Below are positions 1 to 35,652 of a stretch of 35,652 nt of DNA, piece by piece. This DNA is from a virus. Taxonomy: Duplodnaviria; Caudoviricetes. Position numbers and translations under genes: made by a program. The stretch covers positions 1 through 35,652 of IMG/VR virus record IMGVR_UViG_3300033067_000948, one strand, 5' to 3'. The notes beneath the pieces were generated by a model. That model did not search any database, was not told the DNA's origin, and was given only the letters and a program-made list of their open reading frames with translations. Each line of letters begins with the position of its first letter. Position 1 is the first letter of the stretch.

Positions 1-232
1 TGAGAGTCGCGGGGTTGCGTCGCTAAAGTGAACTTACACCTACCTTTCCCAACCCCCCTCGCGCCGTCCCATATTTACCCGTCCGAGCATGCGCCTATTT
101 CAGCCCTGGCGTAAGTATTGACAAGTGGGGTCGATATACCCGTCGCGGAAGTGAATTTCCCCTCCCACAATCCGGGCCATTTGGCATGAAAAGTGCTTAG
201 TAACCCCCTGTCACGCTTGGTATAATACTTGC

Positions 233-261
233 TTGACAATCTGTAAGGTTTTCGATACAAT
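233..261 (+). promoter_or_regulatory. sigma70-type promoter for the sigma-factor cassette
   Basis: TTGACA (233-238), 17-nt spacer, TACAAT (256-261), followed by AAGGAG and ATG at 278. An extended -10 (TGgTATAAT, 218-226) lies just upstream. Confidence 0.8.
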
Positions 262-277
262 GTGTAAGGAGTAGACG

Positions 278-442
278 ATGAGCCTGATTAAATACTACCT
301 GAAGTTCCAAGCTGTTACCGCCGGCTGCTCACTGCTGATAGGCATCACAGATCCGACCTGGTACCTATTCTACCTAATCATGGGAGTGCCTACCGCCCTA
401 TGCAAACATCGCAAGCACACTACCGCCTCTATACGCTACTAG
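278..442 (+). CDS. small hydrophobic (putative membrane) protein, 54 aa, not in the ORF track
   Basis: AAGGAG Shine-Dalgarno before ATG278; MSLIKYYLKFQAVTAGCSLLIGITDPTWYLFYLIMGVPTALCKHRKHTTASIRY; TAG at 440-442; first ORF after the promoter. Confidence 0.6.
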   Translation: MSLIKYYLKFQAVTAGCSLLIGITDPTWYLFYLIMGVPTALCKHRKHTTASIRY

Positions 443-642
443 CCCTCGGCCGCGTACCCGGCGCTGAGCGGCGAGCTGAGCGCGTCTTCATGCATTTGCC
501 CACTGCTGCCACACACTTAGCTACCTCGACCGCGCGACTGAAGAGTTACATCCAAGAAGGCATCGACGCCGCCATCTTCTACGACCTAAAAAAACGCCAT
601 AAAATCTGGTCATTTAGCATAACCCTACCCAAGGTCGACTAA
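400..642 (+). CDS. hypothetical protein, 80 aa
   Basis: Fills the gap between the 278 ORF and the sigma gene on the same strand; no recognisable motif. Confidence 0.5.
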   Translation: MQTSQAHYRLYTLLALGRVPGAERRAERVFMHLPTAATHLATSTARLKSYIQEGIDAAIFYDLKKRHKIWSFSITLPKVD

Positions 643-669
643 CCTACTGTAATCAAAGGAGTACTGCCA

Positions 670-1236
670 ATGCGCCGCCAACTGTCTAAAGATGAGACGA
701 CTGTCGTGCAAAGTGTCATCGCCGCCAACCTACGCCGCTGGCGCAACCTGGGGCCGCAGGAATGCGAAGACATGGCAGCCATGGCCTGGGTGACCGTCCT
801 CGAACGTCTGCCTCGCCATGATCCAGCGCGCGCCTCCCTCCGCACTTTCGCCGACTTGGCCGTAAAGTCTGCCTTCATGGACTGGTACAGGAAGTATCAC
901 AAGCCTCGCAATTCCAGTAAAGAGGAATCAGTCGAGCACTTCAACAACTACGTGAAATACTCGCTTTACGCCGAAGGTGCCGATAAGCTTACGGCAGAGG
1001 AGCGCCTGGATCTTTACGCTGCGCTCTCGCACCTGGATGGTCGCGACGCCGACATCGTGGGCTACTACCTCGAAGGTATGCTGCTTAAAGAGATAGGCCG
1101 CCTCTTTGACATCAGCGAGTCGCGCGTCAGCCAAGTGTTTGGCGAAATCATAGACGGCCTCAAGAGGAGACGTAATGCAAATCTCACGGAAGCAGAAAAT
1201 AGCCAAGGCGAAATTCTGGCAGCGCATCGCCAATAA
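670..1236 (+). CDS. phage-encoded sigma70-family RNA polymerase sigma factor, FliA/WhiG (sigma28)-like, shortened
   Basis: AAGGAG SD. Region 2-like EDMAAMAWVTVLERLPRHDPARASLRTFADLAVKSAFMDWYRK; region 4 HTH LKEIGRLFDISESRVSQV, close to the FliA LKEIGxxLGVSESRVSQI motif. Confidence 0.85.
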   Translation: MRRQLSKDETTVVQSVIAANLRRWRNLGPQECEDMAAMAWVTVLERLPRHDPARASLRTFADLAVKSAFMDWYRKYHKPRNSSKEESVEHFNNYVKYSLYAEGADKLTAEERLDLYAALSHLDGRDADIVGYYLEGMLLKEIGRLFDISESRVSQVFGEIIDGLKRRRNANLTEAENSQGEILAAHRQ

Positions 1237-1627
1237 CCAGGGCCTGGTTGCCGAAGAGATGGATGACGCAGAGATCGCCCGCGTGGCCGGATCCGTCGAT
1301 ATCCAGCTGGCCCTCAAAAACGCCGAGTTTCGCACCTGGTTCCTGGATGCTGACGCCAATAAGGCCCTCATCGAGGCCGGCGTAGACAGCGCCATTCGCC
1401 GTTTGATTGACATTGTGGAGATGAGCGGCTCTGACCTGATCGGCAAAGACGCAGAAGCCAAGACGTCCGACCAAGTGCGTGCCGCCGAAATGTTACTGAG
1501 ATTCGCTGGTTACGGCCCAACTAAAGATCAACCGGGTTCTCTCGGCAAGGATCTAGACAAGATGTCCGCCGCCGAACTGGATTCTTTCATTGCTTCAAAG
1601 TCTAAGAAGCTTAAACTGCAGCAGTAA
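1175..1627 (+). CDS. putative terminase small subunit-like helical protein
   Basis: 150 aa, helical. AIRRLIDIV...QVRAAEMLLRFAGYGP followed by DLDKMSAAELD resembles TerS-like C-terminal halves; family not confirmed. Overlaps the sigma gene by 62 nt. Confidence 0.4.
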   Translation: MQISRKQKIAKAKFWQRIANNQGLVAEEMDDAEIARVAGSVDIQLALKNAEFRTWFLDADANKALIEAGVDSAIRRLIDIVEMSGSDLIGKDAEAKTSDQVRAAEMLLRFAGYGPTKDQPGSLGKDLDKMSAAELDSFIASKSKKLKLQQ

Positions 1628-1645
1628 GTAGCCAGCCGCGGCCCT

Positions 1646-1685
1646 GGATATTAGGTATTGACATCCAGCGCAGTACCTGATATTC
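1646..1685 (+). other. 15-bp RNA hairpin in the 3' region of the sigma/TerS-like transcript
   Basis: GGATATTAGGTATTG (1646-1660) pairs fully with CAGTACCTGATATTC (1671-1685), using three G-U pairs that work only on the + strand. Confidence 0.5.
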
Positions 1686-1799
1686 TGATAGATCGGCGCA
1701 AAACGGTGGACCCAACTGAATATTCCCTCCGGCTAGCATCCCGTGCGCTAGCATCGGGGATAGACTACGCCTCGACTATCGTCTTTTTCTTATGCCCTT

Positions 1800-1828
1800 T
1801 TTATAGCATATCCGCAAGCAAAAGTCAA
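1800..1828 (-). promoter_or_regulatory. leftward sigma70-type promoter with no downstream - strand ORF
   Basis: On the - strand: TTGACT, 17 nt, TATAAA with TGc extension. Confidence 0.55.
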
Positions 1829-1862
1829 CAATTTATTTTTGACAAATTGATATGACAGTTTC

Positions 1863-1892
1863 TTGACACTTATGACAAGTTTGTGGTAGGAT
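1863..1892 (+). promoter_or_regulatory. rightward sigma70-type promoter directly upstream of the candidate ncRNA
   Basis: TTGACA (1863-1868), 18 nt, extended -10 TGgTAGGAT (1884-1892); predicted start about A1899. Confidence 0.65.
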
Positions 1893-1898
1893 TGTATC

Positions 1899-1994
1899 AG
1901 CAGTCGCGGTCGCAAGACCCAGCGAGAAACTGGAGATGTGGGTGGAAGTCCCTCGGGCACCCGGGCCCTCGTTTAAGAGGCCGCGACCGCTACC
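1899..1994 (+). ncRNA. candidate ~95-nt multi-branched, partly tRNA-like non-coding RNA
   Basis: 1899-1909 pairs with 1981-1991 (10 of 11 bp), enclosing GGTC-GCAA-GACC, CCAG-CGAGAAA-CTGG, GTGGG-TGGAAGT-CCCTC and CCTC-GTTTAA-GAGG; GC-rich island between AT-rich flanks; starts at a predicted transcription start. Confidence 0.5.
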
Positions 1995-2060
1995 TGATTT
2001 AATGCTTATAATGAATTTAATGATATTATGTATTTATACCCACCCACCCGATCCCTATAT

Positions 2061-2089
2061 AAAATAGCAGGTCCGCAGCGGAATTGCAA
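2061..2089 (-). promoter_or_regulatory. second leftward promoter-like element, related in sequence to 1800-1828
   Basis: On the - strand: TTGCAA, 17 nt, TATTTT with TGc extension; shares ATAGCAnnTCCGCA with the 1800-1828 element. Confidence 0.35.
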
Positions 2090-2124
2090 GCAAAATCCAT
2101 GCCAGTCATGTTTTGGATTGGATG

Positions 2125-2132
2125 GCCGATAA
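2125..2132 (+). promoter_or_regulatory. possible sigma28-type -10 element upstream of the long structural operon
   Basis: Exact GCCGATAA about 50 nt before ATG2184; the canonical TAAA -35 is absent (TCAT at that spacing). Confidence 0.3.
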
Positions 2133-2183
2133 AATGAAGATGCTTCACGCAGCTACCACTACCTCAAATCGAGGAATATCAAT

Positions 2184-2549
2184 ATGTTACCTAAGCACGT
2201 GACAATACTAGGCGAAAACTTTAACATACTGCGCCCACACGACCTGCAGCTGGATGGTGAAGACGTGCACGGCACGTATGACTATGGCACGCGAACTATA
2301 TGTGTTAAGGACGGCCTGGATGAGCGGGAGGCTGTGTCCACCTTGATCCACGAAATGACGCATGCCTGGCTGGATGCCAGCTCTATCTCTAGCCTGCTCA
2401 GCTTGTCTGACGAACAGGAAGAAGGCCTAGTACTCGCCCTTGAGCGCCAGTTTATGCCGGTCGTGGCCAGCGTTCTGGGATCTGACCTGCTGGCTCCCAA
2501 GAGCCCCAAGAAGCGCGCAGCAAAGACGAAGCGAAAGGGTCGCAAATGA
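2184..2549 (+). CDS. HExxH zinc metallopeptidase-like protein (ImmA/IrrE-like phage family)
   Basis: GTYDYGTRTICV...STLIHEMTHAWL...EEGLVLALE; GAGG SD; basic C-terminal tail. Confidence 0.75.
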   Translation: MLPKHVTILGENFNILRPHDLQLDGEDVHGTYDYGTRTICVKDGLDEREAVSTLIHEMTHAWLDASSISSLLSLSDEQEEGLVLALERQFMPVVASVLGSDLLAPKSPKKRAAKTKRKGRK

Positions 2550-2836
2550 GATACGAGCTGGAACTTTACACTAACGATATGTCGACAAAAACCGAAAAAA
2601 TCGAGGTAGAGGGCACAGCCGTATCTGCCCTGGATACTAGCGACGGTGCCATGTTCATGGTGCTTGGCTCAAAGGGCGCGGTGGTCTACGTTACAGCTAT
2701 GCATCGCGTTAAGTCGATGCGAGCAATAGGCAAACAATCTAAGCAAAAGGCGAAGTTATATGCCATGGTTGGACGAGATGAAAAAGAAGCTCCTAGGGGA
2801 CGAAGAGCCGCTCAAGGAAAGACTGGCGCGCAGTGA
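2546..2836 (+). CDS. hypothetical protein, 96 aa
   Basis: ATGA overlap with the upstream stop codon. Confidence 0.6.
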   Translation: MRYELELYTNDMSTKTEKIEVEGTAVSALDTSDGAMFMVLGSKGAVVYVTAMHRVKSMRAIGKQSKQKAKLYAMVGRDEKEAPRGRRAAQGKTGAQ

Positions 2837-3122
2837 GAAAGAGAAGCCGCGCGGCTCGGAACTTGTGGGCCCCGGCCCAGTGCCGCCTTTCCGCACAATG
2901 AAGGAAAAGGCCAAGGCCGAGATTGACACCCGCGTGGCTGCTTACAAAGACTTAGAAGACCGCCCCGCGATGACGCGCGAAAAGTTCAAGCAAACGCTTG
3001 AGCTGGCAAAGAAGGGTAGCAAGGAGGCCAAGTCGCTGCTTGACCGTTTGCAAGTGGACGAGGTTGAAAAGAAAGACGCCGACAAGGTGTACAATACCTA
3101 TTTTAAAATGAAGGATAAGTGA
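2760..3122 (+). CDS. hypothetical charged helical protein, 120 aa
   Basis: Co-oriented ORF abutting the next gene; K/E-rich. Confidence 0.6.
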   Translation: MPWLDEMKKKLLGDEEPLKERLARSEKEKPRGSELVGPGPVPPFRTMKEKAKAEIDTRVAAYKDLEDRPAMTREKFKQTLELAKKGSKEAKSLLDRLQVDEVEKKDADKVYNTYFKMKDK

Positions 3123-3123
3123 T

Positions 3124-3423
3124 ATGCTCGGTCACGTACAAAAGATAGTGTTTCAGTCAGCTACGCCAAATACCAGCGCCGGTTTCATCCTGCCTGGTGA
3201 TTCCAAAGCCTTTGGCGGCTCTGTGTACATGCCGGGCGCTACGGCAGCCAAGCTAGAATATTCTATTGATAATGGAGCTACCTGGATTGGTCCGGCCGTA
3301 GCTCTGACCGCTGCTGCCTCCGGCTTCTTCACATGGGCCCCGACTTACTTCACAATGCCCTACGCTCGCGTAGTTGCAACGGCGGGCACAGCCACTGACT
3401 GCCGCGTTTACGTCGTCGAGTAA
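3124..3423 (+). CDS. small beta-sandwich virion-type protein
   Basis: KLEYSIDNGATW...PYARVVA pattern, also seen in the N-terminal domain of 5494-6648; AAGGA SD. Confidence 0.6.
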   Translation: MLGHVQKIVFQSATPNTSAGFILPGDSKAFGGSVYMPGATAAKLEYSIDNGATWIGPAVALTAAASGFFTWAPTYFTMPYARVVATAGTATDCRVYVVE

Positions 3424-4064
3424 TGGCTGGCTTAAAAACCCACATCGTTCAGGAAGGGCAGACCATCAGCGTGCAGGATGGGGCTCTGCTTGGTGCTGGG
3501 ACCAAAGAAAGCACGGCCGTGGCCCAGTCCGATACGGTGCTGGTATCCGTCTTTGTGCGCTCCCTCAGCGGCACAGTAAAGGTGGATGTTTACACGTTTG
3601 CGCAAGAAGGTGACGTCAAGATAATTGACTTCCCTCTGATAAACGCCCCCACTGCCAACCTGATTATGAAGCAAGCGGCCGGCACGCTGTCGAACGTGCG
3701 CGTGGTTATCCAGCACAGCGACGACTGCGACCTCATTGTTTCGCTAAAAGGCTCATCTAGCGGCACATCAAGCACCGTTCTGCTGAGTCCAACGCAGGCC
3801 ACCGCTTATAGCGTCACAGCTACCACCACGCCCGCCGCCGTGATCCCAGCCAGTACTCAAGACCGGCAAGGTCTAATATTTATGAATTATGGAGTTGGGC
3901 CGATATTGTATGTTGGGTTTACCGCAACCGAGGCCACCGTGGCCCAAGGCTGGCCACTACCCATGGGGGCGTCGATAGCCATAGATCTGGGCGCCGGGCA
4001 AGCTGTATGGGCAGCAACCAGTTCCGGAACGGTAGACATTAGAATCATGGAGTCTGGCAGCTAA
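3423..4064 (+). CDS. two-domain beta-rich putative head decoration/spike protein
   Basis: TAATG coupling; C-terminal domain RQGLIFMNYG...LYVG...GWPLPMG...SGTVDIRIME aligns with the C-terminus of 4420-5211. Confidence 0.65.
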   Translation: MAGLKTHIVQEGQTISVQDGALLGAGTKESTAVAQSDTVLVSVFVRSLSGTVKVDVYTFAQEGDVKIIDFPLINAPTANLIMKQAAGTLSNVRVVIQHSDDCDLIVSLKGSSSGTSSTVLLSPTQATAYSVTATTTPAAVIPASTQDRQGLIFMNYGVGPILYVGFTATEATVAQGWPLPMGASIAIDLGAGQAVWAATSSGTVDIRIMESGS

Positions 4065-4073
4065 GGCGGTGGC

Positions 4074-4403
4074 ATGAGTACGTTTTCTTCATCGTCTGGA
4101 AATAACATACAGGTGTCGCCGTCCGGGTCAACAAACCCAACGGTGCAGAATATCCCAATGGCCACGGCAGGAACAGAGTACTCGGCGGTTCTGCCTACCG
4201 GCACCACGCAGTTCGAGATCCGGTCGCGGATGTATGGCAAGCTGCAGTTCTCGTATACCAGCGGACAAAGCGGCACTGTATTTAGAACTCTACCGCAAGG
4301 CTGCGCCTACTCAGAAGGCGGCCTACTACTGAACGCGCCGCTGGATATTTATGTTCAAAGCACCAAAGACAACGACGTACTTGAGGTCGTGTCCTGGGTA
4401 TAA
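4074..4403 (+). CDS. small beta-rich putative virion protein
   Basis: 109 aa, S/T/G-rich; strand pattern resembles the neighbouring domains. Confidence 0.6.
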   Translation: MSTFSSSSGNNIQVSPSGSTNPTVQNIPMATAGTEYSAVLPTGTTQFEIRSRMYGKLQFSYTSGQSGTVFRTLPQGCAYSEGGLLLNAPLDIYVQSTKDNDVLEVVSWV

Positions 4404-4419
4404 TCACTAGGAGGTATTC

Positions 4420-5211
4420 ATGGTAGGTAAGGAAAGACTTGTGTTCGATCCGGCCAATGCAAGCGAAGGCGACAAGATTGCCGGCTACTTGTATGGCGCG
4501 GGCGGCACGCTCATCACATCGACGACAGTCGGTCCGGATGAAGGTCTTGACGTTAATGTCCTGAACACTATCACCGTGCAAGCGACCAACCTGGACATCC
4601 GGGATTTGTCGCATACACAGGATAGCGTAAAGGTCGGCGACGGCACAGACTTCTTGGCTGTTAACGCAGACGGATCCATCAACATCACAGACAACGGCGG
4701 GTCCATCACGGTCGATGGTACCGTGGCCGCCACGCAGTCTGGCTCTTGGACTGTTGCTGCTACCCAAAGCGGCACCTGGACCATTGACAGTATCACTAAC
4801 CCAGTGACTGTCACTGCAACCAACCTTGACATTCGCGACTTGTCTCACACACAGGACAGTATTAAGATTGGTGACGGCACCGATTTCCTCGCCATCAACG
4901 CCGACGGGTCTATCAATACCGTCAGCACTGGCGACCCCGCACTGGCAAATACCGCGCTTGCTGCCTCAGCAACCAGCGTTACCACGTCGGCCACTAACTT
5001 GGTCGCGTCTGCGTTGTCTGGCCGCAAGTACCTGTTTGTGCAGAACCTCGGTAACCGCTCGATCTACCTCGGTGGATCCGGCGTAACCACCTCGGCCGGC
5101 TTCCGCCTCAGCCCAGGCGCAGCCCTGGATGCTCGTATTGGCGCTGCTGTGTCGCTCTACGCGATCACAGACTCTGGCACACAAGACGTGCGTAACCTGG
5201 AACTCAGCTAA
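4420..5211 (+). CDS. putative abundant head fibre/spike protein with internal repeats
   Basis: Strong AGGAGGT SD, own downstream terminator, duplicated 34-aa repeat, C-terminal RKYLFVQNLG...IYLG...GFRLSPG domain. Confidence 0.7.
   Translation: MVGKERLVFDPANASEGDKIAGYLYGAGGTLITSTTVGPDEGLDVNVLNTITVQATNLDIRDLSHTQDSVKVGDGTDFLAVNADGSINITDNGGSITVDGTVAATQSGSWTVAATQSGTWTIDSITNPVTVTATNLDIRDLSHTQDSIKIGDGTDFLAINADGSINTVSTGDPALANTALAASATSVTTSATNLVASALSGRKYLFVQNLGNRSIYLGGSGVTTSAGFRLSPGAALDARIGAAVSLYAITDSGTQDVRNLELS
4582..4917 (+). repeat. intragenic duplication of a 34-codon unit (4582-4683 and 4816-4917)
   Basis: ATNLDIRDLSHTQDSVKVGDGTDFLAVNADGSIN vs ATNLDIRDLSHTQDSIKIGDGTDFLAINADGSIN; two TVAATQSG(S/T)W units lie between them. 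Confidence 0.95.
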
Positions 5212-5219
5212 GTTTAACG

Positions 5220-5238
5220 AGGGGCTTCGGCCCCTTTT
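5220..5238 (+). terminator. intrinsic terminator
   Basis: GGGGC-TTCG-GCCCC followed by TTTT, just after the 4420-5211 stop. Confidence 0.8.
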
Positions 5239-5253
5239 CAAAGGAGCATGTAT

Positions 5254-5490
5254 ATGAATCAGAATTTTACGCAGGCAGACTTTGATTTTACACAAGAATT
5301 TGCCAAGTTTATCCTCAACCGCATGCACGTCAAAGACGCCTCGGTCAAGGACATGATTGACTTCAATAAGATGCTGATTAGGTACAACGACCTGAGTCGC
5401 AAGATTGAGGCCAATATTCTGGAGCTAGGCAAAGTGGTCGAAGCTCCAAAGAAAGCTAAGGCGTCCAAGGCTGCCGCGCCACAGGGGTAA
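5254..5490 (+). CDS. small helical/coiled-coil protein
   Basis: AAGGAG (5241-5246) favours ATG5254 over ATG5248. Confidence 0.65.
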   Translation: MNQNFTQADFDFTQEFAKFILNRMHVKDASVKDMIDFNKMLIRYNDLSRKIEANILELGKVVEAPKKAKASKAAAPQG

Positions 5491-5493
5491 TCC

Positions 5494-6648
5494 ATGGGTG
5501 TTTCCTACGAAGACATTTATGACGTAGTTTCCACAAATAACAGCTCTACCGCAGCTATCGGCGCGGGGGCAACATTTACCGGCGCGGCTGACGATGTAAG
5601 CCAGATGTCGTCCGCAATTATCATGCTGTTCGCCAACCAGAATACCACCCTGGTTATTTCACAAAGCCGCGACGGGTCTTCGTGGGATGTATCAGACACC
5701 TTTACTGTTCCTTCGTCGTCAGGTCAAAGTTTCACAGTATCTGCAGTTAGTCAGTTTTTGAGAGTGGCGGTCACGAACACTAGCGGGTCTACTGCCACAA
5801 CAGTAAGATTGCAGACCATATATAGCACCACGCCGCAAAGTATCGTTCGCGCCACAGGACAACAAGTCGCCGCTGGGTCTGTGCCTGTAGTGCTGGCCAC
5901 CGACCAATCAACAATACCGGTCAATGTATTATCCACTCCATCACCTTCGCCTGAAGATTCAGGGTTTGAGTTTGGGCAGATAACCTTGGCGGCCACTACG
6001 GAAGTTCTTCTGCGTAAAGCCACGTATACTGAACAAACATCTGATGCGCAGAGAAGTATAGTCTCTAGTAGTGCTAATGACGCATCTGCCGGAACAGGTG
6101 TACGAACTGTAAAGATCGTCTACTTTACAGCAACAGGAACCGGGCCGTTTGAGGAGACCGTTACTCTGAACGGTACAACGGCTGTGAACACAGTATCGTC
6201 TACGATCTGCTATATTGATAAGATGATAGCAGTTACAGTAGGGTCGGGCGGCGCTGCTGCCGGAAACATTACCGTGCGATCGGTAACAGGTGGTGGCGGC
6301 GTTGTGATAAAACAGATCAGCACCGGAGACTTACAAAGCTTTGACGCTGTGCATTATGTGGCCACCGGAAAAACCTTATATATTACAGGCCTCAGCACAG
6401 GCCACAATGGTACAACGGTGGGCTCAGGTGCGCGGTATAGAATACGCAAGCGAACTTTAAACTTAGCAAATCAGCCGTTGCTGCAAGTATCAGACTTTGT
6501 GCGACTGTACGGTCAATCATCAACCAATACGCGCATTTATCAATCGCCTATTATAGTTGTTGGACCGGCTAAAGTCGAACTGTGGGTAGCGCCGGAAACC
6601 TCAACGTCTACCATTTATTACGGTAGCTTTGATTACTTCACGAGGTAA
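5494..6648 (+). CDS. multi-domain S/T-rich putative virion surface (spike/fibre) protein
   Basis: N-terminal ISQSRDGSSW...FLRVAVTN domain, SVPVVLATDQ linker, C-terminal VSSSANDASAGTGVRTVKI...EETVTLNGTTAV domain typical of phage structural hypothetical proteins. Confidence 0.65.
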   Translation: MGVSYEDIYDVVSTNNSSTAAIGAGATFTGAADDVSQMSSAIIMLFANQNTTLVISQSRDGSSWDVSDTFTVPSSSGQSFTVSAVSQFLRVAVTNTSGSTATTVRLQTIYSTTPQSIVRATGQQVAAGSVPVVLATDQSTIPVNVLSTPSPSPEDSGFEFGQITLAATTEVLLRKATYTEQTSDAQRSIVSSSANDASAGTGVRTVKIVYFTATGTGPFEETVTLNGTTAVNTVSSTICYIDKMIAVTVGSGGAAAGNITVRSVTGGGGVVIKQISTGDLQSFDAVHYVATGKTLYITGLSTGHNGTTVGSGARYRIRKRTLNLANQPLLQVSDFVRLYGQSSTNTRIYQSPIIVVGPAKVELWVAPETSTSTIYYGSFDYFTR

Positions 6649-6650
6649 CA

Positions 6651-7061
6651 ATGCCGTACTCTACTAGCGTCATAGATTTTAGTGCCGACCAGGTTACTGT
6701 TATAATAGAAGGAATTGGCGGGAGTGTGTCTGCTAGCGGCAATACCAATATTGATACACAGTTTCCAGAAAAGCGCCTAATCAATGCCGGATCCTTGCTG
6801 GTTAATGGCGGCAAGCTAGGCGATCGAGTGTCACTTCAAGTAGTGGATGTGGCAGGAACTGTAGCTCCGGCCGGCACCGTATTGAATACTTTTGCCAAAG
6901 ATATGTACGTAAACCCACAGCAAGTATTTCAGATCCATTACGACATACCTTACGTAGCCGCACTGCATACATTCATGACACTGCGCATTGTATACTCGGC
7001 CACGGACGCTGACACCAGACAGGTGTACCTCAATCTGATTGGGCACATACCAAAGGACTGA
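6651..7061 (+). CDS. beta-rich hypothetical protein, 136 aa
   Basis: GAGGT SD; tightly packed in the operon. Confidence 0.65.
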   Translation: MPYSTSVIDFSADQVTVIIEGIGGSVSASGNTNIDTQFPEKRLINAGSLLVNGGKLGDRVSLQVVDVAGTVAPAGTVLNTFAKDMYVNPQQVFQIHYDIPYVAALHTFMTLRIVYSATDADTRQVYLNLIGHIPKD

Positions 7062-7065
7062 CAGC

Positions 7066-7500
7066 ATGGAGATAATCTTTTCTAAAAATAACAAGCCTCT
7101 GAGTCATATGATCTGCGCAGTGACAAACGAGCCTGTGTCCCACTGTGCAATCAAAGTAGGAGACTTTGTGCTGCATAGTACGATCGGCGGCCCTGAGATT
7201 CGCACATTTGAGTACTTTTGCAGTCGAAATGAAATAGTGAGTTCTGTGCAAGTCCCTGTATCGGAGCGTGTCGCTGTTAGATGGATGACAAGGTTAGATA
7301 GTAAGTGGTATGACTATGCTGCCTTAGCCTACTTAGGTATGCGATACGCGGCTAAAGTTTGGCTAGGCATTCCGTTGCCCAAGGCCAACTTGTGGCGTGT
7401 GTCAGGTATGTACATGTGTACAGAGCTTGTCACTACGGTGCTGTTTGAAAAGGCCGATGCCATGCTGACGCCGTATCAGTTATATTTAAAATTGAGGTAA
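7066..7500 (+). CDS. permuted papain-like amidase (YiiX/YaeF, NlpC/P60 superfamily)
   Basis: His before Cys order: SHCAI...YDY...MYMCTELV; AAGGA SD supports ATG7066. Confidence 0.8.
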   Translation: MEIIFSKNNKPLSHMICAVTNEPVSHCAIKVGDFVLHSTIGGPEIRTFEYFCSRNEIVSSVQVPVSERVAVRWMTRLDSKWYDYAALAYLGMRYAAKVWLGIPLPKANLWRVSGMYMCTELVTTVLFEKADAMLTPYQLYLKLR

Positions 7501-7503
7501 CAC

Positions 7504-7881
7504 ATGGCAAAAACAGGCAAGGATGTTCAGCTGGTCGACTACCACAAGCGCCTACTAGAAATGGTGCGAGCGGATGTAGACAAAACTCAACCATGGGAAG
7601 AGCAAGAGAAGGAAGCCAAATCAATTATGGACGGCTTGCTAGGTCCTACGTGGCGCAATAAGGCTGACATGCTGGCGGAAGCCGGGCCGCAGGAAGAAGT
7701 GGCAAATGACGACTACTTAGACCTTTTGGACCACGTCGGCAATATGTACCAGATGGGCCGCGCCCCTGGAGTTAAGCATCCAATTACAGATGGTCCAAAC
7801 AAACCTGCGCCAAAGGCCGATATGTCTGAGGCGCTGTTAGAACTGCGCGACGCGATTAACAAATTGCTGGATGCCAAGTGA
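7504..7881 (+). CDS. hypothetical protein directly upstream of terL (alternative TerS candidate)
   Basis: GAGGT SD; GTGA overlap with terL; helical. Confidence 0.6.
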   Translation: MAKTGKDVQLVDYHKRLLEMVRADVDKTQPWEEQEKEAKSIMDGLLGPTWRNKADMLAEAGPQEEVANDDYLDLLDHVGNMYQMGRAPGVKHPITDGPNKPAPKADMSEALLELRDAINKLLDAK

Positions 7882-9344
7882 ATACAGACGTAGAGAAAAA
7901 GTTACTGGTTGCCGCTATTCAGCGGCGGGAGTCTATGGCTCGCAAAGAGAGCTTTGACCCGCACGTCTTAGGTTCCAAGCCCACAGCTAAGCAGCTAGAA
8001 GTGCTACGCGACATTGAAGGCTTTTACTCTCGATACGTGGTAGCTGGTAACCAGTCTGGTAAGACTATGTTGGCAGGACGGGAGGCCGCCTGGATCTTTA
8101 CCAATACCCATCCGTTCATCGACACCAAGGCTGTGTGGGGCGATCGGCCGCTGATCATGCTCATACTAGGGCAGACTACCAAGCAGCTAGAAACTGAGAT
8201 TTGGGGCAACAAGATCCAGCCACACTTGGATCCTGCCGAGTACCAGGTGCACAGTTCCGGCGGCGTGCTGCAGTCTGTGACTAACCGCAAAAATGGCAAC
8301 AAGATGCTGTTCATATCGCACCACAATGCCAATGACGCACGTAAGAACTCGCAGGCCTTTGTGGCTCAGTGGGTGTGGCTGGACGAAATGCCGTCCTCGC
8401 TGTCACTGTTTTCCGAGCTGGAAACGCGTACCATTGCTACCAAGGGGCGCTTCATCTGCACGTTCACGCCGCTAATTCGTAACCCCGAGATTAAAAAGAA
8501 GATTGAGACGGTAGACCCTAAGTATGGCAAGAAGTACAAGTTTGCCATGTTTGACAACCCTATTTATGCTGGCCGAGAAGAAGAGTTAATGGCCCGCTAT
8601 TCCTCGTTGCCTGAAGGGGAGCGCAACGCCCGTCTGTACGGCGACTGGTTCATCGGCGACCGGGGCGTGTACCGCTTTGACGAGAACCTCCATATGGAGA
8701 ATCCAGAGGGGTACCATCCTTCTTGGCGGCACGTCGAGATTGTAGACCCCGCCGCCGCCGGTTATGCAGGATACGCTCTCATCGCCGAGTGCCCCAAGAA
8801 CCACCGCTGGTACTTGATACGGGGCGAAAACGTGCAGGGTGACTCCGCCTCGGAGTTGTTGCAGGCGTTTGCTAAGCGGAGCGAAGGTGTGAATCTGATC
8901 CGTCGCATCAGCGATCCGCACGAGCAGTGGTTTATTAAAGAGGCCAACAAGGCCAAGATAGTCTACCACGGCGTGTTCAATAAGAATAATAACCGCAAGT
9001 TAGAGTTGATCAAGCAGCTCCAGGACCGCCTGGATGATGGCCGCTTAAAGATTACGGACTGGGCAGGTGAGCAGGTCATTGAGCAGTTTATGAGCTGTCA
9101 GTGGTCTGAGTCGCGCGAGGACAAGATTGTTCGCGCGTCCGACTACCACATCCTTGATTGCCTTCAGTATTTCTGTGATCAGATACCAAAGCCGGAGACG
9201 CGCCCTGCCGATATGTCCTGGGAACAGCAGCTGATTATGCAGCACACCGCACGCAAAAATTCAGCTATTGAAAAAGCTAAGCAAAAAAAGAAGCTTACCT
9301 TCGGACGCATACCTAGACCGAAGATCTACAGAGGCGGGTACTGA
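7878..9344 (+). CDS. terL: terminase large subunit
   Basis: Walker A AGNQSGKT, Walker B WVWLDEMP, coupling motif TFTP, RNase H-like nuclease residues IVDPAAAG and HILDCLQY. Confidence 0.93.
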   Translation: MNTDVEKKLLVAAIQRRESMARKESFDPHVLGSKPTAKQLEVLRDIEGFYSRYVVAGNQSGKTMLAGREAAWIFTNTHPFIDTKAVWGDRPLIMLILGQTTKQLETEIWGNKIQPHLDPAEYQVHSSGGVLQSVTNRKNGNKMLFISHHNANDARKNSQAFVAQWVWLDEMPSSLSLFSELETRTIATKGRFICTFTPLIRNPEIKKKIETVDPKYGKKYKFAMFDNPIYAGREEELMARYSSLPEGERNARLYGDWFIGDRGVYRFDENLHMENPEGYHPSWRHVEIVDPAAAGYAGYALIAECPKNHRWYLIRGENVQGDSASELLQAFAKRSEGVNLIRRISDPHEQWFIKEANKAKIVYHGVFNKNNNRKLELIKQLQDRLDDGRLKITDWAGEQVIEQFMSCQWSESREDKIVRASDYHILDCLQYFCDQIPKPETRPADMSWEQQLIMQHTARKNSAIEKAKQKKKLTFGRIPRPKIYRGGY

Positions 9345-9496
9345 TGGACGCAGTGATCGCAGGATTCTACCTCGGCCTTTTTGTTTTTGCCCTTAACGGG
9401 TTACAGCTGGTTGCCCTCAATCAAAAAGCGCGGCAGTTAGAGGCCAAAGAGGAAGACATCCGCCGTTTGCTCATTAGAATCAAACTTCGCAAGTAA
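9344..9496 (+). CDS. small membrane-anchored protein, 50 aa, not in the ORF track
   Basis: TGATG coupling to terL; MDAVIAGFYLGLFVFALNGLQLVAL hydrophobic stretch followed by a charged helix; fills the terL-portal gap. Confidence 0.7.
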   Translation: MDAVIAGFYLGLFVFALNGLQLVALNQKARQLEAKEEDIRRLLIRIKLRK

Positions 9497-9505
9497 GGAA
9501 CTACC

Positions 9506-11446
9506 ATGGCAAAAGTCGTCAGCTGGGATATGGCAGAATGGCGCAAGCGCATGGAAACGCTCTTTGCTGAGGCGAAAGGGTACCGCGCTCCGTATGAAAC
9601 CGTGTGGGCCGCTAACATCAACCAGTACGCTGGCAACCTTGGCTTCCGCAATGCCGGTAACGCTAACATAACCTTCGACTCCTTGGCCGAACTCGCAGCT
9701 GGAACGCCAGAAGGCGGGGACTCCGCAATCGGCGTCAACTATATTTTTAAGTATACTCGCTTTATCCACAGCCAGCTATCTGCCAACCCTCCCAGCGTGA
9801 TTGTGCGCCCCTCCACTACGGATCCGGGCGATGGCCAGAAGGCGGATGCGGCAGACCGCGTCGCCCGATTTGCTCGCGACACAAAAGACATTCCAGAAGA
9901 AGTTGACATGATGAACTTGTACACCCTGGTTTGTGGCATTGGCTGCATCAAGGTGTACCATGATAAAGATGGCGGCGATATCAAGGACTTCGACGAAGCC
10001 AGCGGCGAAGTGGAGATGACTGGCGACGAGTGTATCAAGCACCTCAGCATGTTCAACGTGTGGATAGATCCAAAAGCCAAAGATCTCCGAAGCCTGCGCC
10101 ACGTGTTCGAGCGCGAACTGATCACGATCGAAGAGGCCGTGTATCGCTGGCCGGATCACAAGGATAAGATTGAAGAGAATCGCTTCGAGTACAATCCCGA
10201 AGAGGGCGGAGACCCGATGATCGCCAAGAAGCACGCTGCTTACAAAGAGCCGTGCGTGGAGATCTTTCACTACACCGAGCGCGGCCTACCCACTAACGGC
10301 ATGGTGGGACGCTATGCCTGCTTCCTTAAAGACTTTACGTTCCTTGGCAAGCCTTGCAAAAACCAGCACCCAAACGCCGGGCTGCCCTATAAGTTCCTGA
10401 CTTTTGTGGACGTGCCTGGTAGCGTGTACGCCAAGTCCGTGGCCGACTACGCTGCACGCGTGCAGGACATGTTGAACCGGATCGACAGCAATACCCTAGA
10501 CAGCATCCAGGCCCACAATGTCGTTCGCATGGTTATCCCCGACACGGCGGACGTGGCTGATGACGATGTGTCCAACAGCTCCTGGGACTGGATCAAAGTG
10601 TCTGGCGCGCAGGATGCCAACTCAATTCGTTTTGTGAACCCTCCCGCTTTGATGCCCGATATGTGGCAGTTCCGCGATACCTACCGCCAGGAGCTGCAAG
10701 ACATGTATGGCATCAACGACTCTATGCTTGGTATCCAGCAGCGCGAGCAGTCGGCCGTGTCGCAGCAGACGGCTATTCAAGCCGGTACCGCCATCCATCG
10801 CCGCCTCCTCAAGAAGTACGAGACTGTGGTACGCGAGATCTACAAAGACTACCTCGAACTGGTCCAGAAGTACTGGGACACGCCGCGCATCGTCAAGGTG
10901 ATCGGTAAGGATAAAGCGTTCGAATCAGTCAAGCTCAAAGGTGCCGACATCAAAGGTGGTTATGACATTATTGCGGAATATGGCACCAGCTTGCCGATTG
11001 ATCCAAACATGCGCCGCGAAGCCATCATGCTCATGATGCCGATGTTTGAAAAGGCCGGCATCAGTATGCAGACCATCCTCAAGCATCTGAAGCTTAACGA
11101 ACTGGAAAGCTTGTACGATATCAACGACATGGCCGCCGACCGCCAGATGGAAGTATTTGAAGAGATGACGGCCCTGTTCCGGCGCGGCAAACCTACGTAT
11201 ATCCAGCCAAAAGAGATGGAGAACCACGTGGGCCGCCTGGCTGCCGCTAAACAATATCTGGAAACTTCCGAGTTTAAGTATCTGGAGCCTGAGTTGCAAG
11301 ATCTGATCCGTCAGCACATCCGCGAACGCGAGCAGCTTTTGGCCAACGAACAGCCGCAGCAACCAGCGGTAGGCCCAACTGAGGTAGCCGGCATGCCGGC
11401 CCCAGTCGATACCGGCGCGCTTCTCCAGCAAGCCGGCGTAGTTTGA
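9506..11446 (+). CDS. portal protein
   Basis: 646 aa following terL; N-terminal helix, SQLSANPPSVIVRP, GIGCIKVYHD, QDMYGINDSMLG: layout of P22-like podovirus portals. Confidence 0.85.
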   Translation: MAKVVSWDMAEWRKRMETLFAEAKGYRAPYETVWAANINQYAGNLGFRNAGNANITFDSLAELAAGTPEGGDSAIGVNYIFKYTRFIHSQLSANPPSVIVRPSTTDPGDGQKADAADRVARFARDTKDIPEEVDMMNLYTLVCGIGCIKVYHDKDGGDIKDFDEASGEVEMTGDECIKHLSMFNVWIDPKAKDLRSLRHVFERELITIEEAVYRWPDHKDKIEENRFEYNPEEGGDPMIAKKHAAYKEPCVEIFHYTERGLPTNGMVGRYACFLKDFTFLGKPCKNQHPNAGLPYKFLTFVDVPGSVYAKSVADYAARVQDMLNRIDSNTLDSIQAHNVVRMVIPDTADVADDDVSNSSWDWIKVSGAQDANSIRFVNPPALMPDMWQFRDTYRQELQDMYGINDSMLGIQQREQSAVSQQTAIQAGTAIHRRLLKKYETVVREIYKDYLELVQKYWDTPRIVKVIGKDKAFESVKLKGADIKGGYDIIAEYGTSLPIDPNMRREAIMLMMPMFEKAGISMQTILKHLKLNELESLYDINDMAADRQMEVFEEMTALFRRGKPTYIQPKEMENHVGRLAAAKQYLETSEFKYLEPELQDLIRQHIREREQLLANEQPQQPAVGPTEVAGMPAPVDTGALLQQAGVV

Positions 11447-11449
11447 AGA

Positions 11450-11506
11450 TACCCTGTCAAGGTGCAGGATTCTTATATTAAACGCTACCCTGTCGAGGTG
11501 CAGGAT
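11450..11506 (+). repeat. tandem 21-bp direct repeat, each copy a hairpin, in the scaffold gene leader
   Basis: TACCCTGTCAAGGTGCAGGAT (11450-11470) and TACCCTGTCGAGGTGCAGGAT (11486-11506). Confidence 0.9.
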
Positions 11507-11521
11507 GCAAGGAGATGTTAG

Positions 11522-12634
11522 ATGAATGAGTTGAGTGTAGACATTGCAGCAGAAATTGCTGCGCTTAATGCTTCCTCGGCCCCAGCGCCCCAAGCGGATA
11601 TTCCGCAGCCAGCGCCCGCCGACGACTTCGAGGTACCCGATCCATCCTTTTGGGATGACCCCAGCAAAGAGTTGGGAGACGTGCTCGGACTGGATGCTGG
11701 CAATAAGGACGCTTCGGCTCCTGCCAAACCAGCTGACCAAACGCCTAAGACTGCAGCAGCTCGCGCTGACGAAGCGGCCAAGGCAGCAGCCCAAGCAATC
11801 GCGTACAAATCGAACGGCAAGGAAAAAGTTCTCGATCTGACCAAACCTGAGACGATCGAAGAGATTAAGCGTAAGCTTGCAATCGCTGACGGTAAAGAGA
11901 AAGCCTTTGACGCAGCGGCGCAGTACAAGCAACAGATGCAGGCAATGGAAGCTGAACTCAAGCAGGCTCGCGAGGCTGCCCAACTTTGGGACAAGGTCGA
12001 GGCCCTGCGGTACGACAAAGCAAAATTGATCGAGCTGTTCACTGGACAAAAGTACGACGACTTCGTTCAAGAAGAGGTGGCCAAGCACCAAATCAAGACG
12101 ATGGGTACTGAAGAAGAGAAGCGCCTCCTGGAGCAACAGGACCGCATCCGCGCCCTCGAAGAGCGACTGAAGCTAGGCGAGGAGATGACCAAGAAGCAAG
12201 CCGCAGAGGCAGAGAAGAAGAGGCAGGCTGCAGAGGCAGCTAAGTCCGAAGCTCAGCAAGAGTGGCTGAAAACTAACATCGAGCGCGAGTACTTCCGTCA
12301 TACTGACGCCATCCAAGACGACAGTGTCAAGGAGCTGGTTTACCAGAAGTCGATCCTCGACATCAAGAAGATGTACAAGGAATACGGCAAGGTAACCAAC
12401 AAGATGGTAGAGAAGGCTTTTGCAGATAATGCCAAGCGTCTCAAGGCGTTCCATGAACAGACAGTTGATGCAAACACATCAAAGGCTTTAGATAGCAAGC
12501 GCCAGGCAGCCAGTGCGGCAGCCGAAGCGGCGTCAACCAAGAACTACGATGCAGATATCGAAACGAGCAACCTGGCTAATCTGTCGCCGGACAAGCTCTT
12601 CAAAGCAATGAAATTTCTCAACAGTAAACGCTAA
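11522..12634 (+). CDS. capsid scaffolding protein
   Basis: Between portal and capsid genes; acidic P/A-rich N-terminus, long coiled coil; AAGGAG SD. Confidence 0.75.
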   Translation: MNELSVDIAAEIAALNASSAPAPQADIPQPAPADDFEVPDPSFWDDPSKELGDVLGLDAGNKDASAPAKPADQTPKTAAARADEAAKAAAQAIAYKSNGKEKVLDLTKPETIEEIKRKLAIADGKEKAFDAAAQYKQQMQAMEAELKQAREAAQLWDKVEALRYDKAKLIELFTGQKYDDFVQEEVAKHQIKTMGTEEEKRLLEQQDRIRALEERLKLGEEMTKKQAAEAEKKRQAAEAAKSEAQQEWLKTNIEREYFRHTDAIQDDSVKELVYQKSILDIKKMYKEYGKVTNKMVEKAFADNAKRLKAFHEQTVDANTSKALDSKRQAASAAAEAASTKNYDADIETSNLANLSPDKLFKAMKFLNSKR

Positions 12635-12644
12635 AGGATAAACA

Positions 12645-14003
12645 ATGGCTACTTCAGCAGTAACGAACCTCGGTGGATTGGACATCGGTAAGTATTTGAA
12701 AATTATCTCTAAGGGCGGAGTTTATAACAACTTGCCCGAAGATTCAGCGATGTGGGAAAACATCCTGAAGAAGAAAAAAGGCACGGACGAAGGCCGCGAA
12801 CTCCGCTACCTTATCCGCTCGGCCTACGGCGCATCTGCAGCCAACTTCATGGCGATCGGCGGCGGCAGCTTCCCGAACGCTCAGAAGTCCAGCCTGCAAG
12901 AAGGTACCGCCCAATACAAAGACTTCGCCCTCACGATCGAAGTACAGCGCGACGTTATCGCCCGTGCTATCAGCGACTTCAGCCGCTACGGCGAGCCCAT
13001 CGCTGAAGAGATCCGCGCCAAGACAATCACGCTCAGCCGTCAGCTGTCCGCAGCTGTCTACGCTGACGGAACTGGCGTACTTGCCCAGGCAACCGGCGCT
13101 GGTACCATCAGCTCTGGCCGCATCGTCCTCCCTCTCGGCTCTGCTTCTACCTCGCGCGGCTTCATCGGCTGGCTCGAACTGGGTGACCGCGTAGTCGTCG
13201 CCACGCTCGCCGGCGTACAGACTGACCCAACCGTCTCTTCCGGCACCTTCGCCTGGTTCTCTGTCTATGACAAGGACCGCAGCGCCGGCACCGTTACGCT
13301 GGAAGCACAAAACTCTGCTGGCACAGCTCTGACTGTGACCGCTACAAACATCCTCAACACTATGGTCATCTACAAGTACGGCAGCCAGATCAACGACTTG
13401 GCTTCCGTTACAACCGAAGATTACAACAGCCTGTCGTACTACTACCCAGGCCTGCAGGCCCTGGCGGCTGCTGATGGTCGCAAAGTCAACGGCTTGACCA
13501 TGAGCGGCGCCCTCAAAGGCACCAAGCGTGATGTCAGCGGCAACCCTATCGACAGTTCCGACTTCCAGAAGCTGATGAGCCAGGTTAAGTTGAATGTCGG
13601 CGCAAACCGCTATAAGTACACCCGCGCTATGATGGCCTGGGAAACTCGCGACGCCCTGGCTGAGAGCCGCGAAACTGACCGTCGCTTTGTGACAATCAAA
13701 GACAACAAGCGCGGTGTGGAAGGCGGACTTGCCTACGTACACGGCAAGGACACGCTGGCTTTTGAAGCTGACGAGTTCTGCCCAACGCAGTCTATCTGGG
13801 TTTGCCCAGAAGGCGACGTTCTCCAGTTCTGGGGCGCGGACTTCGAGTTCGTTGAGCCACAAGCCGGCCAGAAGTTCTTCCTGAAGCCTAACAGCTCGGG
13901 CCACGACAACACCATCCGGTCCTACATGATGGGCCATGGTACTCTTACTTGCGTTCACCCAGCGGCTGTTGGTCAAATCAGTAATTTTACAGTTGGATCA
14001 TAA
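12645..14003 (+). CDS. major capsid protein (HK97 fold, with insertion domain)
   Basis: 452 aa after the scaffold; strongly biased codon usage; RQLSAAVYADGTG and GLQAL motifs typical of this capsid class. Confidence 0.85.
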   Translation: MATSAVTNLGGLDIGKYLKIISKGGVYNNLPEDSAMWENILKKKKGTDEGRELRYLIRSAYGASAANFMAIGGGSFPNAQKSSLQEGTAQYKDFALTIEVQRDVIARAISDFSRYGEPIAEEIRAKTITLSRQLSAAVYADGTGVLAQATGAGTISSGRIVLPLGSASTSRGFIGWLELGDRVVVATLAGVQTDPTVSSGTFAWFSVYDKDRSAGTVTLEAQNSAGTALTVTATNILNTMVIYKYGSQINDLASVTTEDYNSLSYYYPGLQALAAADGRKVNGLTMSGALKGTKRDVSGNPIDSSDFQKLMSQVKLNVGANRYKYTRAMMAWETRDALAESRETDRRFVTIKDNKRGVEGGLAYVHGKDTLAFEADEFCPTQSIWVCPEGDVLQFWGADFEFVEPQAGQKFFLKPNSSGHDNTIRSYMMGHGTLTCVHPAAVGQISNFTVGS

Positions 14004-14013
14004 GGTTACAGCT

Positions 14014-14505
14014 ATGAGCAAAGAAGTGTTGCTTGACAATTTAGAATATGACAATGGGCAACTTAAGTGGAAACACTCTGGACCCAAAAAATCAAAAGGT
14101 AAGATTGCAGGCTCACTTCGACCTGACGGTCGGTACGAAGTTACAATAAACAGGAAAAGGTATCTCCGCAGTCACGCTGTGTGGATGATGTTTAATGGCG
14201 CAATACCGGCCGGCTTAGATGTAGACCACAGGAACACTGTCAAATCTGACGACCGTATTGAAAATCTGCGACTGGCCACAAGGTCGCAGAACCTTCAAAA
14301 TGTCGTAAGAACAAAAGGTAAAGTGTCCAGGTTTAAAGGTGTATCCTTAGACCTAAAAACTGGACTATGGTTTGCCAGGTTATGGCGAACAGAGACTAAG
14401 AAAAGTCAGTCCCTTGGATGGTTTAAGACTGAAGAGGAAGCTGCGGCAGCCTATGATAAAGCGGCCCAATCTTACTCTCAGTATATTCTGACCAACGGGT
14501 CGTGA
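14014..14505 (+). CDS. free-standing HNH-AP2 homing endonuclease
   Basis: VDHRNTVKSDDRIENLRLATRSQNLQN (HNH) plus SRFKGVS...WFARL...LGWFKTEEEAAAAYDKAA (AP2 domain); more AT-rich than its neighbours. Confidence 0.9.
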   Translation: MSKEVLLDNLEYDNGQLKWKHSGPKKSKGKIAGSLRPDGRYEVTINRKRYLRSHAVWMMFNGAIPAGLDVDHRNTVKSDDRIENLRLATRSQNLQNVVRTKGKVSRFKGVSLDLKTGLWFARLWRTETKKSQSLGWFKTEEEAAAAYDKAAQSYSQYILTNGS

Positions 14506-14526
14506 TCGTAACACTCATGCTCCATG

Positions 14527-14558
14527 GGGGCCGGGTCATGACGGCTCGGCCCCTTTTT
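14527..14558 (+). terminator. intrinsic terminator after the capsid/HNH genes
   Basis: GGGGCCGGGTC-ATGAC-GGCTCGGCCCC followed by TTTTT. Confidence 0.8.
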
Positions 14559-14578
14559 ACTTTCAAAGGAAATGAATC

Positions 14579-14935
14579 ATGGCAACTAAGTCCCATCAAC
14601 AAGCTTTTGGTAACTACCCAGAAAACTTTGACAAACGTGAAGCCCGCCTCCTGGCTGCCGGTTATTCTCTCGTTCAAGTCGCCGCCACCGAAACCTACAC
14701 TATGTCTGCTACGGAGAGCACCACACACGTAACCATGGCTGGTACTTCTGGTACAACTACATTGAAGTTGCCCCCAGTGGCCAACAGTCTTGGCCGCGTT
14801 GTGCGAGTGTATGTATCAGATTCTACCGGAACTGTACTAATCGAACAGGCCGATGGTACCGATCTGATTGCTGATGCTGCAGCTGGTCCCTATGAGTTCT
14901 TCTGCACATCCTCGGCTTGGGTTCGCGTAGGTTAA
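14579..14935 (+). CDS. putative capsid decoration / minor structural protein
   Basis: AAGGA SD; TTTLKLPPVANSLGRVVRV motif common in phage structural proteins; follows the capsid gene. Confidence 0.6.
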   Translation: MATKSHQQAFGNYPENFDKREARLLAAGYSLVQVAATETYTMSATESTTHVTMAGTSGTTTLKLPPVANSLGRVVRVYVSDSTGTVLIEQADGTDLIADAAAGPYEFFCTSSAWVRVG

Positions 14936-14946
14936 TTCTCTACGAT

Positions 14947-14962
14947 GGGGCAGCAATGCCCC
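14947..14962 (+). terminator. GNRA-capped hairpin, possible weak terminator or stabiliser
   Basis: GGGGCA-GCAA-TGCCCC; poor U-tract (TGTCT). Confidence 0.45.
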
Positions 14963-14985
14963 TGTCTAACATATAAGGTCAACAC

Positions 14986-17892
14986 ATGAGAATTTCAGGA
15001 ACTATTGAACTTGATGGCTTGTATGTGACCTTTAACCAAGGCACCAGCCAGCAGACTACTCTGCAAGCCGGCGCGCCTGCAAGTAATATTACACTGCAAC
15101 TGCCAACCACGGCGGACACCTTGGCCGGGCTTGCAGCCACGCAGACCCTCACGAACAAGACGATCAACGCCGCAAACAATACGATCAGCAACTTAACAGT
15201 CAGCATGCTGGCCGCCGGCGTTCTCAATACTAGCACCAGCTTAACTGGCGCTACAGACTCCCAAGTGCCAAGTGCACTGGCAGCCAAGACCTATGCCGAT
15301 AACGCGGCTGCGTCAGGCCTGGCTACCAAGGCCGATAAGACGACAACCATCAGCGCCGGCACTGGGCTCACAGGCGGCGGCGATCTTTCAGCCAACCGCA
15401 CGATAGCCCTGGCTGATACTGCTGTCACGCTCGGCTCTTATGGATCTGCCACGCAAGTAGCCACTTTCACAGTTGACCAACAGGGGCGTTTGACGGCCGC
15501 CGGTAATACAAGCATACAGATCGCCGAGTCGCAGGTAACTAACCTGGTTACTGACCTGGCCGGCAAGCAGGCGGCGGACGTAGACCTCGACGCCTTGGCA
15601 GCCTTGGCTACGACCGGACTAATTGCCAGAACAGGATCCGGCTCAGCCGCGACACGCACCATCACAGCGCCTGCTGCAGGTATCACAATAAGCAACGGCG
15701 ACGGCGTCAGCGGCAACCCTACTTTGGCGCTAGCGGACGACTTGGCCGCTTTGGAAGCTTTGAGCGGAACTGGCATTGCTGTGCGAACGGCCTCTAATGC
15801 CTGGGCGCAGCGCTCTGTGGCAGCAGGAACAGGCATATCTGTAACAAATGGCGATGGAGTAAGTGGCAACCCCACTGTGGCGATTGATAGCACAGTGGCG
15901 ACGTTGACGGGTTCTCAGACACTGACAAATAAAACTCTGGATAACCCAATTATTGACAACTCTCTGACGATGCTACAAGAGAGCACGCCGGCAACGCCAA
16001 GTTCCGGGCGCGTCCGGGTTTATCCAAAGACCGATAATAATCTATATATCTTAGACTCCTCTGGTGTTGAGACTCAAATTGGATCTGGCGGCGGCTCCGG
16101 CACCGGCTCTCTGAACATCGTCGATAACCCCAGCGCCGCGACTAACACCACTGGCTGGACGGCCGCGACCAACTACACCGTCTCGCGCGACACTTCCAAC
16201 TCGCCACTGGCTGGTGTAATCGACTCCTGCTTCGCTATCAGCACGACGACAGCTTCGAGCGAACAGTATACGCCCTCTATCAGCGGCGTGTACGCGACCT
16301 CGCTCGCAATGCCCGCAGCCCTTCGCAACAGCAAGGTGCAGGGCAACCTTTGGGTGACTGTCCCAGCTACCTCGGCGGGCGTCTGGCGCTTGTCGGTTTA
16401 CAACGCGTCTGGTACACGCATGACTCTCGACCGTGATAGCGCAGGCGTATTCACGCTTCCTGGTGGTTATACTGGTCAACTGCCGTTCACTTTCGATGCG
16501 GACAGCAGCGCAACTTACACCGTGAGTTTCACGCAGACGACACGCACAAGCGCTAACACGCTGTATGTGACGCTTTTGAGCATTGGCAACGGTAACGTGT
16601 CGCAGACGGCTGCTGCAGGCGGTTCAATCAGCTACACCCCGACATTTAACGGATTCGGTACACCGTCTACCACTGAAATTGAATATTCCCAAACAATTAA
16701 CAAAATTCGCATATTGGGTCGCTTTGTTCCTGGCACCACAACCGCCGCCGAAGCAAGACTCGGCCTCCCTAACAGCTGGACAGTTGGACAAACCGCCGGT
16801 GCATCCACGGTTAAGGTAGTCGGCTCATGGTGGACAAACAGCAGCTCAGCATCAACCAGAAAGCGCGGCACCTTATTGGCTTTAACTGGTGATACTTACA
16901 TTAAATTCGGCAGCGATGACTACACCACGGCTTCTGCTCCAGGGACGGCGCTAAACGGTAACGTAGTCGAGGCCGGCACTAACTCAATCTTTATAGACTG
17001 TACTATCAACGTCTCTGACCTAGCAGGCAGCGTATCCACTGGTCCTGCGCCGGCTGAGGAGTTTGCATATAACTCGTCCACAGCTACCACAGGGAACGAC
17101 GACGCCAGCTTTGCCTACGGACCGCAGGGTGTTCAGTTTTACAGCGTTACCGCAGCAGGGCGTAGACGTGTAAGATTCCAATACCCGATACAAGCCGACG
17201 ATGAAATTGTCTTGGAAACATCTTTCGACAGCGGCGCAACGTGGGGCGCAGTAGGTGCAGGCAGCAGCTTTGTGGTTGAGACACAACGTCAAGGCGCTGT
17301 TTTGTACGGCTTCAACTGGAGTAAGGTAGCAGGCAACGCGACCGATATAGATGTAGATTTTCAATCAACCCGCTCCCCTAGTGGTACTGGTTCATACGCT
17401 GCTGCCGGCTCGCTCTGGTCTGACCTAAACTCTTCAGCCAACCGCTGGCGCGTACGCAAGACCAAGAAAGCGTCGCTGCCGTTTGCGAACGCAACAGCGG
17501 ACACTAGCGGACTGATACCGAACTACTCACACGTAGTAAGAAGCACAACTCTAGCAGGTGCCGCAACAACCCCTACAGTAACTGTCAATCAGGTACGTAT
17601 TGGTAAGCTTGTAACAATCACTGTTGCGAGACTTCCAGTCACTTCCGGTGAAGTTACAAAAAGTGGGACCGGGTATCTCTCATTCTCGTTAGATTCGCAT
17701 TTCTACCCATCCACTCAAACATGGTTTAACAACTACGGGGTCATAGGTACGGGTAACAACACAACAGTGCTTTGGGAGATAACCACAGGTGGCGAAGTTC
17801 GCATGTATAACAACGTCGCGGGCGCAACCATTGCAAACGGTGTAGTTTGCGGCTGGAACCAAGCTTTAACTTTCTCTTACGTTGTCACCTAA
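14986..17892 (+). CDS. tail fibre / receptor-binding protein, 968 aa
   Basis: QTLTNKT twice, GTGLTGGGDLSANRTIAL, GSYGSATQVATFTVDQQGRLTAA, NGDGVSGNPT twice; G/S/T/A-rich with modular C-terminal domains. Confidence 0.85.
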   Translation: MRISGTIELDGLYVTFNQGTSQQTTLQAGAPASNITLQLPTTADTLAGLAATQTLTNKTINAANNTISNLTVSMLAAGVLNTSTSLTGATDSQVPSALAAKTYADNAAASGLATKADKTTTISAGTGLTGGGDLSANRTIALADTAVTLGSYGSATQVATFTVDQQGRLTAAGNTSIQIAESQVTNLVTDLAGKQAADVDLDALAALATTGLIARTGSGSAATRTITAPAAGITISNGDGVSGNPTLALADDLAALEALSGTGIAVRTASNAWAQRSVAAGTGISVTNGDGVSGNPTVAIDSTVATLTGSQTLTNKTLDNPIIDNSLTMLQESTPATPSSGRVRVYPKTDNNLYILDSSGVETQIGSGGGSGTGSLNIVDNPSAATNTTGWTAATNYTVSRDTSNSPLAGVIDSCFAISTTTASSEQYTPSISGVYATSLAMPAALRNSKVQGNLWVTVPATSAGVWRLSVYNASGTRMTLDRDSAGVFTLPGGYTGQLPFTFDADSSATYTVSFTQTTRTSANTLYVTLLSIGNGNVSQTAAAGGSISYTPTFNGFGTPSTTEIEYSQTINKIRILGRFVPGTTTAAEARLGLPNSWTVGQTAGASTVKVVGSWWTNSSSASTRKRGTLLALTGDTYIKFGSDDYTTASAPGTALNGNVVEAGTNSIFIDCTINVSDLAGSVSTGPAPAEEFAYNSSTATTGNDDASFAYGPQGVQFYSVTAAGRRRVRFQYPIQADDEIVLETSFDSGATWGAVGAGSSFVVETQRQGAVLYGFNWSKVAGNATDIDVDFQSTRSPSGTGSYAAAGSLWSDLNSSANRWRVRKTKKASLPFANATADTSGLIPNYSHVVRSTTLAGAATTPTVTVNQVRIGKLVTITVARLPVTSGEVTKSGTGYLSFSLDSHFYPSTQTWFNNYGVIGTGNNTTVLWEITTGGEVRMYNNVAGATIANGVVCGWNQALTFSYVVT

Positions 17893-17904
17893 CCAAAACC
17901 AAAC

Positions 17905-17924
17905 GGGTCGCCTTCGGGCGGCTC
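17905..17924 (+). terminator. UUCG-capped hairpin after the tail fibre gene
   Basis: GGGTCGCC-TTCG-GGCGGCTC; weak U-tract. Confidence 0.5.
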
Positions 17925-17949
17925 ATTCGGCTCTGGGAGGGCCGTGCCA

Positions 17950-18156
17950 ATGAACGAAAAATTGTTCGAGATGCTAGATGACCGGCTGAATCGAATGGAC
18001 GAGAAGCTTGACAGGATAATCAACCAGCACGGCGACCACAAGGAGAGGCTGGTTAAGTTGGAAAGTCAGGCTGGGTTTTTTAAGTGGATTTTTGGCGCAG
18101 CAGTTACTATACTAGGATCGCTAGCCACCTGGCTGATTGATCGCACTTATAAATAA
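17950..18156 (+). CDS. XhlA/holin-like protein (coiled coil plus C-terminal transmembrane segment)
   Basis: RLNRMDEKLDRI...RLVKLE...FFKWIFGAAVTILGSLATWLI; GGAGG at 17936-17940 favours ATG17950. Confidence 0.6.
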   Translation: MNEKLFEMLDDRLNRMDEKLDRIINQHGDHKERLVKLESQAGFFKWIFGAAVTILGSLATWLIDRTYK

Positions 18157-18167
18157 GGAGTTTTATT

Positions 18168-18398
18168 ATGAAAGATTTTGACATGATGCTGGATGAGCTG
18201 CTTGACATGCACCCAGAAGCTGCCAAAGAAGTGGAAGCTCTCCGCTCCAAAGTCGGCGAAGGTATGGAAGCTGAAGGCGAAGATATGATGATGGAAGGCG
18301 AAGAGATGGAAGAGGGTGCCATGCCCTTCAAACCTATCCCAGCCGACCTGGCTGATGAAGAGGAAGAAGAAGAAGAAGACGAAGCAGAAATGTATTGA
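18168..18398 (+). CDS. very acidic small protein
   Basis: AAGGAG SD; 30 D/E versus 5 K/R in 76 aa. Confidence 0.7.
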   Translation: MKDFDMMLDELLDMHPEAAKEVEALRSKVGEGMEAEGEDMMMEGEEMEEGAMPFKPIPADLADEEEEEEEDEAEMY

Positions 18399-18406
18399 GG
18401 TAAGCC

Positions 18407-19366
18407 ATGCCAACGACTGTCGATGACCTGATCAGTCAGATACGCTCAGCTACTGACGAATTAAACACCGAGTACGAAAGTGACGCAGAGATTCTGCAGA
18501 CACTTAATCGCGCGCAACGTAATGCCACTAACATTATTTCGCGCAAGTATCCGGACCTGTTTACAAAGTCTGTAAATATAACGACAGACGGCGGCTATTT
18601 TTACGACATCCCGCCCGAGGCGGCTGGACGAAGAATCCTGCACGTCGAGTGCTACTTAAATCAAATAGCCTACGGCATGAACCGCGTCACAGAGATACAG
18701 GCGACTAATTACCGCACCAATGCGCAGTCCTCTAGGCCGCTATACTACGTCATGGCAAAGAACCAATTAGAGCTGTTGCCGCGACCAACTAGCGGTGTAG
18801 TTGTGAAACTGTACTACCTAGACCGCAGCCAGCCCCTGGTTACTTCGCAAGGCCGCATTACGCTGGTCGATTCCGGCGACAACCTGGTTCAACTTGATTC
18901 AATAGGGGCCAGCCTCTCCACTACTGTTACAGGCTTTAGCTCTTACGTCAACTTTATTGATTATAACACTGGAGCTGTCAAAGGCACCTGCCAGATTGCC
19001 GCTATCAATACTACCTCAAAAGAGGTGACGTTTAAGACTAGCGGGCTGACTCGCACAACTGTGCTAGGTATGCCGATCAGCACATCTATTCCGGCCGACT
19101 TGGCCGAGGACGACTATGTGTGCCTAGTCACCGGGACATGTGTACCGGAACTGGATGATGTGTACTGTGACTTCTTGCTGCAATACAGCGTCGTGGATAT
19201 TCGACGCAGATTTGGCGAGCCTCTTAATGAAGAGCTAGAAGCCCTAGATCGGATTGGCAAAGAGCTAGAGGCAATGTGGGCCGGACGCAGATCTCCTGGG
19301 CGAGTGCGCAAAGCTAACATTAATTACCGCAATACCGATGGTAGTCTGATCCGTTACTTCCAGTAA
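18407..19366 (+). CDS. head-tail adaptor (tail tubular A / P22 gp4-like position) with inserted domain
   Basis: TVDDLISQIRS...EILQTLNRAQ...YDIP...RPLYY...LELLPRP...VPEL...LLQY pattern of podovirus adaptors. Confidence 0.7.
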   Translation: MPTTVDDLISQIRSATDELNTEYESDAEILQTLNRAQRNATNIISRKYPDLFTKSVNITTDGGYFYDIPPEAAGRRILHVECYLNQIAYGMNRVTEIQATNYRTNAQSSRPLYYVMAKNQLELLPRPTSGVVVKLYYLDRSQPLVTSQGRITLVDSGDNLVQLDSIGASLSTTVTGFSSYVNFIDYNTGAVKGTCQIAAINTTSKEVTFKTSGLTRTTVLGMPISTSIPADLAEDDYVCLVTGTCVPELDDVYCDFLLQYSVVDIRRRFGEPLNEELEALDRIGKELEAMWAGRRSPGRVRKANINYRNTDGSLIRYFQ

Positions 19367-19376
19367 GGAGCTGCCC

Positions 19377-22300
19377 GTGGCCTACGATTTTCAGACAATA
19401 AGCTTTAAAAACTTTGGCTTAGGTATCAATGCCAAATCGTCTCCAAACGAACTGGCCGACGGTTATTCTGAGCGTCTGACTAACGTAGACATAAACAACT
19501 CGTCGTTAACCAAGCGGCGCGGCTACCAGGGATACGCCGGCTGGCTACCTCTTCGCGTGCGTGAGGCCCAGCATACGGTTGATGGTAAGCTCAAACTTTT
19601 CTTTGATGGCGACGTGTCATTTGTCAATACCGGCGTGGTGCCGATCGTGGTCTACGGCCGGCTGGACAGCGACCTGTCAGCTAGTGGCACACCAGTTGCT
19701 TTCACTTCGACGTCGGATATTGGACGCTATTATAGCACGTTTAGCGGCTCGATCCCGTACACCTTCACCGCCCCGAGCGGCACCGGCACAGGTTTTAACC
19801 CCGGATCCTCAGACGAACTGTTCCTCGTTGTACAGCGCAGCACTTTAGCTGGGTCAGCCAACAGCGAGTGGTTCCTGGCGGACTCGTATGAGGTGGAAAG
19901 CACGCCGGCTTATGATGCGAGCATTAGCTGGTCTGGCCTGGCCGCAAACATTGATGTATTTGTATCCAGCTATAACTTTACAGGCGCGACGGGCCGCGAA
20001 CTGGTATACACATATGTGGCCGGTGCAGGTACGCAAAATATTGATATATCTACTCTTGATAACTTAACTCCAATTGTTCAGTGCTATTATGACGCCGCTG
20101 GGACATGGGTCCAGTTTATACCTGACGCCTTAACGTTAGAACCCACTCTAGGCTTTGTAGATATTACCACGTCATTTGCGTCTAGCACAGACGTGATGAT
20201 CTTGTTCTACGCGCCAAACGCAGCGGATGTCGTAAGCACCACAGTGATGAGCGGCGGCGGGACAGTAGTAATACCTACTACTTATGACTTCTTTACGTTC
20301 TCCTGCTATAGCAACAATAGCATGATCTTACCTGACGCCATGAGTTACGATGCTTCGGCGCAGGAAGCCACATACACGTTTAGCTCGCTGCCAATCAACA
20401 CGGCTGTAACCATCTGTTTCATGCCGACTGATGTGCAGGCTAACTTCTTGACAGTAGATACGCCCGGCGACACATCCGTGTACACAGATACCAGCCCGCA
20501 ACTAACTGTGTGGGGGTTTAATCAGGATACCTTGTATGATGACGGAGCACCAAACGGCGCAAAGGTGATGCACATTGACGCGTACCGCCGCGAGGGAGAG
20601 CAGCGACTGCTGGCCGGTATCAACGGCGTACTTATGCGTGCGGACACTGCAGAGGAGTCTGGCACGACTTATAAATTTGGCAGCACCACAGTGGCAATGG
20701 ACGCGCGTGTCGACAATAACCAGAACATTGGCCCAGCTTTTGCAGCCACGGCTGCTGTTGCGGCGCGCTCAGCTGGACTTGTGCGGGCAGACAACATAAC
20801 TTCCAGCAACCAAGCTATATGTGTTAGTGTAGCTTTTGTGGCCTCCGGTCAGGCAGTTTATACACTATCGCTGGTAAATAAGACTGGCACGCTGGCGGCG
20901 TCGCTGACAGCCAACGACTACGTGACAGTGACCGGGTGCGGCCAAACTATTCACAACGGGACTTTCAAGATTATTTCGACTAATGACACAAACAATACTA
21001 TCACTGTGTCCAATCCACTGGTTACATCCAATCGTTACGACGAGAGCGGTATGTTGGCCAAACTGGCCGTCTATACCGACAAGTTCACTGTACAAACTCC
21101 GTCGCCGCGTTTCTTGACTGGGGACATGATAGCCCTGTCATCAAACGTAACCTATGAATGTTTATTATGCGACGCCGTAACTGTGTATTTAACCGGAGTT
21201 ACGGCATACAATGCGCTCGTAGCTTCCAATAAGATCTATGTCACGCGAGCCACATCATTACTGCCGGTTACCAGCGCAGCTAACTTTGTGTGCGGCGACA
21301 TGCTCGACGTGACCGGAATGGCCAATAAGCCTAGAATACTTGAAATAAACCCGTCGAGTACTCAGTCCTGTACAATAACTAGCGACGGCACAACCGCCAC
21401 CGTGACGGCCGGCGGCACAATAAACTTTCGCGCTGGGATGAAGGTAATTATCACTAGCGACTCAGACCCGCAAGTTAATGGCGAGTACACAATAGTATCC
21501 GCCCCCACAGTAGAGTCATTTACCATTAGTGCCACTTGGATAGTCACAGCTCTATCTGCTTCTATTGTCGGCCCGACACTGCAGATAGACGAAGAGATTG
21601 ACGCCTACGATGCCTCGTCGCCCATGACGATAGCCACGGCAGAGCGGTGGGTGCCGCTGGAGTCGCCGGTCACGTCCGATAACTTGCCTAAGTCAACCTA
21701 TTATCAGCACATGCCGTCTGATGGGTTTACTAACCAGGCGACCGTGCGGTCTACTGTTATCGCCGACAATATGTATTTCACAAATAACCAGGATGAAGTA
21801 CTTAAATACGACGGCACCAGCGTGTACCGCGCCGGCCTCCAGTACTGGGCACCGCAACTGTTTTCTAACGTGGATACCGGCACAGCGTCCATACCGCTCA
21901 ACAGCACCCTGGCTTCGGCCACGGCAGCCGGTTCTGTGTTTACTGTAGCGTTGGGCGCGCAAGCCGCGTTTGCAGTTGGTTCTACAATCGTGTCTAACTT
22001 GGGCGACACATATACTGTGTCCGCAATAGGCTCTAGTGGCAGCAACGGAACGGTTACGGTTACCGCGTCAATCACCAGTCCAGGATCCGTGACCAGCATC
22101 CAACTGGCTAATCGCTATCGGTACTACTTCCGCCTGAACGCCATTGATGCCAATGGCAATGTGACCGCAGGAGCTGTGACCGGCCTGGATGACTACGTGA
22201 TTGACATGACTGCTGCCGGTCAGATCAAGCATAAGCTGGTGGGCTTGCCAGCATTTGGTATGTACAACTACGATTCGCTAGATGTCGAGGTGTACCGCAC

Positions 22301-24332
22301 ACTGGTAGGTAGCAGCGGACCCTACTACCGCGTAGGCGTGGTGGATCTCAACTTTAATAATGCTGCCGGATACATAGAGTTTACAGACGCCACGGCCGAC
22401 ACGTTCCTCTCCGCACTGGACCCGGTGAACACTGCATTGTTAGGTGAAGAATTGGGCGTGGCCTGGTCGCAACCATTGCGCGCCAAGTATGTAACGTCCA
22501 TGAACAACAAGCTGCTACTTATGAATGTCAAAGGGTACCCCCAGTTAGACGTGTCGCTGCTTGCTGACAACGGCTTTGGCTCGCTCGCCACGTCGGCTCT
22601 TTCCGGTAAGACTGTTATACTTCGGAAGGACAGTAATGACACCGGGCTAACTACTAACATGATTGACCGCGTCAGCTTCGAGTTTGTGACATCAAGCAGC
22701 GGCACAGTGTCATCAGTAACCAGCGCCAGCGGCTACTTTGAGGTTACAACCGGGGCGGCGCATGGCCTGGCAGCTAAGGACTGGGTGTATTTGTATCACT
22801 CGGCTACAGGTAACAATAAGGACCTGACGTTTGCCGGATGGTTCCAAGTGGCCTCTACTCCCGGGGCCACAACTTTCCGCGTAACTGCGGTTGGTACGCT
22901 AGCCACGAGCGGCGCGGATGTTAATACTTGGGCAAAAGCCACCAGTGGGTACGTCCCAGTCTTCTTGGGCACAGACGGTAACTATGCACAAATAGGCGCA
23001 AATGTACTCAATGAACTCACCGCTATTCAGCGCCTGGCCTCTGCAATCAACGCCACAATGCGCATGGTTGACGTGACTTTGACAGGGCAGACGCAGTTCA
23101 CGCCGTGGATTGCCGCTGCCGCCGGCAGTACACAGGGACCTGGGCGTATGGTGCTTCGGCAAGATGTTGTGCTTGATACTACATTTGAGCTAGTCTTGTC
23201 TGGTGCGATTACTGGCGCTAGCTGGTACGTTGACGGAACCAAGCGCTCCGCTGCTTCGTCTGCGCAAGCTTTGACGCCGCTATTTCAGTCGCGCATCATA
23301 GCCTCGTATGAAAACTATCCAGAGATCTTTGATAGCCCCGATCAGATCAGCGGCCCGGCTGCCAGCGTCATTGACATCAACGCAGCGGACGGTGAAGAGC
23401 TGACAGGCGGTCTGCCATTCTTTGGTACGTCTGCGTTTACCGCGTCTAACCAGGAACAGTTCCTTATTGCCTTTAAAGAGAACTCGATATACGCCGTTGA
23501 TGTTACTAACGGAATAGCCAGTAAGTTACGCAGTCGAGGTCTCGGTTGTACAGCTCCATACTCTATTGCCCCAACACGCGATGGTATTATGTTTGCAAAC
23601 AACAGCGGCGTGTACAAGTTAGATAATAATTTGAATGTGGTATACACTGGTCTTTTCATAGAAAAGATCTATCAGGACGAAGTAAACCGCGACGCCCTGG
23701 CTGTTGCAACTGGCACACATTACGCAATTGGCAGCGTGTATAAGCTTTCTATACCGCTGGTAGGCGAACTGAAAAACTCAAACGTGTTAGTGTACAACCA
23801 TCAAAGCGAAGAGAATGGAGTACTTGGGGCCTGGACAGAGTATACCAATCACCCGGCGACAGGGTGGGCCAACCTGGGTAACGACGCGTTCTTTGCCACA
23901 AGCACAGGGTCGGTATTCTCTATACGCAACCAAGATGATGCAACGGACTTCCGCGACGACGGAGAGGCTGTGGCCGAAATGACTATGTTGCTGCGGGCCA
24001 ATGATTTTGGGGCCGCCGGCATACGTAAGAATGTAGCATATATAACCACGCACTTTGAAATGCGATACAGTGACAACATTGACACCGCTATTCGAGTGGC
24101 GTATGATCTGCAGACGGCGTTCGAAAGCGCCGGCGAATTTGACTTTATCAAAGGCCCTAATACAAAAGTTAAATTTGCTCAGGCATCTGTGCCGCGCCGC
24201 AAGTCCAACTACATCCAGGTTAAGTACAGTAACTCAACCAAAGACGAGTCTGTGATTCTGGCCGGGGTAGACTATACTGTAAGTGGCTTGTCTTATCTGG
24301 GTGTTAACGAAATTAGTTCAGGAGCAAGATAA
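19377..24332 (+). CDS. tail nozzle / packaged-DNA stabilisation protein, 1651 aa
   Basis: GTG start with AAGGAG SD; N-terminal FGLGIN...NVDI...LTKRRGY and C-terminal beta-propeller-like LIAFKENSIY...LGCTAPYSI...GIMFANNSGVYKL; follows the adaptor. Confidence 0.7.
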   Translation: MAYDFQTISFKNFGLGINAKSSPNELADGYSERLTNVDINNSSLTKRRGYQGYAGWLPLRVREAQHTVDGKLKLFFDGDVSFVNTGVVPIVVYGRLDSDLSASGTPVAFTSTSDIGRYYSTFSGSIPYTFTAPSGTGTGFNPGSSDELFLVVQRSTLAGSANSEWFLADSYEVESTPAYDASISWSGLAANIDVFVSSYNFTGATGRELVYTYVAGAGTQNIDISTLDNLTPIVQCYYDAAGTWVQFIPDALTLEPTLGFVDITTSFASSTDVMILFYAPNAADVVSTTVMSGGGTVVIPTTYDFFTFSCYSNNSMILPDAMSYDASAQEATYTFSSLPINTAVTICFMPTDVQANFLTVDTPGDTSVYTDTSPQLTVWGFNQDTLYDDGAPNGAKVMHIDAYRREGEQRLLAGINGVLMRADTAEESGTTYKFGSTTVAMDARVDNNQNIGPAFAATAAVAARSAGLVRADNITSSNQAICVSVAFVASGQAVYTLSLVNKTGTLAASLTANDYVTVTGCGQTIHNGTFKIISTNDTNNTITVSNPLVTSNRYDESGMLAKLAVYTDKFTVQTPSPRFLTGDMIALSSNVTYECLLCDAVTVYLTGVTAYNALVASNKIYVTRATSLLPVTSAANFVCGDMLDVTGMANKPRILEINPSSTQSCTITSDGTTATVTAGGTINFRAGMKVIITSDSDPQVNGEYTIVSAPTVESFTISATWIVTALSASIVGPTLQIDEEIDAYDASSPMTIATAERWVPLESPVTSDNLPKSTYYQHMPSDGFTNQATVRSTVIADNMYFTNNQDEVLKYDGTSVYRAGLQYWAPQLFSNVDTGTASIPLNSTLASATAAGSVFTVALGAQAAFAVGSTIVSNLGDTYTVSAIGSSGSNGTVTVTASITSPGSVTSIQLANRYRYYFRLNAIDANGNVTAGAVTGLDDYVIDMTAAGQIKHKLVGLPAFGMYNYDSLDVEVYRTLVGSSGPYYRVGVVDLNFNNAAGYIEFTDATADTFLSALDPVNTALLGEELGVAWSQPLRAKYVTSMNNKLLLMNVKGYPQLDVSLLADNGFGSLATSALSGKTVILRKDSNDTGLTTNMIDRVSFEFVTSSSGTVSSVTSASGYFEVTTGAAHGLAAKDWVYLYHSATGNNKDLTFAGWFQVASTPGATTFRVTAVGTLATSGADVNTWAKATSGYVPVFLGTDGNYAQIGANVLNELTAIQRLASAINATMRMVDVTLTGQTQFTPWIAAAAGSTQGPGRMVLRQDVVLDTTFELVLSGAITGASWYVDGTKRSAASSAQALTPLFQSRIIASYENYPEIFDSPDQISGPAASVIDINAADGEELTGGLPFFGTSAFTASNQEQFLIAFKENSIYAVDVTNGIASKLRSRGLGCTAPYSIAPTRDGIMFANNSGVYKLDNNLNVVYTGLFIEKIYQDEVNRDALAVATGTHYAIGSVYKLSIPLVGELKNSNVLVYNHQSEENGVLGAWTEYTNHPATGWANLGNDAFFATSTGSVFSIRNQDDATDFRDDGEAVAEMTMLLRANDFGAAGIRKNVAYITTHFEMRYSDNIDTAIRVAYDLQTAFESAGEFDFIKGPNTKVKFAQASVPRRKSNYIQVKYSNSTKDESVILAGVDYTVSGLSYLGVNEISSGAR

Positions 24333-26932
24333 TGGCAATCATCCGCACTGCTAAGGGTCTGCAAGAAGCTAATCAGGAGACGCTGCGGGATCGCCTACAG
24401 CGGTTGGACCTGCCACAAACCACGGGGGCGGCGCAAGCAGAAGCCCTAGGCGCTACCCCCAAGCAAGCGGATATGGCCGGCACACAGGTGCGCAAGCAGG
24501 CCGTCATCAAAGAGAACCTGACACCAAAGCAAGATCAGCTGGCTTTGTCACAGCGATATGCTCAGCAGCAGGCTGCGCTTACTGGCGGGCAGCAGCAGCA
24601 ATTGGACCAAGCGCAGCAGCTTGCCAAACTTGCTGGCCTCGACACGCGCATCCAAAAGTTAGCCGAGGAACGAATCAACCAGGCTGGGCAGCAGCCTGTG
24701 CAGCGCAAAGCCGAAGACTCTGAGCTGGCCAAGCTCATTCCGGCCACAGACCCTAGGTACCAGCAGGCTGTCGCAGCCCTGGCCGATTACGCCAATGACC
24801 CAGCCAGGCAAGAGTCCGCCTTGGTTGCTTTGACTAATCTGGGCATCACGCCAGCCCAAGTCAACGGCTTACTTGAGACTACGGACGCCGCCCTCGGTCG
24901 CGCTGCCGATCCTACCGCTATCCGGGGCAGCGACCTGGATGCTTCCCTGCGCGATATGGGATATGCCGGCGGCGTGCTAGAACTTAGCCAGCAGCTCGGC
25001 AAAGATGTATCCACCATGGGTGTCGAGGACCTTGTCAAGGAAGTCCAAGCCTACCGAAATAAGGTGACGGCCGAGAAAGAAAAGCTGGAGGCTCAGGCCC
25101 TTAGCCAGACCGGCATGCAACAGCAAGCCGCTATGCAGCAGCTGCAGACATTCCAACAGGCCGGAGGCGTAGGGCAAGAGCAAGCAGTCGAGCGCGCACT
25201 GGCTCCAATAGACATGGCCTCGACGGTGGATGTGGGCGGCCAGAATATGCGAGTGGACCAACTGCTGCAGGACCAAGAGTTCTCAGACCTTATTGAGCAA
25301 TGGGCTATTTCGTCACCAGAAGAGCGCGAAAAATTAATCCCCTCTGCTCAATTTGGTGGGCTGGTTCAATGGATGACTCAAAACGAACAGGCAATTAAGC
25401 AGGCAGCACAGGCGGGCGCGCAGGCCCAGCAGCAGTTTGGTCAAACTCAACAACAAGTTCAAGCGCTTGGCGCAGACGCTATTCAAGATAAGAAATTGTT
25501 GTCCGGCCTGGTACCAGGCTTTGATCCAACCAAAGCCTACACTGCGTCCGATCTGACTAATTTTCAGCAGCAGCTGCAGTCTAGTCCTGCCTATCAGTTC
25601 GCCAAAGCTAGCCCAGAAGGTCGCACGTACATCAACAGTTTTACGCCGGAAGAGCTGCCCCAGCTCCAGGGCATGTCAGTGCCTGACTTGCAGCAGCAGG
25701 CCAACGCCTATCAAAAAGTAAAAGGCAGCCCGGGCCTACAGTCGCGCTACGACCTGGACCCTAATACCAAAGTGTACAGTCAAGCGCAGCTCAACGCGAT
25801 CGACAACTTTACACGCCTGCCGCCGTACATCCAGACGATCGGTACGGATCCTGACTTTAAGTCCTTGACTGTGGATCAACTAAAGTACTTTGATAAAAAC
25901 GGCCAGCTCAACGGCGAAATGGTAGATGAGTTCAAGCAGTTCCTACAAGAGCAAAAGGCCCTAGTGTCCGACAGTGATCAGACGGCGGTGCAGTCGGTGT
26001 TTGGCGGAACAGCAGAAGCCATGAACGCCAAGCGGGCAGAGCTTGAGGCAAGGGCGGCGTATGGTGATCAAGACGCCATCGCAGCGTTGCAGCAGATAAA
26101 ACAATACGACGTGAACAGCGACGGCAGGATCGACGCCACCGACGCCCGTCAGTTGGCTGCCGCACGCAAGGCCGAGCTGGCTGGCAAGGATGTTGAATTC
26201 TTTAAAGGTCAGTACGGCACAGGCACAAAAGGCTTTGAGACGCTGGGCGAGAAGGCCGCAGCTGCTGGGCAAAAGCTGGCTACTAACACAGCTCAGGGTA
26301 TCTATAACGAATTGCAGGATGCTATCAAGACCGGCAACTTTAGCGCCTATACTGACACGCTTTGGGCAGATCCAAAGGCGTATAATCAAATCTTAGAACT
26401 GCAACGACAAGCCGCTGGCAAATTAGATCCGTCTAGTTCTACGATGCAAAAGCTCAATGGGGTTGTCAAAGCCATGCAAGATCGCTTTATCCAAGAAACG
26501 GATAGAGAGGCAGAAACTAGATTTGGTAAGCCTGGAGAGCAAAGCCCAGAAAAGGCCGGAGCGTATAAGCAGTACTTGGACAGCCTTAAAAACAATAGCC
26601 ACCCGCTGGCCCAGCAGGCTTATAAAGCCGGGTTGCGCCAACTGACGCAGTACGCAACTCAGCGAGTTAATGAAGAACTTCCACCTCCGCCTAAAAAACT
26701 TACAGGGCAAGGGTTTGCCCTTGACACAGGACCGGGCGCTGCTCCGGCCTGGCAGGCTTACAAGGCCTACAAAAATAAGCCGGGTTTAATTGCAATAAGT
26801 TTGCCAGAAGCCCAAGCTTACTACGAGTTTACGCGAAACAAGATCATGGCCGATCCTGCATATATTCCTAATTTTGCCGATCCTAATAAGGCAAAAGAAC
26901 TCGCCACCTTCATGAAGAGCAAGGGGTTCTAA
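24332..26932 (+). CDS. putative internal virion (ejection) protein, Q/A-rich, 866 aa
   Basis: TAATG coupling; helical Q/A-rich; located after the nozzle gene. Confidence 0.6.
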   Translation: MAIIRTAKGLQEANQETLRDRLQRLDLPQTTGAAQAEALGATPKQADMAGTQVRKQAVIKENLTPKQDQLALSQRYAQQQAALTGGQQQQLDQAQQLAKLAGLDTRIQKLAEERINQAGQQPVQRKAEDSELAKLIPATDPRYQQAVAALADYANDPARQESALVALTNLGITPAQVNGLLETTDAALGRAADPTAIRGSDLDASLRDMGYAGGVLELSQQLGKDVSTMGVEDLVKEVQAYRNKVTAEKEKLEAQALSQTGMQQQAAMQQLQTFQQAGGVGQEQAVERALAPIDMASTVDVGGQNMRVDQLLQDQEFSDLIEQWAISSPEEREKLIPSAQFGGLVQWMTQNEQAIKQAAQAGAQAQQQFGQTQQQVQALGADAIQDKKLLSGLVPGFDPTKAYTASDLTNFQQQLQSSPAYQFAKASPEGRTYINSFTPEELPQLQGMSVPDLQQQANAYQKVKGSPGLQSRYDLDPNTKVYSQAQLNAIDNFTRLPPYIQTIGTDPDFKSLTVDQLKYFDKNGQLNGEMVDEFKQFLQEQKALVSDSDQTAVQSVFGGTAEAMNAKRAELEARAAYGDQDAIAALQQIKQYDVNSDGRIDATDARQLAAARKAELAGKDVEFFKGQYGTGTKGFETLGEKAAAAGQKLATNTAQGIYNELQDAIKTGNFSAYTDTLWADPKAYNQILELQRQAAGKLDPSSSTMQKLNGVVKAMQDRFIQETDREAETRFGKPGEQSPEKAGAYKQYLDSLKNNSHPLAQQAYKAGLRQLTQYATQRVNEELPPPPKKLTGQGFALDTGPGAAPAWQAYKAYKNKPGLIAISLPEAQAYYEFTRNKIMADPAYIPNFADPNKAKELATFMKSKGF

Positions 26933-27874
26933 GTGGCTACACTGTTTGACAAACTATCCCAGCCAGCGGCTCCTCAGCTGCCTACCAACCAGCAGAGCAG
27001 GATCGAGCAACTACTGGCTGCCAAGAAGGGCAAGGTCGCGCAGGCCCCCGCGCCCACATCAAACATTGGCGAGCAAGTGGCCGGCGACCAGGCCAAGTCT
27101 GCGTTGCAACAGCAAGGTTTGCAAACCGCTCTGCAAGGAGCTGCTGCCAACGTACAACGCCAGGGCCTGGAGCAGGATATAGCCCAGCAGTCCGCCGCGC
27201 AGCAGCAGCAGTTTGACACCCAGCGACAAGGTATGACCGCCGAGACTAACCGCAATCTTGGCACAATGGCTGGCCAGGAGCAGCTACAAATGGTCGAGCT
27301 GGATGCGGCCAAGCAGAGAAAGCTCCGCAGCATCAATAGTCAGGCTGAGTCCCAGTTGCGGGCACTCGCGGCACAGGGCCGGATGGATGTTGACGATCTC
27401 TTTGCCGACTTCAAGCGGTCCAACCAAGAGCTAGAGTTTCGCCAGGATGCCGCGCAGCTTGAGCAGCTTGGCACACTTCTTGCGTTGCAAGACCGTAAGT
27501 ACATCGACGAACTCAACCGGATTGGCGAAAAGCGAAAGCTATATGACAAGACCAACTGGGAAAAGGAAAAGGCGCGCGTGATCTACGGCGAGACACTAGA
27601 TGGTCTTATGCGCGAGCTTAACTTCCAGCGCGGCGAGGACGTGTCAAATCGTGACTATCAGCGCCAGCTTGCGCAGATCGACATTGACACCGCCATTGCC
27701 ATGGCCGAAGCCAGTATGCGTGATGAAGCAACCAGGGCTATGTGGGAGGCCGGTATAGGCGCCGCATCCACAGCAGCTAGTACGGATTGGGACAAGATAC
27801 TTGGACCGAGCACAAAGCCGGAGCCAGGTATGACTTCTGAATCAACCACCGGACGAGTAGCGGGGCCAGTATAA
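26933..27874 (+). CDS. putative ejection protein, 313 aa
   Basis: Q/A-rich coiled coil with a C-terminal AGIGAASTAA segment. Confidence 0.6.
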   Translation: MATLFDKLSQPAAPQLPTNQQSRIEQLLAAKKGKVAQAPAPTSNIGEQVAGDQAKSALQQQGLQTALQGAAANVQRQGLEQDIAQQSAAQQQQFDTQRQGMTAETNRNLGTMAGQEQLQMVELDAAKQRKLRSINSQAESQLRALAAQGRMDVDDLFADFKRSNQELEFRQDAAQLEQLGTLLALQDRKYIDELNRIGEKRKLYDKTNWEKEKARVIYGETLDGLMRELNFQRGEDVSNRDYQRQLAQIDIDTAIAMAEASMRDEATRAMWEAGIGAASTAASTDWDKILGPSTKPEPGMTSESTTGRVAGPV

Positions 27875-28833
27875 TGGATTTTGACGCACTTGCACAAACT
27901 GTGCCAGGTATAAACGAACAGGCCGCTGGACAACAGAAGGCCGCGCGTGATATTTTGCTGCAGCGTCAGGTAGGCGCTCTACCCACTCAACGCGCAGAAG
28001 CTAAGGCTAGTCAGCAGTTGGCCGGCGCAATGACCCAACAGGCAGGACAAGATGCACTCGCAGCCGGACAAGCCCAAGCACAGACCGCCGCGCAAGGTCA
28101 GCAGCTCAGTAATGCGGCACTTCAGAACCAAGCGTCAGCTCAGCTCGCGCAGCGTAAACTCGTACAAAATAAAGCGCTGGCGGACCTTTCATCGGCCAAA
28201 CAAGACGAGATGGCTGTTGCTATGTTACAGTCCCGTAAGCGAGTAATGGACGCCGAGCAACAAGCGGCCGACGCCTTGCAGACCTTTGGTATTGACCAGG
28301 ACAACTCGTTGCAGATGGCAACCATCCAGCAGCGCAAGGATTTGCAGCGCCTGGGTAATGACGTAAAAGACAAGCTTGTCGACAGCCGCCTTCGCTTTGA
28401 AAAGGATGAGATGGGCCGCAAGTTTACTAATGAGCGCCAGCTGTCTGACTACATCTTGAGCAACGCTCGGACGCAACAAGAGTTTGACAGCGAGATGCGC
28501 GGCCTGATCAAAGAGACTGATCAGTATATTCTAACCCTTGATATGATGGAAAACAAAATCAGCCAGGCCATGAAACAAGGGTACATCAAAGAGAAGGGTG
28601 ACCTCGACCGGCAGATGGGCCTGGAACTTGCACGTATGAAAGCCGAGATACAGCGCAAGAAGCAGCGCGAGATGGCCAAGAAACGTAACAATATGGCAGC
28701 ATGGCAAGCGGCCGGATCTATAGCTGGCGGCGCGGCCGGTTTTATATTAAGCGGCGGCAACCCAGCAGTAGCGGCAGTGGCCGCGCAAGCAGGCGGGGCA
28801 GCAGGAACAGGCATAGGCGCAGCCGTAGAATAA
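27874..28833 (+). CDS. putative ejection protein with C-terminal glycine-zipper, 319 aa
   Basis: Ends AAGSIAGGAAGFILSGGNPAVAAVAAQAGGAAGTGIGAAVE. Confidence 0.65.
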   Translation: MDFDALAQTVPGINEQAAGQQKAARDILLQRQVGALPTQRAEAKASQQLAGAMTQQAGQDALAAGQAQAQTAAQGQQLSNAALQNQASAQLAQRKLVQNKALADLSSAKQDEMAVAMLQSRKRVMDAEQQAADALQTFGIDQDNSLQMATIQQRKDLQRLGNDVKDKLVDSRLRFEKDEMGRKFTNERQLSDYILSNARTQQEFDSEMRGLIKETDQYILTLDMMENKISQAMKQGYIKEKGDLDRQMGLELARMKAEIQRKKQREMAKKRNNMAAWQAAGSIAGGAAGFILSGGNPAVAAVAAQAGGAAGTGIGAAVE

Positions 28834-28842
28834 GGAGTTAAC

Positions 28843-30093
28843 GTGGCTACTTACAAAAGACCGTATACACCAGATCGCATACGCTTGCCGGACGAATATG
28901 ACGCCGACGCAGATATGATGACGCAAGAAGAAGACCTGGCTGCACGTGTAGCCAAGTTTCCACAAGGTCCACTGATCCCGGTGCAAGATGACCTTAGCGC
29001 GCAAGCTGCGGCCACAGGCGACGAGCCTGCGGAGCAGTTGATCGGCGAGCAAGCTGCTGCTAATGGTCAGCCAGAGATTGACATTAGCGCGGAGCCTGCC
29101 GACCTTGCTGCACGCCTAAATCAGATTCAAAAAGAAATGGCCAAAGTCAATTTCCCAAAGCGTCGCGAGCGCGGGCCGGGCGTTGACTTGGCCGCTGACA
29201 TTGCCGATCTTAAGAGCCGCCTGTCGGCCTTGGACCAAGAGCAGGACAGTGCCGTAAAAGATATAGAAAAGCGACAACTGTACGGCGAGCTGGCTGCTCA
29301 ACTTGGCAAGTTTGCGGCAGCGGTATATGGCCAGAAAGTTGGCATAGATCTTGCTGGCCTTAAGCCGGACATGCCAAAGTTTGACAACGAGTATGAGCGC
29401 CTGCTGGCTAAGTACAAAGGCCAGAAGGCAGACACGCGCGACGTGGCTGAAGCCGGCATGCGCGATAAGGTGCGCCAGGCCGACCGTCTTGATAAAGAAG
29501 TGTCCGCCCAAGAAGATTATGACCTCAACAAGTTCCGTGCCACTGAGGCAGCCAGGCTCCAGGGCCTGGCGGCTGAGCAGCGTGGCCTACTCACAGCCGA
29601 ACAACTCCGCACTAAGCGCGAAATGGCAAAAGCCCGCGACGCCGAAAAGGAATCCCTGGCTATTGACAAAGCCGCCCTCAAACGCGAAGAGGCTTACGGC
29701 AAGTTGGCGCAGCAGATCAACTCTATCTATCGCGGCAAAGAGAGCGGCACAGTTAAAGCAGCTAAGGCCATGGCTATCCTGCAGACCAACCCATTAACCA
29801 AGTCTATTGACAAGGCTGAATGGGAAGGCGCGCTGCAAGAAGAGGGGTTGCTGTACGGCAAGAACCCCAAGAAGGCTGACGAAGCGTTGGCCGCCATCAC
29901 ACAGAAGCTCAGCGAATTGGCCGTTGCCAACACACCATCTGCTGCAGCCGCTGCGCAGGCATCCGGCCAAAGTCAGCCGCCGGCTCCAATGGTGACGCTT
30001 ATCCACAAGCCATCCGGCGCAAAGAAGCAGTACCCAGCCAATGACCCGGCCGTGGCTAAAGCGCGCAATAACCCGGACTTTGAGGTTAGATAA
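28843..30093 (+). CDS. putative internal virion protein, 416 aa
   Basis: GTG start with AAGGAG SD; helical, charged. Confidence 0.6.
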   Translation: MATYKRPYTPDRIRLPDEYDADADMMTQEEDLAARVAKFPQGPLIPVQDDLSAQAAATGDEPAEQLIGEQAAANGQPEIDISAEPADLAARLNQIQKEMAKVNFPKRRERGPGVDLAADIADLKSRLSALDQEQDSAVKDIEKRQLYGELAAQLGKFAAAVYGQKVGIDLAGLKPDMPKFDNEYERLLAKYKGQKADTRDVAEAGMRDKVRQADRLDKEVSAQEDYDLNKFRATEAARLQGLAAEQRGLLTAEQLRTKREMAKARDAEKESLAIDKAALKREEAYGKLAQQINSIYRGKESGTVKAAKAMAILQTNPLTKSIDKAEWEGALQEEGLLYGKNPKKADEALAAITQKLSELAVANTPSAAAAAQASGQSQPPAPMVTLIHKPSGAKKQYPANDPAVAKARNNPDFEVR

Positions 30094-33068
30094 TGGATCC
30101 ATTCAAGGAGCTTGAGCAGACAGAGCAGGCAGACCCTTTCAAAAAGTTGGAGGGCGTTGATACATCCGATCCATTTGCGGAGCTTGAGCAGCCCTACGGT
30201 GAAAAGCCGAGCTATGTAGAATCCGCTATTCGCGGCGCAGCGCAAGGCGTGTCGTTTAATACGGCAGAAGAACTAACAGGGTTGACCGAAGCGCTGGCGG
30301 CCAAGGCCGAGGGCAGTCGCGAATCGTTCAGTGATTTGTACGTTCGCAGTCGAGACGCATCCAGGGCGGCTTATAAGGCGGCCGAAAAAGCCAACCCCAA
30401 GACGTTCATGGCTAGCCAGATTGCAGCCGGCGTTGCGGTACCAGGGGCTGGCTGGCTGGCTGCAGGTAAAGGTATTGGTACAGCCGCACGTGCTGGCGCG
30501 CTAGCCGGCGGCCTATCAGGCTTTGGTGCAGCTGAGGGTGACGTGGGCGAGCAGCTCAAAGATACTGCAGCCGGAGCAGTTATTGGTGGTGTGGGCGGAG
30601 CGGCGCTGGCCGGAGTGTTCAAAGGTGCCGGCGCAATGCTAGGTGGCGGCAAAGCTGCGCAAGCTATTGCAGATGATCTGCCAGAGCTTATGCCAGCCGC
30701 GCACAAAATAAAAGACACAATTCCAGACAATCTCGATGATGCCCTCAAAGGCCGCGACGCTCAGTTTATGCAATACGTCCTGCGCACCAAGGTGCCGGAG
30801 ACAGTTGAAGAAGCTTTTGTTAAATCAAATGGCAAGCAGAACCAGCGCGTCACTCGCGTAATGGAGCGTGCCCTGGATAACCAAGAACAGTTTGACAACG
30901 TCCTCAACCAGTTCTCGCCCAAGATTCGACAGCAGCTGTACGACGAGTATCGCGGAGCGCAGGCGCTGACCCAAGCCGCCCGCGACCTAAAGTCCAGCTA
31001 TATGAACAAATTGCGCGTTACTGACTATGATCCTGTACAAGGCTGGATGTCGTGGCTCAGACCTGCCAACTTTAATGCGCAGCGAGTGGACGCTAAATAT
31101 GGCTCAGACTTTACAGGCGCAATTCTGGATGCCGTTGATGCTGAGAACAAGCTGGCGTCTGGAGCTACCCCGTTCCTTAAGCAGGCGCTGTCCGTCGAAA
31201 AAGAGATGGCCGCCGCCATGAAGAAATCTAAGTTCAACAATTTTGACGACTTCAGCCGCGACCTTTACATGCGCGTCACACAAGGTAAGTTCAAACCCGG
31301 GTCTTTAGAAAGCAAGGTTGTCCAGTATTTTGACGACGCTCGCAAAACCTTGAACAAAGAGTATGGCCTTAACATCCAAAAGCTGCAGCCCTATGGCAAG
31401 CAGACCGTGTACCTGCCGCGCACGCGCATGGACATGGACACTATGCGTCTCAAACTGGACCGGGCTACTGACCGTCTGTTCTCCGGCGCAATGCCTGAGA
31501 AAGAGCAGAAGGCCTACTGGGACGCAATGCGCTACCTTGGTAAAGAGTTTGGCGAAGAGCTTGACAACACGGCTGACAAGGCTACACTCAAGAGCTTCAT
31601 TGAGAAGCGCCTGCTTAAGACTGCGGAAGAGCGCGGGGCCGTCAAGCGCCTGGAAGCTGCGGCTGCCTTTGGCCGTGACCATGACCTGCCTCCATACATT
31701 GTCGAGTACGATATACCCAAGCTGATGGCCAACTACATCAACGGCAACATGAAGGCCGGCCTATATCAAGTGCCTATGGCTCGCATGTCAGCACAGATTG
31801 AATCAGCCAGGATGCTTGGTATGCCAAAGACGGCCGAGTACTTCCAGAAGGTGCAAGACAGCCTCATGGGCACGCCTAGCGACTGGAAGGCTAAGATGCA
31901 AGAGCGAGCTAGCCAGTGGCGGCTCCAAGGGCAGCGCACGCTGGATGATTCAAGCACGCCGCTTGGCAAGATGCAGGGATTCTTTCAAAAGACGTTGCCA
32001 GACTTTGTGCCGTGGTCCATGGGCAATATGTACTATAACCTGTTGAATCTTAACCCGTACTCCGTAATGCGCAACTTAACACAGCCTATCATGGGCGGCT
32101 CAACTGACATTGCGGCTAGAGCTGGTAACGCATACGCAGCCAAGATCACAGCGCAAGGATTTAAAGATCTGCTCCGCAAGGGCGGCGGGGCAAATCCCAA
32201 CCTGATCGGCTTGGCCAATGAAGGTCCGGTGCGCAACGAAGCGACCCAGGCTATCGTTAAGGGGCTTCGTGACTCTGGTGTGCCGGAGGCCGTGCTTGGC
32301 GGTATCAAGGGCTATGAGAAGGCGTCGGGCCTACTGATGGATATATACTCTGCCGCCGACACCGTCAACCGCCGATGGACCCTCGCAATGGCTGACCGCG
32401 TGGCGGATGACTTCCTTCGCGGCAACCCGTCAGCAGCCAAGGTTGTGGCCGATCTGCCAAAGGGTATTAAGGCACGTATTAGCCAGGCTCAGGAGGCAGG
32501 AAACAGTGAAGCCGTGCGCGAGCAGCTTCGGCGCTGGTTTAATATCCAGCATCAATACTCATACACCAACGCCGACATGAGTCGCCTGGGGCGCGAATTC
32601 GGTTCCGTGTTAACCGCTTTTACCAAGTTCCCTACGTCCGTGGCTTCTGATATTGAGAATGAGTTTTATCGCAAGGGCATATCCGGCGCGTTTCCAGTAA
32701 TGCGTAAGTACCTGTTTCCGCTGGCCGCTTTAGGTGCGGCGGACGTATATACGCGCGAGGCCCGCGAGGATATGGACCCTAAACTAAAGCTGGTTTTTGG
32801 CGATAACTTCAGAGAGCTATCGCCGGCTCTGGGCCTGGTTGTTCAACCGCCTCCTTTAGTTGGCGCGGCGGTCAAAGCTGGCGATGCTGTCGTAAAGGGC
32901 ACGTCTGCACTGGGCGACATGGAGCCAGAAGATATGCCGGAACATGTGCGTAAGACAGGTGTCAAGATCCTTGACGCGGCCGCTCCGTTCTTGCCAGGCT
33001 ACGGCTTCTTCAAGATTACTAAAGGCCGAGCTGAGAAGGCCGGTATAATAGAACCTTCCGAGGAGTGA
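30093..33068 (+). CDS. large DNA-transfer/ejection protein, 991 aa
   Basis: N-terminal DPFxxLE three times, RGAAQGVSFNTAEEL, Gly/Ala-rich membrane-like segments, then a long helical body. Confidence 0.7.
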   Translation: MDPFKELEQTEQADPFKKLEGVDTSDPFAELEQPYGEKPSYVESAIRGAAQGVSFNTAEELTGLTEALAAKAEGSRESFSDLYVRSRDASRAAYKAAEKANPKTFMASQIAAGVAVPGAGWLAAGKGIGTAARAGALAGGLSGFGAAEGDVGEQLKDTAAGAVIGGVGGAALAGVFKGAGAMLGGGKAAQAIADDLPELMPAAHKIKDTIPDNLDDALKGRDAQFMQYVLRTKVPETVEEAFVKSNGKQNQRVTRVMERALDNQEQFDNVLNQFSPKIRQQLYDEYRGAQALTQAARDLKSSYMNKLRVTDYDPVQGWMSWLRPANFNAQRVDAKYGSDFTGAILDAVDAENKLASGATPFLKQALSVEKEMAAAMKKSKFNNFDDFSRDLYMRVTQGKFKPGSLESKVVQYFDDARKTLNKEYGLNIQKLQPYGKQTVYLPRTRMDMDTMRLKLDRATDRLFSGAMPEKEQKAYWDAMRYLGKEFGEELDNTADKATLKSFIEKRLLKTAEERGAVKRLEAAAAFGRDHDLPPYIVEYDIPKLMANYINGNMKAGLYQVPMARMSAQIESARMLGMPKTAEYFQKVQDSLMGTPSDWKAKMQERASQWRLQGQRTLDDSSTPLGKMQGFFQKTLPDFVPWSMGNMYYNLLNLNPYSVMRNLTQPIMGGSTDIAARAGNAYAAKITAQGFKDLLRKGGGANPNLIGLANEGPVRNEATQAIVKGLRDSGVPEAVLGGIKGYEKASGLLMDIYSAADTVNRRWTLAMADRVADDFLRGNPSAAKVVADLPKGIKARISQAQEAGNSEAVREQLRRWFNIQHQYSYTNADMSRLGREFGSVLTAFTKFPTSVASDIENEFYRKGISGAFPVMRKYLFPLAALGAADVYTREAREDMDPKLKLVFGDNFRELSPALGLVVQPPPLVGAAVKAGDAVVKGTSALGDMEPEDMPEHVRKTGVKILDAAAPFLPGYGFFKITKGRAEKAGIIEPSEE

Positions 33069-33070
33069 TT

Positions 33071-33244
33071 ATGGATATCGTACTTAAGGCCCTGATTGCA
33101 ATGGGCATGAAGCTTCTGACAACCAAGGTAATTGAGGAGATGTTTCTCTTTGCAACCAAGCGCCTGGTTGATTTGACTGAGACCAAGGTTGACAATGATT
33201 TTTATGACATCGTTGAGAAAGCTATCAAAGGAGAGAGCAAGTAA
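33071..33244 (+). CDS. small amphipathic protein, 57 aa, not in the ORF track
   Basis: AGGAG SD; MDIVLKALIAMGMKLLTTKVIEEMFLFATKRLVDLTETKVDNDFYDIVEKAIKGESK. Confidence 0.7.
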   Translation: MDIVLKALIAMGMKLLTTKVIEEMFLFATKRLVDLTETKVDNDFYDIVEKAIKGESK

Positions 33245-33393
33245 TGGGATTGCGTATACCTAAGCAAAAACCTTTGAAAGAAAAAGAAGACCCCACGGCC
33301 GGATTTTTAAACAGCATGTATCTGACAGGGCGTCCTGCTACTGTTAAAGATTATAAAGTGCCACTTAAAGGTGGCAGAACAGGGAGTCGCTAA
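33244..33393 (+). CDS. small basic protein, 49 aa, not in the ORF track
   Basis: TAATG coupling at both ends; MGLRIPKQKPLKEKEDPTAGFLNSMYLTGRPATVKDYKVPLKGGRTGSR. Confidence 0.6.
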   Translation: MGLRIPKQKPLKEKEDPTAGFLNSMYLTGRPATVKDYKVPLKGGRTGSR

Positions 33394-33614
33394 TGGGAGC
33401 CAGGGTCCCGCCCCGAAAGAACACCGATTTTCAAAGTGATCGTACAGGTTCGTCCGCACTGCTCAAGCTATTGGATAAACTTTACATTGGCGGCCTCCCG
33501 TCTAGCGAAGCGCCGGCAATTGACGAGATGCCTAAGCCCAAGAAGAAGCTTCCATCTTTGGAAGAAGAAGATGAGAAAATTGATATTCCTTCAAATATCA
33601 TGGGCAGTCCATGA
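33393..33614 (+). CDS. hypothetical protein, 73 aa, possible paralog of 33244-33393
   Basis: TAATG coupling; MGARVPPRK...LLDKLYIGGLP. Confidence 0.6.
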   Translation: MGARVPPRKNTDFQSDRTGSSALLKLLDKLYIGGLPSSEAPAIDEMPKPKKKLPSLEEEDEKIDIPSNIMGSP

Positions 33615-33805
33615 AGTGCCCACACTGCCGGCTGAGCTGGATGCTTCTAATCAGCCATCAGTCTCGCTGGCGGAAATGTGGGATTTGTCGGTTTTGCGCA
33701 AAAGAAGAAGAGTCCGCCGTAGCAGACTCCTCACCTCTTCCAACTCGCGGCGAAGATCTTCAACCTCCCCCGCGAGATTATTCATCTGACGCTGATCTTG
33801 GCTAG
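33611..33805 (+). CDS. small zinc-ribbon protein
   Basis: ATGA overlap; CPHC...CGIC. Confidence 0.55.
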   Translation: MKCPHCRLSWMLLISHQSRWRKCGICRFCAKEEESAVADSSPLPTRGEDLQPPPRDYSSDADLG

Positions 33806-34047
33806 TCAATTTCTTGGGCGGCGGCTCCGATTGGGTCTGCCGCTGCTTCCGTTTCCATTGCATTGAGATGACGTTGTTCTGCACCTTGTATTGCCTGCTC
33901 TAAGGCAGCCAGCATATCAATCCCGCCTTGAGCGCGAATGTACTGGGCAGCATCTCCGGCGTCAGCGATAGGCTGGTTAACGATTGTCTTGACGTGCTCA
34001 TACTGACGGGACATCCAGTCGCGCAGAGCTGTAGCTTCCAATTGCAT
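33802..34047 (-). CDS. hypothetical helical protein, 81 aa
   Basis: GAGG SD before ATG34047 (MQLEATALRD...). Confidence 0.6.
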   Translation of the reverse strand: MQLEATALRDWMSRQYEHVKTIVNQPIADAGDAAQYIRAQGGIDMLAALEQAIQGAEQRHLNAMETEAAADPIGAAAQEID

Positions 34048-34057
34048 ATCGGACCTC

Positions 34058-34414
34058 TCAGTGTTTGATGTTAGCAATAATAAGCTTGACAATCCAGGCG
34101 TGGCCGGTAAAGTCAAAATCCTCGTCCCCCATAAACCGAAACGCAATCTTGTCCTGGTGGTCACCGGTCAGCGCGGTTGGGCCATTGAGCGTGCCCTTAG
34201 TGCGCAGGTCCGGGTGATATTCAACCAGAGCCAAGTAGCGGTCGCCTAGGCGCAGGTCCTGGTCCATTGTGTAAACCAGCGGCTTCTTAGCCTTGCCGGA
34301 GAACTCCAGCACAGGCGGCAGATAGATGGCGTCCTCGACAGCGTGCGGCCCTTCGACCTTCAGCCAGCCTTTCTTCATAGCAATGCCGATGCCGGCTTTT
34401 CCTAATACTTCCAT
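34058..34414 (-). CDS. hypothetical protein, possible degenerate dUTPase fold
   Basis: GAGGTG SD; spacing of LVEYHPDLRTKG/NGPTALTGDHQDKI/WIVKLII recalls trimeric dUTPase motifs 2-4 without the catalytic residues. Confidence 0.55.
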   Translation of the reverse strand: MEVLGKAGIGIAMKKGWLKVEGPHAVEDAIYLPPVLEFSGKAKKPLVYTMDQDLRLGDRYLALVEYHPDLRTKGTLNGPTALTGDHQDKIAFRFMGDEDFDFTGHAWIVKLIIANIKH

Positions 34415-34422
34415 TGTTCACC

Positions 34423-34527
34423 TCATCCTAAGCTGTCAAACATTTTACCAGCTGCGTATCCAGCAGCCAACGCAATCGCGGCGATGGCTAGTGCTCCAGG
34501 CCAAGTCAGGCTATTGATCCATTCCAT
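34423..34527 (-). CDS. single-transmembrane microprotein, 34 aa, not in the ORF track
   Basis: GGAGGTG SD, TGATG coupling; MEWINSLTWPGALAIAAIALAAGYAAGKMFDSLG. Confidence 0.65.
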   Translation of the reverse strand: MEWINSLTWPGALAIAAIALAAGYAAGKMFDSLG

Positions 34528-34838
34528 CAGTCACCTCCTTTGATATTGTTGATCTCTTTGCTTACGTTCTTGACTGTATCCTTGTCATTGGCCGCCTTGG
34601 CCTGCGACTTCAGCCGCTTCAGCTGGTTTAATTCACGAACTGTGCCAAAGCGTTTAGTGCCGTCAAGGTACGTGGCGCTGGTTCTTGTGCGTACGTTGGG
34701 GGCAGCCAGCATGCGGCGCATAGATTGCTCTCCGCAAGCAGGACATGTCATCCATTCGTCCCTGTGGATCCGGTCAATCAAGTCTTCCATAGTATGCTGG
34801 CACTGGAGGCAGCCAAGCAGCATTGACTCATAGGCCAT
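34527..34838 (-). CDS. FmdB-like zinc-ribbon protein
   Basis: CLQCQH...CPACG...MRRMLAAP; start at MAYES (34838). Confidence 0.7.
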   Translation of the reverse strand: MAYESMLLGCLQCQHTMEDLIDRIHRDEWMTCPACGEQSMRRMLAAPNVRTRTSATYLDGTKRFGTVRELNQLKRLKSQAKAANDKDTVKNVSKEINNIKGGD

Positions 34839-35238
34839 TGGTCTGCCTCGCTTTGTCAAGTTGCTCCTGCAGCACAGCATTAAGGTCAGCAACCAGCTGG
34901 CTGTCGCTCATATAGTGGTTCTGATTGGTGCGGTCGCGCTCCTGCAGCTTGGTCTTGTGCGCGTCCATTACAGACTCAACGGAGAAATTTAAACACTCCA
35001 TGATTCTAAATAGATAGTGCAGGCAATCGCCAAGCTCTAACAACGCCGCGCGTTGATCCAGCGGACGATTGTACATCAGGTGTTTCTTAACCACGTCAAC
35101 CAGCTCGCCTGTCTCACCACTAAGTCCCAAGAGAGCATGGGTCAGCTCGGCATTGGCTGCCAAGTTAGCGGCACGCATTGGCACGCGGTCAAGTGTGTAG
35201 CGCGAGTTGCAAAAGTCTACAAATTCCTTAAGGTTCAT
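34828..35238 (-). CDS. MazG-like NTP pyrophosphohydrolase
   Basis: ALLGLSGETGELVDVVKK...LELGDCLHYL (ExxE and ExxD motifs); GGAGG SD before MNLKEF. Confidence 0.85.
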   Translation of the reverse strand: MNLKEFVDFCNSRYTLDRVPMRAANLAANAELTHALLGLSGETGELVDVVKKHLMYNRPLDQRAALLELGDCLHYLFRIMECLNFSVESVMDAHKTKLQERDRTNQNHYMSDSQLVADLNAVLQEQLDKARQTNGL

Positions 35239-35399
35239 TCTACTGCCTCCATTGCGTGATATATCCAGCCTACTACGGACGCGGCGCATATTGCGGCCAT
35301 CCACCAGTTGTCAAAAATCTGGCCCCAGATATATGTGCCAACGCAGCAGATAGCGGCGGCTGTCATACATCCTGCGCCGTAGATAAATTTATTGATCAT
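35235..35399 (-). CDS. small two-transmembrane protein, 54 aa, not in the ORF track
   Basis: MINKFIYGAGCMTAAAICCVGTYIWGQIFDNWWMAAICAASVVGWIYHAMEAVE; ATGA overlap with the MazG-like gene. Confidence 0.6.
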   Translation of the reverse strand: MINKFIYGAGCMTAAAICCVGTYIWGQIFDNWWMAAICAASVVGWIYHAMEAVE

Positions 35400-35652
35400 T
35401 TAGCTTCCACCTTTTTGTATTTTTTGAATTTTCCGAATGGGTAACCCAGCGCATATTACTTGTGTTGTAACCTAAAGCAGAATCAATTCTATCTACACTA
35501 GGTGTCAGTTTTCTGTCATAGTCCGAGCTTTTCCAGGTTTCGTATAAAACGTCAAAGTCTGCTGAACCTATGGCCCAATTGTAAAATTCATCCCTAGACA
35601 GCAGGTCTTTACCTTGATACAAATGCCATTTTAATTTTTGCACACCAGTTAT
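35389..35652 (-). CDS. HNH-like endonuclease, 5' end outside the window
   Basis: PSVDRIDSALGYNTSNMRWVTHSENS motif; AT-rich. Confidence 0.7.
   Translation of the reverse strand: MTGVQKLKWHLYQGKDLLSRDEFYNWAIGSADFDVLYETWKSSDYDRKLTPSVDRIDSALGYNTSNMRWVTHSENSKNTKRWKLNDQ

Follow-up and report, generated by a model that had tools for sequence, protein, structure and literature searches.

The window analyzed here, by which we mean the whole 35,652-nucleotide stretch of DNA, is a phage record that is 60% complete. Family searches identified a sigma70-family factor (670-1236), a large terminase, a portal, and major head genes within it. The large terminase is of the conventional type (488 aa); together with the portal it has only distant matches among named phages, and no relative of it was found among GTDB genomes. 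The candidate RNA at 1899-1994 occupies part of the 556-nt gap that separates a TerS-like gene from an HExxH gene, in a locus that comprises the following features.

670-1236, + strand: phage sigma70-family factor, best NCBIfam subfamily FliA/WhiG, with a score under the subfamily cut-off.
1175-1627, + strand: TerS-like gene, upstream border of the RNA slot.
1658-1686, + strand: second sigma70-type promoter of the cassette, preceding another candidate RNA (about 1692-1780).
1863-1892, + strand: sigma70-type promoter with an extended -10 (TTGACA-18-TG-TAGGAT), 10 of 12 consensus bases.
1899-1994, + strand: candidate small RNA, 96 nt, 66% G+C between A+T-rich flanks, ends predicted.
1995-2035, strand not assigned: trailer, 85% A+T, resembling the trailer behind a tRNA look-alike in the related phage L002.
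2061-2089, - strand: leftward promoter-like site (TTGCAA-17-TG-TATTTT, then G-tracts), facing the candidate RNA.
2125-2131, + strand: GCCGATA box, presumed sigma28-like -10 and candidate late promoter of the structural operon.
2184-2549, + strand: HExxH metallopeptidase-like gene, downstream border of the slot, with weak DUF6782, IrrE/M78, and SprT-like matches (PHROG 1233, 87).

The product of the TerS-like gene had no match in family searches, and a structure search with its predicted model (pLDDT 61) returned no fold match at E<=0.001. Ten of the top 50 viral rows of that search were named terminase or packaging small subunit, and it is plausible that the gene encodes a putative TerS. As side observations on the gene content, an HNH endonuclease gene (13936-14505) overlaps the end of the major head gene in the window; the large terminase of the relative L096 (7224-9713) has 829 aa compared to 488 in the window, with an insertion that resembles an intein with a homing endonuclease; and several large-terminase homologs of 816-832 aa bear intein-type Pfam marks.

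For the pattern of the promoter at 1863-1892, the window has 6 occurrences where 0.64 are expected; A1899 sits 7 nt past the -10 box of this promoter. Behind this promoter, no long reading frame with a start was found except for a 43-codon frame at 1936, and no intrinsic terminator was found on the + strand downstream of 1899-1994. The second promoter of the cassette, at 1658-1686, has a positional counterpart in L002 at 2531. The candidate RNA that it precedes varies between strains, with five substitutions and two indels in 1727-1749 in contigs X2 and X3 and divergence past 1697 in contig X4 (these contigs are described below); an Rfam row for DUF2800 at 1658-1813 was discarded, having 15 bits against a cut-off of 60. 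The leftward site has counterparts at L002:3138 and L008:2316, and four GGG runs together with an A+T-rich stretch follow it on the - strand (2089-2039); it could give rise to an RNA antisense to the slot or mark an origin or a packaging site. The GCCGATA heptamer at 2125-2131 we take to be a sigma28-like -10 box. CCGATA is kept at this position in L002, L003, and X4, and seven of the eight GCCGATA copies in the window are on the + strand, which, along with the FliA/WhiG-like phage sigma factor, makes for a candidate late promoter system.

Within the candidate RNA, the parts are arranged as follows.

1899-1913, + strand: 5' strand of the closing helix, in which two GTCGC copies allow two registers, A (1899-1909) and B (1906-1913), found as inverted repeats I6 and I7.
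1919-1933, + strand: arm 2, a 4-bp stem with the 7-nt loop CGAGAAA (1923-1929), pair probability 0.9.
1934-1937, + strand: 4-nt linker AGAT.
1938-1954, + strand: T-loop hairpin, loop UGGAAGU (1943-1949), stem GGG/CCC plus a U.U and a G-C pair.
1955-1982, + strand: 3' hairpin region, with the alternatives CTC-GTTTAA-GAG (1968-1979) or GGGC/GCCC (1955-1968).
1981-1994, + strand: 3' strand of the closing helix plus ACC, drawn from inverted repeats and fold probabilities.

An earlier note, made from the sequence alone, had proposed a promoter-driven RNA gene outside known families whose predicted start, A1899, coincides with the first base of a closing stem followed by ACC. This held up: the register A stem (1899-1909 with 1981-1991) forms 10 of 11 pairs before the ACC. 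A stem of this kind near both ends arose in 4 of 5,000 shuffles, and one starting no more than 2 nt from the 5' end arose in 1 of 5,000. Judged from sequence statistics, the promoter and the closing stem are thus real beyond chance; the start at A1899, the transcript itself, and both ends of the element are predictions. Register B (1906-1913 with 1983-1990) consists of eight perfect pairs and leaves no ACC overhang. It is the favored register, with a probability of 0.67 within 1899-1994 and of 0.95-0.99 with a few extra 3' bases. Since the base after ACC is a T, CCA is not encoded.

The overall folding stability of the element is unremarkable and constitutes weak evidence. The whole-element fold has a z-score of -1.59, with 13 of 200 shuffles equally stable; the minus strand of the same interval scores -2.0, and a z of -1.6 or lower was also seen in 8.5% of 82 background 96-nt windows. 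The minimum free energy is -39.8 kcal/mol, compared to -30 to -32 kcal/mol for the structures drawn in the earlier note and -37.7 kcal/mol for a fold that retains both the closing stem and the T-like arm. All sub-sequences that had been listed, including the AGAT linker at 1934-1937, lie where they were said to be. They cannot all form together, as the GCAA-capped hairpin (1908-1919) needs G1908 and G1909, which also belong to the closing stem, and C1919, which also belongs to arm 2; this hairpin, which had been cast as a D arm, has a pair probability of only 0.01.

Neither Rfam nor ARAGORN returned a match for 1899-1994, and region 1600-2200 contained no Rfam riboswitch match at E<=10; one DUF3800-XI row was discarded (14 nt, E 9.5). 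The statement that the element is not a canonical tRNA is borne out by the lack of TTC, of an encoded CCA, and of acceptor geometry. No cloverleaf was called by ARAGORN or by Rfam RF00005, the loop TGGAAGT is not TTCRA, 26 nt separate the T-like arm from the closing strand where a 7-bp acceptor would stack, and CGAGAAA on 4 bp is not a 7-nt anticodon loop on a 5-bp stem with U33. A tmRNA was likewise rejected (no ARAGORN or Rfam match with a G3.U70 acceptor and a tag frame), as were FMN and cobalamin riboswitches (no Rfam match with an aptamer core). HDV-like, hammerhead, hairpin, and twister ribozymes, the T-box, and SAM-I were set aside, the core bases or spacing of their consensus being missing and Rfam giving no match. 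A separate observation concerns the close relative L003, which carries a type II hammerhead ribozyme at 201-263 on the - strand (45.2 bits, above the cut-off).

Sequence searches for homologs were equally negative. A blastn search of 1899-1994 against annotated phages gave chance matches of 25-44 nt alone, none spanning the element. Successive pattern scans of IMG/VR returned 0, 25, and 9 loci, none with a shared architecture on inspection, and the closest one (L016/L118) was rejected, lying inside a reading frame. The GTDB pattern scan returned 0 loci, none of the three whole records G001-G003 held a homolog of the element, and both nhmmer over the collected loci and a second covariance model of the element recovered only the element itself. 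Relaxed tRNA calls by ARAGORN in L067 and L075-L078 were dropped, the L075 call overlapping coding sequence. Because no full-length homolog was found beyond near-identical strains, there is no two-sided covariation for 1899-1994 itself. Titles and abstract openings in the literature described neither this RNA nor the large RNA family presented below. In the supplement of PMC10690425, the motifs of the window are absent from files 3-6 and those of the large family from file 4; its remaining files may bear on novelty.

According to 10.1101/2022.12.26.521914, the T-loop of FMN and cobalamin riboswitches is a 7-nt loop with the consensus (YGNRA)NY, which excludes the tRNA T-loop. Its 5-nt receptor consists of YNANA and two bulged bases, the latter forming a 2-bp auxiliary helix with bases 3' of the T-loop stem. 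The loop UGGAAGU (1943-1949) fits this T-loop consensus, and the loop CGAGAAA (1923-1929) fits YNANA plus two bulged bases. Both hairpins occurred together within 45 nt in 42 of 20,000 shuffles, a figure to be read with the proviso that the T-loop match had been partly picked by eye in the earlier note, whereas the receptor match had not. In the window, such a pair is found once on the + strand, at 1899-1994, and four times on the - strand. In 771,112 strand-bases of related phage DNA there are 32 such loop pairs, none of which (0/32) lies inside a helix of at least 8 pairs. On these matches, the T-loop is predicted to dock onto the receptor-like loop CGAGAAA. The GTGGG-TGGAAGT-CCCTC segment, previously described as T-arm-like, is a real T-loop-type hairpin, but one of the FMN/cobalamin class rather than of the tRNA type. 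The T-like stem has a probability of only 0.04 in a thermodynamic ensemble computed without tertiary contacts, where a competing helix (1939-1944 with 1958-1963) stands at 0.6. The 4-bp stem with the CGAGAAA loop is predicted to form (0.9), but its loop fits a T-loop receptor or, in strain X2/X3, a GAGAA loop and not an anticodon. The T-loop and receptor arms of 1899-1994 are directly adjacent, unlike those of FMN and cobalamin riboswitches, which are non-consecutive (P2/P6 and P3/P5; P4/P6) (10.1101/2022.12.26.521914).

The slot occupied by the element was then surveyed in relatives through TerS-like homologs and TerL-anchored loci. The profile found the TerS-like gene 50 times, and 36 loci were retained after 14 duplicates were dropped. 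A gap of at least 120 nt right behind this gene is present in 4 of the 36, namely the window, L002 (identical to L004), L003 (identical to L006), and L008. The other 32 have no such gap; in six distant loci inspected by eye, the next gene directly follows the TerS-like gene. All four slot-bearing loci carry promoter-led candidate RNAs, with contents that differ in each. The slot of L002, the closest relative of the window, has two forward promoters, a 214-nt element, a tRNA look-alike, and a trailer similar to that of the window. The tRNA look-alike (L002:2956-3059) has intact acceptor, D, and T arms, the sequence TTCGAAT, a variable arm some 39 nt long, and an anticodon loop of just 3 nt; it scores 32.3 bits with the Rfam tRNA model and is negative with ARAGORN. 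The neighborhood of the element is tRNA-like to the extent that L002 carries an anticodon-less tRNA look-alike in the same slot. As a side observation, the promoter-led 214-nt element (L002:2734-2947), which has no Rfam match, begins like a D-loop, carries a G-rich hairpin ahead of the 3' strand, and has a perfect 7-bp closing stem plus A; a short element at L003:3494-3533 has the same terminal stem. The L003 and L008 slots contain other hairpin elements. Slot RNAs of L002, L003, and L008 have weak fold z-scores, show no T-loop of the FMN/cobalamin class, and give no significant alignment with 1899-1994, the tRNA look-alike included (p=0.81). A terminal stem GGTCG...CGACC common to the window, L002, and L003 was considered and rejected, the alignments not being significant (p=0.55 and 0.41). 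As far as these loci indicate, 1899-1994 is an accessory part, since relatives swap other RNAs into the slot or have no slot.

Strain variation was examined by comparing contigs of four runs over 1500-2300, of which X2 and X3 come from one study and represent one strain and X9 does not cover the element. X2/X3 differ from the window at 2 of the 96 bases of 1899-1994 (A1929G and T1939G), at 13 of 271 bases in 1628-1898, and at 0 of 55 bases in 1995-2049; in the last 128 bases of the TerS-like gene there are 12 changes, all 12 at third codon positions. Since the adjoining 1995-2049 is equally conserved, the low change rate is not specific to the element. A1929G adds a pair to arm 2 and T1939G one to the T-like arm (U.U to G.U), both in hairpins that had been named beforehand, and only 12 of the 288 possible substitutions would add such pairs. 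These changes support both hairpins and, through the G.U pair, the + strand, on the strength of one strain and of one-sided changes. In an after-the-fact reading, one of the two pairs of the auxiliary helix fits in each allele (A1929-U1953, or G1929-C1954 once G1939.U1953 forms). A simpler reading of A1929G is a C-G pair that closes a 5-nt GAGAA loop; arm 2 is no anticodon arm under either reading.

The fourth contig, X4 (depth 4.3), retains the promoter's -35 box and extended -10 at the 18-nt spacing, with 13 spacer bases different. It matches the window at 1882-1900 and 1936-2110, and one A inserted behind 1962 is among the changes listed for 1936-1994 at this low depth. Right behind the kept promoter, about 250 bases stand in place of the 35 bases at 1901-1935 of the window. 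This replacement would remove arm 2 unless a diverged copy lies within those bases. The roughly 215 extra bases are close to the length of the first element of L002, which suggests that another RNA gene was inserted behind the promoter.

A search of 76 sources (1,076,637 bases) with a covariance model built on 1899-1994 gave a single non-self match, L096:2155-2245, with an E of about 0.55. The match falls within non-coding sequence that follows a promoter, lies upstream of the TerS-like gene, and is conserved in L089, L090, L091, L092, L093, L096, and L097. A pattern scan for this larger RNA returned 15 loci, 14 of them adjoining a TerS-like gene, and added L137, L139, and L141; L147 looks like chance and was rejected. 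In total, ten distinct related phage sequences share about 400-500 nt, placed upstream of the TerS-like gene at, for instance, these spans.

L089, about 1876-2300: large RNA.
L093, about 5045-5450: large RNA.
L096, about 2028-2400: large RNA.
L097, about 4560-4960: large RNA.

The core of the large RNA gave the same set of helices in all nine members parsed. Across five members, pairing is found in 88.6% of cells and two-sided change in 10 of 30 pairs, levels that 0 of 500 shuffles reached, with the structure being derived from these same sequences. By eye, an apparent 5'-to-3' pair alternates between GCCCC/GGGGC and GTACC/GGTAC, and AGAGC/CAGGAGC motifs are repeated. There was no Rfam match, and the large RNA is a candidate for a new ROOL/GOLLD-like class.

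The place of that single match raises the question of whether 1899-1994 derives, by shortening or decay, from the central domain of the large RNA that these more distant relatives carry, a relationship that we consider unlikely but worth weighing in full. Besides the match itself, pairwise comparisons against shuffles over the same columns gave p=0.0005 end to end for L096 (a selected hit), 0.002 for L090, 0.017 for L097, and 0.036 for L093. With a stem profile of nine members, the window scored above 300 of 300 shuffles, 1,000 of 1,000 interior shuffles, and 1,068 of 1,068 intergenic tiles of 110 nt, also when L096 was left out. Threading recovered register B, the AAGA, an AA bulge, the same small hairpin, and CTGG/CCGG, with CCAG in X4 and in several members. 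Against this, threading onto the large-RNA core costs 2-5 kcal/mol over the minimum, and an Infernal model of five members that recovered 4 of 4 held-out members at E<=6.4e-9 did not recover 1899-1994 at E<=10. The sequence profiles of the large RNA also miss the element, and its stem-profile score is 5.1 bits compared to 61-104 for members, with 2 of 982 non-family tiles of 190 nt scoring higher. Alignments with L089, L091, and L092 are not significant, and among three later members only one is collinear (p=0.06-0.15), the other two aligning in different registers. The 5' and 3' domains of the large RNA and its inner branch of 53-63 nt have no profile match in the window, the branch having a length of 0 in the threading. 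A1929G also strengthens arm 2, and arm 2 and the large-RNA topology are mutually exclusive. By these sequence comparisons, 1899-1994 is not a member of the large RNA family and has a low probability of remote descent from it, and the slot RNAs of L002, L003, and L008 do not fit it either.

Taken together, 1899-1994 is probably a genuine accessory RNA, as yet uncatalogued, that combines known motifs. The promoter consensus, the closing stem, the two loop matches, and the swappable slot are seen in the DNA; transcription, 3' trimming, docking, and a decoy role are what we infer from them. Our preferred explanation, which we advance tentatively and at somewhat less than even confidence, is a stable trans-acting, elbow-like decoy RNA with a T-loop/receptor dock, directed at a host RNA-binding or RNA-sensing protein. 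The host sigma70 polymerase would make the RNA from 1899 using the promoter at 1863-1892, and the 3' end would be trimmed back through the 85% A+T trailer as far as the closing helix. The T-loop UGGAAGU would then dock on CGAGAAA, A1925 intercalating between A1946 and A1947, so that arm 2 would stand in for a D-loop and not for an anticodon arm. The result would be a compact elbow-like module without an anticodon and without a chargeable end, which in trans could serve as a decoy for some host protein with affinity for structured or tRNA-shaped RNA.

That the interval is instead a non-functional G+C-rich spacer behind a promoter, its hairpins being chance or left-overs of cassette shuffling, seems improbable. 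Promoter-stem-loop (PeSL) cassettes are described as driving shuffling in T4-type phages (PMC2839356), the fold z of about -1.6 is one that 8.5% of background windows reach, and no homolog was found outside near-identical strains. A mere spacer fits poorly with the frequencies of the closing stem (4/5,000) and the loop pair (42/20,000), with two strain changes that both add pairs, and with the stretch behind the promoter being free of any long frame with a start, save the 43-codon one at 1936.

We give slightly less credence still to a cis-acting 5' leader, i.e., a ligand sensor or antiterminator controlling early read-through into the HExxH gene and the structural operon. Such a leader would account for an element that starts at the predicted +1 with no terminator after it, for a T-loop/receptor pair that is a riboswitch module, and for near-equal alternative folds. 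However, the riboswitch search of 1600-2200 was negative at E<=10, the element itself is without a terminator or ribosome-binding site, and the next gene is 190 nt away with the conserved GCCGATA box in between. Close relatives, moreover, have unrelated sequence here, and X4 places about 215 extra bases between the promoter and the T-loop hairpin.

The tRNA mimic of the earlier note, with arms in the order D, anticodon, variable loop, T and drawing off anticodon nucleases or other tRNA enzymes, is now very doubtful. Phage tRNAs are described as countering tRNA-targeting defenses (PMC10264068, PMC11464382, PMC11555353), and the T-like arm, the ACC after the register A stem, and the L002 look-alike, whose T-stem 3' strand is likewise CCCTC, speak for a mimic. 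That arm order cannot be sustained, though, for the supposed D arm barely forms (GCAA arm at 0.01) and TTC, the D-loop GG, a U-turn anticodon loop, and a 7/5 acceptor-T geometry are all missing; ARAGORN and Rfam are negative, and the alignment with the look-alike gave p=0.81. The element also lacks an anticodon, which counts against a decoy for anticodon nucleases. Finally, the adjoining TerS-like and sigma genes suggest an RNA that serves in packaging or assembly, as phi29 pRNA does, or one that regulates the phage sigma factor, and either is highly improbable: a packaging role does not hold up, as the TerS-like gene stands without the slot in most relatives (32 of 36 loci lack the gap) and the other four, close relatives among them, differ in content, there is no Rfam match, and the phage has a conventional large terminase, while nothing ties the RNA to the sigma factor and no promoter-mimic bubble is evident in the folds.

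Among known systems, the nearest kind by analogy would be the small stable phage RNAs of unknown function such as T4 rnaC and rnaD, and the element would work most like a stand-alone T-loop/receptor module. In the NC_000866 annotation, rnaC and rnaD are listed only as "small stable RNAs"; they measure 100-140 nt, adjoin tRNA genes, and have short closing stems. The element has no sequence similarity to them (p=0.85 and 0.51), and rnaC has a true TTCGAAT T-arm beside the 3' strand, which the window RNA lacks. With the FMN and class-II cobalamin riboswitch module, as described in 10.1101/2022.12.26.521914, it shares the same 7-nt loop types, and one of the two auxiliary pairs is possible in both alleles. 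It differs in having no aptamer core, Rfam match, or expression platform, in its consecutive arms, and in its stand-alone, promoter-proximal position. The Y RNA YrlA, according to PMC4201824, is about 100 nt long, occurs in phages, and pairs its ends in a long stem around several arms, one of them T-like. Its motif GNCGAAN0-1G (PMC4201824) has 0 matches in 1850-2050, there is no Rfam match, and the order V, T, acceptor-like, D can be drawn but without a tRNA-type T or D loop. A Ro60/TROVE gene was found in 0 of 5 phage records searched, the window's own record being 60% complete, with the control positive in 2 of 14 genomes. phi29-type pRNA differs in the lack of an Rfam match and in the absence of the slot from 32 of 36 loci. 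ROOL and GOLLD, described as phage RNAs of unknown function near tRNA genes (PMC12286853), are the closest known kind for the 400-500-nt family; the window RNA has only 96 nt, and neither it nor the large family matches any Rfam family. PeSL cassettes of T4-type phages resemble the locus in that strong sigma70-like promoters and stem-loops mark a variable region with swapped contents. According to PMC2839356, however, each of their stem-loops is a lone terminator-like hairpin, located at the promoter or ahead of it and leading into short genes, whereas the window has a multi-arm element after the start.

If the preferred decoy reading is true, a riboswitch T-loop/receptor module would be at work in a stand-alone phage RNA, and with 96 nt and a predicted dock this RNA is small enough for probing, crystals, and pull-down. 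The broader idea that it is a minimal, free-standing module of an RNA world that also holds an undescribed large ornate RNA, with a riboswitch-type dock acting in trans in an anticodon-less elbow decoy that is slot-interchangeable with tRNA look-alikes, is one that we regard as rather unlikely. The slot itself offers a test bed for the roles of non-decoding phage RNAs, since tRNA look-alikes and other RNAs replace one another there, behind host-type promoters, among sister phages. The large covarying family, found in ten related phage sequences, is a candidate companion to ROOL and GOLLD that may outweigh the 96-nt finding and deserves a study of its own.
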